Shown here piece by piece: positions 1 through 64,000 of a stretch of 64,000 bases of DNA. Made by a program: the position numbers and the translations under genes. Every line of letters starts with the position of its first letter. Positions within the stretch are counted from its first letter, which is position 1. Below the pieces are notes generated by a model. That model did no database searches. It was not told where the DNA came from and worked only from the letters and a program-made list of their open reading frames with translations. The stretch comes from a virus: positions 1 to 64,000 of IMG/VR virus record IMGVR_UViG_3300021399_000145; one strand, given 5' to 3'.

Positions 1-11
1 GTGAAAATGCG

Positions 12-296
12 TTGTTTAAGAAGGAACTTCAAAAACAGAATGACGCTTTCAAGGCGGATATAGATAATATAACGAAAGCAACTTGCGAAGAACTTGGAGA
101 CAAAATAAATCTTAAATTTAAACAATACTTTGAATTAGGTTATATACCCGCTGATGAATTTGATGAATTTGTAAATCTTCATAACGCTTATAAATTGGTC
201 GGGGGAAATCATACAGGTGATGCAAAGTACAATAAATGTATTAGTTCTTTAAAGGTAAAAGATGATTCTACGCCAGAATCAAGGGTTATCTTATAA
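12..296 (+). CDS. Hypothetical protein, possibly 5'-partial at window edge
   Basis: ORF track ORF. The upstream sequence is in-frame, so the true start may lie outside the window. No recognisable motif. Confidence 0.3.
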   Translation: MFKKELQKQNDAFKADIDNITKATCEELGDKINLKFKQYFELGYIPADEFDEFVNLHNAYKLVGGNHTGDAKYNKCISSLKVKDDSTPESRVIL

Positions 297-321
297 TATA
301 TATTTTTGGAGGTATTTTTTT

Positions 322-585
322 ATGGAAACTTTTGGAATTGCAACGGTCGCTTCTATTTCTCTTATTTGTTACTGTATTGGTATGGTTATTAAGTCTGTTG
401 AAGTTATTGACAACAAATACATTCCCGCTATCGTGCTTATTATGGGTGCTGTTCTCGGCGGAGTTGGTATGTATGTCATTCCTGAATATCCCGCAAGCGA
501 TATTATTACAGCTATTGCTGTTGGATTTGCTTCTGGCGGAACGGCTACAGCGATTGACCAGACCATTAAACAACTTGGAGAATAA
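322..585 (+). CDS. Phage holin, two TM helices; start reassigned to the METFGIA methionine
   Basis: Small protein with two hydrophobic helices and a charged C-terminus. A GGAGG RBS sits 8 nt upstream of the internal ATG at 322. It lies immediately upstream of the lysins. Confidence 0.55.
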   Translation: METFGIATVASISLICYCIGMVIKSVEVIDNKYIPAIVLIMGAVLGGVGMYVIPEYPASDIITAIAVGFASGGTATAIDQTIKQLGE

Positions 586-597
586 TAACTTTCGTGT

Positions 598-630
598 CGG
601 GAGAGCTTAACTGCTCTCCCATTTTCTTTT
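598..630 (+). terminator. Rho-independent terminator (CGGGAGAGC-ttaact-GCTCTCCC followed by a T-run)
   Basis: Perfect 9-bp GC-rich hairpin followed by attttctttt, read directly from the sequence. Confidence 0.7.
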
Positions 631-647
631 GAGGGAGTTTTAAAAAA

Positions 648-1559
648 ATGAAAATAAGTGAATTTACAGAAATACTAAAGGCGGGTAAGGATTCAATTAT
701 CCCTATAGTAGTTGGCAAAATAAATCGGAAAATAACGGTTGATAATCTCAAAAAAAGTATGGAATTATCAGGCGATGATATATCTTACACAAGTCAAAAT
801 AATTTAGACGGTGGCAATAGTGTTCAAGATGCTATAGCTAGTATTGCAACGGCTGTTAATCAGCTTGCTAGGGACGGTATTGCGATTGCGGATATTAAGC
901 AAGCGGTCAAAGATTACTTCACTGAAAACCCAATAGCAACATATTCATATACACTCGACAAAGATGATTCTTCTGGCGTTTATACATTAAAAAATATTAC
1001 TGGTGATGATTGCGGAACTATTACACCCGCAACATCAATAAGTGCCAATTCTGTTGACGTTCCAACTTCGAAAGCTGTTAATACATTTGTTACAAGTAAA
1101 ACGAAAATGGCGAACGGCGGTAGAGTTGTTGTATCTAATTCTAGTGGAAATATTATATCTTCCAGTATAGAAACCGCGACATTAAATAGAGTTGTAACTG
1201 ACTCTGGTTGGAAAGATGCAAATAGCGTTGGTTATCGTTTCGACTTATTTAACAGTGAACTAAATGTTCAATACAGAAAAGTCGGACAAACTGTATATAT
1301 TCGTGGCGTTGTAACACCTAATAGAGTATTAAAATCGTCTGACATGACTGATACGATGATAATTTTTAATTTAACAAGTGGATATATGCCATCTAGGGCT
1401 TGTCAATTTGTATGCCAAGGAGCGGGAAGTAGACATTGGCTGTTGAGCGTACAGACAACAGGCGAAGTAACATTTAGTAGATATAGTAAAGGTGATGCGT
1501 TTGATGATTGCCCTGTTGGAGCATGGCTACCATTTAATGTTTCTTTTTTAATTAATTAA
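648..1559 (+). CDS. Hypothetical structural protein, possibly tail fiber or receptor-binding
   Basis: 303 aa, rich in S/T/N/G with beta-strand-like composition, in the lysis/late arm. No catalytic motif recognised. Confidence 0.3.
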   Translation: MKISEFTEILKAGKDSIIPIVVGKINRKITVDNLKKSMELSGDDISYTSQNNLDGGNSVQDAIASIATAVNQLARDGIAIADIKQAVKDYFTENPIATYSYTLDKDDSSGVYTLKNITGDDCGTITPATSISANSVDVPTSKAVNTFVTSKTKMANGGRVVVSNSSGNIISSSIETATLNRVVTDSGWKDANSVGYRFDLFNSELNVQYRKVGQTVYIRGVVTPNRVLKSSDMTDTMIIFNLTSGYMPSRACQFVCQGAGSRHWLLSVQTTGEVTFSRYSKGDAFDDCPVGAWLPFNVSFLIN

Positions 1560-1570
1560 GGGGGAAGTTT

Positions 1571-3346
1571 ATGAACGAGCATAATAAGTTAGTTATGGCT
1601 AACGTAATCTCTGGCGTAGAAACTGGTGGTCAGAGATACGGATACGGAAGATGGAATGACTACACAAGACCTTACAAAAACACAAGCGGCGAACATACTT
1701 GTACACTCGGTGCTTTTCAATTTTACGGCGGAGAAGCAAGAGAATTATGTAATTTAATTTTCAATACCGACAAAGCATTGTTTAGAAAAATTGATACATG
1801 TTCGCCAAGCATTGAATCCATGTTGGGTAAAGATTGGGTTGGTATGCGTTGGAATCCGTCTTCTTCTCAGGCGGCTACACTCTCCGCTTTGATTTCTACG
1901 GATGTGGGTATTAAATGTCAGAAAGAATTATTTGTAGAGAAACAATTGAACGCATATGTTAAGCGGGCTATTGAGTACGGCGTAAAAGACGTAAAGGCGC
2001 AGATGATGTGGGTCGAAATACAGCATTTAGGCGGCGGCAACGCCCCGAAGAGAATCTTTGCGCGTTGTAATGGAAACTACTCTGTAGACCATATACTTGA
2101 TTGTTTAAATCCGAGATATGCGGATTACAACAGATATAGTAATCCAGTTGAAGCAAGAATCTTCTGGACTCGACATGTATGTTGTGCAACGTGGATTAAG
2201 CAATATGCACAAAATGAGGATGGTAGCCAAACTGGAAGTGTTGAGTTAAAAGTTGGTTCGTCTGGAAACGATGTAAAGAAATTACAGGAAAATCTTATGC
2301 TTGTCGGTTTATGCGATTGCGAAGATTATAGTTATGTTAGCAGATTTGTTGATGGTCAATTTGGAAATAATACAAAGAAATCTGTTATTGCTTTACAGAA
2401 AATTAGCGGACTTGAGCAAGACGGTATTTATGGCGAGAAATCAGCAAAGGCACTCGATAAATTAGTAAAGGTAGCTAAAGAATCTAGTGTGAATTTCACG
2501 TCAGTAGAGTTCTTAGCTAATGCAAAAAAGATATCTGATTTTGTAAGGAAGAATGGATTTAAATATGGGAATGCCGCTTTCTTACCCTCTCTTTATTATC
2601 CAAATGAAAAATATGTATCTTGCGACAGATTTGTCGATATGGTTCTTTGGGAGTCTGGTTTAAAGAATGTCGGTAATAGAAATGTTGGTAATTTAGAATC
2701 TTATTTCAAAAGTATTAATTGTAAGAAAATAACGAAGAAATCTGATGTTGCCGCAGGAGATATCATATTCTTTGACGGGCATATTTTTATTCTTGGAAAT
2801 AAAAAGGGAAATCTATATGAAAGATATGATTGCGGAACTAATGCGAGAATACAGAGTAATCAGCCATTCGTAGAAGGTATTGATGGCTTTATTTTTGCGT
2901 ACAGACTTCCGTTTAAGACCAATAGCGGAACAAAAGATTCAACAGAAACAAGACTTGTTAAGAGCGGTCAGACTCACCTTAATAACTACATTGGGGCGAA
3001 ATTAGAGGTTGACGGTATCTATGGCAATAATACTAGGCGTGCATTTATAAAAGCTCTACAAACGGCGTTAAACAATGATTACAAGTGTAATTTAGAAGTT
3101 AACGGCGAGTGGAATAAGAATCTGGAAACCGCACTTAAAAAGTATTATGTATCCTTGAATCATAATAAATCTAATGTAACATTGGTTCTGGCGATTGGTC
3201 TTTATATTAACAAAATTGAACCTTATGGATTAACAATGAGCGATAAGCTTATTAATGCCGTTAAACAATATCAGAAGAAATATAATCTTGAAGTTGATGG
3301 TATTGCGGGAATCGGTACATTCAAATCTTTAGCAACTATTAAATAA
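1571..3346 (+). CDS. Multidomain cell-wall hydrolase (NlpC/P60-like Cys/His region) with three PG_binding_1 repeats
   Basis: Three repeats match the PG_binding_1 signature (DGqFG..T..av..fQ, EVDGIYG..T..A, LEVDGIAGigT). A Cys...His pair (VSCDRF ... DGHIFI) is typical of NlpC/P60/CHAP amidases. Confidence 0.6.
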   Translation: MNEHNKLVMANVISGVETGGQRYGYGRWNDYTRPYKNTSGEHTCTLGAFQFYGGEARELCNLIFNTDKALFRKIDTCSPSIESMLGKDWVGMRWNPSSSQAATLSALISTDVGIKCQKELFVEKQLNAYVKRAIEYGVKDVKAQMMWVEIQHLGGGNAPKRIFARCNGNYSVDHILDCLNPRYADYNRYSNPVEARIFWTRHVCCATWIKQYAQNEDGSQTGSVELKVGSSGNDVKKLQENLMLVGLCDCEDYSYVSRFVDGQFGNNTKKSVIALQKISGLEQDGIYGEKSAKALDKLVKVAKESSVNFTSVEFLANAKKISDFVRKNGFKYGNAAFLPSLYYPNEKYVSCDRFVDMVLWESGLKNVGNRNVGNLESYFKSINCKKITKKSDVAAGDIIFFDGHIFILGNKKGNLYERYDCGTNARIQSNQPFVEGIDGFIFAYRLPFKTNSGTKDSTETRLVKSGQTHLNNYIGAKLEVDGIYGNNTRRAFIKALQTALNNDYKCNLEVNGEWNKNLETALKKYYVSLNHNKSNVTLVLAIGLYINKIEPYGLTMSDKLINAVKQYQKKYNLEVDGIAGIGTFKSLATIK

Positions 3347-3350
3347 TTAC

Positions 3351-3378
3351 GGGGCGGAAACGCCCCTTTCTTTTTTTT
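3351..3378 (+). terminator. Rho-independent terminator (GGGGCG-gaaa-CGCCCC followed by a T-run)
   Basis: Hairpin and tttcttttttttt read directly from the sequence. A GGAGG RBS follows for the next gene. Confidence 0.7.
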
Positions 3379-3387
3379 GGAGGAAAT

Positions 3388-4590
3388 ATGGGAAGTATTT
3401 ATAATATTATCAAGAAAGAAAGAGAGTATGCTAGTATTCCGTATACAGAAGTTGGCAGTTCTAATAACCAGAAATTTAGTACGATTGTTGACAATGCGGG
3501 ACTTATGGGTTGTCAAAATCAGCCGTGGTGTGCAACGTATCAATTTGCGATGGAGCTTGAAGAGTTTGGGAAGGCACAGGCTTTAAGAAATTGGAATATG
3601 ACAGCAAGTAATTACTGCGGATATAGTGTATTTGAAACCCGTGATAAATTTAGGGCGGCGGGAAAAACTGGTAGTATACCTAAAATCGGTGCGCTTGTAA
3701 TCTTTAGCCAATCTCATATTGGAAGAGTTTTATCTATTAATGAAAGCAATAGAACATTTGAATGCGGAGAAGGTAATACGTCTAATATTCAGTATGACAG
3801 AAATGGAAATACCTGTGCGGTCAAGACGTATAGTTGGAGTAATTCAAGAATAGTATGCTTCTGTTATATCGACTATGACACAAATAAAGATTATCTTTCT
3901 ATTGGCGATACTGGAAGCAAGGTGAAAGACATGCAGACAAAACTTATTGCTTGTGGATTTTCTTGTGGCAGTTATGGCGCGGATGGCGATTTTGGAAGTT
4001 CTACGGAAAATGCTGTTAAAGAGTTTCAGAAGAAAGTCGGTATTGAGGTCGATGGTCAGTTTGGAAAACAGTCTAGCGCGAAACTCGAAGAGCTTTACAA
4101 GAAAGTCAGTAAGAAAGAAACTGGCGGAAAAACAGAAGATATAAAGAAGGTTGACGGAAGCGCAAATGTAAAGAAGGGTCAGCAATATCTCAATGATACA
4201 TATTCTACTACGATTATTGCGGCTAACAAACACAGAATTGCCGTTGATGGCGTTTATGGCGGAGAGTCTAGGAACGCTACTGTCGCAGTGTGGAAATTTA
4301 TTGCGAATAACAAGTTTGGCGCAAATCTCACTATATCGAACGTAAACTTCTTAGGTGCTTGCAAAGCTGTCGCAAGTAAAATGTTTATCCAGTCTGGCGA
4401 TATCAAAGATGAAGTATATCTTCTCAAATTTGTTCTTTCTGGCTTTGGGTATTATAACGGAACTATGAACCGCACATTTGATGATGGTTTAAAGAAAGCT
4501 GTTAAGGCTTGGCAGACTAAACATAATCTTGATGTTGACGGTATATGTGGAGCGGATACGTGGTATTCTCTCTTTAACGATTTAGATTAA
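3388..4590 (+). CDS. Endolysin: N-terminal CHAP amidase/peptidase plus three PG_binding_1 repeats
   Basis: CHAP-like Cys (GCQNQPWCATYQ) and His (FSQSHIGRV). The three C-terminal repeats each carry a DG.FG/DGVYG/DGICG motif typical of the peptidoglycan-binding domain. Confidence 0.7.
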   Translation: MGSIYNIIKKEREYASIPYTEVGSSNNQKFSTIVDNAGLMGCQNQPWCATYQFAMELEEFGKAQALRNWNMTASNYCGYSVFETRDKFRAAGKTGSIPKIGALVIFSQSHIGRVLSINESNRTFECGEGNTSNIQYDRNGNTCAVKTYSWSNSRIVCFCYIDYDTNKDYLSIGDTGSKVKDMQTKLIACGFSCGSYGADGDFGSSTENAVKEFQKKVGIEVDGQFGKQSSAKLEELYKKVSKKETGGKTEDIKKVDGSANVKKGQQYLNDTYSTTIIAANKHRIAVDGVYGGESRNATVAVWKFIANNKFGANLTISNVNFLGACKAVASKMFIQSGDIKDEVYLLKFVLSGFGYYNGTMNRTFDDGLKKAVKAWQTKHNLDVDGICGADTWYSLFNDLD

Positions 4591-4596
4591 TTAATA

Positions 4597-4630
4597 AGGC
4601 TATGATTAATTTCATAGCCTTTACTTTTTG
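4597..4630 (+). terminator. Hairpin terminator between the convergent lysin and integrase genes
   Basis: AGGCTATGA-ttaattt-TCATAGCCT followed by ttactttttg. Confidence 0.55.
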
Positions 4631-4633
4631 CGC

Positions 4634-5980
4634 TCAATTTTCGAATTTATCTTTAAGTTTTAAATATAATTCATATAATTCTTTACTTTTATCATCTAAA
4701 TTTGATTCTTTGTAGTCATCAAGAATAACTTGCGATGGTGTTGCAACGGAACTAATTCCATCTTTCGTTGCGTGTGTATATACGTTTTCTGTATTAATAG
4801 CTTTGTGTCCTACCTTTAGTGCCGTATTTACAATATTTGCATTCGCCTGACTATTAGCAATAGAGATGGCGGTATGTCTTAAAGAGTTGATTGATAAACC
4901 TTTCATTTGTCCTGTTTTTGTTAAATGCACATCTCTGTCTATACCCATCTTATCGCAAACCAAATTGAAGCCAACACGCATGGTTGCGTTACTTCTTCTC
5001 TTGCCATTTCGGAACGTGGGATATAGTAGGTCATCTTGATTGTTCAGACAGTGCAATCTAGTTTGTTCTTGCATATATTCTACACATTCTCGGCACAAAT
5101 CAGACATAACAATAAATCTACTTTCGCCATTCTTAGGTACTTTCACATACTCTTCAATACCGTTATTCTTGTCATTATTTATAAATCTTGTTGAACGTGT
5201 TTCAACAATGTTAATTATGTTCTGTTTAAGGTCAATATTACTATTTCGCAAAGATGCAAACTCGCTTTCTCGCATACCCGTTTCTAAAAGGAATAGTATT
5301 ACAACTGGATACTCGCTAATATTATGTTTGTAAGCGTAATAAAATTTTTGTATGTCCTCGGCGGTAAATACTTCTTTGCGATTTTTTAATTCTTGTTCGC
5401 GTTTGTAGTCGTACTCGTCTGCTACTTCTCGCGGTATTCTTGCAATTTTCGCGTAATTTTCATCTAACAAACTTATATTCGTAAGATATTCACAACACCT
5501 TCTGCATAGCTGAATAGGCAAAGAGCATGTCTTTCTTGATTTCTTTTCAAGAATTGTGTTGTAATAATTTTCAAATTCTACCGATGTAAGCATATGGAGC
5601 TGATAATTTGCAATCGGAAACTGATAGAAATTCACTTTCATGTTTGAACAATAAGTTAAATAGGCACTTTGAGTTATATTCGGCTTAATTTCGTTATCTA
5701 TAAACTCGCTCATATATTCGCCAAAGGTTTTTGTTTTCAAGAATTTTGAATCATTACCTTTTTCAAATTCTTTCTCCCATGCGCGTTTAGCCATCAGCGC
5801 ATTTTTTCTGGCTTCATCTTTTGTAGAACCAACTCTTTTTATTCTTTTTATTTTGCCAGTTTTGGGATTTAAATATTTAGCTGTCATAATACATTCATAT
5901 TTATTGTTATCAATTTTCCTTATACTACCCTCTCCGTTTTTAGCTTTATCTCTTGGCATTTCTTTTGTCTCCTTTATCAC
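4634..5980 (-). CDS. int: Tyrosine site-specific integrase with AP2-like N-terminal DNA-binding domain
   Basis: C-terminal catalytic signature LRHTAIS...HK...Y (R-HxxR-Y family). The N-terminal segment NGEGSIRK...KYE is typical of the integrase AP2/SAM-like arm-binding domain. Confidence 0.85.
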   Translation of the reverse strand: MIKETKEMPRDKAKNGEGSIRKIDNNKYECIMTAKYLNPKTGKIKRIKRVGSTKDEARKNALMAKRAWEKEFEKGNDSKFLKTKTFGEYMSEFIDNEIKPNITQSAYLTYCSNMKVNFYQFPIANYQLHMLTSVEFENYYNTILEKKSRKTCSLPIQLCRRCCEYLTNISLLDENYAKIARIPREVADEYDYKREQELKNRKEVFTAEDIQKFYYAYKHNISEYPVVILFLLETGMRESEFASLRNSNIDLKQNIINIVETRSTRFINNDKNNGIEEYVKVPKNGESRFIVMSDLCRECVEYMQEQTRLHCLNNQDDLLYPTFRNGKRRSNATMRVGFNLVCDKMGIDRDVHLTKTGQMKGLSINSLRHTAISIANSQANANIVNTALKVGHKAINTENVYTHATKDGISSVATPSQVILDDYKESNLDDKSKELYELYLKLKDKFEN

Positions 5981-5989
5981 TTTTTTTAC

Positions 5990-6262
5990 AACGGCAAAAT
6001 CAAACGTGATAAGTGTTAATTTTTAGTGATATTGGAAACATTATAAAACGCCCCGAAACACAATTCAATTGGAACTTTTTACCAATATAAATCGCGTTTT
6101 GAGGCGTTTCGTCATGTTTTATTTGGTTATATTGAACAAAAATTACTTATTTGGCATAGTGGATAACTTCAACAAATTCGGTTGATTTATCCTTTATTTA
6201 TGCGGTTTATTTTAGGTATGTTGCAAAACGTGATAATTAAATGTGATAATCAAAACGTTACG
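5990..6262. promoter_or_regulatory. Integrase-proximal regulatory region with AACGTGATAA / GTGATA repeats (candidate attP arm sites or operator)
   Basis: AACGTGATAA occurs at 6003-6012 and 6227-6236. GTGATAAT occurs at 6244-6251 and GTGATA at 6027-6032. The region is AT-rich and non-coding, lying between int and the next minus-strand gene. Confidence 0.35.
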
Positions 6263-6289
6263 AATCATTATTGTTCCTAGCACTTTTCG

Positions 6290-6484
6290 TTATATTAATA
6301 CTTTTTTACCTTTATATAATTCAAAAAATTTTCTATTGTATTCTTCTGTAGTGTAATATCTGTTACCTAATTTGAATGCGAATTGAATATTATACATACA
6401 TTTTAAAATTCGTAAAGCCTTATCACTTTCGCAACCATACATCTGCATAACATCTTCTTTGCCTATGTATTTTTGCTCAAACAT
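6290..6484 (-). CDS. Small protein, possible excisionase/HTH-like
   Basis: 64 aa, adjacent to int and in the same orientation. The assignment rests on position only. Confidence 0.2.
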   Translation of the reverse strand: MFEQKYIGKEDVMQMYGCESDKALRILKCMYNIQFAFKLGNRYYTTEEYNRKFFELYKGKKVLI

Positions 6485-6493
6485 TTTATGTAA

Positions 6494-7372
6494 TTAATCA
6501 CCCCCTTCTGTTTGCGTATCTGTTAATAATTTTTCTATATACCCTCGCCCTTCCTTTTTAAAGAGCGGAATATTTGAATCAATAAACCATTTGTTCCTAG
6601 TGAACGTATTACTGTCCGAATTGATTGGCGTACAAATTTGTAAAGATTTTATGCAACAACTACCGTAAATATTATATGGTTTATAATTTGATAAATCGTC
6701 ATTTTTTTCTTTAATCATTTTAATCATTTCTGATTTTGTTTTACCATATAATTCTTTATTGGAGTAGTATATTCTTGCAATCATATTTATTGAATTTCTG
6801 TATGCGTCCAATTGTCTCCAATAGAAATAATTTGTGACCTCTTCTTTTGGAATATTAAATACCCTACAATCAAATGTTGGATATCTTGAATCTATATAAC
6901 TCTCGTAGTTAAAATAATCTTTTGGAAGACTTGATAATAATTCTTTGTAACTTGAGCCAGACTGGAAAACTCTTTGTAGTTCATTTTCAATATGTTCTTC
7001 ATATTCATGAGCTACCTCTTCGAAATATTTATAAAATGAAATTGTTGCCATGCTCGAAATTACAGAACAAAGTTTTTGTATACGATAGCCAAAAAACGGG
7101 TCTGATTTTTCATTTAAATAATTTAAAAGTAGAAGTGATATCTCGTCTGATTGAGTGTAACCTAATACGCATTCTTGTATATTTTCGCAAAGATATTGCA
7201 TAGTTTTTCTCATTGTTTTAGATAACACTTCATCAAATGGTTTGTGGAATTTTTTTGCGAACGTATGAAAGCATCTACCGTCAACGCGTACAATAACTGG
7301 CTTGTCTGAATCCAGAGAAACATTAAATAGATGCTCATAAGCCTTCATTCTTTTATCAAATTCTGTATACAT
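6494..7372 (-). CDS. Thg1-like protein (tRNA-His guanylyltransferase family, 3'-5' nucleotidyltransferase)
   Basis: VIVRVDGRCFHTFAKKFHKPFDE and GYTQSDEISLL closely match the Thg1/TLP N-terminal catalytic motifs (VVRLDGRNFHRF...KPND and YGQSDEYSF). Confidence 0.75.
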   Translation of the reverse strand: MYTEFDKRMKAYEHLFNVSLDSDKPVIVRVDGRCFHTFAKKFHKPFDEVLSKTMRKTMQYLCENIQECVLGYTQSDEISLLLLNYLNEKSDPFFGYRIQKLCSVISSMATISFYKYFEEVAHEYEEHIENELQRVFQSGSSYKELLSSLPKDYFNYESYIDSRYPTFDCRVFNIPKEEVTNYFYWRQLDAYRNSINMIARIYYSNKELYGKTKSEMIKMIKEKNDDLSNYKPYNIYGSCCIKSLQICTPINSDSNTFTRNKWFIDSNIPLFKKEGRGYIEKLLTDTQTEGGD

Positions 7373-7605
7373 TAATTTTTCGCTTTCATTGAATTAAAAT
7401 ATTCTTCTATATATTCAGCCATCTTATCATCTTCTACATAAAACATATCTTCAATTCCCTTTTGAGAATATAGCCAACTAGAAAAATTAATTATAAGTTG
7501 ACCGAATCGCCAGTCTGGAATATAAAGTTTATGTAGCTCCGCAAGTCTTTCATAGAACGGTTGTAATCTGTTTGAATCTCTCAATCTTTCTAACCCCCTT
7601 TTCAT
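7372..7605 (-). CDS. Hypothetical protein
   Basis: ORF translationally coupled (ATGA overlap) to the Thg1-like gene, with a promoter-family motif upstream. Confidence 0.4.
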   Translation of the reverse strand: MKRGLERLRDSNRLQPFYERLAELHKLYIPDWRFGQLIINFSSWLYSQKGIEDMFYVEDDKMAEYIEEYFNSMKAKN

Positions 7606-7615
7606 TTTTATTGAG

Positions 7616-7644
7616 ATATTTTACTACTTATATGCTCCTTTGCC
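7616..7644 (-). promoter_or_regulatory. Promoter family copy (TTGGCA-N17-TAAAAT with conserved spacer GGAGCATATAAGTAG)
   Basis: Member of the conserved-spacer promoter family described in the findings. Confidence 0.45.
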
Positions 7645-7735
7645 AATAGTCAAATAAACGCATACATTATATGTAGATAATGGATTTTTCGCTAATTTTT
7701 CTTTTACATTTTTTTATTTTTTTAATATTTTTCCT

Positions 7736-8311
7736 TTAAAATTCACGTTTTATCGATTCTTTAAAATTTCGATATGTTTTATATTTTCTTTTCCATGATG
7801 ATTGAATGTCGCCCAAATTAAGTCCTAATTTATTTGTAACAAAATTTATGTATTCAAAATCATAAAGCTTTCTTCTACGTTTGTTTTTCTTTTTAATATC
7901 TTCAAATACTTCATCCTTTGAAATTTTGTATTTTGTTAATAAATAATTAGCCATATCTTTAGAAGAATACTCTTCGAATTGGCAAATAGGGCAGAATTCT
8001 TCTGGAACTTCACCGTAACACCATTCCGACAATATTTCATCAATCATGTCATCATTACTCATTTCAGAAAGTTCTTCTTCCGTTAATGGTTCAATAGATG
8101 AATAAGAGGACTCTATTTCTCGCATGAATTCTAACAATTTTTCTCGTGGTGGAGTTAACGCATGTTCATTACAAATAATATGACAATTTACACATTCAAA
8201 CATTTCTCCATCTTTTACTGAACAATCCCATCCAGAAATTTCATTACCACAAATATCACATACAAAACTTGATGAACTAGAATTGGTTACAAAATCTTTT
8301 CTGTATTTCAT
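7736..8311 (-). CDS. TNSSSSSF-motif family protein 1 with CxxC...CxxC zinc ribbon
   Basis: The N-terminus MKYRKDFVTNSSSSSFV is shared with two neighbouring paralogs. Four Cys lie in two CxxC pairs. Confidence 0.5.
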   Translation of the reverse strand: MKYRKDFVTNSSSSSFVCDICGNEISGWDCSVKDGEMFECVNCHIICNEHALTPPREKLLEFMREIESSYSSIEPLTEEELSEMSNDDMIDEILSEWCYGEVPEEFCPICQFEEYSSKDMANYLLTKYKISKDEVFEDIKKKNKRRRKLYDFEYINFVTNKLGLNLGDIQSSWKRKYKTYRNFKESIKREF

Positions 8312-8323
8312 AGCAATCTCCTT

Positions 8324-8806
8324 TTAGTGATGGCTAAATCGAATTAATGTGCAATCAAGATTCGGCATAATATCTTGTTCTAATGCGCTATTAACATGGT
8401 CGTCATATTCAACTTCCGCAAGAAACTCATAATCTGCTATAACAGATTCGAACGTTTTACACCTTTTTTCAACTTGTTTATTAACTTCATCTTCTATTTT
8501 ATTTTTATTATCATCTAGCCATTTTAAAAAATCTTTAAAATTTAAACCAAGTTTATACTCATATTTATTTTCTATTTTCCATCTTATAGGAAATTCTATT
8601 TCTTCACGGTATATGGCAACTGCTTTGTTTTTTGTTAAGTGGTTTTCTTTTTTCTTTATATCGCGTAAAACAATATCATAAGCATATCCACCGAAACGCG
8701 GGACAATAGAATCATATAGTTGCTTTTCGATATTATCTTTATTTTTAAATCCAACGATAAAACTACTTGAACTACTATTGGTTATATAATCAGTTCTTAT
8801 TTTCAT
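8324..8806 (-). CDS. TNSSSSSF-motif family protein 2
   Basis: The N-terminus MKIRTDYITNSSSSSFIV resembles those of the two paralogs. The C-terminus is unrelated. Confidence 0.5.
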   Translation of the reverse strand: MKIRTDYITNSSSSSFIVGFKNKDNIEKQLYDSIVPRFGGYAYDIVLRDIKKKENHLTKNKAVAIYREEIEFPIRWKIENKYEYKLGLNFKDFLKWLDDNKNKIEDEVNKQVEKRCKTFESVIADYEFLAEVEYDDHVNSALEQDIMPNLDCTLIRFSHH

Positions 8807-8898
8807 TTCATTTTATCCTTTTCGTATTATTATAAGTGTATAAATATATTGCATTATCTATTGTTGCGAATAACGCACCTAATAGCATTCCGTCAAGT

Positions 8899-9183
8899 TT
8901 AATCTTCTTCATTTGTCATGTGTTCACGTTCCATATCTTCACAACTGTCAGCCCTTTGTTTATCTCCATGCTTATAGTTGTGCTTACCGTTCCACTCGCT
9001 ATTGGTTTTACGATACTCTTCATGGTCGTGTATTTTCCCGTCAATATATTTACCTAGAATGCCATCATTATACTCTTTAGCGTCACCCCATATACTCTCA
9101 CAGAGTTTATATTTTCTTATAGCTTTGCGATAATTCTTTTTTCTTCTATCGCCCCTAGTTTTCTTTCTTCTGTCTTCACTCAT
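8899..9183 (-). CDS. Highly basic, His-rich small protein; start reassigned to MSEDRRKK
   Basis: A Lys/Arg/His-rich ORF. The upstream part of the ORF-track ORF overlaps the preceding gene, so an internal ATG was chosen. Confidence 0.3.
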   Translation of the reverse strand: MSEDRRKKTRGDRRKKNYRKAIRKYKLCESIWGDAKEYNDGILGKYIDGKIHDHEEYRKTNSEWNGKHNYKHGDKQRADSCEDMEREHMTNEED

Positions 9184-9538
9184 ATTGTGACACCTTCTTA
9201 AAATATTCACCATCATAATCTCGCGATGAGTATAAGAAATAGCTACCGTAATCACTTTGATTTTCTGCAACGCCACTAAAAATTTTCCAATCACCAAGCG
9301 TCAAATTAGGACTAATTAATTCATCTTCAAGATAATTTATTGCTATATCACGCAATTTTTCTGGCGTATAACCATTTTTAACGTAATATGAATATGAATA
9401 TTTAAATTCATTATCAATTATATGATAGTTTTTATTTACAAATTTTTTAATTTCATTAGTTAAATCAGCATCTTTATGAACCGCAATAATAAACGAACTT
9501 GACGAACTATTTGTTACAAAATCACATCTTACTTTCAT
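9176..9538 (-). CDS. TNSSSSSF-motif family protein 3
   Basis: N-terminus MKVRCDFVTNSSSSSFII. Confidence 0.5.
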   Translation of the reverse strand: MKVRCDFVTNSSSSSFIIAVHKDADLTNEIKKFVNKNYHIIDNEFKYSYSYYVKNGYTPEKLRDIAINYLEDELISPNLTLGDWKIFSGVAENQSDYGSYFLYSSRDYDGEYFKKVSQYE

Positions 9539-9768
9539 AACTCTTCCTCGTTGATTTTCTCAATATATCCACAATGTTCTAATAATTCTAAAAAGTCTTG
9601 AGCCATATGTTCGCCCATTTTAGGAGTAATATGTGAAAAATTAATAGCATAATCTGATAATACGCTTGATAAACACCCCCATTCCGTTAAAGTAAATACC
9701 GCTTCCTCGTCAATATCTTCTTCATTAATATAAAAAATTTCATCATCTATATCTTTATTTAATTCCAA
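9535..9768 (-). CDS. Small acidic hypothetical protein
   Basis: ORF with overlapping stop/start, strongly acidic. Confidence 0.35.
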   Translation of the reverse strand: MELNKDIDDEIFYINEEDIDEEAVFTLTEWGCLSSVLSDYAINFSHITPKMGEHMAQDFLELLEHCGYIEKINEEEL

Positions 9769-9825
9769 TTTTTAAAATCTCCTTTACTTTGTCACCATAA
9801 ATGTATATTAATCGGGACAAAATTA

Positions 9826-10935
9826 TCATTTTAAACTCTTATCTTTCTTTTCGCATAACACAATTTCTCTTCTTATTGGACAACCACCCATACATTCTCT
9901 TCGCCTAGAACAGCCAGAGCATGAATTTCTAAAGTGATTTCTAAAATCTTCAAATACATCGCTATCCCATGCGTTCTGAATCGTATCATTTGATATATCA
10001 TAAGCCCACTTCAAGTCCTGATTATCAAAGCTACACGGTAATGCTTTCATGTCAGATGTGATATACATACTCCATCTACCGCCCTCACATGTATCATAGC
10101 TATCTGGATTTATTTTTGTAGTATAGTTGATAAGCGCGGGAACTGTACAACTATCAAATCCGATTTTAAAGTTATGGTCTACATTTTCAATAGCTTCAAA
10201 AAATCTCTTTACTCGCGGGTCATATTCGCATAATATATTTGCCTGTGTACCTAATCCGACTGGTTTATGAAGCAAAAAGATTACTGCGTTTATGCCATTC
10301 GGAAAATCGTTATTCTTAACTCTTTCGATTGCTTCATCAATAGAGTTATTACCAAGAACATAATGGATATTTGTTTTAACACCCGCGTCAAGTAACATCT
10401 GAATTGCTCTCAGTGTATGAGGTTGTCTATACCAACTGATTGCTACCGCGCCGCAATACTTTTTACAAATATCAACAATCTCCTTATTGAATCCAAGTCC
10501 AGATGATGTAAAGTTGGGAACAATATTGTTATCGCGGCAGTATTTAAGAATTTCTTCAAAATTTTCATGTTGGTCTACGTCACCTCGACCTCCGAGCGCA
10601 AATTGGTAACATTTTCCTTTACACTCGTCAACAATTCTTTTAAAATTCTCAAATGTCATGTTTGGATATTTTGTTTCGAGTCCGTTTTGATAGCACTGAA
10701 CGCCAGACTTTATACATAATCCGCTCCTGCCGTGTTTGCAAAAACCCATTACGCCAACGTCAATTAATTCTGGAAATGAAGACATGAATGGGTCTATACC
10801 AGTATCTACGCCGTTTTCTATAATTCCTGTTCTGGCGTAAAATCCTGTTTCAGTATCGAAGGTTGATATAAAATTATGTTTGGTATCTTTCTTTGTAATA
10901 ATCATAAAACCTTTATATTCTCCATTGTCTCGCAA
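9826..10935 (-). CDS. Radical-SAM-like TIM-barrel protein with C-terminal SPASM/twitch-like Cys cluster and a non-canonical N-terminal Cys triad
   Basis: C-terminal CSGCSRRRECMGGC resembles SPASM CxxCx5Cx3C. An LGGRGD GGE-like motif is present. The N-terminal cysteines are spaced Cx7Cx6C rather than CxxxCxxC. The start overlaps the PurA-like gene stop. Confidence 0.4.
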   Translation of the reverse strand: MRDNGEYKGFMIITKKDTKHNFISTFDTETGFYARTGIIENGVDTGIDPFMSSFPELIDVGVMGFCKHGRSGLCIKSGVQCYQNGLETKYPNMTFENFKRIVDECKGKCYQFALGGRGDVDQHENFEEILKYCRDNNIVPNFTSSGLGFNKEIVDICKKYCGAVAISWYRQPHTLRAIQMLLDAGVKTNIHYVLGNNSIDEAIERVKNNDFPNGINAVIFLLHKPVGLGTQANILCEYDPRVKRFFEAIENVDHNFKIGFDSCTVPALINYTTKINPDSYDTCEGGRWSMYITSDMKALPCSFDNQDLKWAYDISNDTIQNAWDSDVFEDFRNHFRNSCSGCSRRRECMGGCPIRREIVLCEKKDKSLK

Positions 10936-12065
10936 TTTGATAAATAAACATGGTCAATTAATCGTTCATTTTTAATATTTAATATATCTTTATCAGTGAT
11001 TGATACCTCATTATTATGTGTTATATATAAAGAGAAATATCTATTGGCATCATTTTTTATTCTTGTTAATAAATTGTTATAATCAAGATATCCATATCTT
11101 AATTTACCTTGGTGCGGGTTAGGTATATTTGTTTTGTCGTATTCTATATTACCTAAATTCTCTTTTTTACATTCAGTTTCAAACTGTCCCGCGCCATGCC
11201 TTGTCATATATGTTCTAGTTACATAATATGGTTCTACATAAAATTCGCCAGAAAAGGATTTTTCAAACTCTATTATATTATGCATTCCAGTGTAACTCGG
11301 TGTTGTGTGTACGTTGTTCTTATCTCTATTCAAAAGCAATCCCTGTCCATTCTCAAAAATTATCGAATCATAACGTCTTACAATTTCTGCGTCTGTTTCA
11401 ATTGTATTTTCGAGCATAAACGTCAAGTCGTCTAAAAAGTGAAATCTTATCTTGTAATCATTGATTATTGAGAACCATTCGACCAAAACTTTTTTAGATA
11501 TTGTTCCACTTCTACGATACCTATTTAAGTTATAGATAAATAGATTTTCGCGGACTTTCATTTCTTGCATTATCTTGTAAGTATCTGCACTTTTAAAATC
11601 TTTATAGTGCCAAATATTATTATCTCTGTATACCTTTTCCGTTTCCCATATACCTAACCCGCAACTACCATGTTTATTATCGCGACTTTGCTCTAACATT
11701 TGATTGAGAATCATTTCGTAAAATGTAGAAACTCTGCAACCTTTATCAATATAAACTTTTGGTTTAAACCCTAATCTTTCAAGTTCTTGAAATTCCTCTC
11801 GGAATATAATGGGATTTAGAATGAAATGTTCGGATAAGTATGTATCTGCTTTCCTAAATGTTCCGCTTCCAAAATGTCTAAAAGCATGGCGCGTTCCATC
11901 TTCTAAAACAACAGTATGGGAACGTTGCGCTCCGCCGTTATTGCAAATTACAAGACAATTACTATATTTATTCATGGCTTCATTCGCCAGAAAATCAGTA
12001 ACAAGACCTTTTCCTTCATCGCCATAATTAGCACCAATAACTGCTTTAGCTTCAATCGTTCCCAT
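10902..12065 (-). CDS. Adenylosuccinate-synthetase family protein (PurA-like; candidate PurZ of the 2-aminoadenine pathway)
   Basis: GDEGKG P-loop, GGAQRSHT, SCGLG, FENGQGLLLN and TRHGAGQF match the PurA motifs GDEGKGK, GGHNAGHT, GTTGRGIGP, FEGAQGTLLD and TRVGAGPF. Confidence 0.7.
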   Translation of the reverse strand: MGTIEAKAVIGANYGDEGKGLVTDFLANEAMNKYSNCLVICNNGGAQRSHTVVLEDGTRHAFRHFGSGTFRKADTYLSEHFILNPIIFREEFQELERLGFKPKVYIDKGCRVSTFYEMILNQMLEQSRDNKHGSCGLGIWETEKVYRDNNIWHYKDFKSADTYKIMQEMKVRENLFIYNLNRYRRSGTISKKVLVEWFSIINDYKIRFHFLDDLTFMLENTIETDAEIVRRYDSIIFENGQGLLLNRDKNNVHTTPSYTGMHNIIEFEKSFSGEFYVEPYYVTRTYMTRHGAGQFETECKKENLGNIEYDKTNIPNPHQGKLRYGYLDYNNLLTRIKNDANRYFSLYITHNNEVSITDKDILNIKNERLIDHVYLSNCETMENIKVL

Positions 12066-12085
12066 ATCTTAAAACCCCTTATAAA

Positions 12086-12952
12086 TTACCAAGAAATACC
12101 ATCGGAAGAATTTTCTTGATTTGTGTTGTTACTACTTGCTTTAATAATGATTTCGGATATTACGTCTGGCAAAGAATTAAGTGTTGACTCATAATAATTA
12201 TCTCCGATAACGTTTTTAAAACTTGATGGTATATCATCATCGAGAAGCCATTTGTAACTTCTGTGATTTACATTAACGTGGTAAATGTGAAACTTCTTTG
12301 ACGCTTCATTATATAGAAAATCCGTTTTAATATCAGCCTGACAAGTATCGCCAGTGACAGCGTTCAACTTATCTTTCTGTAAATAAGGATTAAGAGTTTC
12401 ATCACCAAGCGTGATAATAATGCCTTTTTTGCCACGTTTCCAACAGTCTAGTTTTGTGTGATAAAGACCCATATACCAAGCGGCGGTATATGACTCATAA
12501 GCGTTACCACCACCGCCAAACTCGAAATATACCTTATCAAGATGCTCCGCAATTCTTATATCTGATTCAAACTGTGACATCTGAATTGGTGCATGGTCAC
12601 AATATAAATCACCGATACCCATAATACAAAACTCAACATCTTTTATTTCGCTGTAAAGTTTCGTCATAATAAGATTTAAACTTTTAGCAACTTCTACAGC
12701 CGCAGAACCCATTGAACCAGTAACGTCAAGCGCAAGGATTACTGGAATTGTATTTTGGTGTTCTTCTGTATCACAACATTCTCGCATAATATCTTTCGGG
12801 AAAAGGTCTGCGTGAATCTGAGATTGTTTATAAATACTCTGATTCGATGCAACACCAGAGCCAGTTAGCTTGCCGAGACTATCAAGAGTAGCCCCTTTCG
12901 TTGTACTTGAGTAACTGCAAAAACTTGAACTTGTCCAACTTCCACTACCCAT
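12086..12952 (-). CDS. von Willebrand factor A (vWA) domain protein
   Basis: MIDAS motif LALDVTGSMG (DxSxS) at the start of a Rossmann-like domain. Confidence 0.55.
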   Translation of the reverse strand: MGSGSWTSSSFCSYSSTTKGATLDSLGKLTGSGVASNQSIYKQSQIHADLFPKDIMRECCDTEEHQNTIPVILALDVTGSMGSAAVEVAKSLNLIMTKLYSEIKDVEFCIMGIGDLYCDHAPIQMSQFESDIRIAEHLDKVYFEFGGGGNAYESYTAAWYMGLYHTKLDCWKRGKKGIIITLGDETLNPYLQKDKLNAVTGDTCQADIKTDFLYNEASKKFHIYHVNVNHRSYKWLLDDDIPSSFKNVIGDNYYESTLNSLPDVISEIIIKASSNNTNQENSSDGISW

Positions 12953-12963
12953 ATAATTACCTC

Positions 12964-13554
12964 TTACTCTTCTTCGCTCTCGGCAGATTCTTCTGCGTCA
13001 TTATCGCCAAAATCAAAATCAAACATTTCTCCAAACGGATTTGCTCCGCCGTTCATCATAAGCATAAGCGGGAACATATTGTTATTGCCGCTGTGACTGC
13101 CATCCTTAAACATTTCAGTCATAGCCATATATTTAAATATGTTACCAATACCTTTACCACCCTTCTTAATACTGTCACCGAACATAGAAATAATCTTACC
13201 GTAAAAATATGTATTCCCCATAAACACATGCCGTTCTGGAATAACCGTTTTAATCTCTCCGCCCTCATAATCGATAACGGTAATCTTATTTTTGTCTGTT
13301 TCAATGACACATTTTGGTGTTCCGCCAATAAGGATAATATCGCCCTTCTCTACCTTGTTAGTTGGAAAAACAAAGAAAAATTCTTCGCCAATATCAAAAA
13401 CAAAGTTATCCTGATTCGTAAGCCTACCAGTCTTGACGTTATATGTTTTATAACCGTTACTTGTTTTCACAGCAATTCCGCCATTCATGGAAAGTCTGCA
13501 CATACCAGAGGCGAGCTTACCAAACATCTTCCCGAACATATTATTAAAGTCCAT
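12964..13554 (-). CDS. Hypothetical protein, Gly/Met/Phe-rich with acidic C-terminal tail
   Basis: ORF with an unusual composition. No motif recognised. Confidence 0.35.
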   Translation of the reverse strand: MDFNNMFGKMFGKLASGMCRLSMNGGIAVKTSNGYKTYNVKTGRLTNQDNFVFDIGEEFFFVFPTNKVEKGDIILIGGTPKCVIETDKNKITVIDYEGGEIKTVIPERHVFMGNTYFYGKIISMFGDSIKKGGKGIGNIFKYMAMTEMFKDGSHSGNNNMFPLMLMMNGGANPFGEMFDFDFGDNDAEESAESEEE

Positions 13555-13563
13555 ATTCTCTCC

Positions 13564-13890
13564 TTAGTTAAAATATTCTATCTTACATCCTGCTTTTTTA
13601 TTATTATGAATTATATGATTGAACGCGACAGAGCTTGTATTTTTGATGCTTTCATTATCGAATAAACATCTATCCCATTTATCACATCCTCTCGCTCTAT
13701 ACACATAGGGTTTATAGCAAACCCATCTACTACAATCATCAAACTCGATTTCAATTTGGTCGATTGTGGAGTTGCGATTTAACACCGCAACCCCCTTAGA
13801 TTTCTTTTCAATCTCAATCTTCTGCAACATTACTTCGCCAAGATTGAAGTTAAAAGTGTAAATGATATTAAGACTCTGATTCTGGCTCAT
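13564..13890 (-). CDS. Hypothetical protein
   Basis: ORF track; no recognisable motif. Confidence 0.35.
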   Translation of the reverse strand: MSQNQSLNIIYTFNFNLGEVMLQKIEIEKKSKGVAVLNRNSTIDQIEIEFDDCSRWVCYKPYVYRARGCDKWDRCLFDNESIKNTSSVAFNHIIHNNKKAGCKIEYFN

Positions 13891-14012
13891 CCTTTTTACC
13901 TTTCCTCTTTCTTTCCTGCTCTTCTTTTTTAATTTCGTTGTCGAGCTTGCGCATAATACTTTCCCACTTTGCCATCTGTTTGGCGGTAATAAGAATTCTC
14001 TGCCCAGTCTTT

Positions 14013-14891
14013 TTACTCATTTTTGCTTTCCTCTCTGCTGTCGGCAATCACTGAATCTGCTCCCTGTACTGTTACCCAACCATGTTCAAGTCTTGCCTCA
14101 GCTTCTTTCATACGGATAAGTTCTTCTGTGATTGACTCAGATATAATTTTGTTTGCTTCGGCTTCTGCTTCTGCTTTAGTTACTTCAATATCAGCTTCGT
14201 TTTGCGCCTTAATAAGATTTGTCTCTGCTTCAACCTGAACTGTTTTCTGCTTTGCTTCTGCTTGCGCTCTGGCTTGCTGTGCCTTTACACGTTCGTCAAT
14301 AGTTTCTTGAAGCTTTTCATCGGGGTGAGCATCAATAATTGAAGCATCGATAACCTCAATACCATATGCATCTTTGAATTCATTATTAAGATATTCTGTA
14401 AGTTCATTGTTAATCTGGCTACGATTGCCAGAATAAATATCCATCAGAGAATAATTGGTTGTAATCTCAGACACTTTAGATTTAAGAACTGTGCGAACCC
14501 TGCCCTGTACAATATCGTCTCCGTCCATTCCCTTAAAACGCTTATAAGTATCAACCAGTTTTTCAGGAATAAATCTATAAGACATTTGAAAGTCGATACC
14601 AATACTCGCATCATCCGATGTAGCAACTCGAAAAGATTCATCTTCTTCCGAACCCTCTCTCGAATCCTGAGTGAGAATAAGCTGTTCGTTTGAAACGGTA
14701 AATTCTTTTACTTTGATTGTCGGCGCAACAATATGCCAACCCTGACTTAATGTTTCGTCTTTTACTCCGCCAGAGATTGAATACTGAACACCCGCATAAC
14801 CGACAGGAATCTTTTCAATACAAATGATTGCACTAAACAAACCGATTATAAGAATCGCACCAACAATAACGCTACCGATAAATCCTTTCAT
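14013..14891 (-). CDS. SPFH/band-7 (stomatin/prohibitin/HflK-like) membrane protein
   Basis: N-terminal TM helix, then IPVGYAGVQYSISGGV...GWHIVAP typical of the SPFH core, then an Ala/Glu/Gln-rich coiled coil (QARAQAEAKQ). Confidence 0.6.
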   Translation of the reverse strand: MKGFIGSVIVGAILIIGLFSAIICIEKIPVGYAGVQYSISGGVKDETLSQGWHIVAPTIKVKEFTVSNEQLILTQDSREGSEEDESFRVATSDDASIGIDFQMSYRFIPEKLVDTYKRFKGMDGDDIVQGRVRTVLKSKVSEITTNYSLMDIYSGNRSQINNELTEYLNNEFKDAYGIEVIDASIIDAHPDEKLQETIDERVKAQQARAQAEAKQKTVQVEAETNLIKAQNEADIEVTKAEAEAEANKIISESITEELIRMKEAEARLEHGWVTVQGADSVIADSREESKNE

Positions 14892-15139
14892 TACTTACTT
14901 TCTCCTTTTTCGTTGTTGTAAAGTTTAGATATATATGAATTAATTTCTTTCTCGATGGAATCTAAATCAAACTCTTCGTGATACACTTCTTCTTCTGGTG
15001 GTTCTTCGTCATTTAAAATGCGTGTGATTTTTTCTTTCTTATTAAATACGAAATCACCAATTATCCTAAAGAGTCCACTGAGCAGATACCATACGAGAAA
15101 TAAAATTAAACAAATAATTAGCCAAAAAACTATATTCAC
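14891..15139 (-). CDS. Small single-TM membrane protein coupled to the SPFH gene (NfeD-like partner?)
   Basis: Hydrophobic N-terminus, with an ATGA overlap to the downstream SPFH gene. Confidence 0.35.
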   Translation of the reverse strand: MNIVFWLIICLILFLVWYLLSGLFRIIGDFVFNKKEKITRILNDEEPPEEEVYHEEFDLDSIEKEINSYISKLYNNEKGESK

Positions 15140-15816
15140 TTTTTTACCTCTACCTCTAGCAAATGTGTTGCTTCCATATCGGCTTCATGTAGAGCCATCG
15201 CAAGCGGAAACTTTTCAAAGGCATTTCCTAATGAGTTCCAGATATTTTGTCCTTCATAAGCTCCCATGTGAAATCTAATTGCGACCGCTTCTTCATCTGT
15301 GAGTGTAATATATTTATTTACAAGATATACACTCTTATCACCATGTCCAAATGGAAACTGTTCATCAGCTTTATAATAAGGTACTGTTTCCCATATAAAG
15401 CTACCATTATTATCAGACTTAATCTGCCAACGTGCGGCGGCACTTACCTTTTCCTCATCATATGTTTTCTGATTTCTAAAGTCTACCGTGTAGAAATTCG
15501 CTTTGCAAACATCATGAAGTAAAGCGGCGAGAGCAAGTGATTCATCTGGCGTTTCAGATAAATATTTAACCCATAGCGGATTTTTCTTCTTTTTAACAAG
15601 ACAAGTGTAAACATTCAAACTGTGAGAGACAAGTCCGCCCTCGTAATCACAGTGGAATCTTGACGATGCGGGAGCTGTATAAAAATCAGTAGATTCAAGA
15701 TAATCGATTAATTTATCAATACCCTCACGCTTTGTATCTCTCAAAATCATATTGAAAATTTCATGATTTGATAAGTCCTCAGTTTCTTTAAGAAGTGGTT
15801 CGCTGTTCAAATTCAA
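15136..15816 (-). CDS. HD-domain phosphohydrolase (DatZ-like dNTP hydrolase candidate)
   Basis: H...H (RFHCDYEGGLVSHSL), HD (LLHDVCK) and a downstream D (HEADME) form the HD metal-binding signature. Confidence 0.55.
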   Translation of the reverse strand: MNLNSEPLLKETEDLSNHEIFNMILRDTKREGIDKLIDYLESTDFYTAPASSRFHCDYEGGLVSHSLNVYTCLVKKKKNPLWVKYLSETPDESLALAALLHDVCKANFYTVDFRNQKTYDEEKVSAAARWQIKSDNNGSFIWETVPYYKADEQFPFGHGDKSVYLVNKYITLTDEEAVAIRFHMGAYEGQNIWNSLGNAFEKFPLAMALHEADMEATHLLEVEVKK

Positions 15817-15954
15817 TTCCTCCTTTTTAAAATAAATTCATAGTCGAGCCAGTAAATTAAATATACATCTGGACAAATGTATAATCGCGGCTTAATTCGC
15901 CACAAAATTTTTTTGATTTGTTCTAGCAGTTGTATCACCTCCAATCTGGTATAT

Positions 15955-15983
15955 ATTTTACTACTTACATTCCCGTATGTCAA
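15955..15983 (-). promoter_or_regulatory. Promoter family copy (TTGACA-N17-TAAAAT, spacer TACGGGAATGTAAGTAG)
   Basis: The -35 and -10 boxes and the conserved spacer were read on the minus strand. Confidence 0.55.
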
Positions 15984-15998
15984 GCGTAAATTTAGCGG

Positions 15999-16631
15999 TT
16001 AATCCCAACCATACTTCTCACCATCAGCTAGAAAACTTTTATAGTCAGAGATAAACTCTTTATTATCATGCGCTTTCCACATTTCTATGAATTGATATAT
16101 AGCTTCTTTATAATTCGAGAAGTCATATTCGATAGTTATCTGTTCGCCAAAACAATAATTCTTTATATCTTTATGATGCCCACGAATCTGTATACCTCCC
16201 GCATGAACGTCAAAGAAATCTATTCCTTCAAAGTTTGGGTAATCTTTCAGCCCCTTATGAATCTCATTTTCTATGTAACGCAACTGCCCTTTATGCTTTT
16301 CTAAGATACTTGAGTCAACATAAGGTTTTACACGAAATCCTTTATACAATCTTTTAATGTGTTTGTGGTGCTTTTGTGCCTCTTCGTAAGTTTCAAATAG
16401 TGAAGATAATGATACATATTGTGAGCGATTGCATAAATTCCAGTTTTCATCAAAAAAATATACCAATACATCTTGCCATATATCATCCCAATGTTTAATA
16501 TACCTATAACTATTATCACAATCAATAATACATGGTTTTATTTTATTGAGATAATGATAATAAAAAACTCTATTTGAAAAGTTGCGTTTAAATTGCTCTT
16601 TTGTCGTACCTTTTTTCGGTAATTTAACCAA
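15999..16631 (-). CDS. Hypothetical protein
   Basis: ORF track; no motif. Confidence 0.35.
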   Translation of the reverse strand: MVKLPKKGTTKEQFKRNFSNRVFYYHYLNKIKPCIIDCDNSYRYIKHWDDIWQDVLVYFFDENWNLCNRSQYVSLSSLFETYEEAQKHHKHIKRLYKGFRVKPYVDSSILEKHKGQLRYIENEIHKGLKDYPNFEGIDFFDVHAGGIQIRGHHKDIKNYCFGEQITIEYDFSNYKEAIYQFIEMWKAHDNKEFISDYKSFLADGEKYGWD

Positions 16632-16689
16632 ATTATAACTCCTTATTGCAATTTATTTGTACATATTGCACAAGTTTTAACAGTAGATT

Positions 16690-16857
16690 TTAGTCCTCTT
16701 TCGCCAGAAAATCGTCTAGCGAAATTGTAACTGTTAATCCATCGTTTTTATTAAAGTTATTAAATACTGTTTCAAGAATATGCTTTAATTTATCGCTGTC
16801 TTCCGCTTTAGCATAAAGTTTGTTGTAGCTATCATCACAAATTTTTAAATAATACAT
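16690..16857 (-). CDS. Small hypothetical protein (start reassigned to MYYLK)
   Basis: The upstream portion of the ORF-track ORF overlaps the Cys-rich ORF in another frame. Confidence 0.3.
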   Translation of the reverse strand: MYYLKICDDSYNKLYAKAEDSDKLKHILETVFNNFNKNDGLTVTISLDDFLAKED

Positions 16858-16858
16858 G

Positions 16859-17014
16859 TTATTCCCCTTCCTCAATGTTTGAATATTTATAACCACCGCA
16901 ACCATATGAATTTAAAGACTTAACCCACTTTTCGTGATAGTCGCAAAATCCGTATCCATCATCATCGTACTGGTCGAAATATAAACAACCCTCACAACCT
17001 TTGCCTTCCTCCAT
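16859..17014 (-). CDS. Small Cys-rich protein (53 aa, CxxC...C...CGG), below the ORF-track size cutoff
   Basis: Translated manually as MEEGKGCEGCLYFDQYDDDGYGFCDYHEKWVKSLNSYGCGGYKYSNIEEGE. The stop lies 1 nt from the next ATG. Confidence 0.3.
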   Translation of the reverse strand: MEEGKGCEGCLYFDQYDDDGYGFCDYHEKWVKSLNSYGCGGYKYSNIEEGE

Positions 17015-17029
17015 GCCCTAATACCCCCT

Positions 17030-17674
17030 TTAAGTGAAATCGCAAACCTTGATTTTTGTAATAATTCTGTTGTGCTGTCTATCATAAAGGTCTATTATTG
17101 GCTTACCGACTACACCTTCCATTTCGTGATTCGGGTTAATAAGTGAACAAGGGCGAGTCTTAATAAATTCAACAGCTTCCTTAATCGTTCCAGTCATAAC
17201 CAATGGTACGATTTTAATACCGAATGCTTTTGCAATATCCTGAATGTCCCGATATTTAAGCCAAGTATCTGAGCCAACCATATACACATCGAACAAGATA
17301 AAATCACAGCCATCAGGAATGTAATTACCGCCGCCTTTCTGGATTTTCGCGCCGTAACCTTCGCCAAAGAGAACCACTTCTTTCTCGCCAAACAGTTGTT
17401 CAAACATTTCTTCGGCTTCGTTCGTGCCAAAAATCTCAATTAATCTATTCATTAGATGCGCGGGAATCTGCGCTCTTTCTGTTCTGCCCTGATAGTTTAC
17501 TTTGTGTCCATCCCAGTATATACCCGTATTTGCTCCGTCGCATTTTTCGCTAAAAAACCAGAGATTATCAGACAAAAATTTAATAGCTTCGTTTCTATAC
17601 TCTCCCTCAATGAGTTTCTTACTTCCTTCCATGTCTCTGACAAATGGCGTTTCAATTTTGGTATATTTATACAT
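17030..17674 (-). CDS. ATP-dependent RNA-ligase-like nucleotidyltransferase (KxDG family)
   Basis: Motif I EKCDGAN (KxDGxN) with a downstream FGEGYG (motif IV-like) and a KIK motif. Its 214 aa size fits the minimal Rnl-type ligases. Confidence 0.5.
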   Translation of the reverse strand: MYKYTKIETPFVRDMEGSKKLIEGEYRNEAIKFLSDNLWFFSEKCDGANTGIYWDGHKVNYQGRTERAQIPAHLMNRLIEIFGTNEAEEMFEQLFGEKEVVLFGEGYGAKIQKGGGNYIPDGCDFILFDVYMVGSDTWLKYRDIQDIAKAFGIKIVPLVMTGTIKEAVEFIKTRPCSLINPNHEMEGVVGKPIIDLYDRQHNRIITKIKVCDFT

Positions 17675-17700
17675 ATCAATCTCCTTTATTTATTTTAAAT

Positions 17701-17729
17701 ATTATACTACTTATATTCTCTTTTGTCAA
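17701..17729 (-). promoter_or_regulatory. Promoter family copy (TTGACA-AAAGAGAATATAAGTAG-TATAAT)
   Basis: A perfect sigma70 consensus with a 17-nt spacer, 25 nt upstream of an RBS and the ligase ATG. Confidence 0.65.
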
Positions 17730-18280
17730 TTACAAATAAGTACGTCATTTACAATACATTCTATATCTGAATCTGAATGATATAAAAAATCGTAATATTC
17801 ATTTAAATAACTTGTTAATGAAATATATATTCCATCACTGCCTTTTTTCATAAGTTTAACACTATTATCTTTTTTTACTTCTACAATAACCGCCAGTTCT
17901 TTGTTATTTTTTCTAGTGTAAATATCGCCAACCTTTGGTTTGTGTTCTTCGTTGACTCGCTCAATTTGTTTAATTATTTCTTCTGCGGAAAATTTACTAA
18001 GTATATCACCCAAAAAACATTCTCCGTTGAATAATTCGTTATATAAATTATTATGAGCTTCGTCAATATCATCTAACATTATCACTAATGCTTTTCTTAA
18101 CTTATCCGCTCCAATCATTTCAGCCTCTTTAATATTGACAAGATTTTCGTTATCCTTCGAACACATAATATTTACTTTAGAAAGCGGATTATATATCTCG
18201 TAAAAATTATCTACTGAACTATCGTTAGCAATAACTTTTATATACATTTCTTTTCCCATAATGATTTTCTCCTTATTCAA
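17726..18280 (-). CDS. Hypothetical protein
   Basis: ORF track. Confidence 0.35.
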   Translation of the reverse strand: MNKEKIIMGKEMYIKVIANDSSVDNFYEIYNPLSKVNIMCSKDNENLVNIKEAEMIGADKLRKALVIMLDDIDEAHNNLYNELFNGECFLGDILSKFSAEEIIKQIERVNEEHKPKVGDIYTRKNNKELAVIVEVKKDNSVKLMKKGSDGIYISLTSYLNEYYDFLYHSDSDIECIVNDVLICN

Positions 18281-18470
18281 AATTATTTAATAATTGACGT
18301 AACTTTTCTTCTATATCTGGCGAATCTAAGCTACTCACCGTTAGTGTATACCACTCGTTGTCTCTTATTGCTATTAATTTGCATGAATCTCCAAATTTCC
18401 CATCTACTGAAATATATACCGACGGGTTTATCTTTTTCGCAAGTTCACGAATTTGATATATCGTTTTCAT
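18273..18470 (-). CDS. Hypothetical protein
   Basis: ORF track. Confidence 0.3.
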   Translation of the reverse strand: MKTIYQIRELAKKINPSVYISVDGKFGDSCKLIAIRDNEWYTLTVSSLDSPDIEEKLRQLLNNFE

Positions 18471-18525
18471 TCAAATGAATACTTATCTATCCTTTCTACA
18501 TTGTCTATATATCTTGTTTTTCTAC

Positions 18526-18957
18526 TTATTTTAATATATCATCTGCGTTTTCTCCATATCCATTTTCGACAAACCAACTGGCGCGGCGTTTCGCGGTATC
18601 TAAATTATTAATCATTTCGTTGTATGTTTTTATATATATACTAGCAAGATACTCTTCGCACCAACGTTTAATGTCTTTTACGGTGTGTGTGCAGACCCCG
18701 TTATAACCATACATACGCTTGCCATATTCATCTCTATGATTACGATATGCGCTATCGTAGTCAAAACCCTTCCTTGAACCACCAAAGCTAACCTCGAATG
18801 AATACGCGTTGTAAATGTGATATTCGTTAGCATTTTCCTGTTGAAATGCATTTGTAAAATCTTTGAATGAAATTTTGTTTATGGTAACATCTTCGTCTAT
18901 TAATACACAATCATACCACCCTATATCGGCATCGGTATCATCCCAAACAAATTTCAT
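18526..18957 (-). CDS. Hypothetical protein
   Basis: ORF track. Confidence 0.35.
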   Translation of the reverse strand: MKFVWDDTDADIGWYDCVLIDEDVTINKISFKDFTNAFQQENANEYHIYNAYSFEVSFGGSRKGFDYDSAYRNHRDEYGKRMYGYNGVCTHTVKDIKRWCEEYLASIYIKTYNEMINNLDTAKRRASWFVENGYGENADDILK

Positions 18958-18969
18958 ATAACTCTCCTT

Positions 18970-19272
18970 TTATTCTTCTTTGATAACATTCTTGTCGAAA
19001 ACGACTTTAATAACCTTATCTTTAATGGCTTCTCTAACGGCTTGTTTTACCCAATAACTTCCTAAAATATCGGTTACTTTATATTTTATATATTCTTTAA
19101 ATCCACCACTATAAGACTCACCTATCTTTTCTAATTCTTGTACTATTGCGCGTTTAATTTTATTATCTATCTCTTCTTTAACCATTTCTTTTAATGTTTG
19201 TTGATTAATTCCCGCGTCTGCTAAAAGTTGACTTATTTGTCTTTTTATTTCTCTTCTCTCTTCGTAGTACAT
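18970..19272 (-). CDS. Hypothetical protein (Lys/Glu-rich helical)
   Basis: ORF track. Confidence 0.35.
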   Translation of the reverse strand: MYYEERREIKRQISQLLADAGINQQTLKEMVKEEIDNKIKRAIVQELEKIGESYSGGFKEYIKYKVTDILGSYWVKQAVREAIKDKVIKVVFDKNVIKEE

Positions 19273-19280
19273 ATACCCAA

Positions 19281-19613
19281 TTATACTCCTTTTTCTTTAA
19301 TCATTTTGTACCCACAATGCGGACAATAATCACTCAATACTGTCTTATGTCTTAGCCAATCTCTCATTGCCCATCCGTCACAATTAGAACAGTAATAATG
19401 TCCAAAATGTTCTGGCGGCATCATACCTTTAGCCTTAACCCAATAAGCTGTTTCGCAATTTATATTTTTATTTAAAGGTTTAATCATTTCATCTTTTGCT
19501 GTTGGTATTTTTCGTATTTCTTGTACTTTTTGACAATTATAATTACAGTCCCATCTATCACAAAATGAACAGATTAAACTTATTACATTATCTTCATTAA
19601 TTAATCTTCCCAA
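19281..19613 (-). CDS. Zinc-ribbon array member (CxxC...CSNCDGW...CPHCGYKM)
   Basis: Cys pairs with the CPHCG terminal ribbon shared with the downstream paralogs. Confidence 0.45.
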   Translation of the reverse strand: MGRLINEDNVISLICSFCDRWDCNYNCQKVQEIRKIPTAKDEMIKPLNKNINCETAYWVKAKGMMPPEHFGHYYCSNCDGWAMRDWLRHKTVLSDYCPHCGYKMIKEKGV

Positions 19614-19881
19614 TTGTTAATCCTTTCATATTAGAACCGCAATGTCTGCAATAATTATCATAATTATCTAAGTCATAAACATCTTTAAAATATCGACCAC
19701 AGTTTGAACATCGCGCTTCATCGCCCCACTTGCGAATAATCCAAATAGCGGTCTTTTGTTCTTGTTGTACTGGTGGTAAAGCTTTTACGGCATCAACAGC
19801 GCAGTCTAACCATGCATTAGGTTTTTCGTGTAATTCATTTATTGTATCTATAACAACTTGTTTATTAATTAATTCAACCAT
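19597..19881 (-). CDS. Zinc-ribbon array member (ALPPVQQE ... CSNCG ... CRHCGSNM)
   Basis: Shares the LPxxQxE linker and the terminal C-x-x-CG ribbon with the array. Confidence 0.45.
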   Translation of the reverse strand: MVELINKQVVIDTINELHEKPNAWLDCAVDAVKALPPVQQEQKTAIWIIRKWGDEARCSNCGRYFKDVYDLDNYDNYCRHCGSNMKGLTIGKIN

Positions 19882-19888
19882 CGTTACA

Positions 19889-20128
19889 TCATTCCATCTT
19901 TGCCCCGCAGTTTGGGCAGAAGTCTGTTATCTCTCCGTTCTTCGGCTCAGACTTACACTCAGAGCAGTAAGGATAGTAGCCATCAGAGCTGATAATCCAG
20001 TGCGGTCGATTACGATTAGGCTGTACCTCACGGTTCAGCGGCGCAATCATCTGTTCGTACTCTCCAAGTGTGATATCTCCATTATCAAGCTTGCGGTCTG
20101 CGTCTCTTATCAGGTCAAGATATGTCAT
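19889..20128 (-). CDS. Zinc-ribbon array member (CSEC...CPNCGAKM)
   Basis: Terminal CPNCGA-K/D-M motif. Confidence 0.45.
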   Translation of the reverse strand: MTYLDLIRDADRKLDNGDITLGEYEQMIAPLNREVQPNRNRPHWIISSDGYYPYCSECKSEPKNGEITDFCPNCGAKME

Positions 20129-20352
20129 TCATTCTCACCTCCACGATACGACTCTGGTTCTTCTCGATTGCATATTTCCAAAAAATCCTCTTTTGACTTT
20201 TCTTCAATTTCTTTTTGGATGCCTTTGTCTGACAGTTCGTGAGTGAATACTGGTCTGCCGAGTTTTTTCTGGATATATTTATGAACATCATCAAAGTCGC
20301 ACATCAATACTCCAGTGTATGCTGATACTATTATCTTTTCTCGCTTAGTCAT
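20125..20352 (-). CDS. Small hypothetical protein within the array
   Basis: ORF with overlapping stops/starts. It lacks the ribbon. Confidence 0.3.
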   Translation of the reverse strand: MTKREKIIVSAYTGVLMCDFDDVHKYIQKKLGRPVFTHELSDKGIQKEIEEKSKEDFLEICNREEPESYRGGENE

Positions 20353-20659
20353 TTTCCGTACCTCTCATATCCGCTCCGCAGTTCGGACAGAACTTCAAAT
20401 CATCTACCGTAAACCCTATATCGCACCATCTGTACGCATCCACCGTAAATCTCTGTTTGCAATTAGAACACATAATGTCATCATATTTTTCAGTGTCAGA
20501 ATCAAGGTCTATCCACTCGCCCTTCGGACGTTCTGGTTGTGCGGGTGGCAATGCTATTATTTTACTCGCATACCAATCAGGATAGTGTGCATCGGGATAT
20601 TCTCCCATAATCGCATCAATCGCCGCCTGTCTGTTTATAGTGTCATTCATCCTGTTCAT
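20345..20659 (-). CDS. Zinc-ribbon array member (RQAAIDAI ... ALPPAQPERPKGEW ... CSNC ... CPNCGADMR)
   Basis: Full family architecture. Confidence 0.5.
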   Translation of the reverse strand: MNRMNDTINRQAAIDAIMGEYPDAHYPDWYASKIIALPPAQPERPKGEWIDLDSDTEKYDDIMCSNCKQRFTVDAYRWCDIGFTVDDLKFCPNCGADMRGTEND

Positions 20660-20831
20660 TCCTTTCTATCGGACATATTGGTAACAACCATTTTACCAAC
20701 GTGTCGCATCCATCAATCTGAACACTTAGTTTATTACATACATATGTCCAATCATCGATAGACATATCCCACGCTTGTAAATACGGGCAGTCAATAGGGC
20801 AATCAATCGGAAATTGAATCATTTTGTTCAC
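20643..20831 (-). CDS. Small Cys-rich protein within the array
   Basis: CPIDCP..C..C..C. Confidence 0.3.
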   Translation of the reverse strand: MNKMIQFPIDCPIDCPYLQAWDMSIDDWTYVCNKLSVQIDGCDTLVKWLLPICPIERNEQDE

Positions 20832-21084
20832 CTATCATATCTGCTCCGCACATCGGGCAAGTATCGAACGCATAGCTTCGTCCTTCTCCACAACTCGGAC
20901 ACTCGTACCTGACTATCCACCGTCCCATCTTGTGTTTTGGCTGTACAGATGGCAATTCCATAATCTCATCTTCGAACACGTCACTTGGAATGCCGTAATT
21001 CGCAGTCCAATAATCTGTTGACATATCCTGCGTGTATTTGTCTATGAGGTCAATAACCGCAGAACGTTCAATTAAATCGTTCAT
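20803..21084 (-). CDS. Zinc-ribbon array member (MNDLIERSAVIDLI ... LPSVQPKHKMGRW ... CPSCG ... CPMCGADM)
   Basis: Full family architecture. Confidence 0.5.
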   Translation of the reverse strand: MNDLIERSAVIDLIDKYTQDMSTDYWTANYGIPSDVFEDEIMELPSVQPKHKMGRWIVRYECPSCGEGRSYAFDTCPMCGADMIGEQNDSISD

Positions 21085-21406
21085 CCTGTTCTCTTCTCAT
21101 ATCTGCTCCGCAGTTCGGGCAAAACGCTGTTTGATGCTTACCAACACCATATCCACACTCAGAACAATACCACGGCATCCAACCTAATAATTGTCCGTTA
21201 TGTTTTGCTCGTTCCTCTTCTTCGTTTATATGTTTCCAATACCCTTTCTTTCGTTCTGGCTGTGCGGATGGAATGGCGATTACAATGCTTTTTGCAATGT
21301 CCATTATATTGACCATATCATTCTCAAAGCCAAAACAATAAATCAACTTTCTCTGCCGTTCGTTGATTTCATTAATTACCGTCTGTCTGCTTATCAAATC
21401 ATTCAT
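21068..21406 (-). CDS. Zinc-ribbon array member (MNDLISRQTVINEI ... IPSAQPERKKGYW ... CSECG ... CPNCGADMR)
   Basis: Full family architecture. Confidence 0.5.
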   Translation of the reverse strand: MNDLISRQTVINEINERQRKLIYCFGFENDMVNIMDIAKSIVIAIPSAQPERKKGYWKHINEEEERAKHNGQLLGWMPWYCSECGYGVGKHQTAFCPNCGADMRREQDERFN

Positions 21407-21737
21407 CCTCTATACATCTCATATCTGCCCCGCAGTTCGGGCAGAAATTATATAATGGCTGTCCATCTTCCACCCGATAACCGCAAGCATCACAAAACCA
21501 ATAGTCATACGTTACATATACCAAAGTTGCCCCAATGTATTCACAGCTTTTTTCTCTATGCGGTGTCCACCTTCCCCTCATCCTATTTGGCTGTGCAGAT
21601 GGTAGTTCTTCCAATGCATCACGGATAAACCGCTCTCGCTCTTTACTGAATCCGCCGTCCCAATCGTCAGCCGCTTCTATTGCCGCATCAATCGCCGCCT
21701 GTCTGGAAATTAAATCATCCTCTTTTTCACCTCTCAT
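21399..21737 (-). CDS. Zinc-ribbon array member (DLISRQAAIDAAI ... LPSAQPNRMRGRW ... CDACG ... CPNCGADMR)
   Basis: Full family architecture. Confidence 0.5.
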   Translation of the reverse strand: MRGEKEDDLISRQAAIDAAIEAADDWDGGFSKERERFIRDALEELPSAQPNRMRGRWTPHREKSCEYIGATLVYVTYDYWFCDACGYRVEDGQPLYNFCPNCGADMRCIEDE

Positions 21738-22023
21738 ATCGAATATCTCCGTGTTTGATAATGCTACGAATCATCCAATCGTAACCACAGAATCCTTTTG
21801 ACTTCCTCTCTAGTTTTCTAGCCTCATTAGCCGACATTCGTGTGGTTGTAACGCAAGCAGTCCAACCGTCATCCCAACTGTGGTAGAATGACTTATTCCA
21901 ATACTCTTTTGGTACATCGCATTCTCTGCGTGTTCGCACAAACAACTGTCCTTCTTGAGACCATTTACTATTCCACGAGCCTTTATTCGGCATTGATAAT
22001 TTAAACACTATCATCCTGTTCAC
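21727..22023 (-). CDS. Hypothetical protein interrupting the array (Trp-rich, no ribbon)
   Basis: ORF track. It is distinct from its neighbours. Confidence 0.35.
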   Translation of the reverse strand: MNRMIVFKLSMPNKGSWNSKWSQEGQLFVRTRRECDVPKEYWNKSFYHSWDDGWTACVTTTRMSANEARKLERKSKGFCGYDWMIRSIIKHGDIRYER

Positions 22024-22504
22024 CTCTCCATTTCTTCACCATTACGGAAATATGTGCCGCCGCCAGATTTGCGAATTCATTATCGAGACTTTTTAGCCAC
22101 TCGATATGTTCCTTAATCCACGATAGCGAAATTGACGGTTCGGGTTGTGAAATAACAACATCTGGATTCTGATATTCGCAAGGGCTTCCGAGATAACACG
22201 GCGTCTCTGACTGTGCGGATGGCACTCTTTGTAATATATAAACTTCCTCGCACCAATTATCTCCTTTTTGGATTGTTGAACAAGTTTCTGGTTTGTCAAC
22301 TGTACATTTAGAACATAATGTATTAATAGCGGTCTGTCTGCTGATTATGTCACCGACATTTGTGTCGGTCGCAACGGGCTGTGCGGATTCAAGCATATCC
22401 TTTATTTCGGTTAATGCTTGTTCATAATGCCACAAATCACTGTGTTCTGCCTTGCCAATATCAGCTGAGATATTGATTAACCAATTAACGGCTTCTCTGT
22501 TATC
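22001..22504 (-). CDS. Divergent array member (DIISRQTAINTLCSKC ... RVPSAQSE); start reassigned to MDNREAV
   Basis: Carries the family helix and the PSAQ linker, with a different Cys arrangement. Confidence 0.4.
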   Translation of the reverse strand, partial: DNREAVNWLINISADIGKAEHSDLWHYEQALTEIKDMLESAQPVATDTNVGDIISRQTAINTLCSKCTVDKPETCSTIQKGDNWCEEVYILQRVPSAQSETPCYLGSPCEYQNPDVVISQPEPSISLSWIKEHIEWLKSLDNEFANLAAAHISVMVKKWRGEQDDSV

Positions 22505-22820
22505 CATCGGTTCTCCTTTCCGCAAGACCACAATAAAAATCATCTTTGACCGTGACTCCAAAAATTGTAGCCCACGCATTTGCCACGCAATTCTTCGTTC
22601 CTTTGTGCTTGCAGTCCTTACATTTGATTATCTCTGGCTGTTTGCGTCTTTCCTTCAGCTCTCTCAGCCATTCCGCAAATTGTTTGTATTCATTTGCACT
22701 TTTATACAATTTTTGTGAATGGAGGGCAGAATTATCTGCCATGCCCTCATAAGTATTTGCTACTTCCTCGAACTGTTCGATAGTTTCTTCAAGTGTCATC
22801 ATCTGTTCTCCTTTCTGCAT
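22500..22820 (-). CDS. CKDCKH / DDFYCGxAERRTD small protein, paralog A (start uncertain)
   Basis: The C-terminal half is near-identical in pattern to the 22789-23124 product. Confidence 0.4.
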   Translation of the reverse strand: MQKGEQMMTLEETIEQFEEVANTYEGMADNSALHSQKLYKSANEYKQFAEWLRELKERRKQPEIIKCKDCKHKGTKNCVANAWATIFGVTVKDDFYCGLAERRTDG

Positions 22821-23124
22821 ATCCGCAGTAAAAATCATCGTCTGTATCGATGTGCGACACATCGTATGTTTCTCCGTATAGTGAACGCCACATATCATCA
22901 CTTTCGCAAAACCCAAACGACAACAGAACACCTTTATAATTGGTCTGTTGCTTCCAGTGCTTGCAGTCCTTGCACAGAATTATCTCTGGCTGTTCCAATG
23001 CTTCGATTGCCATTTCGAGAGCTTCCACAATGTTGTCATCTTCAACCTTCATGGTAATGTTCGCATAGTCCACGAATGAGTCTAGGATTGGTTTTAGAAT
23101 TTTAATTGCTTCTTCTCTGCTCAT
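22789..23124 (-). CDS. CKDCKH / DDFYCGxAERRTD small protein, paralog B
   Basis: PEIILCKDCKHW ... DDFYCGYAERRTD matches paralog A. Confidence 0.45.
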   Translation of the reverse strand: MSREEAIKILKPILDSFVDYANITMKVEDDNIVEALEMAIEALEQPEIILCKDCKHWKQQTNYKGVLLSFGFCESDDMWRSLYGETYDVSHIDTDDDFYCGYAERRTDDDT

Positions 23125-23408
23125 TCGTTCATCATCCCCAAGCTATCTCTGAACACATCCAATATCATTTTTGCCCTGTCAATATCTGGATAGCGCACAT
23201 CGGGTGTTGGGTGTGTCAGAATCCGCCACGCTTCGTCATACTCAAACTTTGCAGACTTGAGGATTTTCAGCCATGCGAGCATATACCTGCATTTCTCTGC
23301 ACTTTCGAGATAATACGCCTTTACCGTAGGATACACACTTGTCTCAGCAAGCTCCTTGTTCATTCTTTCGGAATTTTCGTATTGCTCAATCGCCTGCTCA
23401 ATCGTCAT
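23121..23408 (-). CDS. Hypothetical protein
   Basis: ORF track. Confidence 0.35.
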   Translation of the reverse strand: MTIEQAIEQYENSERMNKELAETSVYPTVKAYYLESAEKCRYMLAWLKILKSAKFEYDEAWRILTHPTPDVRYPDIDRAKMILDVFRDSLGMMNE

Positions 23409-23590
23409 TCGTCCTCACCTTCCTTACTGTTGTGTTTAGTATATTCTTTCTCAAAATTTTTAATACCTTCAATTAGACGTTCACAATATTCTTGTGCTAA
23501 ACACTTTTTACAATGATTAAGATGTTTATGTTCTTGAATATATTTTTAAAGTGATTTAAATTCCGTACCGTCGTTCATCAGTACATTCGT

Positions 23591-23800
23591 TTATCCTCTC
23601 CTATCCTTTTTTTCGTTAAGTAATTCACAAAACCAGTTATAAAATATTTGCAAAGATTCTGTTAATTCATATTCAGTAACATAGACTGGACACGTACCAT
23701 CACAGCATCCATGACTCTTACAGTAGGGTTCTTTGTCGTTACGACATGTCAGTTCTTTTTCGATATTGGCTATTGCTTCTTCTCTGGTCATCCATCCCAT
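23591..23800 (-). CDS. Small Cys-rich protein (CxxxxxxCxxxxCCxxxC)
   Basis: ORF track; 7 Cys in 69 aa. Confidence 0.35.
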   Translation of the reverse strand: MGWMTREEAIANIEKELTCRNDKEPYCKSHGCCDGTCPVYVTEYELTESLQIFYNWFCELLNEKKDRRG

Positions 23801-23967
23801 TCATCCTCATCCTCTATCTTTTTGTCAAGCCAGTCAGTAAAGCCGATACGTCCTGAATGACAGTATTCTCTCGCAACGCATATAAAGCAATCCGTTTTAA
23901 GTTCCGCACAAAGCAGGTTTGCAAGCTCTTCCTTCGTGCAAGACTGGATGTATTCCATGTTTGTCAT
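23788..23967 (-). CDS. Small Cys-containing protein (about 59 aa), manually translated
   Basis: MTNMEYIQSCTKEELANLLCAELKTDCFICVAREYCHSG... The stop overlaps the next ATG (ATGGGATGGATGA). Confidence 0.25.
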   Translation of the reverse strand: MTNMEYIQSCTKEELANLLCAELKTDCFICVAREYCHSGRIGFTDWLDKKIEDEDEWDG

Positions 23968-24106
23968 TCGTCCACCTCACTTATACTTCCCCAATCGTCT
24001 TGCTCATACCCCAAAAGCATTGTAATTAATTCCTTTTATTCTTCAATGTCACCATTAAACTTAAAAATCAGTTCATTTCCGTATAGGTCAGTGCTTTTAA
24101 ACTCTA

Positions 24107-24466
24107 TCATTCGTCATCACATTCTTCCGCTTCGATTACTGTTGGTATTTTTGCTATGTACGGCATAACTCCAAGCAAATCAATATCTCCATGCTTTTTG
24201 ATAAATTCTTTGTGTGTTCGAAGCGTCTGTAACCTTTCGTGTATTGCATCAATGACATTATCCTCGTCTATCAGCCGACCATGCGGAGTAGGCACTTCGA
24301 CAAGCGTACACCAGTCAGGTCTTTCGTCATCAAGCCCAAGACCAGTTCCTCTGTATGCACAAAAAGGAGTATCATCATGATTGCAGAAAAAACAAAATTT
24401 TGTTTTTCCATTTTCTTCGTATATACAGTTTATTGGCATTTCCATATCCTTAATCAACACACTCAT
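24107..24466 (-). CDS. Hypothetical protein
   Basis: ORF track. Confidence 0.35.
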   Translation of the reverse strand: MSVLIKDMEMPINCIYEENGKTKFCFFCNHDDTPFCAYRGTGLGLDDERPDWCTLVEVPTPHGRLIDEDNVIDAIHERLQTLRTHKEFIKKHGDIDLLGVMPYIAKIPTVIEAEECDDE

Positions 24467-24609
24467 TTAATCACCCCCTGCCATTCCGCCTGCAACCGCA
24501 ATAGCCATACACAACAGAACTACATCGTCTGAAACAATCATCCCATGTGCTTTTCCATATGAAATAAACCAAGCCATTATGATAAATGCAAGCGCTCCAT
24601 ATAAAAATC

Positions 24610-24963
24610 TCATTCGTCCTCACCTGCCCTTCTCTCTCGTATTGTATATATTTCGCCTTCTTGCTCGACGACCTCGTATTTCTTATTGAACTCATTAAAG
24701 CTGACATCGTCAGAGATTGTGACCTTGTATTCCGGAGCTTCGTACATTGTTTGGCGATAAGATATGCAAGCAATTGTTACGGAAGCAACAAAGAGAAAAA
24801 CAAATGCGAGTAAAATTCCAGGATGTTCGCCGTATTTATCATCTTCAAAGATTATTATTGCAATAATTGCGAAAAACAATGACGCAAGGGCGAAGACAAA
24901 ACTTAGCATACTATCACACCCACGGTACATCGACTCGCTTAAAATCGTTATTCCGTCAATCAT
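24610..24963 (-). CDS. Two-TM membrane protein
   Basis: Two hydrophobic helices followed by an acidic tail. Confidence 0.35.
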   Translation of the reverse strand: MIDGITILSESMYRGCDSMLSFVFALASLFFAIIAIIIFEDDKYGEHPGILLAFVFLFVASVTIACISYRQTMYEAPEYKVTISDDVSFNEFNKKYEVVEQEGEIYTIRERRAGEDE

Positions 24964-25369
24964 CTTCTTTCTCCTTGATTTCCTTAACGGCGTCTATGAT
25001 GTAGTCAGCTACGTCTTGAATCGTTTCTTTTGCCGTTCCGATGTTTTCCGTCGTGACCTGCGATGCAATCATCATCTTGTAGATGGTGTCCGATGATTGA
25101 ACGAATATCAAAAATGCAATAGAAAATATAAGTGGTATCATAAATTTCCTTAATATGCTTTTGGGATTAGGATAATTTTCTTCATCACATTCTCCTTTTA
25201 TTTCAATTAACCAGACAAATGTATATGCACCAAAAGCAAGTGCAAAGATAATTACAAACGATAAACAAATAAGTATTAGACTTGTGGTTACGTCTAATAG
25301 GTAAAATAGCCACGGATTAATTATGTAATGCATCATTATTCCCCCTCTCTCTCGCCACAACAAAGACAC
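24956..25369 (-). CDS. Multi-TM membrane protein
   Basis: Three hydrophobic segments. Confidence 0.35.
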   Translation of the reverse strand: MSLLWRERGGIMMHYIINPWLFYLLDVTTSLILICLSFVIIFALAFGAYTFVWLIEIKGECDEENYPNPKSILRKFMIPLIFSIAFLIFVQSSDTIYKMMIASQVTTENIGTAKETIQDVADYIIDAVKEIKEKEDD

Positions 25370-25410
25370 GCAAGATAATAACTATTTTGTAACTTAATTT
25401 TAATCATTAT

Positions 25411-25710
25411 TCAAAACGACTCACACGTTAACCTATATTTGACAATTCTATAATTCGTTCCAAGTTCTTTTACTTTTCTCTTTGCCACTTCTTTTTCTTT
25501 ATAGCATCCTCCACGAGCGTTAAAAATAATTTCGCCAGTCGTAATGTTTTCTATGGCATATAATTCTGTTGGTCGCTTTATCTGTAAAGCCTTGAGTTGT
25601 TTATACTCTTCAAGCCATTTGATAAGCTGTGCATTTTTATATTCCGATTCTAAATCACATAAATTTCCGTTTAATAATTTAAGTTCGTTTATTCTCTCGT
25701 CAAGAGTCAT
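25411..25710 (-). CDS. Hypothetical protein
   Basis: ORF track. Confidence 0.35.
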   Translation of the reverse strand: MTLDERINELKLLNGNLCDLESEYKNAQLIKWLEEYKQLKALQIKRPTELYAIENITTGEIIFNARGGCYKEKEVAKRKVKELGTNYRIVKYRLTCESF

Positions 25711-25732
25711 TTTATATTCTCCACTTTATATC

Positions 25733-25945
25733 TCAAAAAAGTTCAAACTGGTCACCTGTTTCAATGTCTGTTACAAATGGGTCTCCGTCAATATCATACG
25801 GGCAATTTTGCGCCACAATATCGGCGGCTTCTTCTGGTGAATCAGCTTCTACTACATCAGAATATACACACATATATGCTACATGGTATTTACTCATATT
25901 TTTAATCCTTATTATGTTTGTGAAACCACGTTGTTTGAAACTCAA
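25733..25945 (-). CDS. Small acidic hypothetical protein
   Basis: ORF track. Confidence 0.3.
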   Translation of the reverse strand: MSFKQRGFTNIIRIKNMSKYHVAYMCVYSDVVEADSPEEAADIVAQNCPYDIDGDPFVTDIETGDQFELF

Positions 25946-25958
25946 TTATTCATTTAAA

Positions 25959-26441
25959 TTATTCGATTATTTCAATATTATTTGAAAGCCTTGTAACTGT
26001 ATTATTAACAGCCTTTTGCAGTATATCTGTACTTATTTCTATTGGTCTTACTTCACCAGTTCGTGCCATTCCCGCGCAAACACAATCGCAAATCATTTCG
26101 ATAACATCTATAAGGTCTACATCATCTGGACAATTTTTATTTAAATGGTGTCGCTCACAAATACAATGATTTGGATACCATTGTGCATTTTCAAAATTAT
26201 CTATCTTTCCTTCGATTGTCGCGCATAACTCTCTGTAAAATAAACTTCTGTGTGGCTCTGCTGTTTTTGTAAAGTCGTGTAATCGACCCCTATCTTTTAT
26301 TTCTTCTGAAATAGATAGCATCATGTCTTTTACATCTTCGATATGCCATACGTTAGCTGAATTAAATTCAGGAAAAGTAGGAACTCTCTTCGCTGTTCTG
26401 GTATCACCCAATGTATTTGTTCGTATCTTTATCTTTCTCAT
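25959..26441 (-). CDS. Hypothetical protein (His/Cys-rich)
   Basis: ORF track. Confidence 0.35.
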   Translation of the reverse strand: MRKIKIRTNTLGDTRTAKRVPTFPEFNSANVWHIEDVKDMMLSISEEIKDRGRLHDFTKTAEPHRSLFYRELCATIEGKIDNFENAQWYPNHCICERHHLNKNCPDDVDLIDVIEMICDCVCAGMARTGEVRPIEISTDILQKAVNNTVTRLSNNIEIIE

Positions 26442-26453
26442 TTTTATAATCCT

Positions 26454-26711
26454 TTACAAACGGTTATCGATATAATCACTGAGATTGGTAATTTCTGAAT
26501 TAATAGACTCAATTTTTTTATTAATTCGATTTATATCTTTGTTGATTTTCGCTATCTGCTCCTTCTGATATATCAACATCCTTTTTACGTGGTCGAGCGA
26601 ATGAAAAAATTCAACAACTTTACTAACAAATACGCTGACACAAAGACTCATTAAATATATTAATGAAATAATTCCAACTATTAACAAAAGTGTTTTAAAG
26701 AAATCCCACAT
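26454..26711 (-). CDS. Small TM and coiled-coil protein
   Basis: N-terminal hydrophobic helix. Confidence 0.3.
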   Translation of the reverse strand: MWDFFKTLLLIVGIISLIYLMSLCVSVFVSKVVEFFHSLDHVKRMLIYQKEQIAKINKDINRINKKIESINSEITNLSDYIDNRL

Positions 26712-26725
26712 TACTTATTTTCTCC

Positions 26726-27037
26726 TTACTCAATAATTTCGTATACTCTGCCGCGATACCAGAACGGCATTGTTTTTGGTTCGCCATTCTTATCAGGAAC
26801 ATAACTCACCATCTTCTTCTTAGTAATAAATTCTGAATCAGTATTTCTCCATGCGATTTCTGATTCTTTCGCACTCAATCTTGTTAGAAAAAATTCCATA
26901 TCATTAAAATCGTGCGCATAAACTACATATGTTTTATTATTTTTAAGCGTTACAGTATACGCTTGAACTGTTAGCGCACATTTCAGAATCCATTTATATT
27001 CCAAATCTTTTCGCCGTTTAGTTCGTATCTTTTCCAC
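26726..27037 (-). CDS. Hypothetical protein
   Basis: ORF track. Confidence 0.35.
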   Translation of the reverse strand: MEKIRTKRRKDLEYKWILKCALTVQAYTVTLKNNKTYVVYAHDFNDMEFFLTRLSAKESEIAWRNTDSEFITKKKMVSYVPDKNGEPKTMPFWYRGRVYEIIE

Positions 27038-27282
27038 TACTTATTATCTCCTTTTTCAGTAATTATAAGTTCGCAATTATATTTGTCGCAATCTTCTATT
27101 AATAAAACTTTAAGTAATGCATTACCATCAAGTTCCTTTATATAATGGTCGTGTCCTAAAGCTATTCGCTTTTGATAATTTTTGTTTTGCGCGGCTTCAT
27201 CTTCGGAAGATGCAATAGCATATTCGGCTCTCACGCCTCCCAAATAACCGTTATTTGTTATTAAAATATACAATTTTTTCAT
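27037..27282 (-). CDS. Hypothetical protein
   Basis: ORF track, with a promoter-family copy upstream. Confidence 0.35.
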   Translation of the reverse strand: MKKLYILITNNGYLGGVRAEYAIASSEDEAAQNKNYQKRIALGHDHYIKELDGNALLKVLLIEDCDKYNCELIITEKGDNK

Positions 27283-27315
27283 TTTGCAACTCCTTTCATT
27301 TGATTTTACTATATA

Positions 27316-27344
27316 ATTATATACTACTCACATTCTCCTGTCAA
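27316..27344 (-). promoter_or_regulatory. Promoter family copy (TTGACA-GGAGAATGTGAGTAGTA-TATAAT)
   Basis: A perfect -35 and -10 with a 17-nt conserved spacer. Confidence 0.65.
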
Positions 27345-27351
27345 TAATAAG

Positions 27352-27392
27352 TTTTAATAATAAAGGGAGATATAATTTAAATATCCCCCCTT
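27352..27392 (-). terminator. Hairpin terminator downstream of 27417-27809 (GGGGGGATAT-ttaaat-TATATCTCCC then a T/A-run)
   Basis: The inverted repeat around 27365-27390 has T-runs on both sides, so it may act bidirectionally. Confidence 0.45.
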
Positions 27393-27416
27393 TTTAAAAT
27401 TTATATATAATTTTGA

Positions 27417-27809
27417 TTAATCAACTTCACCTAATTCTTTTAACTTCTTTAAAAGTTCCTCTTCGGAAAGATTCTCAAGTGCTTCTTCCTTTTTCTTTGC
27501 GAGAATATCAAGAAGTTTTTGTCTATCGCGGCTTCTCTCAGCCGCTTTTTTACGCTTATCTAGCACCGAATCTTTATATTCATAAACCTGTGCCACAATA
27601 GAAATTTTCTCGTCAAGTTCAACATCGCCAACTTCGCGAGGGGAAAGTAAACTCTTCTTCGGTTTAGAATCTTTCTGTTCACAGAGAGTTCCATAAATCT
27701 TATCAAGACTCTTCATGTCGAGGTCAAAAAGATGCTCCACAGTAAGGTTTCCACGTTCAGACGGGAATCTATATTTGTTCTTCGCCGCGTTAAAAAATAA
27801 ATCTGCCAT
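27417..27809 (-). CDS. Hypothetical Lys/Glu-rich protein
   Basis: ORF track. Confidence 0.35.
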   Translation of the reverse strand: MADLFFNAAKNKYRFPSERGNLTVEHLFDLDMKSLDKIYGTLCEQKDSKPKKSLLSPREVGDVELDEKISIVAQVYEYKDSVLDKRKKAAERSRDRQKLLDILAKKKEEALENLSEEELLKKLKELGEVD

Positions 27810-27832
27810 TACCTATTTTCTCCTTTCTATTT

Positions 27833-29893
27833 TTAAAACTTTACTTTGTATACTCGCCGTTTATCTGACGATTTTACACGAACAATCACATCATTTCTTT
27901 GCGTTTCGGAAAAACCAACGCCAGAAAGCTGATTATCACTATCTTTAACTTTTGCTCTATTACCTAGTGCTTCAAATACTCTCTTGTGATTTGTTACTAA
28001 ATCAGAGTTGAGGTATTCGTTGTACCATCCATTCGGCGTATCTGGATTCTTGCACCCGTCAAGCATAAAGAATAAGTGTTTGTTGCCTATCGCATTATCT
28101 CCCCAGTAATTTGGACTCAACATGATAGCCGTGACTGGAACAAACGTGTTGGTTTTAACTCCCCAAATATCGCCAGAAGAAAAATGGGTATCAACTGGTT
28201 CGATGCAATGTTTAATATTTATATTTCCTTTACCATCACAGGTTAATTCAGCAACTTTTATTGTACGTTTACCACGCACATCACTATAGTTATAATTATA
28301 CACTTCACCATCAATTTCGATTTCCGCTCTAAATCCGCTTCGTCCATTACGATAACTATAAACATCAACAAAGAAAAGATATTTTCCCTTTCTCATTTTC
28401 ATCTTATCTTTGTAAATAATATTTTCCACAGCCGCAACATTGAATAATGGATGTATAATGTCAACATCAAGTTTCCCGCCGTTAGGTGACGTTTTTTCTC
28501 TGTTGGCAAAATATATTTCATAATTCGGTTCTTTGCAATGCGCATCAAGGTCATTTCTGTCGTGGTCATTTCCGTCATTCCACTGAATACTGAAACGAAC
28601 ATCACCGTCTGTATCCCCACCCGCTTTCTTCACGTTTTGCTTAATATCGGAATCAGCAATATTACCGTTATAAGCCCATGAAAAAGCGTTGTTCCATTTG
28701 AACATTGTCGGAGCATCTTCATTTACTGGCGCAATAAGCGAAACGAGATTTTTACCATGTCTACCTTCCATTAATACGTCTATGGATTCAGACTTTGGAA
28801 TGATATGCTTGATAAATTCGTCAATACCTATTTCTGCTACTTTAATCTTTTTCGGATTAACAATTGTTTCTTTCTCTAACTCGCCAAACAAATCATTGGT
28901 TAAATCAACATTCGCTGACGCATCAGTATTTGTAAACAGAACATTATTTACATTTATATCGTCAAGTGTGGCGAAACGCCTAGCAAGTGAATTGGTATAT
29001 CCAAGCTCTTCAACTGTTTTCTTCGCATCTTCTAACATCCTCTTTGTAAAGATTGCTTTCGGACGCTTGTAATTATACGGCGCAACAATTTCTTCATATT
29101 TTCTCACGGCTCTCTCAAGGTCTACACCATCAGTTATGTCTTTGAGCAGTACGCCAATACTACTATTTCTTATATGCCGAAGAGATACAACGCTGTAATT
29201 CTCCCATGAAAAAAGTTTCTTTAACTCGTCTGTATTCAAAGAGTCAAATGTAGTCTTAAATTTTTTAAGAGTTTTTAGGTTCTCTTTATATTCGTTACCT
29301 CTGTAAAGAGAGTTATCAGCAATAAGTTCGAGAACTGTATCAATTGCTTCCAGTGAAATATCGGTGAATGTCTTGTATAAATTTTCAGCGGCGGCTCTAC
29401 TCTCCGCACGTTTTGTTTCGAGCATGTCTTTCTGCCAGATGTAAGCGTTAGGTATATCCACGTAAAAATGTTGCCATACCCAGACCTTACCATTTTCGTC
29501 AAGTTCTTTATTAGACTCTATACCTACTCTGTTCTGGCGATAGAAGTAAGCATGACTTATTTTGGCGTGATTATAAACATATTCTGCAAGTTTGTCCGCC
29601 ACAACTTGATATATATTGTTACCGTCACCAACCTTAAAGTCCCAAATAGATTTTAACTTACCATCTTTTAACGCAACAACAAGACCGATATCTTTGATGA
29701 ATTTGCGACACTCTGAACAATCATGTTCCGTTCTGGTTCTGAAAACTTTATTACTGCCAGACGGATAGCTGTCAAGATAATACTGATAAAACTCATCCTT
29801 ATCGGCATCAATCTCATACAGATGTAAATGATACTCTTCAAACATTTTGTCGATGTTCTTTTTTAACGCTTCTCTAAACTCTAAAAATTTCAT
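27833..29893 (-). CDS. Large hypothetical protein (686 aa); the largest unassigned ORF in the window
   Basis: Long uninterrupted ORF; no motif could be assigned. Confidence 0.5.
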   Translation of the reverse strand: MKFLEFREALKKNIDKMFEEYHLHLYEIDADKDEFYQYYLDSYPSGSNKVFRTRTEHDCSECRKFIKDIGLVVALKDGKLKSIWDFKVGDGNNIYQVVADKLAEYVYNHAKISHAYFYRQNRVGIESNKELDENGKVWVWQHFYVDIPNAYIWQKDMLETKRAESRAAAENLYKTFTDISLEAIDTVLELIADNSLYRGNEYKENLKTLKKFKTTFDSLNTDELKKLFSWENYSVVSLRHIRNSSIGVLLKDITDGVDLERAVRKYEEIVAPYNYKRPKAIFTKRMLEDAKKTVEELGYTNSLARRFATLDDINVNNVLFTNTDASANVDLTNDLFGELEKETIVNPKKIKVAEIGIDEFIKHIIPKSESIDVLMEGRHGKNLVSLIAPVNEDAPTMFKWNNAFSWAYNGNIADSDIKQNVKKAGGDTDGDVRFSIQWNDGNDHDRNDLDAHCKEPNYEIYFANREKTSPNGGKLDVDIIHPLFNVAAVENIIYKDKMKMRKGKYLFFVDVYSYRNGRSGFRAEIEIDGEVYNYNYSDVRGKRTIKVAELTCDGKGNINIKHCIEPVDTHFSSGDIWGVKTNTFVPVTAIMLSPNYWGDNAIGNKHLFFMLDGCKNPDTPNGWYNEYLNSDLVTNHKRVFEALGNRAKVKDSDNQLSGVGFSETQRNDVIVRVKSSDKRRVYKVKF

Positions 29894-29908
29894 ATAAAAC
29901 TCCCGTTA

Positions 29909-30214
29909 TTATTCAGTATATGCAAGCCTATCAGCTTTTACCTCGTACTTTTCTCTCATTTCATCGATAAATTTGTTAAGTTCATTCGGATTTTCGCTTG
30001 TCATTTCAACTTCAAGAAGATGACCCGCCGCATATGCATATACACCCATTGCGCTTTTTGCGTCAACGATATAATGTCTGTCAATGATAAGGTCAATTGG
30101 CGACTTATAGGTTGAACAAATATTAACAAACTCGATTGCTTTAGAAATGTTGTCGTTGAATGAAATTACCATAATATTTTCTCCTTTTCTTAAAAAATAA
30201 AAGCCACTACTCAA
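29909..30214 (-). CDS. HPr-like domain protein lacking the phospho-accepting His
   Basis: AKSAMGVYAYAAGHLLEV aligns with the HPr core (LKSIMGVMSLGVAKGAEI), but the N-terminal His15 position is absent. Confidence 0.3.
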   Translation of the reverse strand: MSSGFYFLRKGENIMVISFNDNISKAIEFVNICSTYKSPIDLIIDRHYIVDAKSAMGVYAYAAGHLLEVEMTSENPNELNKFIDEMREKYEVKADRLAYTE

Positions 30215-30591
30215 TAAAGAACTATGTTAATCAATTTCGTAAAAATAAATTTACGTTATTAACTAGAAATATCAAAGCTGAACCGTATAGGTGAATATTG
30301 AATATCGAAATTACGAATACCTGCGTTAAATGAAATGATGAACGAATGATGCTTAGTGAGTCGAATATCACGATATCGTTTGTCATCTTCTCTCAAATAA
30401 TATTTTCAAATATAACCTAGAAAACGGTCTTTCTTGTATAAGTAATAAGTTTAAATAATAAACATACTATCGTTCGAATACTATATATTCTATTTGATAT
30501 TATGTACCTATTTTAGAATTAGGTAATTCCGCAAGACTACACTTCGTTTGCGATGAAGCGATTAACTATAGTTCTTTACTGAATAGTGGCT
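30202..30591. repeat. Pair of 33-bp imperfect inverted repeats (30202-30234 / 30559-30591) bracketing a 325-bp AT-rich non-coding island with GAATAT iteron-like repeats
   Basis: agccactactcaataaagaactatgttaatc compared with the reverse complement of the second arm, cagccactattcagtaaagaactatagttaatc, shows 3 mismatches and 1 indel. Confidence 0.6.
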
Positions 30592-30607
30592 GATTTTAAA
30601 GCCGTAT

Positions 30608-31291
30608 TTATTTATTTAAATATCTCTCAAAAGCCTCTTCGAAAGATTCTCCTGTCTCGAAAATAGTATCAAACTCAACAAGATTTTGCACAAGTAACAA
30701 ATCAATTGCTTCTGATGTACTATTGCATTCCGAACGTAATTTTAATGCCAGTTTTTTAGTTTCGTTTCTGTCGAAGTCAATAGTTTTAATTCTCTTAACA
30801 TCGTAATTATATGTTACCTGTTCGCCATCTATATTAAATTTCCTACCACTGCCAACAGAAAATTCTTCTTTGCTTTTAATCTTGTTGGTTGCACTGATTG
30901 AATAAAGCAAGTCTCTGTCTTGGCTATTCTTTGTAATTAAAGTATCGTATCTTGAAAGCGGTTCGCGTGTTTTCGCCGCGGTAATAGCTTCCGACAACCT
31001 GTTACATTCATTATTAATATAAATAACAAAATCGATTAACTGATTAGGCGTTATAAAGCTATAAATATTTCTCTTTAGACTAATGATATTCTCAACCTTA
31101 TCATCTTCATCCTTATTCACTTTGTTAATGTAATGCTCTTCGATAGTTTTTGTCATAAATGAATCGTCTATCAATAGTGAGCAACATTCGTTAAAGAGAT
31201 TTTTGAAATAGTTTTTGTACTCAAAGCTCTTTTTTAAAGAAATCACTTCTTTGATTCTCCTTTCATTTTTGCTATTCGCGCAGTCGAACAA
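30608..31291 (-). CDS. Hypothetical protein
   Basis: ORF track. Confidence 0.4.
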   Translation of the reverse strand: MFDCANSKNERRIKEVISLKKSFEYKNYFKNLFNECCSLLIDDSFMTKTIEEHYINKVNKDEDDKVENIISLKRNIYSFITPNQLIDFVIYINNECNRLSEAITAAKTREPLSRYDTLITKNSQDRDLLYSISATNKIKSKEEFSVGSGRKFNIDGEQVTYNYDVKRIKTIDFDRNETKKLALKLRSECNSTSEAIDLLLVQNLVEFDTIFETGESFEEAFERYLNK

Positions 31292-31433
31292 TCCCTAAAA
31301 CCCTATCATTCAACTGCGCATTATAGTTACCTGTACAGGTTGGTTATTTTGCCTACTTAGACCTTTCACGGATTCGCACCGCACCTCTTCTCACCAGACC
31401 TCAACCACCGAGCGGGAATCGAACCCGCCTTCG

Positions 31434-31508
31434 TTGTGAGTTCGGGACTCGAACCCGAAACCTTTGGTTTATAAGACCACTGCGCTCACCTAGTTGCGCC
31501 AACTCACA
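31434..31508 (-). tRNA. tRNA, probable anticodon UAU (Ile, AUA decoder); 75 nt
   Basis: Folded manually: acceptor TGTGAGT/ACTCACA 7 bp, D-stem GCGC/GCGC, T-arm TCGGG-TTCGAGT-CCCGA, anticodon loop CTTATAA. The anticodon stem has a G:A mismatch at position 27:43. Confidence 0.55.
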
Positions 31509-31513
31509 ATAAG

Positions 31514-31585
31514 CAGGGGTAGTTGGATTCGAACCAACGAATACAGCAGTCAAAGTGCTGTGCCTTACCGCTTGGCGATACCCCT
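31514..31585 (-). tRNA. tRNA-Gln (anticodon UUG); 72 nt
   Basis: Acceptor AGGGGTA/TACCCCT, T-arm GTTGG-TTCGAAT-CCAAC, anticodon stem CAGCA/TGCTG with loop CTTTGAC. Confidence 0.7.
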
Positions 31586-31700
31586 AATTTTATTATACTG
31601 TGCCTTTCGCAATAAATGATTTCGTGACGCATCACTACTTTCCACACTTCCGTAAAAGCTGTCTTTCACCGTCAATCCGTAAATTTCGGAGGGCATTTAT

Positions 31701-32498
31701 TTATTCTTCTACCAATTTGATAAATTTTGCTGTACCACTATTTAAATCTTCGAAAGATTCAAATTTTCTTCCGTCCGTCGGTCGTGTATCTCCATCATCA
31801 TCTATGAGTTTGCCGTCGGAAATTTCATAAATCTTTCCAAGTGTGTATCCTTCGCCTTCTTTTGTGCAAACAACCTTCATATTAAACTTTTTATTGTGAA
31901 TCTCTTTATCCTTTGATTCAGTGTATAAATCGAAGCAATTGCAATCTACCCACCAGTAATCACAACAATCATCTTCTTTATACACCTTCATTTCACATTT
32001 GAATTCTGGTGTCGTTCTAATACTTATTTCTGAAACAACACCAATCCAACCTTTATTTGTTATAGCGTAATGATTCTTGTCATTACCTATAACTTTATCT
32101 CCAACAGTGAATCCTAAAACAAGGCGACTGAAAGCGATGATTGCACCAGTTTTAAAATCATACTTATCCTTTGTGTTACACCTTACTGTACACTTTTCAT
32201 TTGTGTTTTTATTAAGAGCGGTGACAACGCGTTCATCACTGTAAATTACAATAGATTCCTTCTTAAGCTCTTTACTCATAGCACGTTCATCCCAAGTCCA
32301 ATGATCCCCATTCTTTAATTTAATACAGTAACCATTTGAAATATTATCTATACCAGTAATCTCCGCCATTTCTCCAACATAATCTTCCATTGGAGAGTAT
32401 GGAATCCAACCGCCCGCAAAATTTGGAATTTTAGAACCATTAAGTAAATATACATTATCACCAACTTTAAACTTACCAGTAAACTTTTCTTCTTTCAT
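31701..32498 (-). CDS. Hypothetical protein with internal repeats (start reassigned to MKEEKF to avoid the tRNA-like element)
   Basis: The N-terminal 29 codons of the ORF-track ORF read through the tRNA-like element. The internal ATG lies just downstream of it. Confidence 0.4.
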   Translation of the reverse strand: MKEEKFTGKFKVGDNVYLLNGSKIPNFAGGWIPYSPMEDYVGEMAEITGIDNISNGYCIKLKNGDHWTWDERAMSKELKKESIVIYSDERVVTALNKNTNEKCTVRCNTKDKYDFKTGAIIAFSRLVLGFTVGDKVIGNDKNHYAITNKGWIGVVSEISIRTTPEFKCEMKVYKEDDCCDYWWVDCNCFDLYTESKDKEIHNKKFNMKVVCTKEGEGYTLGKIYEISDGKLIDDDGDTRPTDGRKFESFEDLNSGTAKFIKLVEE

Positions 32499-32529
32499 TT
32501 TAAAACCCTTTTTATTATTTTTAAATATT

Positions 32530-32605
32530 GGGGCGGCGGGACTCGAACCCGCACCACGGAACTGTCTTACCGCGCTCTTCCACACTGGTTAAGCTACACC
32601 CCTTA
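32530..32605 (-). pseudogene. Degenerate tRNA-like element (canonical T-arm and acceptor 3' strand, non-canonical anticodon arm)
   Basis: GTGCGGG-TTCGAGT-CCCGC-CGCCCCA at the 3' side and GGGGTG-TA-GCTT... at the 5' side fold as tRNA. The middle gives only a 16-nt arm with a 6-nt loop. This may be a pseudo-tRNA or may reflect a sequence error. Confidence 0.3.
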
Positions 32606-32890
32606 CTGGCGACCCCCTTGTACTTCGGGAATACTTTAATGCTCATTAACACACCAGTCTTATATACGTTTGCGAATATCACCATTCATATCTCACAATA
32701 AATCAACCGTTTCGAACCAGTTGAAACGCATACGTTTTCGCAAGTCTCACGCACGAAGCATTATCAGTTTGCGCGAAGATAATGCTATATTAACTTGCGA
32801 AACGCTACCGAAACATTTGAAGTTTCTTTAATCACAGCCTTTCGCCGTAGTAGCGCGGAGGGCAATTTGTCAACAAACAAAATTACCGAA

Positions 32891-32973
32891 TGCGGGTAGT
32901 GGGATTCGAACCCACACGGTATATAACCAAAGGATTTTAAGTCCTTTGCGTCTGCCAGTTCCACCATACCCGC
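32891..32973 (-). tRNA. tRNA-Leu (anticodon UAA), type II with long variable arm; 83 nt
   Basis: Acceptor GCGGGTA/TACCCGC, anticodon stem AAGGA/TCCTT with loop CTTAAAA, variable stem GGT-TATAT-ACC, T-arm GTGGG-TTCGAAT-CCCAC. Confidence 0.7.
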
Positions 32974-33160
32974 TTATAAATTCTGGCGACTATAGAATAC
33001 AGCATATATAAAGAAAGGAAGGAGATAAAGATGAACCAATTATGAACAACTTTGTGTACTTCCATAGCCGCCAGTGAAAGGAAGAAAAAATATGAAAAAC
33101 TGTGCCGAATGCACAAGTATTTGTTTGTCGTTTGTGGTCTATCTCTCAACCACTACGTGT

Positions 33161-33189
33161 ATTATACTACTCACGTTCCCCTTTGTCAA
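33161..33189 (-). promoter_or_regulatory. Promoter family copy upstream of the tRNA cluster (TTGACA-AAGGGGAACGTGAGTAGTA-TATAAT)
   Basis: Read on the minus strand, about 190 nt upstream of the tRNA-Leu 5' end. Confidence 0.6.
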
Positions 33190-33199
33190 CAAATATTTT

Positions 33200-33736
33200 T
33201 CAATTTTTTTCATCTGTTGAGCCGATTCCGCCTTTTCTCTCGCCAGAAGCCGAATCATTGTCTGTTGTTAAGTAAGGAATAAATATGCCCTGAGCATAAC
33301 CTTTTCCAGTTTCTAATAAGAACTCTTTATTACCGTCATTGATTAGCTTAATAAAGATATGTCCTTCATTCTGTTCATTATTATAATAGTCAGCGTCAAT
33401 AATCCCCATTGTATTGGCAAGCATTACCTTATATTTAAAGCCAATACTGCTTCTCGGCAAAATACCAAGGAAAGTCCCGGTATGAACGCCATCCATACGT
33501 ACTTTTATGCCAGTTGGGATAACTAAGCTCTCTCCGCTAGGAAAACTCGTATTTTCGAACTGCCAAATGAAGTCATATCCGGCAGATTGCACAGTTTTTC
33601 GCTCTGGAATGGCTATTTTTTTGTAACTTTTGACGATTTTTTCTCTTATTAAATTTGAATTTAATCGGTGCTCCCCAAAAGCCATTATACACCCCTCTGC
33701 ATACTTGTCAAAAGACACTTTTTCAAACCTAATCAT
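33200..33736 (-). CDS. dut: dUTP diphosphatase (dUTPase family)
   Basis: All five dUTPase motifs are present: SAGYDF, LPRSSIG, GIIDADYY, GYAQGIF and RKGGIGSTD. Confidence 0.75.
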   Translation of the reverse strand: MIRFEKVSFDKYAEGCIMAFGEHRLNSNLIREKIVKSYKKIAIPERKTVQSAGYDFIWQFENTSFPSGESLVIPTGIKVRMDGVHTGTFLGILPRSSIGFKYKVMLANTMGIIDADYYNNEQNEGHIFIKLINDGNKEFLLETGKGYAQGIFIPYLTTDNDSASGERKGGIGSTDEKN

Positions 33737-33753
33737 GAAATATCCTCCTAAAA

Positions 33754-34488
33754 TTAATCAGTCTGAATACTAAGAATGAATTCTTTAGTGAACCACGGCA
33801 TCATTTTCTCTAACTGCTCCTGTATAGATTCAGCAAGCTCTTTAACTTCTGGATTTGCTGTGCTATTTGCGTTACGCTCCCTGTATACATGCGCCCACTC
33901 AGTAAGATTGACTTTAAATATGAAAGAACTGGGTATGCTCTCCATATATAAACCGCGCTTTACATCTTTATTATTCTTTAAATCGTCCAGAATGTAGCCG
34001 TTTACTGTTTTAACATATGTTTTACCATTCACAATGACAGAAGTAGGTAATTCAATTTTAAACCTTTCGCAAACTGCATCGGTCGGGATAATTTTTTCTT
34101 TATAATAATCTGACATTTCGCCAGAAGAGAAATTTGCTAACCTTGTACTGGCTCTAATAATCCTATTGTCGAATCGTTTCGCGTGACTATCCCAATCATC
34201 TTGCCCCGCCCTATGGATATCTTTTACTGTCACAGACAAATCAACAAAACGCAACATTGTGGAATGTATTCTTCCCCACTTGCAGAGTTTCTTCATATAA
34301 TTATCAAATTCGTTTCTATCCACTTCATACGCATAGTCAGCTTCATACTTTCCATTATAGGCATTTGTACAGCTATAAACCAAATCTCGTATATTCTCTT
34401 CCTTGTCTCGCGTCCATGAACGTTTAGAAAAATACATTGACGTTATAGCATCATCAATTCCAGAAATTTTATTTAAATACACATTCAT
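33754..34488 (-). CDS. ThyX-like protein (flavin-dependent thymidylate synthase family, tentative)
   Basis: IHRAGQDDWDS resembles the ThyX RHR-x7-S signature with the first Arg replaced. It is about 240 aa and sits in the nucleotide-metabolism block. Confidence 0.3.
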   Translation of the reverse strand: MNVYLNKISGIDDAITSMYFSKRSWTRDKEENIRDLVYSCTNAYNGKYEADYAYEVDRNEFDNYMKKLCKWGRIHSTMLRFVDLSVTVKDIHRAGQDDWDSHAKRFDNRIIRASTRLANFSSGEMSDYYKEKIIPTDAVCERFKIELPTSVIVNGKTYVKTVNGYILDDLKNNKDVKRGLYMESIPSSFIFKVNLTEWAHVYRERNANSTANPEVKELAESIQEQLEKMMPWFTKEFILSIQTD

Positions 34489-34510
34489 TTAATTGAATTC
34501 CTCTCTATAA

Positions 34511-35092
34511 TCATTCATTTAATAACTCTTTTTTCACAGTCTCGATACTTTTGAGCGGCAAACAAGACATTTCTTCAACAATTCTATCTGTATTATAATC
34601 ATGTTTTAAAAATCTATATGTTATATTTTCCAACTGTTTTAAGGTATCGCCGTAAATAACTTTATACATTTTTTGGTTTGTATTTTTATTATTAAGTCCG
34701 CCGCGAGACTCTATATAACTTCCGATTTTAATATAATCAATGCAAACGTTATCATAAAATATACTAAATTTAGATATATTACAACTACCACTATATATAC
34801 AAACTTTATATCCGCGCTTCTTTACAATTTTGCATAAATTTAATAATTCATTTAAGTTTTGGTCGCCACCCATAAAGCATACACAAGTGATAAGCGAGTT
34901 ATATTTATCTATTAGTTTATCCAAATCATCAGAAATATAATTACCTGTATATTCCCAAAGATATTTTGAGTGGCAACCCTTACATTTGTAAGGGCAACCA
35001 CTTATATTAATAGCAAGAGAAATTTCATCTGGTACTTCTTCGCAAACTATAGCATAGCTAACATATTTAAGTTTCTGTTTCTGCATTATCAC
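34511..35092 (-). CDS. nrdG: Anaerobic ribonucleotide reductase activating protein (radical SAM)
   Basis: CPYKCKGC is a CxxxCxxC radical-SAM motif. It lies immediately downstream of nrdD and overlaps it by 26 nt. Confidence 0.7.
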   Translation of the reverse strand: MIMQKQKLKYVSYAIVCEEVPDEISLAINISGCPYKCKGCHSKYLWEYTGNYISDDLDKLIDKYNSLITCVCFMGGDQNLNELLNLCKIVKKRGYKVCIYSGSCNISKFSIFYDNVCIDYIKIGSYIESRGGLNNKNTNQKMYKVIYGDTLKQLENITYRFLKHDYNTDRIVEEMSCLPLKSIETVKKELLNE

Positions 35093-35537
35093 TCCAATAA
35101 TAACGCTTATGTTCTTCTTCCTGTCTCTTTTCGGAGAACTTTGATACGCGCTTTAAATAACCGATAACTCTTGTTGCATAATCAACATTCTCAGAGCCGC
35201 AAACAGGACACTCAGAGTATCTATGCTTGCTAATATTCCCGCAATCATTACAGATTGTATTCGGTACATTAAACGTAAAATATGAACAGCCAGTCTTAAT
35301 AGCTACGTTCATTAAGTGACGATACTGTTCTTTGCTCAAATGTTCTTGCAGATTCGCATGAAGCGCAGAGCCACCATCGAGCCACTTAGTTGTCTTATCG
35401 CCGTGAAGAATAAATTTATCTAACAGCGAACAAGTTTCGTCTTCTGGCTTATAGAAATATGAATTATAGCAATCGCGAGGTGAGAAGTATCCGTCTTCCT
35501 TATCCCACTTTGCATTTTTTACGCCGAGATTTTCAGC
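35067..35537 (-). CDS. nrdD: Anaerobic ribonucleoside-triphosphate reductase NrdD, exon 2 (C-terminal Zn ribbon plus glycyl-radical motif)
   Basis: CNDC...CPVCGS Zn ribbon followed by RVIGYL, which is the glycyl-radical loop. The 22 ORF-track codons upstream of AENLG are read-through of the intervening sequence. Confidence 0.7.
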   Translation of the reverse strand, partial: AENLGVKNAKWDKEDGYFSPRDCYNSYFYKPEDETCSLLDKFILHGDKTTKWLDGGSALHANLQEHLSKEQYRHLMNVAIKTGCSYFTFNVPNTICNDCGNISKHRYSECPVCGSENVDYATRVIGYLKRVSKFSEKRQEEEHKRYYWSDNAETET

Positions 35538-35785
35538 CAATCTGTTACTTTTATGACCAGTTAATAACTGGCGGTCAAGGTTCTTCGACCCCAACTCATG
35601 CATTTCATTTAAGGTTATTGTGCATGTTCAGACTATCACATCCCCATCGAAATGGAGTCCTCTTATTTAGTCGTTCACGGTGTATTTAAACTTCCGCCCT
35701 GTTGTCCACCTCTGGATTTCCAAGTCAATTAAAGAGGATTGCTATAGCGGATTATGTATTATGCCGCTAAATGCCCACATAGTTT
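35538..35785 (-). other. Candidate group I intron (about 248 nt) interrupting nrdD
   Basis: The exon-1 end GUGCCU can pair with intron GGGCAU 10-15 nt downstream, giving a P1 helix with a U:G at the splice site. The intron ends in G. Joining the flanks gives an in-frame TEYVP/AENLGVKNA. Confidence 0.45.
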
Positions 35786-37180
35786 AGGCACGTACTCAGT
35801 ATTAAACATGTAATGTTCAGTTTTTGCCGCTTTATTCTCTTCGTAAATTGGTTTTAAGCAACGTGTACAGTATTCGAAATACTCTTCGTTTGGCGAGATA
35901 TCAATACCTAAGAATTCCGCACCCTCGACAAGTCCGTTAATACCAACTGTCAAGAATTGCTTATCCATATTGATGAATCCTGCGTCATAAATCGGAAGCA
36001 TCTTTGTTTTCAAGAAATCACGCAGATTATCATCATAAGCGATTTGATACTTGTGTACTAATCTCACCTGTTCTCTGATTTTGCTATCTAAATAGTTATA
36101 AAACTCTTCTTTATCTCTCCACTCCTTATACTTATATGCGTCCTGTACAAGTCGATTGAAGTTAATTGTGATAACACTCTTGCTACCTGTTGATACGCCG
36201 CCCGCTCCGAGAGTATACGAGAATGTATTATCTTGCAGTTCGTTTCTAAGTCTGCAACAGCTCGCCAACGAATCAACTGAATTACTACGATACATAAAGA
36301 ACGAATGTCCTTTAGCCCACATTTCTGCGACAAAATCGGCAAATTCTTTATCTACATAATCAACTCCATCATCTAAAAGATTTACTGTTTCAACAGGGAA
36401 AGTGAGAATTGTTCTCAGACGTTCTCTATTGAACCAATTCATAAACTTTTTCTGTAACCACAGCACTGATTCATACTGTGGTTCTGTGCCATCTGGGAAT
36501 ACAAAATCCTCGAAGATACTTTCAAAGTACGGTCTGTCAAAATAAGCGATATTCCAAAATACGCTCTGGTAGTTTCTCGCCGCCGCAGGTTGATTTAAAC
36601 TGTAAACAACTTCTTGAAAACACTGACTAATTACACTATCAATATCTCTGCGTCTTTTTGACAAATCAACAACTTCATTGCTTCTTAAATAATAGTCATC
36701 TCCGTATTCTTTGCGGATAAAGTAATCCATATAAGTTAAAAACTCTGGCGTACTTACCGCACCTGCAAACTGCGATGCAACCGCAAAAACAAGATTCACG
36801 AATGACCCGCAAAATGACTGTAAATTCTTCGGCGGTTCTGAAATGCCGCCAATATTTTTCATCCCTTTAAACAAATACGGATACATTGTGATGCTAACGC
36901 AGTAGGGGAAAATACTTGTTTCATCATGTTTGTAGATTTGATGTTTATCTAACTGCTCAATGTATTTTTCTGCTACTTCTTCGCCAAATAATTCCTTCTG
37001 CTTGTCATACATTAATGTACGGTTAATACCAATCATTAACTTTTTCGGAATCTCACCAGTTAAGGTTGTAATATTTTTGTTTTCTACATTAGCGTTCGAA
37101 TCTACCGCGCTACCAGTTGCGGCGTTCGATGCTCTCGTATACTTCTTAATAAATTTTATATCGCTATCATACCTCTTCAA
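35786..37180 (-). CDS. nrdD: Anaerobic ribonucleoside-triphosphate reductase NrdD, exon 1
   Basis: SCCRLRN, GAGGVSTGS and TFPV are class III RNR motifs. The ORF-track ORF continues 8 codons into the intervening sequence before its stop. Confidence 0.75.
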
Positions 37181-37181
37181 A

Positions 37182-37394
37182 TCAATTTTTTACCTCCACA
37201 TTATTCAGCCATTTAACCGCTTCGGGAAATGTCATTACTTTATTGTCTACTTCTAACAACGGTACGGTTTGGAATCCGAGTTTCCGCGCCTCATTAACAT
37301 CGGTAGTTGACTCGTAATCGAGTCCGAGACTATCCATTTTTTCCTTAATGAATTCACACTTAGGACAGCCAACATTAGAGTAAAGTTTAATCAT
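37182..37394 (-). CDS. nrdH: Glutaredoxin-like NrdH-redoxin
   Basis: CPKC active site in a 70-aa thioredoxin-fold-sized protein. Confidence 0.65.
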   Translation of the reverse strand: MIKLYSNVGCPKCEFIKEKMDSLGLDYESTTDVNEARKLGFQTVPLLEVDNKVMTFPEAVKWLNNVEVKN

Positions 37395-37478
37395 TCACAT
37401 CTCTCCTTTATTATTTAGTAAACAACTATTTGAAATTCGGCAGTTTTAAATTTTGCCGAAATTCACACAATTCCACGA

Positions 37479-38237
37479 TTATATTATTCTGATAATTTTT
37501 TCATATAAAATATTAAATTTACCGAATATTTGTTTTTCGCAATGATAATGACCGCAATACCATTTATTAAACTTTAAACCGTTGATTAGTAGTAAATCAT
37601 TAAAATATTGTGTTAAGCAATCTCCGTCCATACATCCTATATAAACAGAAACGTCCTGTGGAAGACAATGTGTTATAACATAATCCACTTCGTAATTAAC
37701 GTCTTCAAGCGATTGTATACCGCGCTTCATTTCTTCCTCTGATGGAAGTTCCTCTTCCCACCACGAAACGCCTTTAACGCGGAACATCTTATTATGTTTT
37801 CGCCACGAATTATAAACTCTTTTAAATTCTTCTTTGGTTTCAAATTCCTTCGGGTCTAAAATTCCATCTTGAATATCATGCGAACTTGCGCCGCCGAACG
37901 CGAAAAACTTTTTGCCGCAAAGATTGAAAACATAACCGCGCATCAGGTGATAAATGTTATCAGTTATCTTGTGCGCTTTCCCACCACAAAAATCAACAAC
38001 TGGAAACGTATTTAATAAATTGAAGCCTTCATGGTTGCCATCGACAAATAATGTCGTAAACGGCTTATCATTCAGCCAATCAAGCCAGTATTTTTCTTCT
38101 TTGGAGTTAGACCAAATTCCACCAAAATCGCCTAATATAATAACAAAATCATTTCTTGCCATTTCTTTTTGCTCTGGAAATATTGAAGTAGAAAATCTCC
38201 TAAAATCCCCGTGGCAATCTCCTGTAACGTATACCAT
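37479..38237 (-). CDS. Calcineurin-like metallophosphoesterase
   Basis: GDCHGD, ILGDFG and GNHE are metallophosphatase motifs I to III. Confidence 0.65.
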   Translation of the reverse strand: MVYVTGDCHGDFRRFSTSIFPEQKEMARNDFVIILGDFGGIWSNSKEEKYWLDWLNDKPFTTLFVDGNHEGFNLLNTFPVVDFCGGKAHKITDNIYHLMRGYVFNLCGKKFFAFGGASSHDIQDGILDPKEFETKEEFKRVYNSWRKHNKMFRVKGVSWWEEELPSEEEMKRGIQSLEDVNYEVDYVITHCLPQDVSVYIGCMDGDCLTQYFNDLLLINGLKFNKWYCGHYHCEKQIFGKFNILYEKIIRII

Positions 38238-38254
38238 ATTACCTACATTCCCCT

Positions 38255-38734
38255 TTAGAACTTGATGATAGTTTCAAGGAACATATATTTTCTCACGTAT
38301 TCTACCAATAAATCAGCTTCGTCTGCATAGAATATTTTATCGCTCATATACCTAACAAACGGATGCATATCATAATGAGCCACATCGAACGCTTTGTCAT
38401 CATCACGTTTTGTGTCATACAAGTATATAATAATAGGAATCTTGTTAATATAAGCCGCCGTAAGCTCCGCCATAGTTCCAAGCGAATCTTGCTCTTTATT
38501 CCAACCAACTATGATAACAGAACAGTCTTGCGCTTGTCTTAATTCCCATCGTATATATTCCTTGTCCGTATCATAGTTATCTTCAACTGTATTATAATAA
38601 TCTACTGGATTGACAACTTTAGCGTAGTAAATTTGTATCCTTAACTTATCTGTTATGGTTGAACGCCACGAATTCATATCGTCTTTCGATAGTCCAGACA
38701 TTTTTCCAGAAAGGTAAATTGTGAAATTTTTCAA
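38255..38734 (-). CDS. Nucleoside 2-deoxyribosyltransferase-like protein (NDT/Rcl family)
   Basis: N-terminal IYLSGKMSG resembles the NDT/DNPH1 glycine-rich motif (IYLAGP/IYFCGS). The size and a conserved Glu region are consistent. Confidence 0.4.
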   Translation of the reverse strand: MKNFTIYLSGKMSGLSKDDMNSWRSTITDKLRIQIYYAKVVNPVDYYNTVEDNYDTDKEYIRWELRQAQDCSVIIVGWNKEQDSLGTMAELTAAYINKIPIIIYLYDTKRDDDKAFDVAHYDMHPFVRYMSDKIFYADEADLLVEYVRKYMFLETIIKF

Positions 38735-38739
38735 AAATT

Positions 38740-39006
38740 TTACTCCCTTTTAAAATAATATACTGAATTTTCTGTATGAAGTTTTACTGTTGAAGATGAT
38801 TTATCACTCTCGACTGCGGTAACATGCGAAGTGATTAATGACTTTAGAAAACTTGGATACACACATTCCAAATAAACACTTCTGTTTTCAGATGACAGCA
38901 AATCTTCAATTGTAAAATCGAATATTCTACCTATTCTGTTTAATGATGCTTCGTCAGTTTTATCATTGCCATTCTTATCTTCAACTTTATAGAGTTTATA
39001 ATACAT
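38740..39006 (-). CDS. Hypothetical protein
   Basis: ORF track. Confidence 0.35.
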   Translation of the reverse strand: MYYKLYKVEDKNGNDKTDEASLNRIGRIFDFTIEDLLSSENRSVYLECVYPSFLKSLITSHVTAVESDKSSSTVKLHTENSVYYFKRE

Positions 39007-39009
39007 ATT

Positions 39010-39234
39010 TTATATCAATGCCTCCGTAAAAATATGGATTATATCAAGGTCAATAGGTTTGCTATTTTCTAAACAATGTTCAATATATAGATTATTAATT
39101 AAAAGAACTGTATCTGCTCTTATTAAACTATCATATGTTGCTTGAGAAATCTTAAACGTTTTTTCGTCACTCGAAGTAGGCATCACATTCTCCTTTCTTA
39201 TTTTGCGACCAATTATGTGTATTAATAGGGACAT
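39010..39234 (-). CDS. Hypothetical protein
   Basis: ORF track. Confidence 0.3.
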   Translation of the reverse strand: MSLLIHIIGRKIRKENVMPTSSDEKTFKISQATYDSLIRADTVLLINNLYIEHCLENSKPIDLDIIHIFTEALI

Positions 39235-39358
39235 TCCACGGCTGTTTTAAGTGGTGTCTCCCGCATTCGTATTTGTTACATTTCCAGTTGCCGCAAAAAA
39301 TAAAATTTTCGCAGTTTGTTTTGTCGCATTTTAAATTACAACATTCAATACCCTTCAC
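39167..39358 (-). CDS. Small Cys-rich protein (12 Cys in 63 aa)
   Basis: ORF track, overlapping its neighbour. Confidence 0.3.
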   Translation of the reverse strand: MKGIECCNLKCDKTNCENFIFCGNWKCNKYECGRHHLKQPWNVPINTHNWSQNKKGECDAYFE

Positions 39359-39693
39359 TTTAAAACCTCTCTCATGTTCTGTGGTATCGTGTTTAGTATA
39401 TCGTCTGCGTTTGCGTTAATAATTCTTTTTATTTCTCCTATATACCATTTTGACTTTTCTACATCTTCATCGCCGTTCTTATCTTCGCAACGCCAAAGGT
39501 ATTTAAAAACATTACATAGACAAAAGTTTATAACGGCTTTATCTCCAAACAAGTATCTCATTGCGTCTATGCATTGCACTTTCTCCTGTCTATAATGAGA
39601 AGGGTTTATTGCGTCTATCTTTTCTTTTTGTTTATTAAACTCTTGCATACTCTTTAAGCTTATATCTTCTTTCGGTGTATTTAAATTCATCAT
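39355..39693 (-). CDS. Hypothetical protein
   Basis: ORF track. Confidence 0.35.
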   Translation of the reverse strand: MMNLNTPKEDISLKSMQEFNKQKEKIDAINPSHYRQEKVQCIDAMRYLFGDKAVINFCLCNVFKYLWRCEDKNGDEDVEKSKWYIGEIKRIINANADDILNTIPQNMREVLK

Positions 39694-39725
39694 AATCCAT
39701 TCTAAATAATTTCATAATCTTTAAC

Positions 39726-39932
39726 TTATTCCACAATAACTTTCGTGCCAAAAAATACAGGTTTTAAATCATATACTTCGCACAGATTATCAAACTCTGT
39801 TTTAAATTCATTGCAATCTGTAAGTCTATATAATTCGCTCAATATGTTTGCCAACATGTATAAATTGTCTCTGTCTGTGGAATCACCATACTTATCAAAT
39901 AACGCTTCTATTATCTCGTATGAATATTCCAC
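39726..39932 (-). CDS. Small hypothetical protein (GTG start)
   Basis: ORF track, with a promoter-motif copy and an AGGAGG RBS upstream. Confidence 0.3.
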   Translation of the reverse strand: MEYSYEIIEALFDKYGDSTDRDNLYMLANILSELYRLTDCNEFKTEFDNLCEVYDLKPVFFGTKVIVE

Positions 39933-39977
39933 TTAATAGTATTCACCTCCTTCCTTTTTGCTACTTATATTCTCCTT

Positions 39978-40226
39978 TTATTCTTGTATTATACCACTTT
40001 TAGGGTCATATTTCAACCCCGAAAACATACTTTCTATCTCTTCTTTTGCGACATAACTAAACTTAAAATCTGAATTATTAATTATATCAGCTATTTCTTT
40101 TTGATTTTCGGCAAAAGATACTAATTCTGCGGTTTTTCCACAAACGCTACATACTAAATCTTTGTCCGCCAATTTAAAATCTGTAACAACTGGGTCGCCC
40201 ATGCAAGACTTATAGATATAATACAA
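39978..40226 (-). CDS. Small protein with CSVCGK zinc-ribbon-like motif
   Basis: ORF track. Confidence 0.3.
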   Translation of the reverse strand: MYYIYKSCMGDPVVTDFKLADKDLVCSVCGKTAELVSFAENQKEIADIINNSDFKFSYVAKEEIESMFSGLKYDPKSGIIQE

Positions 40227-40235
40227 TATATCACC

Positions 40236-40778
40236 TCACTTCATTAAATGCGACCTTAAAGCACTGAAACATATTTCATAAATAATTTTGCCAGTAGTTT
40301 CTTTTTTCATGAACAGCGGTGTAATACCATTCTTAACTTGCAAAGATAAGATTGTTCTTAATACGGCTGTCGAGTTCATACTACTTCTATAATTTCCTCG
40401 CAGTATATCCTCTATGGCTGTATCCTCTATAATAAGATAGTTTCTCACCCCGCCATACATCCTTCTAAACTCACGGAAAACACGACCCTCATCTTTTGAA
40501 GCATTAGTAAAATTACCAACGAGTTCGCTAAGATTCGCTTTTCTTTCTATACATAATTCATCGGTCAGATACCAGTCTCTTGTAATCCCTAACTCTTCAC
40601 ACTTAGTAATCAGTAATGAATAATCGCCAGTCTCAAGAGCTTTGTTTTTCCATAGTATTTTATGTTCATCAAAGTAGTCTGTTATATGTGAATTAACTTT
40701 CTCTTGCGTATCAACAAGTATTACAAAGTGTTCCGACATTAATTTATCTTGTTCTTTTTGTGTAAATCTTAATTGCAT
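40236..40778 (-). CDS. ERCC4-type (XPF/Mus81/Hef-like) nuclease domain protein, tentative
   Basis: VILVDTQEK ... GDYS ... IERKANLSEL matches the ERCC4 pattern of acidic strand, GDF/Y, ERK-x3-D/E. Confidence 0.35.
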   Translation of the reverse strand: MQLRFTQKEQDKLMSEHFVILVDTQEKVNSHITDYFDEHKILWKNKALETGDYSLLITKCEELGITRDWYLTDELCIERKANLSELVGNFTNASKDEGRVFREFRRMYGGVRNYLIIEDTAIEDILRGNYRSSMNSTAVLRTILSLQVKNGITPLFMKKETTGKIIYEICFSALRSHLMK

Positions 40779-40780
40779 TA

Positions 40781-43700
40781 TTAGTACATATTATTCCCTT
40801 CTATTACTCTATATCTATTTATCCACAACTCCTTTTCTTTATAGTCCTTAATCCATTTTCCATCTTCGCCCATTTTATACTTTGGCGAATATTTGTATGA
40901 CTCGATAATAACCAAATCACCAGTCTTTATTTTCTGACCATTAAACAACTTTTTCTGGACTTTAACATCTAATACACTGCCATTTGCAAGGCAATAAACC
41001 TGTAATCTCGGTGAATAGGTGGTGACGCATGATGTAACAAACACTAAATTTGCGTACTTCCACTTATCTATAATATCTATATAACCAAGATATTCTCTCT
41101 GGTCTGATATCTTATCCTTTAAACCTCTTCGCGGACAGTTGTCCTTATAGTTCTTTTCAAAACGGCGAAGCAAAGCGAACATATCAACACGCATGTATGT
41201 CTTGTCTGTTTTTCTCTCGCAATAATCTTCAAGCAAACTTTCTGGTATACATAACTTCTTTGCGGAAGTAGCTTTTACATTCCTAAACTGTTTCACCTCG
41301 CCAGATTTATAGACGTTATAAAACATATCTACTACATGGAGTAATGCGTTTGTCTCACCAAAACTCTTGAAGAAATCTAACTTTGTCAAAATTTTTATAT
41401 GTTCTGATGTTACATCACCCTTGCAGTTTTCTTTAACAGCCACAAGCAAGTCTGTAAATGTATCAAAATCCCTGTCATAAAGTTGCGATAAACTATTTCC
41501 AGTATTTTTTCCTATACTTTTTATTGAACGCAACCCTTTAACAACAGCATTTTCTTCTTTAATGAAAGAATAACCATTCATAGACTCGCCAAACTGAATT
41601 TGTTTAATTTTTATACCGTGTTTCTTTGCATACGTAGTAATATTTTTTGTCTTTTCTATGTCGCCATCAAACGTTTCGAGAGCCGCCGCAACCCATTCAA
41701 GCGGATAATAATGTCTATACCACGCTGAAATATAAGCAATTGCATGATATGACATGCTGTGAATCTTAGAAAACGAGTAGTCAGACGCATCAAGGATTGT
41801 CTGTAAGAATGGTTCAATTGTAATTTCCGCTTCTTCTCTCGCAACCCCATATTCATTAACCATCGTGTCTATAAAACGTTTCTTAATCTCTGGCAGTAAT
41901 GATTCTGTACCTTTCTTTTTAGCGATTGCTCTACGGACTACATCAGCTTCACCCGCCGAATACCCCGCAAATTTCTGTAACCACTCGCTAATTTCCTCCT
42001 GAAATAACAGTCTACCAAAAGTCGGGTCTAAGAAATCTTGCAACGGCTTTAATTCGTAATCTACATATTCGCCCTCTGCAATAGAGTCACGATAAGACGT
42101 TCCTGACGGTCTAAGTGCGGCGTTACAAATCGCTCCTAAGTTAAAAAGGTCTAAGTCTCCACGCCTTTTCAGTACCTTTGCCATTGTTTCGTCAGAGAAA
42201 AATCTGCGAATGAAAGCGAAAGCCATAGAGGATTCATATTGGAAAATCATAGTGGTATCTTGTCTCATATCCCTAATGACTTCAAAATCTTCCATATCCT
42301 GAAATCTTTCACTGTCTGGCGTAGGCTTCTCGTGACCGCAATACTCCGCAACAAGATTAATCAGTTTAAGATTATTAAGACCCAACAAATCAAACTTAAC
42401 CCAATTGTAAGCATCGAGCGACTTCATTTGTACCTGCGTAGATATATAATCTGAACTTCCAGATTTTGCAGTTCCAAGCTCTCTTTCAATGTTTCTATCA
42501 GATATAAGAATACCACTCGCGTGAATCCCAGTATTAACAACAACACCAATAACAAGATTGACAATTTCGCACAAGCTAGGATATTTCTTTTCCATTTCTG
42601 GCGTAATCTCGTCTTTATCGCCAAGCATAGACTTGATACAATCTATCTCTTTTAAGTTATATTTAAGACCTTTTCCGACATACTCTATAGCCTTTCTAGC
42701 TTTCATTGTACCGAATGTTATAATCTGCGCGGCTTTCATATTCGGTAATCCTAAATGGTCTTCAATCATAAATTTTGTGACTCTCGCTTTTGATTCGTCA
42801 TCATAATCCGTGTCGATATCAGCAAGATTAACGCGCTCTCTTGACATGAATCGCGAAAACGGAAGGTCATATTTAATTGAATCCATTTCTGTTATTCTAT
42901 TTACATATGCCAACATAGAACCGCCGACAGAACCACGCCCAAATCCATAGTTAATTCCATTGGCGTTCTCATAATCTCTAATATGCATCTGTAAAAGCAT
43001 GAAATCCTGCGCATTATTGTCGCACATTACTTCATACTCTTCTCTTAAACGAGGCTCTATTTCTTCCCAAGTGTACCTTTTACTTGCGTAAGGATGATTC
43101 TTGTACGCTTTAACTGTTTTATCCCACAAAACCTTTTTACCATCTTCATAAATTTTAGGATATTTATAGTTCTTATCAAGCGTAAATTCTTCTATCCTGT
43201 CAGCCATAACGTTTGTTTCTTCAATAGCTTTTAAGTAAACATCTTCTGGAAACACGTCTTGCTTCTTATATTCTCCTACGAGATTATTGTAACTCAGCAT
43301 ACATAAATTAAATTCTTCTTCGTCTGGATATGATTTGCCCGCGCCACGTTCAACAATTAGTCTTGCACATGCATACTCTTTATTGAAAGAATGTGTATCA
43401 GTACCCGCTATAAGAGGAACGCCGATTGATTTATGTATATCATAAACGTATTTATTATATTCAATTTGACTTGCGCAATTATGATGCTGTATCTCTAAGT
43501 AACACCTGTCCCTATTCTGGCTTAAAAAATTAATTGTTCTTTCTCTAACATCTTCATTAGATTTAGTTCCCAATAATCCGCCAATACAAGCTGTTGTTAT
43601 AATAATATTGTCGCTCGTAGAGAATAATTCGTCCATTGTTATGCGCGGCTGATAATACATATGTTCTTTATCGAAAGATTTTGAGCTTAATTCATTTAAT

Positions 43701-44035
43701 TCAAGTACACCATCATAATTCTTAGCTATAAGCATTACATGATAATTATCACGTATCTTATCTTCGCCAATCTTATTTGCCGTAACATACGCTTCTATTT
43801 CATGAATATACTTCATGCCAGATGCTTCAATCATTTCTTTTTTGGCAATCCAGTCGAAAAGATTTCCATGTTCAGAGAACCCAATCGCTTTCATTCCCCA
43901 CTCTTTAGCCTGTTTGACGTATAATCCTATCGGAGTAAGACAATCCATTCCCGCTATCGGATTACTATATGGACTATGTAAATGGTATATTGTATAATTA
44001 TTACTCATTCTCTTCCTCTTCATCTTTATACTCAC
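40781..44035 (-). CDS. dnaE: DNA polymerase III alpha subunit (DnaE-type, with N-terminal PHP domain)
   Basis: YTIYHLHSPYSN is PHP motif I. The fingers/palm region carries FGRGSVGGS and YVNRIT. The 1084-aa length fits. Confidence 0.8.
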   Translation of the reverse strand: MSIKMKRKRMSNNYTIYHLHSPYSNPIAGMDCLTPIGLYVKQAKEWGMKAIGFSEHGNLFDWIAKKEMIEASGMKYIHEIEAYVTANKIGEDKIRDNYHVMLIAKNYDGVLELNELSSKSFDKEHMYYQPRITMDELFSTSDNIIITTACIGGLLGTKSNEDVRERTINFLSQNRDRCYLEIQHHNCASQIEYNKYVYDIHKSIGVPLIAGTDTHSFNKEYACARLIVERGAGKSYPDEEEFNLCMLSYNNLVGEYKKQDVFPEDVYLKAIEETNVMADRIEEFTLDKNYKYPKIYEDGKKVLWDKTVKAYKNHPYASKRYTWEEIEPRLREEYEVMCDNNAQDFMLLQMHIRDYENANGINYGFGRGSVGGSMLAYVNRITEMDSIKYDLPFSRFMSRERVNLADIDTDYDDESKARVTKFMIEDHLGLPNMKAAQIITFGTMKARKAIEYVGKGLKYNLKEIDCIKSMLGDKDEITPEMEKKYPSLCEIVNLVIGVVVNTGIHASGILISDRNIERELGTAKSGSSDYISTQVQMKSLDAYNWVKFDLLGLNNLKLINLVAEYCGHEKPTPDSERFQDMEDFEVIRDMRQDTTMIFQYESSMAFAFIRRFFSDETMAKVLKRRGDLDLFNLGAICNAALRPSGTSYRDSIAEGEYVDYELKPLQDFLDPTFGRLLFQEEISEWLQKFAGYSAGEADVVRRAIAKKKGTESLLPEIKKRFIDTMVNEYGVAREEAEITIEPFLQTILDASDYSFSKIHSMSYHAIAYISAWYRHYYPLEWVAAALETFDGDIEKTKNITTYAKKHGIKIKQIQFGESMNGYSFIKEENAVVKGLRSIKSIGKNTGNSLSQLYDRDFDTFTDLLVAVKENCKGDVTSEHIKILTKLDFFKSFGETNALLHVVDMFYNVYKSGEVKQFRNVKATSAKKLCIPESLLEDYCERKTDKTYMRVDMFALLRRFEKNYKDNCPRRGLKDKISDQREYLGYIDIIDKWKYANLVFVTSCVTTYSPRLQVYCLANGSVLDVKVQKKLFNGQKIKTGDLVIIESYKYSPKYKMGEDGKWIKDYKEKELWINRYRVIEGNNMY

Positions 44036-44777
44036 AACTCAATCTAAAATCGCAAAGCTGATTACACATTATAAAGCTCTTCTTCGGAAGAAACTCTTCA
44101 TCATTTTCGATATTATGAATTGTATTAATCGCCCACTGTTGCACTGTTTTGCACTCTTCTTCGTTAAAATCTATACTGACAACTTGTTGGTCGCGAAATA
44201 ATAACCATTTTAGAGTTTTTGGATATGTTTTGTATTGCTGATATATACCGCAAGCATAAAGTAACGCTTGTTTCTTATATCCTTCCCATGTGTCAACACT
44301 CTGCTTTTTAGGTTCACCATTCTTTTTTAAAGTTCCACTCGCAGACTTATAATCAACAATGATGTGATTGTCGTTGTCATCCTTTAAATGCAAGTCGATA
44401 AATCCGTGAAAATTATAATCGCCAATAGAGAAATTAATCTCTTCTTCCGCATCAACTATCTGATAATCTTTGAACAGCGAAAAGTCGTACTCCGCAAAAA
44501 AGTCTAAACATTGGTTCTCAGTTTTATCTCGCGTTGATTCTCTTACATACTCGCTATTAGATTGTGCTAAATCAAGATAATATTCTCCCGCATCTTCAAT
44601 ATCTATTATGCCTTTGGCTACATTTTCTAATGTTTGATGGACTGCGCTACCATTTTCCGCATACCAATTAGAACACCCGTCCCTATTCTCTATATAGTTC
44701 AAATACCATTGATATGGACAACTTTCGTATGATGACAGCCGACTATAGCTCCATATAAAGTTATTATATTTTTGCAA
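44001..44777 (-). CDS. Cas4/RecB-like PD-(D/E)xK nuclease with 4-Cys Fe-S cluster
   Basis: N-terminal CPYQWY plus C-terminal CNQLCDFRLSC cysteines, with IIVDYKS forming the catalytic D/E-x-K core. Confidence 0.6.
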   Translation of the reverse strand: MQKYNNFIWSYSRLSSYESCPYQWYLNYIENRDGCSNWYAENGSAVHQTLENVAKGIIDIEDAGEYYLDLAQSNSEYVRESTRDKTENQCLDFFAEYDFSLFKDYQIVDAEEEINFSIGDYNFHGFIDLHLKDDNDNHIIVDYKSASGTLKKNGEPKKQSVDTWEGYKKQALLYACGIYQQYKTYPKTLKWLLFRDQQVVSIDFNEEECKTVQQWAINTIHNIENDEEFLPKKSFIMCNQLCDFRLSCEYKDEEEENE

Positions 44778-44780
44778 CTA

Positions 44781-45812
44781 TTACCTCCACCTTCTTTTAT
44801 TTTTATATAAAAACTCCCAATTTTCCTCGCCCATATCGGCAGGACTATCCTTCTCCCCAAGAATATTTGTCTGGTCATATATATAATATAGGTTTGAGAA
44901 GATTTTTAATTTGTTCATTTGCCTCCGCATTTCTCTCTCTTTTGCGGAGTAAAATTCAACATCTTTATCAAACGCTACGACAACATTACTACATCCAAGC
45001 TGTAATATTTCCTTAATTTGACCATCCGTTAAAGCGTGTGTTTCTGCGGAAACTACATTTTTTATTCCCCAATCGTAACATTTCATCACGCTTTTAATAC
45101 TTTCAAATATAATTATTTCATCAGCTTTCAGAATATAAGGCTTTGCTCTATCAAGATTCTGAAAATAATCAAGACCGTTAACAGGATAATAATTTTTATA
45201 TTTTGCAATCCTCATCTTTTTATAGTCTTGATATCTCGTTCTACCTTTTATATTTATTAAATTTCCGTCGGAATCTCTTACTGGATAGATAATTCTGTTT
45301 GCACCCTTATCTATACGTATATCAAACTCTCTTATAGTCTCCTGAGATATCCCCTCTGCTTCCCATTCTGGTACTCTCTCGATGCTATATTTGTCTAGCG
45401 TAGATTCGGGGATAAAAGTATGTTGTATATCTTTCCTATTTATAATTTTTTTCTGTTCACGGCTCTGATTCCGCAACATAATAACAGTCGGTGACTGACA
45501 CATCTTTGACATATCCATATCAGCCAGTTCAGAAGCTTTCTTTACTGCGTCATTAAAACTTATTTGTTCAATCACTACAAGCCACTTAATTATTCCTCCG
45601 CCTTGCTTACATGAATGACAATAAAAATTCCTATGCAATCCGTCCTCATCTTCTGAAATTGCAAGGCTCGGAGTGTTGTCTGTGTGTAAAGGACAGTGAG
45701 TAAAATAATCTTTTCCGCTTCTTTTAAATTCAAACCCTTTGCTTTCCGCGTACTCTAGCAAGTCAATTTTATCTCTCAATTCGTCTAAAAAATTCTGGTC
45801 AATATTTATCAA
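44781..45812 (-). CDS. dnaG: DnaG-like primase (CHC2 zinc finger plus TOPRIM)
   Basis: CPLHTDNTPSLAI...YCHSCKQGG zinc finger, and a TOPRIM region with E...DxD (IIFES...AFDKD). Confidence 0.7.
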   Translation of the reverse strand: MINIDQNFLDELRDKIDLLEYAESKGFEFKRSGKDYFTHCPLHTDNTPSLAISEDEDGLHRNFYCHSCKQGGGIIKWLVVIEQISFNDAVKKASELADMDMSKMCQSPTVIMLRNQSREQKKIINRKDIQHTFIPESTLDKYSIERVPEWEAEGISQETIREFDIRIDKGANRIIYPVRDSDGNLINIKGRTRYQDYKKMRIAKYKNYYPVNGLDYFQNLDRAKPYILKADEIIIFESIKSVMKCYDWGIKNVVSAETHALTDGQIKEILQLGCSNVVVAFDKDVEFYSAKEREMRRQMNKLKIFSNLYYIYDQTNILGEKDSPADMGEENWEFLYKNKRRWR

Positions 45813-47152
45813 GTAAATACCCCTTCTTCCTGACTATGCTGTTTAGCTTGCTCTATCCGCATCTTTCCGCCGTAAAAGCAAAAATCAAAGTAATCCGATT
45901 CATCCGTCATATCGTGCTGTTCACCAAGTCTATTCGCAGAAATTTTCATGAAAGCATTTCCACATTCAACGCCATCTTGTTCAACCATTTCGCGACTCTT
46001 GACTTGCCACTTAGCGGAGAATGACACATACCTTTCAATCTTATCGGAGTCAGCAACTTCGTTTTGGCGATTAAGCTGTACGGCAGAAATAACCACCATA
46101 TTTAAAGACCCCGCGATTTTATTTTTTAAAAAGTCAGCCATTGCTCCAAGCTTGTTATAATTAAGTTCTGTTGTGTCGGAGTTATTCTTAATATAATCAT
46201 ATACAAGAACTTCAAGACCAAACCTGTCTCGCAGTATCCTGCATGTGTTATACAGTTTTAATTCGTCATATTCTGGTCTATATATATGCCAAAACTTTCT
46301 TGATTTAAGCCAAGACAAAGCTCGATTAATCTTTTCTGATTCTTCTGGCGAATAGCTACCGTCTTTAATTTTCTTTACATCTATATTTGTCAGGTTGGCA
46401 AGCATACGGCGGATAAATAACTTATCAGACATTTCAGAATCTATATATAATACTGGAATATCATTCCTTAAAAGAAACATAGCCTGTTCCATGAGTAATA
46501 CGCTCTTACCCGCTTTTCTTCTACCGCCGAATATATACATTTCCGTTGGTTCTAATGGGGCATAATCATTCAATATGTCCCATTTCCAACGAACTTTACT
46601 TGAGTTGTCACGCTCTCTATCCTTTTCAATATCATTCCATAGACTATCAATTTTAGAACTAAACTCGTCCAAGTCATCTTCTATAACAAATTTTTTAGAT
46701 AAATCTTCTATTGTCGTGTATACTTCCGTATTAATTGTATCTAGCGGAACTTTCACATCTTTACACTTGTCTATTATCTTGTTTAATTTACTGCTTAATT
46801 GTCGCTTATATGCGTTAGACTGTACGATTTTTGCAAGCTGTATATAATCTTCTACTTTTTCTCTGGCGATTACTTCTGATATATCTTTAAGCTCCTGCAA
46901 ATCTGGCATGTTAGAGCTTTCATATATTTTATTTATCTGTGGATTATTCCTAATCTCAGAACTAATTGAAAATATATCAACTTGATTACCGCGAGTAAAA
47001 AGTGTTCTTATGGCATGGTAAATACAACCCATAGCCGTATCATAAAAGTGCGATGGCTGTAAAAAATCTGACTCTAACGCAAAATGCGGCTTATAAAGGA
47101 GCGTTGCGATAACGCCCCCTTCCGCCGAAGAATCATAAATTGGTTCACTCAA
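45809..47152 (-). CDS. dnaB: DnaB-like replicative helicase
   Basis: Walker A GGRRKAGKS and SAVQLNRQ (DnaB H4-like), with RecA-fold spacing. Confidence 0.7.
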   Translation of the reverse strand: MSEPIYDSSAEGGVIATLLYKPHFALESDFLQPSHFYDTAMGCIYHAIRTLFTRGNQVDIFSISSEIRNNPQINKIYESSNMPDLQELKDISEVIAREKVEDYIQLAKIVQSNAYKRQLSSKLNKIIDKCKDVKVPLDTINTEVYTTIEDLSKKFVIEDDLDEFSSKIDSLWNDIEKDRERDNSSKVRWKWDILNDYAPLEPTEMYIFGGRRKAGKSVLLMEQAMFLLRNDIPVLYIDSEMSDKLFIRRMLANLTNIDVKKIKDGSYSPEESEKINRALSWLKSRKFWHIYRPEYDELKLYNTCRILRDRFGLEVLVYDYIKNNSDTTELNYNKLGAMADFLKNKIAGSLNMVVISAVQLNRQNEVADSDKIERYVSFSAKWQVKSREMVEQDGVECGNAFMKISANRLGEQHDMTDESDYFDFCFYGGKMRIEQAKQHSQEEGVFT

Positions 47153-47170
47153 AATGTTCCCCTTTTATTA

Positions 47171-47656
47171 TTAATTAAACGGGAGATAATCTTCACTTCC
47201 CGCTAAAGAATCAGGAATATTTACAAAACTGCTATCAGATGAAGCTGTATTTGACTTCGTATTATTTCCGCCGCCGTTACCATCACTGAAATCAAAATCA
47301 AAAATACTCAGTGATTTATAATCGACAGTGGCTTGAACGTCCTTACCATCACGCCCTTTGAATGTAATCGCATTACCATCTTTGTCCTTGCGTGGTAATT
47401 TGGTAATACTAAAGTCGGCTCGAAGTACGTTAATTCTGATACGTCCATCTTTCATACCGTTCGGATAACTCTGCTTAATCTTATTCAGTGCATCGCCAAT
47501 AAAGAATACATTAAAGCTAAAGTTTTCATATGTTCCGTCAGCTCTCTTTGATGATGCAGAACCCTGTGCATGAATCCTTTTGCCATTCTGTTCATCGATA
47601 CTCCAAAGTGTTACTGTCGGGTCATAACTAACATTTCTTCCTACTGCTAATCCCAT
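47171..47656 (-). CDS. ssb: Single-stranded DNA-binding protein
   Basis: OB-fold-sized N-terminal domain, Gly/Asn-rich linker, and acidic C-terminal tip EDYLPFN resembling the SSB DDDIPF tail. Confidence 0.6.
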   Translation of the reverse strand: MGLAVGRNVSYDPTVTLWSIDEQNGKRIHAQGSASSKRADGTYENFSFNVFFIGDALNKIKQSYPNGMKDGRIRINVLRADFSITKLPRKDKDGNAITFKGRDGKDVQATVDYKSLSIFDFDFSDGNGGGNNTKSNTASSDSSFVNIPDSLAGSEDYLPFN

Positions 47657-47670
47657 TTGTCTAATCTCCT

Positions 47671-48396
47671 TTAATTATTATTTGCTTTTACTCTTACTGT
47701 TTTCAGTTTCTTAACAAGTGCATTAAGTGTTTCTTCATCTTCGCAAAGTCGCGGGTCGCCGTTACATTCCTTCGGAAGATTTGTTAAAAGAATTTCATCA
47801 ATTTTTGCGCTTGCCCTTTCATCTTTGTTTTCTGATGCGGCTTTCTTCTTCTGTGCGATAAGACCCATAGCTTCTGTCGCGGCTTTCTGTACGCTTACAA
47901 TCGCATCAGGAACATCTTCGCCAGTCCAAAGATTAATCGCTAAACCAAACATAGCAATATTCTTTGCAAGGCAACGCATAGTCGCTTTATTGATATCGTT
48001 CATATTTGCGGCTGATACTTTGTTTTTTCCAACCTGTCTTTCTTCAAGAGCCATACTTGTGTTGCGGAAATCCATAACGGGTAACTGCATATATCTTGTA
48101 TGACCTTCTACCGTTACGCTTGTCGCAACCATAAGACCCGCCTTTGTAACAAGGTAAGGGTCATCCATACCGCCCATGATTTTTTCACCACTATCTGTTA
48201 CACCTACTATTGTCTGACTATTGTCGAATGTTATAAATTCGTATGATGCATTATAGTGTGAACAAATTTCATCCCAAGCTGTAGCCCAAGGCATATAATC
48301 TAATCCGTTTTTACTTTTTGTTCTGTCTGATACAGTAATCTTTCTAAGGTTGTTATAAATTTCCTTAAAAGAAATAAAATCTTTTTCGGTTTCCAA
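47671..48396 (-). CDS. Single-strand annealing protein (Sak/Rad52-like), TTG start
   Basis: NGLDYMPWATAWDEI and NIAMFGLAINLW resemble the Rad52/Sak family motifs. It sits adjacent to ssb. Confidence 0.45.
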   Translation of the reverse strand: METEKDFISFKEIYNNLRKITVSDRTKSKNGLDYMPWATAWDEICSHYNASYEFITFDNSQTIVGVTDSGEKIMGGMDDPYLVTKAGLMVATSVTVEGHTRYMQLPVMDFRNTSMALEERQVGKNKVSAANMNDINKATMRCLAKNIAMFGLAINLWTGEDVPDAIVSVQKAATEAMGLIAQKKKAASENKDERASAKIDEILLTNLPKECNGDPRLCEDEETLNALVKKLKTVRVKANNN

Positions 48397-48474
48397 TCTT
48401 ATACTCCTTTTCTACTTACATTCTCCTTTAGTTACTATATATAAAAGCAGAATTTCTTCTGCTATTATAAAGAA

Positions 48475-48765
48475 TTAATATACAGAGATAATTTTCATTA
48501 TAGAATCATAATACCTTATAGTGAACATATCGAGTTTCTCTGAATAAAGAATATTTGGTTTGCAAGAACAGTTAATTGTTATTATCGGCGTAATATCCTC
48601 TCCCCAAACTGTGATATTTTTTACCATATTTACATCTACTTCTCTAATGGTTACGCTAGGTGATGATACCATCATGTACCCATTTTCAAAAGAATATCCT
48701 ATAGTTTTTCCTCGTTTTTCGTTCAACCAATTTATTAATACATCATCAGTAACAGTATTAAACAA
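48475..48765 (-). CDS. Hypothetical protein
   Basis: ORF track. Confidence 0.35.
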   Translation of the reverse strand: MFNTVTDDVLINWLNEKRGKTIGYSFENGYMMVSSPSVTIREVDVNMVKNITVWGEDITPIITINCSCKPNILYSEKLDMFTIRYYDSIMKIISVY

Positions 48766-48850
48766 TTTGTAGTTCCTCCTTGCTTACCTGTGTTAAGTAT
48801 TATACCACACTTAGCAAGAAAAAGCAAACACTTGTTCGGAAAATTTGTTC

Positions 48851-49876
48851 TTATTTTTTCGCATTCGATTCTAACTCTCGCTTCAACCTGACAGCGTGAT
48901 ATCTATATGACGTTTTAAATTTATCTATAGCAAGCTCATTATCGAAGTCCCACCCGTATGTATTACGCAACATAGCGTTTAATTCATCATGTTCTGCCTT
49001 GTCAGTAGTTGGATTCAGCATAACATCAATAAAGCGTTCTTTACCAAGGTTTTCAACAACTCTATTTATAAGTCCGCTCTCCCATAACCTTTGTTGCGAG
49101 AAATCAGTTCCGTTGTTATGGTTGAATCTTTCTAACAATTTATACATGCTTTTCTGTATACGATGCCGACCTTCATCTACAGTTACAAAGTGTTCTATAT
49201 CACTTTTATTTATCATGATATAAGGGACTACGCGGTCTTCGACCGCTACCAGAACGCCTTTCTTATAAGTATATAAAAATTCATTTTCGTCCTTTAATTT
49301 GTAGATACTGTCTAATAATCTTTTTGACGGTATCCTGTCGCCAAACTTAGTATGAATTACACCGTCTGAATCAATATCCGAATATCGAAAATTAGATAAC
49401 AACTTGTACGAGGAAAATATACCCTCATAAATCGACAAAGTAATTACGTTGTAGTAATCTTTATTATCAATATTTTGGTCAATCGCATTACAAATATATT
49501 CTCTTGTATACGGCTTCAACGAATCGTTCATCGATATATAGTTTGTAAACGCATCCAATGTTAAAGCAAGTCCATAGCAAGGGTTATTACTTACAATCCC
49601 CTTGTCAAGCAAAAAATTAAAAAGTTTTGTATAAGCTCCGCGACCAACGTGAAAACTAGACACGGACGTTGTATTTATTCTTTCGTATAGTAGTTCCGCT
49701 ATATCTATATCTTTAAACTCCGCAAAAGATTTATAACCACGCTCTTCTGCTATGTTGTCTATGGACTCGCTACGTAAAAACTTTAACTCTGTTTTCGTAA
49801 GTTCGTTATTGTTAATAAATTCTTTTAAGTAATTATTATATTCTTGTTTAGTTAATGTATACATATTATTTACCAT
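48851..49876 (-). CDS. Hypothetical protein downstream of the recombinase (possible accessory/DNA-binding)
   Basis: ORF track. Confidence 0.4.
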   Translation of the reverse strand: MVNNMYTLTKQEYNNYLKEFINNNELTKTELKFLRSESIDNIAEERGYKSFAEFKDIDIAELLYERINTTSVSSFHVGRGAYTKLFNFLLDKGIVSNNPCYGLALTLDAFTNYISMNDSLKPYTREYICNAIDQNIDNKDYYNVITLSIYEGIFSSYKLLSNFRYSDIDSDGVIHTKFGDRIPSKRLLDSIYKLKDENEFLYTYKKGVLVAVEDRVVPYIMINKSDIEHFVTVDEGRHRIQKSMYKLLERFNHNNGTDFSQQRLWESGLINRVVENLGKERFIDVMLNPTTDKAEHDELNAMLRNTYGWDFDNELAIDKFKTSYRYHAVRLKRELESNAKK

Positions 49877-49928
49877 CCTTTCATGGTAATAATATACTAT
49901 TTCTTAACAAAAGTACAATAATTTTTTA

Positions 49929-50657
49929 TTACTTATTTATTAAATTAGAATAAAAGTCACTCACATCACTATAGAGTTCTCTATTGTTATCTTCATCGAT
50001 GCCACAATACGCAAGTGTAATTCTTTCTGATGTATGTCCAAACAATCTCATTAACGTTGCAAGAAACATAGCATCATCCTGATGTGTTTTCATTGATGTA
50101 TACCCGAATGTCTTGCGCAGACCATGATTGCCGATACTCAATTCAATCCCCGCATACGCCGCACCCTCATTACACCACTTCCAAGCACCTTGTCTTGTCA
50201 TGTAACCTGTTGAACTTTTATTAGACGGGAAAAGATACCATTCAAGATTGAACTCGCCATAGTAATTTCTCAGAGCCGCCTTGTATTCATCAAGAACAGA
50301 CTGTAAAAGTGGGTTGATACCAAACTCACCATATTTAGATGTTTTCTTCTGGTGGACTCTAATAAACTCCCTATATCTATAATTACCCTGCAATACATCG
50401 CTCCACTTCCTACATATTACATCTGATACACGAAGTCCAGTACAAAGTTCGAACATTACAAGAGCATATTTCTCCATGTCCGTAATAGAATTATTCTTTT
50501 TGCTGTTATAATAAGAGATATAAAGTTTGAGTTTATTTTCATCTTTGATAGCGTATGTTTTGCAAGACTCACCCGCCGCATGAGTCTTACGTTCTTTCGT
50601 TGGAAACTGAACAAATTTGCATTTTTCGTCTGGAATCGGAACTGCAACTGCTGTCAT
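49929..50657 (-). CDS. Short tyrosine recombinase (catalytic domain only)
   Basis: TGLRVSDV (Arg I), HGLRKTF (HxxR) and LFGHTSERITLAYCG (His/Tyr), with an AAAGGAGGG RBS. Confidence 0.65.
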   Translation of the reverse strand: MTAVAVPIPDEKCKFVQFPTKERKTHAAGESCKTYAIKDENKLKLYISYYNSKKNNSITDMEKYALVMFELCTGLRVSDVICRKWSDVLQGNYRYREFIRVHQKKTSKYGEFGINPLLQSVLDEYKAALRNYYGEFNLEWYLFPSNKSSTGYMTRQGAWKWCNEGAAYAGIELSIGNHGLRKTFGYTSMKTHQDDAMFLATLMRLFGHTSERITLAYCGIDEDNNRELYSDVSDFYSNLINK

Positions 50658-50743
50658 AACTAAACCCTCCTTTATTTTGTGCTACTTATGTTCTCTATTC
50701 TTCTTTAATTATAAGCCCTAACAGTTAACACTGTCAAGGCTAA

Positions 50744-51016
50744 TTATTCTTCGCCAACTTGTTCTTCCCATATATCAAAGTATTCATCGAGGATTTCATT
50801 AATCTTATGAATTCCATGCAAACCAACATGGTCTACAACTTCACCTCTGAATCCTTTAATATCGATGTTATTAACGTTTCTAACGTTTAAAGACCATAAT
50901 GCACGAGCATAAAGATAACAATTAGTATCCCAATCACTTACCTTTTCTGGATTCATTGTAACCATATCATCAGAAACTTTCATCTTGTTGCCCTCCTTTA
51001 TCTGAACATTGGACAA
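50744..51016 (-). CDS. Hypothetical protein
   Basis: ORF track. Confidence 0.35.
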   Translation of the reverse strand: MSNVQIKEGNKMKVSDDMVTMNPEKVSDWDTNCYLYARALWSLNVRNVNNIDIKGFRGEVVDHVGLHGIHKINEILDEYFDIWEEQVGEE

Positions 51017-51092
51017 ATTGTATCACAATTCCGACACGCTGTCAACAGGAACTTTTCTGAAATCTCGTTGTTTGTGTTTCGCCTAGCCTGTT

Positions 51093-51524
51093 TTACCACC
51101 ATAAAACATAAAAAATGTCTGCGAGAATGTGAAGAGCTTTTTTAGCTTCCTCTTGTGATAACTCAATTTCCGATAAAGAACTATCCAATCCGACATCATT
51201 ATTCACTATTATGTATCGTCTTAACTTCGGGATAATTGTATCAAGACATTCTTCTATGGTTCGTTCGACTCCATCATAGCACTTGATATGGTTATAGTTT
51301 AAATCAACTACCTTTTCTGCACGCTTTTTATATTCCATTAAATGAGTATACACCCATTCAATAAGTATACAGCCAAAGTCAAATGTTTCGGCGGGATTAA
51401 TACCCCACTTCTTCTCATATTTTATATATTCCTTTTCGTATTCAAGACCTTTTAAGAAATTCACGCTATGATTTTTTCTTTTAACACCAAGCTTTTCAAG
51501 ATATTTATTCTTTTTAAGTTTCAT
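51093..51524 (-). CDS. Hypothetical protein
   Basis: ORF track. Confidence 0.35.
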   Translation of the reverse strand: MKLKKNKYLEKLGVKRKNHSVNFLKGLEYEKEYIKYEKKWGINPAETFDFGCILIEWVYTHLMEYKKRAEKVVDLNYNHIKCYDGVERTIEECLDTIIPKLRRYIIVNNDVGLDSSLSEIELSQEEAKKALHILADIFYVLWW

Positions 51525-52279
51525 AAATCCCTCTCGTTAATTGTATTCCATTTTTTATTATTCCAATATTTCCACTGAAATTCTCCGCCAGAAATACGTG
51601 TTTCGATATCTACAACTTTCTTGTCGCTTTTTAAAAAGTTTAATATCTTATTAGCTTCTTCATCTGGAACGCCGTATAGCTTCTTATACCTTGCGATATC
51701 ATGCTCAATCTGCTCTATACTCCATTCTTCGTCTGTTAGCGTAGCTTGACGTTCAATCTCCGCATTAAGACTTTCAGCCTCCATCTCTGCTGATTTAAAG
51801 TCGTGATACAGCTTGTGATATGGTACTGTTGCACTTTTTTGTTTCAATCTACGCCACATCGGATAAGTCTTTATAATCCTATATCCTTCTTTTGTTATCT
51901 CAGCTTGAATTTCACCGTCAAATATTTCTCTTGTGCGAACAAGTATTCCTTTATCTAATAGTTTTTTTACATTTTCCGCATCAGTTAGAGATAAATAATC
52001 ATCACCTGTCCATTTATCAAAATTATCAAATGTAATTTCGAATAGTTCTGTATTCCAAGTCCAACCCTTTGGTAATTTCTTAAATTTTGTTTCTGATTTA
52101 AATTCGTTAATTGGTATTCCGTTTACTCTTCTTCTTTCGTATACAGATAATAAATCAATCATCGCGCCAGAGTCGGATAAGCAATCGATTACCCCGTATG
52201 TAACATAATAATTAGAATAATAATCTTTCGTTACCCAATAAACAATATCGTCATGTTTAAAATCTTTAATTGTATTCAT
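51521..52279 (-). CDS. Hypothetical protein
   Basis: ORF track. Confidence 0.4.
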   Translation of the reverse strand: MNTIKDFKHDDIVYWVTKDYYSNYYVTYGVIDCLSDSGAMIDLLSVYERRRVNGIPINEFKSETKFKKLPKGWTWNTELFEITFDNFDKWTGDDYLSLTDAENVKKLLDKGILVRTREIFDGEIQAEITKEGYRIIKTYPMWRRLKQKSATVPYHKLYHDFKSAEMEAESLNAEIERQATLTDEEWSIEQIEHDIARYKKLYGVPDEEANKILNFLKSDKKVVDIETRISGGEFQWKYWNNKKWNTINERDL

Positions 52280-52283
52280 AAAA

Positions 52284-52622
52284 TCAAAACCTTTCTGGCA
52301 AAGCTAAAATCTCACTTATTGGGGCGTTTTTATATATTTCTCCTCCAATACCTTTATATTGAGAGCAACAGTTATCTTTTCCATCATCACTAAGGCTCTC
52401 CCAAACTATTGGGCAATTACTACACATCATATCAGAATACTGCTCATCAAATTCACAAAGAAAGCAACAACACGCTATCGATTGCCCTGAAAATCTTTCT
52501 TTACACCAATTTATTTTAAATTCTTCTCTGTCATAACCTTTCGGACAGTCACCAAGTTCTCTCTGCATATCGCTCCACATTTCTCTATGTAATTTCAATG
52601 CTTCTTCTAATGTTAATTTCAT
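52284..52622 (-). CDS. Cys-rich hypothetical protein (14 Cys)
   Basis: ORF track. Confidence 0.35.
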   Translation of the reverse strand: MKLTLEEALKLHREMWSDMQRELGDCPKGYDREEFKINWCKERFSGQSIACCCFLCEFDEQYSDMMCSNCPIVWESLSDDGKDNCCSQYKGIGGEIYKNAPISEILALPERF

Positions 52623-52637
52623 TTTTAATCCCCTTTC

Positions 52638-52856
52638 TTAATAATACTTTTGGAATTTTTCAGCTAAATAATAATCGTACTCTCTCTTTATTTTATTTTT
52701 GATTTTTCGTTCGTCCATCATTCTTTTGAACTCGATGTATTTCTCACATTTCGAATGGCAACCGACATTTCTATCCGCACAATCTTTACATGGTGATGAT
52801 GTGTTAAAATATTTTGGTTTTGTTATTGGTTTAAAATTTGTAGTAATAATCACCAT
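52638..52856 (-). CDS. Small Cys-rich protein (CKDCADRNVGCHSKC)
   Basis: ORF track. Confidence 0.3.
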   Translation of the reverse strand: MVIITTNFKPITKPKYFNTSSPCKDCADRNVGCHSKCEKYIEFKRMMDERKIKNKIKREYDYYLAEKFQKYY

Positions 52857-52889
52857 AAAATATTACCTACATTCACCTTTCTTTGAATA

Positions 52890-53135
52890 CTATTTTTTAT
52901 TTACAATAAATGTTTCCTTATATTCTTCGCGATACCTTCTTTCCGCCTCGCGTTTTGTGTATCCGTAATACTGTTTTACTCCCGCCAACCCGTAAACCAC
53001 CCATGCACCATGTATATTCTTTTCAGAAAAGTAAATCACGCCAGTATTATACATCTTACATTCTCCTTTCTTAGTGTGGTAATTTTGTATTCGGGTTAAA
53101 CTTCTTTCCCTCTTTGAATCCCTCGCCGTAAACAT
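52890..53135 (-). CDS. Hypothetical protein
   Basis: ORF track. Confidence 0.3.
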   Translation of the reverse strand: MFTARDSKRERSLTRIQNYHTKKGECKMYNTGVIYFSEKNIHGAWVVYGLAGVKQYYGYTKREAERRYREEYKETFIVNKK

Positions 53136-53739
53136 TATAATCCATTTCCTTATGTTTCAGTTTATGGTTTTTCGTTACAAAACCTGTCTTCATGTATTCG
53201 GAAACTTCCGAGGGCATTTGCATTACTAATCCCCATCCTGCTTCTTTTCCATCCTTCTGCTCTTTAAAAGCGTCACGTATACCATTAACAAATCCTGTGG
53301 CGTAGGAATTTTTAACGGTGTTTTCAACTTTCCGCGAGTTACAGCGGTATTTATAAATGTGGTCAAGGTAATACTGACTACAACTATTCGCAGAATCAAC
53401 AGCGTATTTGAAAATGTTTGCGCAAACATCTACATCGCCATCAAGACCGATAAATAAAACTTCCAACGTCTGCCGCCCGTTTACGGCACAGCCACAACAA
53501 TAATTCTCAGCTATCGTACAAGCGAGAGTGCCGACCCAACGGCTACCGCGATTGGTATATGTAATTCCAGTCATAACTCTGCGCACTTCTTTGTTTTTAG
53601 TTTCCGCAAGGTCAATTTCTGATATTTTATGAGCCGCCATTAACTCTTTTGCTTTAAGTAACGCGGCTTTTGCCTCGTGTTCGTTGTTGCTTTCAGCGAG
53701 AGCAAGAAGTTTCTTGATTTTTTCTTTGTAGTCTTTCAT
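53071..53739 (-). CDS. DUF2786-like protein (N-terminal KKLLALAESNNEHEAKAA helix)
   Basis: The N-terminal motif matches a family common on plasmids and phages. Function unknown. Confidence 0.35.
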   Translation of the reverse strand: MKDYKEKIKKLLALAESNNEHEAKAALLKAKELMAAHKISEIDLAETKNKEVRRVMTGITYTNRGSRWVGTLACTIAENYCCGCAVNGRQTLEVLFIGLDGDVDVCANIFKYAVDSANSCSQYYLDHIYKYRCNSRKVENTVKNSYATGFVNGIRDAFKEQKDGKEAGWGLVMQMPSEVSEYMKTGFVTKNHKLKHKEMDYNVYGEGFKEGKKFNPNTKLPH

Positions 53740-53939
53740 ATTTTTCCTTCCTTTATATTAACATTCACCGCAATTCTATTTAAGTATCTTATTATAGAAT
53801 CTATCGGCAATATAGCAATTTCTATTTCATCATCTTTTAATTTTTGATTTAATATGTGTTGCCGCGCTTTTTTTATATCTTCTATGTGTTTATCAACATC
53901 ATATACTATTCTCATTAATAACCATTTTCCTCCTCCCAT
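53736..53939 (-). CDS. Small hypothetical protein
   Basis: ORF track. Confidence 0.3.
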   Translation of the reverse strand: MGGGKWLLMRIVYDVDKHIEDIKKARQHILNQKLKDDEIEIAILPIDSIIRYLNRIAVNVNIKEGKI

Positions 53940-54214
53940 TCGCGCAGTTCTTTATCATCGACACTAATTAATAACGGGTCATCCCAGTGACAACCATCCC
54001 AACCATTACGATACGCTTCTTTACGTATAGCTATTCTCAGCTTTTCGCTATGCGGAACAAGCATGTATTTATAAACTGGTGGTCTGCCATCCGTGTAAGC
54101 CTGATATGGTTCTTCTATAATGTGTCCTATTCTATTAGCTGTCATTATTGGTACTTTCCCGCCATTAATAATTTTTCTGGAATATTCTTTAATTTTTCTT
54201 GATTTAAGTTTCAT
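53915..54214 (-). CDS. Hypothetical protein
   Basis: ORF track. Confidence 0.3.
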   Translation of the reverse strand: MKLKSRKIKEYSRKIINGGKVPIMTANRIGHIIEEPYQAYTDGRPPVYKYMLVPHSEKLRIAIRKEAYRNGWDGCHWDDPLLISVDDKELREWEEENGY

Positions 54215-54229
54215 ATTCTTTTCCTTCCT

Positions 54230-54601
54230 TTATTCCTCGCTGTAAATCTCAACGGTAATATCGTCAAATGCCTGAATCAGAGCCGTTGTTATGTCTTTGA
54301 AATGTTTGCATTTCTTTTTATTAAGCCGTATCTTTACAAGTTTTCTATATTCCTTGTTAAGAATATTTTCCGTATATCCTTCTTTCTTGTTAAGTCCAAG
54401 ACAATTTTTCATATGCGACTTATCAATCCAGAAATCAGAAAGTGAATACTTATCTACACCATCCTCTGTATATTCATTAATAAAGATTAAGTAGGCGTTA
54501 CCAACGTAAAGATTTACTGTATATTCTCTGTTATCTCCATCGTAGGTATCACGAAACGTAGCTTCTCCGCATTTTTCATTCCACAACCAATTAAGTGCCA
54601 T
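54230..54601 (-). CDS. Hypothetical protein
   Basis: ORF track. Confidence 0.35.
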   Translation of the reverse strand: MALNWLWNEKCGEATFRDTYDGDNREYTVNLYVGNAYLIFINEYTEDGVDKYSLSDFWIDKSHMKNCLGLNKKEGYTENILNKEYRKLVKIRLNKKKCKHFKDITTALIQAFDDITVEIYSEE

Positions 54602-54638
54602 ATTATTTCCTTCCTTTCTTGTGAATTACTTATGTTAA

Positions 54639-54827
54639 TTAGTCTACTTTAAACGAACAATCTTCGTCAAGTTCTCTTTCACACCATTCAGATACTTCCG
54701 ACATGAATTTATAAAGTTTTTCCGACTCTATATTATTCTTTCTACCGTATCGTTTAATGTAATCAGGATTGTCGCACACCACAATAACATAAGAGCTGTC
54801 ATACCCTTCGTAAATTTCAACCGTCAT
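54639..54827 (-). CDS. Small hypothetical protein
   Basis: ORF track. Confidence 0.3.
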   Translation of the reverse strand: MTVEIYEGYDSSYVIVVCDNPDYIKRYGRKNNIESEKLYKFMSEVSEWCERELDEDCSFKVD

Positions 54828-54838
54828 ATTTTCCTCAC

Positions 54839-55126
54839 TTATTTAATCCCGTTTTCATCCATATAATTCATAGCTTTTTTGGTATTTTTGAGAGTTTCGA
54901 TTAATTTTTCTCCACATTCAATCATGTATTCCACATCTTCTGTATCTCCACCATACGTTAAAAAGCAATTAAATGCATTATCAATATCCCTCAATTTTTT
55001 CTGGATTTGACTACGCCATTCTACAATAGTTTGTTCTCTTCGTGTCATATCATCTCTCCTTAGTTGCGCTATAAATGTAAGAACCTCTGCTACCAATAAC
55101 AACAATATCTCCGCAACCACTTGCAA
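54839..55126 (-). CDS. Hypothetical protein
   Basis: ORF track. Confidence 0.3.
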   Translation of the reverse strand: MQVVAEILLLLVAEVLTFIAQLRRDDMTRREQTIVEWRSQIQKKLRDIDNAFNCFLTYGGDTEDVEYMIECGEKLIETLKNTKKAMNYMDENGIK

Positions 55127-55244
55127 TTTGTCTTTTTATGTTTTTATACCCCAACTTTTTTAATGCTTCAATCGGTGAACTTGCTTCGACGACAGGCGGC
55201 TTATCAAAAATAGGTAATCTTAAATCGTTTATTTTATATTTCAT
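55050..55244 (-). CDS. Small hypothetical protein
   Basis: ORF track. Confidence 0.25.
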   Translation of the reverse strand: MKYKINDLRLPIFDKPPVVEASSPIEALKKLGYKNIKRQIASGCGDIVVIGSRGSYIYSATKER

Positions 55245-55286
55245 ATTTCCCTCTTTATTTACAAGGCGGCGTAAAGCCGCCCGCCA

Positions 55287-56567
55287 TCATGCCATCAGAT
55301 TTTTAAACTTAGGGATTGCCCGTGTGATTTCCGTCTGCGGCACTCCATTATATTCTGTATGTTTTTTAACTGTAAATGTAATTGTATCAATAGTATACAT
55401 TTCCAGTTTTATATTTCCCCAATCCCATTCTTTTATCTGGTCGCTAATCATTTCAATTTGTGATTTTGCAGTTTTCCAGATAAGAATTTCACCAGATTTA
55501 AGGATTATTCTATAAGCATATCCACCGCCAAACTGATTATCAAAGCTATACAAATAATCAAATGCGATAGCTTCAACATCTTTATAACGCTTCTTTTCCT
55601 CGCCAAAGTGTTTTGATGCGGCATCAGCTTTCTTCCGCTCCGCTCTTGCCTTTTCATCGGCAATATGCTTATTGTATCCCTGCGGCAAGTAGCAAAGATA
55701 TCCGATATTATTATATGTTACATAACCGTCTTTAAGAATAACACCCATATTGTTAATAAATTCGTTATCCCTCTTCGTTTCATACATATTGAGATAATAA
55801 CCAATAATTTTCTCAACCTTTTCCGCCGTTTCTTCCTTATTAAAATCGCTTTTTAAAACTCTTTCGTCATAACGATTTTCTTTAAGATTGTTATTTATTC
55901 TTGTAATTCTATCTTCAATGGTCGTTTTGTCGTTTCTGACAATTAACTCTCTAACATATTTCTTAGTGGAAGGTAATGAATAATCTTCCCATGCTTTCAT
56001 ATAGCCGAGTTTGTCGATGAGTTCACTTGCGTATGCAAGTACATCCTCTACTTCATAGTAGATTTCTCCGCCAGAAGGAAAGAACCCATCAAATTCTTCC
56101 AGTTCCGCAATTCCGTCATACCAACTTGTAACGTACTCCGCATTAAGACCGCCAGTATAAAGTATCAAGCACTGTTTACCGACCTGTTTCCACTCGTCTG
56201 TTTTGACGTTGTGGATTATGTACAAGTTTTTTCTATCACGGCGTGTTCCGCAATGTTCACAGATATTATCCGTTGTCCAAAATCTCTGAGGAATATCAAT
56301 ATCCGCGAACTTCTTAACAACATTTCCTTCTTTATGATTTTCGAGAGTTGCTACACACTCCCAATCATCAATCCGCGCCGTTCCTTCTACTTTAACAACA
56401 AGAAACTTATATGTAACTTCCTCTCCATTCTCGTCTTTTCCATTCTTAATTGTTTCCCCGACCACTTCAAATGCGAACGGGTTTCCGTACTTAGCACATT
56501 TCTTTGCGATGCGGTTAAGTTTCTTCTCTACCTTATCAAAAAGTCCTTCGTAAATTTCATACGTCAT
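55287..56567 (-). CDS. Hypothetical protein (426 aa)
   Basis: Long ORF with a promoter-family copy upstream. Confidence 0.45.
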   Translation of the reverse strand: MTYEIYEGLFDKVEKKLNRIAKKCAKYGNPFAFEVVGETIKNGKDENGEEVTYKFLVVKVEGTARIDDWECVATLENHKEGNVVKKFADIDIPQRFWTTDNICEHCGTRRDRKNLYIIHNVKTDEWKQVGKQCLILYTGGLNAEYVTSWYDGIAELEEFDGFFPSGGEIYYEVEDVLAYASELIDKLGYMKAWEDYSLPSTKKYVRELIVRNDKTTIEDRITRINNNLKENRYDERVLKSDFNKEETAEKVEKIIGYYLNMYETKRDNEFINNMGVILKDGYVTYNNIGYLCYLPQGYNKHIADEKARAERKKADAASKHFGEEKKRYKDVEAIAFDYLYSFDNQFGGGYAYRIILKSGEILIWKTAKSQIEMISDQIKEWDWGNIKLEMYTIDTITFTVKKHTEYNGVPQTEITRAIPKFKNLMA

Positions 56568-56604
56568 CTGTTTCGCCCTCCTAAAACCGTTATCCTACTG
56601 TTAC

Positions 56605-56633
56605 AGTATACTACTTATATTCTCTTTTTGCAA
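56605..56633 (-). promoter_or_regulatory. Promoter family copy (TTGCAA-AAAGAGAATATAAGTAG-TATACT)
   Basis: Read on the minus strand. Confidence 0.55.
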
Positions 56634-56641
56634 GAGTAAAA

Positions 56642-57043
56642 TTAAAACGTTTCCTTTGATTCAATAATTGCTTTCTTTGCTTTATCTGTAAGCGTGATGT
56701 TATATCCTTTATTCGGAGTCTTGCATCTTTTTCTTTCTATATTAGTAATAACCCACCCGCTGTTTGTTCTTTCCATTGTGAACTGCGTTGACTGCGGAGT
56801 TCCGCGATACGCATTAGGAAAATGCTGTGCAAAATAATCCACATCAACAATAACTCCAACCATATTTTTCTTACTTATTCCAAGTTTATCTTCTACTCTA
56901 TTTATTGCGGAATATACTTCATATAAATCAATCTTCCTTGCCGATGCTCTTTTCTGTACAACGCTAAGTGCTTCTTCGATTCTTTTGTTATTACTTTCTT
57001 TTCCATTAACAAGAATTCTAACCTTCATTATACATTCCTCCAT
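56642..57043 (-). CDS. Hypothetical protein
   Basis: ORF track. Confidence 0.35.
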   Translation of the reverse strand: MEECIMKVRILVNGKESNNKRIEEALSVVQKRASARKIDLYEVYSAINRVEDKLGISKKNMVGVIVDVDYFAQHFPNAYRGTPQSTQFTMERTNSGWVITNIERKRCKTPNKGYNITLTDKAKKAIIESKETF

Positions 57044-57303
57044 TATATATTTCTTACTGCGTATGTTTTTCCGTTATACTCAAACCAAAGATGCTTACCA
57101 CTTTCTGTTTTGTGGATTTTAGGCTCACATTCGCTTGCGAGATTTAACGTGTAAATCATTTTCCGCATTGCTTCAAACGGAGTCGCGGCGATGAACACAT
57201 ATTCTTTTCTATCATCCATACAAATCACATAGAACATTTTTCCAGTGATATAATTCTTTCCATCGAACATCTCAATTTCTTTCCCTTGCGGCAATCTTCC
57301 CAT
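57043..57303 (-). CDS. Hypothetical protein
   Basis: ORF track. Confidence 0.3.
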   Translation of the reverse strand: MGRLPQGKEIEMFDGKNYITGKMFYVICMDDRKEYVFIAATPFEAMRKMIYTLNLASECEPKIHKTESGKHLWFEYNGKTYAVRNI

Positions 57304-57388
57304 TATTTTTTTCTCCTTCTTATTTTGAATTTTACTTTATTCGCGAAACTTTCTTATTCTATGAATCATTATACATCTTATATTCTCC

Positions 57389-57652
57389 TTACCATCTACC
57401 ATTCTTTTCTACATATTCCTCATACGTAATATCGAATGGCTTGCCTTTCATATCTTTATCATAAATGTATCCGTACTTTTTATGCATTTTCTCGCGCTTA
57501 GGCGTATTACAAACGTCATATCCCGCACGCTTTGACTGTAGAAATCTTATTTTCTGCCAGTCGGCATCCTTCCACTCTTTTTCTTCCTCATATCTACTTA
57601 TAGTTTCTCCGATTCCAAATGTAAACAAGTATGCAAATAACGTGGCAAACAA
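57389..57652 (-). CDS. Hypothetical protein
   Basis: ORF track. Confidence 0.3.
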   Translation of the reverse strand: MFATLFAYLFTFGIGETISRYEEEKEWKDADWQKIRFLQSKRAGYDVCNTPKREKMHKKYGYIYDKDMKGKPFDITYEEYVEKNGRW

Positions 57653-57688
57653 ATTATTTTCCCTCCTTTATTTATATTCCGTGCATTC

Positions 57689-58063
57689 TTAATTCTTCTT
57701 TAAATATATCGGAATGAGTATTTTTATTTTATCCGCGATACTCAAATTATTTCCCTTTGTAAATTCACAAAATTCTGCGGCGGAAAGTTCTTCTAACATT
57801 TTTCTATAAACCCTTGACGGATTTGCCTTTATATCCGCCTTGAGTTTTGTTACGAAATTTTTTCTACTGTTTTCCGCAACTTCTTTAATACGTTCCATAT
57901 CTTCGCGAGGTATATAACTCTCTTTTACGTAGAGTTTTATATTTCCCGCGTTGGATATATGCGCAACTGTCTTGTAATCGCCGTTTACTTCCACGGCTTT
58001 ATTACAAACTGTAATTCCATTTCCAAAGCACCCCATCCAAAGTTCGAAGTTTTTTGCTGACAT
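57689..58063 (-). CDS. Hypothetical protein (start reassigned to MSAKNF)
   Basis: The ORF-track start ATGTATAAT is the promoter -10 box. An internal ATG with a GGAAAGGAG RBS was chosen. Confidence 0.35.
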   Translation of the reverse strand: MSAKNFELWMGCFGNGITVCNKAVEVNGDYKTVAHISNAGNIKLYVKESYIPREDMERIKEVAENSRKNFVTKLKADIKANPSRVYRKMLEELSAAEFCEFTKGNNLSIADKIKILIPIYLKKN

Positions 58064-58084
58064 ATTAATTCTCCTTTCCATAAT

Positions 58085-58114
58085 ATTATACATTACTTAC
58101 GTTCTCCTATGCAA
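58085..58114 (-). promoter_or_regulatory. Promoter family copy (TTGCAT-N18-TATAAT, spacer AGGAGAACGTAAGTAATG)
   Basis: Read on the minus strand. Confidence 0.5.
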
Positions 58115-58472
58115 GCAAATCATTTATGATATCATCAATACATCCGAGTTGATAATCAAAATCAGACACCAAATCAAATAACCTGTTGTATATTTTTAAC
58201 ATAATTTTCCCAAAATTATTATTCCTTTTTGTATATTTTTCAAGTAGTGTGCAGAGATTATACAATCTATTATGAGTGACACAAAGTTCGTCATATCGTT
58301 TCTGGATTTCATTTCCGATATTTACTTTTTGATTATCTATAATATAGTTCTTTAAATCAGTTCCGCATCTTTCCTCTACAATCTTCATGGCTTCCTCATA
58401 AGAGAAAACCATATCGCTTTTTCCATCTGGATAATAAAAATGTAAACTACTCATAACTTTCCTCCTTAACAA
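58107..58472 (-). CDS. Hypothetical protein
   Basis: ORF track. Confidence 0.3.
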   Translation of the reverse strand: MLRRKVMSSLHFYYPDGKSDMVFSYEEAMKIVEERCGTDLKNYIIDNQKVNIGNEIQKRYDELCVTHNRLYNLCTLLEKYTKRNNNFGKIMLKIYNRLFDLVSDFDYQLGCIDDIINDLLA

Positions 58473-58834
58473 TATACTAATTCACCAAACACTGTGTACT
58501 GGATAATCATGTCGGCAATTTCCGCATCACATTCATCAATATCAAAGTGTCCTACATCTTCTATATATTTTTCTAAACCTTTCAGCAAGTCAGATAAATC
58601 AAACGTATATGTTTCAGAGTTTTCATCATCAAACGGTTCTCCGATATACAACCGTAACTTTCCGCCACGGCTTATCTGGTCTGATGCAAATTCTCCTAAA
58701 TATTTCCCTCCAACTACTTCCGCTTTATAGCACCAATAATTAATTCCACCTTCAAAGGCTGTACAAATAATATCATCAATATCCTGCGCGGTAACAGCTA
58801 CTTCCGAATTGCTTACATATTTTACTTTGCTCAT
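58466..58834 (-). CDS. Hypothetical protein
   Basis: ORF track. Confidence 0.3.
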   Translation of the reverse strand: MSKVKYVSNSEVAVTAQDIDDIICTAFEGGINYWCYKAEVVGGKYLGEFASDQISRGGKLRLYIGEPFDDENSETYTFDLSDLLKGLEKYIEDVGHFDIDECDAEIADMIIQYTVFGELVYC

Positions 58835-59223
58835 TATTTTTCCTCCTTTACATATTTTGCAATGAACATATTATCTTTATATTCCTCTACCCCAGTCTTC
58901 CAAATATCTGAAAGGTAAGCACCTATTTCCAGATATCCGTCTGAAATTCTAGCTGTTGCTGAAATATAAACATCCAAATCGTGAGAACCTTCAAAGTATC
59001 TGTCCCACTCAATACGGCGATTGTTATAAACTTCCGCTTTCGCCAGAAGAATATCTTCCAACCACGATTTACTATCCTTTAATGCTTCGCGTACTGCGTA
59101 TTCCGCCCAATCTTTTTCTGTGTTGATATCGTTCTCTCTCTCATACTTAATAATATCTTTTCCAATTTCATATTCCTCGACCGTAAATAATCTCTTATAC
59201 TCTTTCGGCAATACAACTTTCAT
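58834..59223 (-). CDS. Hypothetical protein
   Basis: ORF track. Confidence 0.3.
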   Translation of the reverse strand: MKVVLPKEYKRLFTVEEYEIGKDIIKYERENDINTEKDWAEYAVREALKDSKSWLEDILLAKAEVYNNRRIEWDRYFEGSHDLDVYISATARISDGYLEIGAYLSDIWKTGVEEYKDNMFIAKYVKEEK

Positions 59224-59311
59224 TTAATTTTCCTCCTTTATCTTTACCAATTAATTTCGAAAGCGATGATTTTATAAATTCTATCCACCCCTCATTACTT
59301 TGATTCTCCTT

Positions 59312-60064
59312 TTATTTCTTTTTTTCTTTTATATAAAAAGTTCCATTGTTACGATAACAAAGCTGACAGGTGAGACAATGTTTCCCGCCGCAATTTATTT
59401 CAATACCATTCTCTTTTATAAAGTCTTTTGTATATACGGTAAATATTTTGTCCGCATACTTTCCGATATTAGCAAGAGACAATGGTTTGTTCATCATAAG
59501 AGATGAAATAACTAAACTGAGATTTTTCGGTTTTCCATATTTATCGAAAACACTTTTTGCAATGTTGTAATTCTTCGTCCACCAACCGAATTGCGTATTT
59601 GGATTTGCGTTGATAAGATTTACATAATTTTTAGCTTGCGTTTCGTTTTCGATATCTCCGAATGATTCAATTCTAAATATTGAGTAATTCAGAATTGGCA
59701 TAAGTGTCTGCGGAATTTCCACGGATGTAAGAATTCTGTAATTGCGCACGAAACACTCTTCGAAAGAATTTCCGTACATTCTAAAATTCCGTTCCGCGAA
59801 ACATGCCTGACAGATACTTCCTTCAACATTTCGGTGTTTAAGGCAATGCGTATTTACTATACAAGCCGTGGAAATTGATGCCATTCCTGACATTTTTCCA
59901 TTATGCTTTACAGTGAAATGAATTCCAGTAAAACTTTCAAATTCCTCAATTATTAACGGCTCTTCTTTTTCCGCACGATAGACTGTCATATCATTAATCA
60001 TTGTGTTATAATCCATCTGTGCTGTGCCTCCATTCGTTTTGGTGGTTGTGAAGAGAGCCGTCAT
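59312..60064 (-). CDS. Cys-rich hypothetical protein (250 aa)
   Basis: ORF track. Confidence 0.35.
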   Translation of the reverse strand: MTALFTTTKTNGGTAQMDYNTMINDMTVYRAEKEEPLIIEEFESFTGIHFTVKHNGKMSGMASISTACIVNTHCLKHRNVEGSICQACFAERNFRMYGNSFEECFVRNYRILTSVEIPQTLMPILNYSIFRIESFGDIENETQAKNYVNLINANPNTQFGWWTKNYNIAKSVFDKYGKPKNLSLVISSLMMNKPLSLANIGKYADKIFTVYTKDFIKENGIEINCGGKHCLTCQLCYRNNGTFYIKEKKK

Positions 60065-60095
60065 GTCGGAAAACTAACGGCTCTCTTATCTCAAA

Positions 60096-60845
60096 TTAAA
60101 ATGTCGCCGTTCTGTAATATTCATCGCGAGCGGCGCGATACGCTTTCCGCTGAACTTCCGTAAATTTTGCGTCATCAAAACATTGTTCCAAAGTATTGTT
60201 GTTGTATCCAATGCTTGCGAAACATGAGATGACAGTGTAATCAGCGTCCCATGCGATTCCGTATTCGTGGTTGAACATCTCAGAAAGAAATGCTTTTTTC
60301 CAGTATTCAAAATTATCATTGGATGCGGATTCTTTTGCGGACTCCAATTTTCCAAAAAGTTCCGCCTGTGTTTTACAAAACTCCTTGTACTTCTGTTCTA
60401 CATAACAGAAAGAAATAGGATTATAAAACATACCTTTTATTTTCCGTTTAAACGCCTTTTCTTCATCGTCATTATGGAAAATGTGGAAAGCTGTTTCGTA
60501 CGGAATTCTTTGAATGTAGTAGTTCCGCAAGAAATAATTTTTTCTATCATAATCATCATAATCATCTACCACCTCCAAATCTTTATCCGTAAAGATTTCA
60601 TTTGGTAATGTTTCCATATACCATGCTTTCAATTCTTCCTTACTTTTTCCCTTGTGGTGTAATTCATAATCATTAGCGTAATATATATGTGCTCCGTCCT
60701 TAAAGACGAGCGCAGAGTATCCGAAATATCCGCCAAAGTCTACAAAGTATATGTCGTGTCCGTTAATTTCCATACAATCTTCCTTCATTGCTTTTACTTC
60801 CGCGAGTGTAAGAGCCTCAATTTCATTAATATTCCAGTTTTTCAT
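60096..60845 (-). CDS. Hypothetical protein
   Basis: ORF track. Confidence 0.35.
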   Translation of the reverse strand: MKNWNINEIEALTLAEVKAMKEDCMEINGHDIYFVDFGGYFGYSALVFKDGAHIYYANDYELHHKGKSKEELKAWYMETLPNEIFTDKDLEVVDDYDDYDRKNYFLRNYYIQRIPYETAFHIFHNDDEEKAFKRKIKGMFYNPISFCYVEQKYKEFCKTQAELFGKLESAKESASNDNFEYWKKAFLSEMFNHEYGIAWDADYTVISCFASIGYNNNTLEQCFDDAKFTEVQRKAYRAARDEYYRTATF

Positions 60846-60868
60846 AATACTTATTTTCTCCTTTCTAA

Positions 60869-61465
60869 TTAAAAGTTTCTTACAAAATACTTGTCATCGT
60901 TAAATGTTCCAACTTCGCAAGTTCCGCAGTCGTACATATCGTCGAATACATTTGCGATTTCGTCAGCATCCTCACGACTCTCGCATATTATTATTCCGTA
61001 TCCTTCATTCCAAGAGTATCTTTCATTGCGAACATCGAGGGTTTTTCCGACACTTTTAAATAATTCATCAACCTCATCAATCGTCCCCGTTTTTTTATGT
61101 TCGAAAATCTCAATAAGTTTCCCGATTGCATACACCGCTGAAAGTCTATCAATCGGATTATCTATTCCATGCCGTAACTGGTCATCGTTATACATCGAAT
61201 AGCCGCAATGTCTTGTGAGTATTCCGCCGAATCTCCAATTTGGCATTGTGAAACAGTAACTATTGTTCCCGTCCTTATCTGTGTAGTATTTAGTAAGAAC
61301 GATATCAAATCTCGTACACTCCGCGCTTGCGGTAGCGATAATACAGTTTTCCGTTGCTGATTCAATTTTAATTTTCCCGTTCCACGAGTCTTTATATTTA
61401 AAGTATTTAGCATATTCATTGCTGTAAATTGGATTTAATACTTCAAATGTATATTCTTTATTCAT
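60869..61465 (-). CDS. Hypothetical protein
   Basis: ORF track. Confidence 0.35.
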   Translation of the reverse strand: MNKEYTFEVLNPIYSNEYAKYFKYKDSWNGKIKIESATENCIIATASAECTRFDIVLTKYYTDKDGNNSYCFTMPNWRFGGILTRHCGYSMYNDDQLRHGIDNPIDRLSAVYAIGKLIEIFEHKKTGTIDEVDELFKSVGKTLDVRNERYSWNEGYGIIICESREDADEIANVFDDMYDCGTCEVGTFNDDKYFVRNF

Positions 61466-61466
61466 A

Positions 61467-62105
61467 TTATTTTCTCCCTTCCATAAACTTTTTAATTTCC
61501 TCTTCCTCGTTGTATCCGTTCGTCAGAAGTTCAGTTTGTAATGACTCTTCTGTTTCAACACCGCACCATTTAAGGTCTGCAATTTTTAAATTTCCAAGAC
61601 TTATATTACTACGAATCATATTTCCGTATTTCATAGTCGGATATAATCTGCAATAATCTAAATCTCTAAATATATTCTGAAACATTTCATACGAAAGATT
61701 TCCAATGTGTTTAGACTTTATATAACATGAGTCTATATATTCTACAGCTATGCTAAAGTTTTCCGACCTGTAAAACGTTTCCCATTTTTCATTAGCTTCT
61801 ACTCCGTAGTGTTTGCATATCTTCTCAATAATATCTAACTTTCTTGCAAGACTCCAATCCCTTCCTGCGTAATAATCATTTCTGTCTGGTTCTTTTTCCG
61901 CCCATTCTTTATTAAGTTTTACGGCAAGTTCACTGGGTTTTCCGTTAAGTATCTCTATTTTTCTATGGTAGAGATGCATTTCTTTTTCGTGTTCTAACAT
62001 TTCTTCTTCCGTAGGTTCATATCTTTCTCTTTTTTCTTCCATACATCTATAATATTCCTGAACGCAACCATAGTTCGCTTCGATTCTTGCTAAATCATCC
62101 CACAT
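61467..62105 (-). CDS. Hypothetical protein
   Basis: ORF track. Confidence 0.35.
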   Translation of the reverse strand: MWDDLARIEANYGCVQEYYRCMEEKRERYEPTEEEMLEHEKEMHLYHRKIEILNGKPSELAVKLNKEWAEKEPDRNDYYAGRDWSLARKLDIIEKICKHYGVEANEKWETFYRSENFSIAVEYIDSCYIKSKHIGNLSYEMFQNIFRDLDYCRLYPTMKYGNMIRSNISLGNLKIADLKWCGVETEESLQTELLTNGYNEEEEIKKFMEGRK

Positions 62106-62145
62106 TTTTATCCCTCCTGTTTTAAAATGTTCTTTATTTATGCTT

Positions 62146-62445
62146 TCAGATTTCCCCGTTTTCTCTTCCTTCCACTATGAAAGCAAGTCCCGCTTTAAGT
62201 TCCATAAAATTATCATATTCATCGTAGCGTTCGCGTTCGCCCCTTTCGTAAATTCCTATACACTGCCTATTTAATACCTCATTGCTAAGTACAACATGAT
62301 TGTGTGAGCCGTCATGAAGTTTTTCTCCGTCAAAGTAGAATATCCACCCGTTACCGTCTTCTGTTCCGATTGTCCACGGTGTTGTTCCTTTTGCCAACGG
62401 TTCTCCATCTAATACCTTCATTGCTTTCCAAAGTGCAATAAACAT
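62146..62445 (-). CDS. Hypothetical protein
   Basis: ORF track. Confidence 0.3.
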   Translation of the reverse strand: MFIALWKAMKVLDGEPLAKGTTPWTIGTEDGNGWIFYFDGEKLHDGSHNHVVLSNEVLNRQCIGIYERGERERYDEYDNFMELKAGLAFIVEGRENGEI

Positions 62446-62521
62446 ATTGTTCTCCTTTCATATAAAGTTGTAGGACTGGATATTATTTTCCAGTCCTACA
62501 TAGTGTCGTGTGGTGACTTGA

Positions 62522-63997
62522 TTACGCAAGCTTGTTAAGTTCAGCTTCCAGTTCCGCAAACTCTTCTTCGCTGATGATATCATCACCCTCGTCAATCGGG
62601 GCGTTGATAGCATTTTCAATTTCCTGTTCTACTTCCTTTTCTGCTTCCGCTTCTGCTTTAGCCTTTTCCTTTTCGGCTTTCTTAGCTTCTTTCTCAGCTT
62701 TCTTTGCTTCGCGCTCTGCTCTCTTCTTAGCCTTTTCCTTCTCAGCCTTAGCTTTAGCCTTTTCCTTCTCAGCTTTTTCCTTAGCCTTAGCTTTTTCCTC
62801 GGCTTCCTTTGCGGCTTTCGCCTCGGCTTCGGCTTTGGCTTTCGCCTCTGCCTCTGCCGCGAGAATCTTGTCTACTTCTTCCTGACTGCGGAACTCACCC
62901 TTGCAAGCGTTGTATACTTTTTCCAGTACCTCCCAACGCTTTACAACCTGTGCATGGTGGTTACTGCCAGAAGAAGCATTTCCGCGATAGATGCTGTAGT
63001 CATCCGTATTTGTTTCGAAGAACTCAGCGCAGAACTTATCCGCAAAATCTTCCGCCGCGTATCCATTGGTGATTGCATCGTACATGAACGGCACAAGGGA
63101 GATAAAGTGTGTTCTCACAGTAACCTTTTTCCCGATGCGCTTCATACGCTTTGCATTGTCGCCAGTTGCGGAATTGAGATGTTTTGCAACCCTCAGTCCG
63201 AATGTGAAGATACTGTTGAGTTCATCAATATTTTCCTGTTCAAAGTGTACCGTTTCGTAGTACGGACGAACAACCTTGTTGTCAAGGCAGATTTCCGACT
63301 TCGGCATATTGAGCATCATCATTGTCTTAATGATAATGTCCTCGTTCGTGTATTTCCGCAGAGCGTTTTCCGTAAGGGTATCATGGAAGAACTGATGTTT
63401 TCCAATCTCGATGATTGTTTCCAGTTCCTTACTTGCGACACGTGTCTTTTCAATCGCACTCAGCGGAGTACCATTGTTGAGTCTCTTAAAGATTTCCGCA
63501 ATGGTATCATCATCCGCACCATCAATGCGAATGAAGTTAAATGTTCTGCTGTCAAACTTATCGCGAATCACTTCGGGAAGTTCCTCGAATGTCATTCCAG
63601 AGATATCATATGCCATATCATCAATGACAATCGGCTGAATGTTTCCAAGACGGTGTTCGTTGTTGCGGAACATGCGGAGTGTAGTTGTCCTCTGCTTTCC
63701 GTCAATGAGGTCATCGACCATAATCATCTTGTCATTTTTCCCAACGACCTCAGAGCGGATAGAGATAATCTGCGGAATCGGGAAGCCAGTAAGGATAGAA
63801 TGTACGAACAGGTCACGCTGTTCAGCTTTCCATACGTCCGTTCTCTGTACGGTATTTCCAGACTCCATTTTTCCAGACTTGAAAGCCTGTACAATTCCCT
63901 TTGCGGTCATCTGTGTTGTCGTGGTGCTGATTTCGGGGAATGCCTTTTCCAGAAGTTCTGCCTGCATCTCTGCCATCTTTGCCTCATACATTTCCAT
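62522..63997 (-). CDS. DUF262 (ParB-like nuclease fold, GmrSD N-domain-like) protein with C-terminal Lys/Ala/Glu repeat coiled coil
   Basis: VDDLIDGKQRTTTL matches the DUF262 DGQQR signature. The C-terminal 100 aa are an (AKAEAEKEK)n low-complexity repeat, which also appears as nucleotide repeats at 62590-62870. Confidence 0.55.
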   Translation of the reverse strand: MEMYEAKMAEMQAELLEKAFPEISTTTTQMTAKGIVQAFKSGKMESGNTVQRTDVWKAEQRDLFVHSILTGFPIPQIISIRSEVVGKNDKMIMVDDLIDGKQRTTTLRMFRNNEHRLGNIQPIVIDDMAYDISGMTFEELPEVIRDKFDSRTFNFIRIDGADDDTIAEIFKRLNNGTPLSAIEKTRVASKELETIIEIGKHQFFHDTLTENALRKYTNEDIIIKTMMMLNMPKSEICLDNKVVRPYYETVHFEQENIDELNSIFTFGLRVAKHLNSATGDNAKRMKRIGKKVTVRTHFISLVPFMYDAITNGYAAEDFADKFCAEFFETNTDDYSIYRGNASSGSNHHAQVVKRWEVLEKVYNACKGEFRSQEEVDKILAAEAEAKAKAEAEAKAAKEAEEKAKAKEKAEKEKAKAKAEKEKAKKRAEREAKKAEKEAKKAEKEKAKAEAEAEKEVEQEIENAINAPIDEGDDIISEEEFAELEAELNKLA

Positions 63998-64000
63998 AGC

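Follow-up and report, generated by a model that had tools for sequence, protein, structure and literature searches.

A probable compact, ORF-less group I intron in the nrdD gene of an uncultivated phage

The interrupted nrdD gene

The window (the whole 64,000-nt stretch of viral DNA analysed here, from IMG/VR record IMGVR_UViG_3300021399_000145) carries the following genes and features around its anaerobic ribonucleotide reductase (RNR) gene nrdD:

34511-35092, minus strand: nrdG, the activating enzyme (radical SAM; Pfam Fer4_12 / Radical_SAM), which overlaps the end of nrdD; context, outside the intron
35067-35537, minus strand: nrdD exon 2, 471 nt, 156 codons plus stop, beginning GCU GAA AAU (AEN); Pfam NRDD
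35538-35785, minus strand: probable group I intron, 248 nt, no endonuclease ORF; family model R1 scores 176.7 bits on 35529-35742
35786-37180, minus strand: nrdD exon 1, 1395 nt, 465 codons, ending ACU GAG UAC GUG CCU (TEYVP); Pfam NRDD and ORF list

The larger part of the gene lies in a 473-aa ORF (35759-37180, minus strand) with the motifs SCCRL, GAGGVSTGS and TFPV, and the smaller in a 178-aa ORF (35067-35603, minus strand) with a CxxC...CxxC zinc ribbon and the glycyl-radical motif RVIGYL; all of these had been named in an initial reading made from the letters of the window (the sequence-only reading), and all were found. The Pfam profile NRDD matches the 473-aa ORF over profile positions 12-414 (E 3.7e-59), stopping at ...TEYVP, and the 178-aa ORF over positions 415-561 (E 1.7e-32), starting at AENLG. 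Since profile positions 414 and 415 abut between both pieces, no NrdD sequence is missing. Joined without the 248 nt, the exons form a single 621-aa NrdD ORF whose product aligns with intact phage NrdDs in one unbroken alignment (97-98% coverage), which bears out the initial claim that removal of the insert rejoins the two frames exactly. The insert separates the Pro codon from the Ala codon in the conserved ...VP/AEN... motif of phage nrdD. In the intron-less MT835470.1 the empty site reads ...EFVP/AENLG..., and in nucleotides, for alleles of this kind, ...GAAUUUGUUCCA followed directly by GCAGAGAACCUU...; the comparison of the flanks with intact homologues, which had been suggested as a check, thus reveals nothing else to be missing. 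The ligated-exon junction predicted for the window is GUGCCU/GCUGAA, or more widely ...GAGUACGUGCCU joined to GCUGAAAAUCUC....

A megablast search of nrdD against GenBank phages gave no match and the nearest NrdD is 61.9% identical to that of the window, whose phage is without a close sequenced relative. In every assembly of this phage, gene calling yields NRDD as two fragments of 473 and 178 aa. An ORF nearby in the window (37479-38237) encodes a metallophosphatase.

Core fold and compensatory changes

Sequence and comparison together show that helices P1-P9.2 with a P3/P7 pseudoknot can form in the primary transcript, from the following elements:

35771-35791 (-): P1, exon GUGCCU (35786-35791) with guide GGGCAU (intron 10-15, 35771-35776), 9-nt loop, U·G at the 5' splice site
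35746-35769 (-): P2 hairpin UAGCGG / CCGCUA (intron 17-40); both-sided changes in 6/6 pairs, pairing 100%; missing from L155
35732-35738 (-): P3, 5' strand UCCUCUU (intron 48-54); 7/7 pairs compensated
35677-35724 (-): P4-P5-P6 domain (intron 62-109), from RNAalifold on 75 sequences and pair counts at the nrdD site
35668-35672 (-): P7, 5' strand GACUA (intron 114-118), inside the R-like element GUGAACGACUAA; one compensated change
35658-35664 (-): P3, 3' strand AAGAGGA (intron 122-128), 3 nt past P7
35642-35657 (-): P8 hairpin CUCCAU-UUCG-AUGGGG (intron 129-144)
35631-35635 (-): P7, 3' strand UAGUC (intron 151-155), S-like element, preceded by J8/7 AUGUGA
35597-35626 (-): P9 hairpin CAUGCA/UGCAUG (intron 160-189); 5/6 pairs compensated, C-G closing pair invariant
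35575-35594 (-): P9.1 hairpin UUGGGGU-CGAAGA-ACCUUGA (intron 192-211); wobble to Watson-Crick in L149 and L270
35557-35571 (-): P9.2 hairpin CCAGUU-AUU-AACUGG (intron 215-229); its loop houses an HNH/AP2 ORF in relatives
35538-35556 (-): conserved 3' tail UCAUAAAAGUAACAGAUUG, terminal G (omega G) at 35538

In the window intron, P4 pairs CUUG with CAGG, P5 UCCA with UGGA, P6 GCGG with CCGU and P6a GU with AC, while the joining segments J4/5 (GAAA) and J5/4 (CAA) are A-rich. The sequence-only reading had missed a canonical P7/R element on the sense strand; P7 is there (CGACUA/UAGUC), formed by AACGACUAA (intron 111-119) and GAUAGUCU (intron 149-156). Within it, G114-C155 is a candidate guanosine-binding pair by its position and its invariance in 9/9 nrdD-site introns, an invariance that by itself neither proves nor disproves function. 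P7.1/P7.2 are absent, with only AAU (3 nt) between P7 and the 3' strand of P3, and P10 amounts at best to 2 bp (G·U and C-G, between GC of exon 2 and the GU before the guide sequence), which are invariant. The 3' tail is nearly invariant, and for P9.0 a pairing of UCUG with CAGA was considered.

The minimum-free-energy fold is by itself not distinctive (z = -1.5) and cannot represent the pseudoknot, and we therefore relied on covariation. Across the nine introns at the nrdD site, 99.2% of the cells in P1-P8, including the P7 pseudoknot, are paired, as against 40-49% in slid controls, and 27 of the 44 pairs have changed on both sides, a value as high being found in 0/500 shuffles. This pair count is confined to P1-P8, because MAFFT misaligned the variable hairpins of P9-P9.2; P9 and P9.1 were taken from 75 family members aligned with plain MAFFT, for which RNAalifold recovered P3, P4, P5, P6, P8, P9 and P9.1 with 28/36 pairs compensated. 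P7 is compensated also in copies that had been retrieved without a P7 constraint, both at its closing pair (A-U/G-C/U-A) and as GAACA/UGUUC.

P1 with its U·G at the 5' splice site, and the G at the end of the insert (35538), had been read correctly from the start. The U·G is present in 8/8 aligned nrdD-site introns, and P1 tracks the exon, with two covarying pairs (G-C / C-G / A-U) and the exon/guide combinations GUGCCU/GGGCAU, GUGCCU/GGGCAC, AUCCCU/GGGGAU and GUACCU/GGGUAC; guide sequences are exon-specific in unrelated host genes of the family as well. The pairing goes beyond chance, since other, independent introns at this position show it again with compensating changes.

We consider it very probable (about 0.9) that 35538-35785 on the minus strand is a compact, ORF-less group I self-splicing intron in phage nrdD. 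The proposal of a group I intron of about 248 nt is thereby upheld, with a full P1-P9.2 core, compensatory changes in relatives supporting each helix, and exact rejoining of the exons. In this fold P1 presents its U·G wobble to the core. If splicing follows the established group I mechanism, an exogenous guanosine docked at the P7 G-C pair would attack the 5' splice site. G 35538, at the intron end, would then replace this guanosine in the P7 site, and exon 1, through its newly exposed 3'-OH, would attack the 3' splice site, joining GUGCCU to GCUGAA in an mRNA for the intact 621-aa NrdD. Group I introns are well known in phage nrdD, as the sequence-only reading had stated, and the finding, real as we take it to be, is therefore an ordinary one.

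An intron family below the Rfam threshold and the alternatives to splicing

The family to which the intron belongs has at least 119 members on viral contigs and occurs in 29 prokaryote assemblies. Its host genes encode the major head protein, RNR, the tape measure and the portal, and its hallmarks are a fixed UUGACUUGGA...ACARGGCG P4 segment and the 3' tail AGUAACA(N)2-5G; a second copy was not found within the window. Sense-strand ORFs of at least 30 aa wholly inside 35538-35785 are lacking. Some relatives at the same site carry HNH_3 and AP2 ORFs in P9.2 (19.7-23.9 bits, slightly under the Pfam cut-off), and others a TnsA-like plus NUMOD3 ORF in the same hairpin. The window intron is probably an endonuclease-less derivative of a mobile intron, and the P9.2-loop endonuclease of relatives (HNH/AP2 or TnsA-like/NUMOD3) would drive homing into empty alleles such as that of MT835470.1.

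A scan with Rfam Intron_gpI (RF00028), which had been proposed as a check, was negative: the whole window gave no match at the gathering score (50 bits), the 501 nt at 35400-35900 matched no Rfam family at E ≤ 10, and RF00028 did not match the relatives L001, L002 and L067 at E ≤ 10. Taken at face value, this outcome would have wrongly dismissed the intron, as the model does not recognise the family. The T4 sunY (nrdD) intron, used as a positive control, scores 105 bits, and we therefore read the silence of Rfam as a gap in what the model can recognise, which does not count against an intron. An RF00028 score is an operational criterion, not a mechanistic one, and even the RT-PCR-verified intron of mycobacteriophage BAKA stays below threshold (28.6 bits; 30.7 for that of LittleE). 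The standard Rfam check hence misses a large, clearly genuine family of phage introns, and a negative Intron_gpI scan is therefore insufficient to call split genes in viral metagenomes pseudogenes. It is tempting to speculate, though we hold it doubtful, that the family represents a distinct, streamlined and as yet unclassified branch of phage group I introns, abundant, invisible to Rfam and with an IA2-like P7/J8/7/P9 core without P7.1/P7.2; if this were true, censuses and databases seeded with RF00028 (e.g. PMC11835236) would systematically under-count phage introns.

The sequence-only reading had named a fresh pseudogene as an alternative, in which the insertion would be inert, nrdD recently inactivated and the group I-like fold a decaying, non-splicing remnant. 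The loss of an endonuclease ORF from the intron and the missing Rfam match could be seen in this light, but both exons are open and conserved, the nrdG overlapping exon 2 is intact, and the window's own copy has every helix intact. The identical intron is present in four independent metagenome assemblies, and the differences in the near relatives L149, L268 and L270 fall into loops and joining segments or exchange a wobble for a Watson-Crick pair, or the reverse, so that pairing is kept; both observations point to selection on the fold. Exon 2 differs from that of L149 at 31/471 nt but at only 6/157 residues, and introns occupy this nrdD site in genes whose NrdD identity to that of the window ranges from 99% to as little as 27.5%. 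A pseudogene is contradicted by the four identical assemblies, the structure-preserving substitutions and the site still occupied at 27.5% identity, and we regard it as very improbable. Hardly more credible, and if anything slightly less so, is a truly split nrdD, with the 473-aa and 178-aa products made independently and combining into an active enzyme with no RNA splicing, as has been reported for the mobE-interrupted nrdA of Aeromonas phage Aeh1. Functional split RNR genes do occur in phages (PMC3653736) and the downstream ORF possesses an in-frame ATG within the insert, at 35603; this ATG, however, forms part of the P9 stem and lacks an obvious ribosome-binding site, and in L067 and others frames and run-on peptides vary whereas the RNA structure is kept. 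Separate translation would also leave the covarying fold, the exon-matched guide, the U at the exon end and the G at the insert end unexplained.

Other identities for the insert (group II intron, intein, translational bypass element, transposon remnant) are raised only by the silence of Rfam Intron_gpI and have no specific support. An intein is contradicted by a length that is not a multiple of 3 and by in-frame stops, and a group II intron by the lack of a reverse-transcriptase ORF, of domain V/VI-like features and of an Rfam family match, as well as by the far too short length; known bypass gaps, for their part, are much shorter than the insert. A P1-P9 topology with a P3/P7 pseudoknot is specific to group I, and the covariation analysis effectively refutes these possibilities, to which we assign next to no probability. 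With a group I intron as the preferred reading, the 473-aa and 178-aa NRDD pieces should probably be merged in annotation as one 621-aa NrdD, and the phage of the window would be scored as having a working anaerobic RNR. Beyond this annotation and the Rfam lesson, the phenomenon is textbook.

Comparison with known phage introns

The intron of T4 nrdD (sunY; subgroup IA2, encoding I-TevII) shares its host gene with that of the window, the large subunit of the phage anaerobic RNR. Both introns are alike in P7 (ACGACUA / UAGUCU), in the J8/7-P7'-GAAC-P9 arrangement and in the order of the core helices, and with the R1 model, whose E-values are rough owing to a shortened calibration, the T4 sunY core is the top-scoring match within 15 kb of T4 DNA (19.7 bits, E ~7e-4) with P3, P8, P7' and P9 in register. 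The insertion sites differ: a position at the T4 sunY site was considered for the window intron and rejected, as T4's lies near codon 178 of NrdD and the window's at codon 465 of 621; in BLAST the two NrdDs align only at the C-terminal zinc ribbon. The T4 intron is 1033 nt long and carries a GIY-YIG ORF, whereas that of the window has 248 nt and no ORF, and the segment between P7 and P3' holds P7.1/P7.2 in T4 sunY (111 vs 68 nt in the R1 alignment) and 3 nt in the window. The P7, J8/7 and P9 sequences of the window intron are closest to IA2, and we did not assign it to this subgroup (T4 td, nrdB and sunY; Twort) given the missing P7.1/P7.2.

The intron in a minor-tail gene of mycobacteriophage BAKA (265 nt, no ORF) has been found to splice by RT-PCR (Pope et al. 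2013, PMC3706429). It matches R1 over its full length with P3-P9.1 in register (31.9 bits, E ~2e-7, again a rough value) and, together with the related capsid intron of LittleE, resembles the window intron as a compact, ORF-less phage intron that follows an exon-terminal U and itself ends in G. It has the GGCAGAAAUGACC P9.1 common to many family members, and its 3' tail AGUAACA...G, the same as that of the window, stops at the published splice site. Its differences are a distant sequence (P7 reads AGACUAA, as against CGACUAA in the window), a GC-rich host, another host gene and a P8 region of 47 nt compared to 10 nt.

Among RNR genes, nrdD is the one most often split in phages (PMC3653736). 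Gut jumbo phages ("Jug") and crAss-like phages contain small (~206 nt), mostly ORF-less group I introns, which split essential genes including nrdD, occur alongside HNH endonucleases and inteins, and whose splicing is backed by metatranscriptome reads (PMC12880540; PMC7886860). Judged by these descriptions, they and the window intron are alike in being short introns of uncultivated phages, although the relatives of the window phage are contigs of ~109-127 kb and not of 360-400 kb.

The junction of the interrupted nrdD

The 248-nt insert in nrdD is, at a probability of about 0.9, a group I intron, and its splicing is predicted; this proposal of the sequence-only reading gains support from the exact junction, the core helices, covariation and relatives at the same site. 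The gene lies in a nucleotide-metabolism cassette (about 33200-38237, minus strand).

Features of the nrdD region of the window
37479-38237, minus strand: metallophosphatase, cassette member
37182-37394, minus strand: glutaredoxin/NrdH-like ORF of 70 aa, cassette member
35759-37180, minus strand: upstream nrdD ORF, 473 aa, with the NrdD motifs SCCRL, GAGGVSTGS and TFPV
35786-37180, minus strand: nrdD exon 1, 1395 nt
35538-35785, minus strand: insert (intron), 248 nt
35067-35603, minus strand: downstream nrdD ORF, 178 aa, with a C-terminal zinc ribbon and the glycyl-radical motif RVIGYL
35067-35537, minus strand: nrdD exon 2, 471 nt

The motifs previously assigned to the two exons were all recovered in these frames. 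The first frame matches positions 12-414 of the Pfam NRDD profile, up to ...TEYVP, and the second positions 415-561, from AENLG onward; since these segments are consecutive, the two pieces of nrdD abut exactly. As had been proposed, removal of the insert restores the frame, and the joined 621-aa product aligns in a single unbroken stretch (97-98% coverage) to many uninterrupted phage NrdDs. The best of these, from a human-gut phage contig (61.9% identity), runs straight through the site (...MFNTEFVP followed directly by AENLGVK...), so that the 248 nt represent an insertion and nothing is missing from the flanking coding sequence.

In the cassette, nrdG overlaps the stop codon of nrdD. Locus L267 is colinear and continues after these genes with ThyX (Thy1) and dUTPase, which would place the two at about 33754-34488 and about 33200-33736 of the window, respectively. 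A cluster of four tRNAs (31434-32973, minus strand; Rfam tRNA 35.5-65.2 bits) is located directly downstream of this block.

The alternative raised earlier, that nrdD is a fresh, decaying pseudogene, can be weighed against sister assemblies. The NrdG protein of the window was found on 21 contigs drawn from several samples. Of six contigs listed, five have nrdD annotated as a 473-aa plus a 178-aa ORF, or as a truncated end of that arrangement; L270, the sixth, has additional breaks in exon 1 but keeps the same intron at the window's site. Four NrdG-bearing assemblies carry an identical intron, a fifth differs at three loop positions and a sixth at seven positions; these seven changes all fall in loops or joining segments or preserve pairing (U·G to C-G, G·U to A-U, U-A to U·G). 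In the related locus L149 (exon 1 97.8%, exon 2 93.4% identity) the intron again has seven differences, all in loops or G·U to A-U. Such pair-sparing substitutions, together with the identical intron in four assemblies, argue against decay and favour an intron within a maintained gene.

The further interruptions of exon 1 in L270, a Logan contig (SRR33322319) from a sister of the window phage, lie at about 690-930 and 904-2829. One is a second group I intron that has P7.1/P7.2 and belongs to the classic T4/Twort type (…GGUGCAACGACUAUUCCGAGAGGAAGUA…GAUAUAGUCUGAAC…); it scores 22.4 bits with R1, our covariance model of the intron family, and is unreported by Rfam Intron_gpI at E<=0.1. The other is an ORF of 641 aa that contains an Intein_splicing domain. 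Exon 1 of the window contains neither.

Predicted fold and copies at the same nrdD site

Helices read from the minus-strand sequence of the insert (positions from the intron 5' end)
P1: exon GUGCCU with intron 10-15 GGGCAU, U·G at the splice site
P2: UAGCGG/CCGCUA
P3: UCCUCUU (48-54)/AAGAGGA (122-128)
P4-P6: P4 CUUG/CAGG; A-rich J4/5 GAAA and J5/4 CAA; P5 UCCA/UGGA; P6 GCGG/CCGU
P7: GACUA (114-118)/UAGUC (151-155), crossing P3 to form a pseudoknot
P8: CUCCAU-UUCG-AUGGGG
P9, P9.1, P9.2: peripheral hairpins
3' tail: UCAUAAAAGUAACAGAUUG, with terminal G

The P1 helix with its U·G and the terminal G thus agree with the sequence-only reading; the canonical P7/R element that it did not find on the sense strand is there, with R-like GUGAACGACUAA and S-like GAUAGUCU elements. 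A plain minimum-free-energy fold recovered P1, P2, P3 and P8 at an unremarkable energy (z = -1.5), and the case was therefore built on comparison with relatives.

At least 25 loci recovered by a search for the 3' tail followed by the Ala-Glu-Asn exon have their intron precisely where the window's nrdD has its own; the NrdDs of these loci are between 99% and 27.5% identical to that of the window. When the P1-P8 structure, with P7 as a pseudoknot, was imposed on an alignment of nine distinct ORF-less copies from this site, 99.2% of cells were paired, versus 40-49% with slid partners, and 27 of 44 pairs were altered on both sides, a value reached by none of 500 shuffles. Covariation extends to all six pairs of P2 and all seven of P3, with one compensated change in P7. 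The splice-site U·G is present in all eight sequences aligned there, and exon and guide covary at two positions of P1 (GUGCCU/GGGCAU, GUGCCU/GGGCAC, AUCCCU/GGGGAU, GUACCU/GGGUAC).

Several close relatives, among them L175 and L135 (the latter with an exon-2 peptide identical to the window's), carry a same-site intron of ~900 nt with a ~200-aa ORF in the P9.2 loop, directly before the conserved tail. These ORFs match Pfam HNH_3 and AP2 at scores slightly below the curated cut-offs (L175, L135, L129/131/142, L133, L128/157, L172); HNH with AP2 is the usual pairing in phage intron endonucleases. At the same site and in the same loop, L168 and L169 encode another variant, a TnsA-like nuclease with NUMOD3. 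Two unrelated kinds of endonuclease in one loop suggest repeated gain, loss or swapping of ORFs on one scaffold. The window intron contains no endonuclease ORF of these kinds and is thus a derivative lacking the endonuclease gene.

A wider family of phage introns

A sensitive blastn search of GenBank phages with the insert matched two records: in one, a P22-like coat protein gene is in two fragments and the match lies in the ~217-nt gap between them; in the other, the core comes after an HNH ORF. Scanning for CGTGAACGACTAA-N15-45-GATAGTCT as an exact pattern gave hits in at least 119 contigs of IMG/VR and in 29 prokaryote assemblies, of which those examined proved to be prophage or phage structural genes. 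For 75 compact copies, MAFFT and unguided RNAalifold returned P3, P4, P5, P6, P8, P9 and P9.1, with both-sided changes in 28 of 36 pairs. Because this pattern held P7 fixed, further copies were fetched with one restricted to P4-P6; their P7 closing pair is A-U, G-C or U-A, compensated every time, and one copy has P7 as GAACA/UGUUC. Where the host gene is unrelated, the guide sequence fits the exon of that gene (e.g. AACGGU/GCCGUU, AGUGGGU/GCUCACU), and downstream exons start mid-profile in major head protein (three families), ribonucleotide reductase (two types), tape measure and portal, a choice of host genes that is typical of phage group I introns.

On several viral contigs two copies lie 0.3-2 kb apart (L015 at 3125-3325 and 3658-3854, L036, L028, L050, L005, L023, L031, L185, L195), so that some genes or their neighbours have been hit more than once. 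In a sub-branch (L002 1611-2429, L253) an HNH ORF sits not in P9.2 but in the P1/P2 region, ahead of P3, and the 3' part (…GGGUUCGAAUCC…) resembles a tRNA T-arm. Members also occur on contigs assigned to archaea (MAGs labelled Nitrososphaeria/Nitrosopumilaceae: L243, L251, L257) and to obligate-intracellular bacteria (Rickettsiales, L253; Parachlamydiaceae, L261). Since the genes interrupted there belong to the same phage major-capsid family as in IMG/VR loci, they are probably phage contigs placed in the wrong bin rather than evidence of archaeal group I introns.

Comparison with known group I introns

Group I introns in phage ribonucleotide reductase (RNR) genes are classical. Among sequenced phages nrdD is the RNR gene most commonly split (PMC3653736). 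In gut phages of the crAss-like and 'Jug' groups small introns are numerous, with nrdD among the hosts and metatranscriptome reads backing splicing in about half of tested cases (PMC7886860, PMC12880540). The Rfam Intron_gpI model, proposed earlier as a check, reported nothing for the insert, either at the gathering score or, when run on 501 nt, at E<=10, and matched none of three relatives. As the T4 nrdD (sunY) intron scored 105 bits in the same run, this is a property of the family and not a general insensitivity to phage introns. The only mildly new point here is that the standard Rfam model misses a large family of phage introns; as this model also served as the seed of a recent database of group I introns (PMC11835236), the family may be under-represented there.

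R1, built from the 75-copy alignment and giving only rough E-values (shortened calibration), finds a single copy in the window (176.7 bits). It matches the minor-tail intron of mycobacteriophage BAKA over its full length (31.9 bits, E about 2e-7, rough), for which splicing has been demonstrated by RT-PCR, and the AGUAACA...G tail finishes at the published 3' splice site (PMC3706429); Rfam Intron_gpI scores BAKA at 28.6 and LittleE at 30.7 bits, both under threshold. On 15 kb of T4 sequence R1 ranks the sunY core first (19.7 bits, E about 7e-4, rough), with P3, P8, P7' and P9 in register and a P4-P7 segment of 111 nt versus 68 nt in the model. The sunY intron occupies a different site, near codon 178 of T4 nrdD, and has P7.1/P7.2 between P7 and P3'. 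The window intron lacks these helices, which define subgroup IA2, and on its predicted fold is hence not filed there; both share ACGACUA/UAGUCU and the J8/7-P7'-GAAC-P9 layout. The window intron would work like, and is distantly related to, phage introns of the T4 type.
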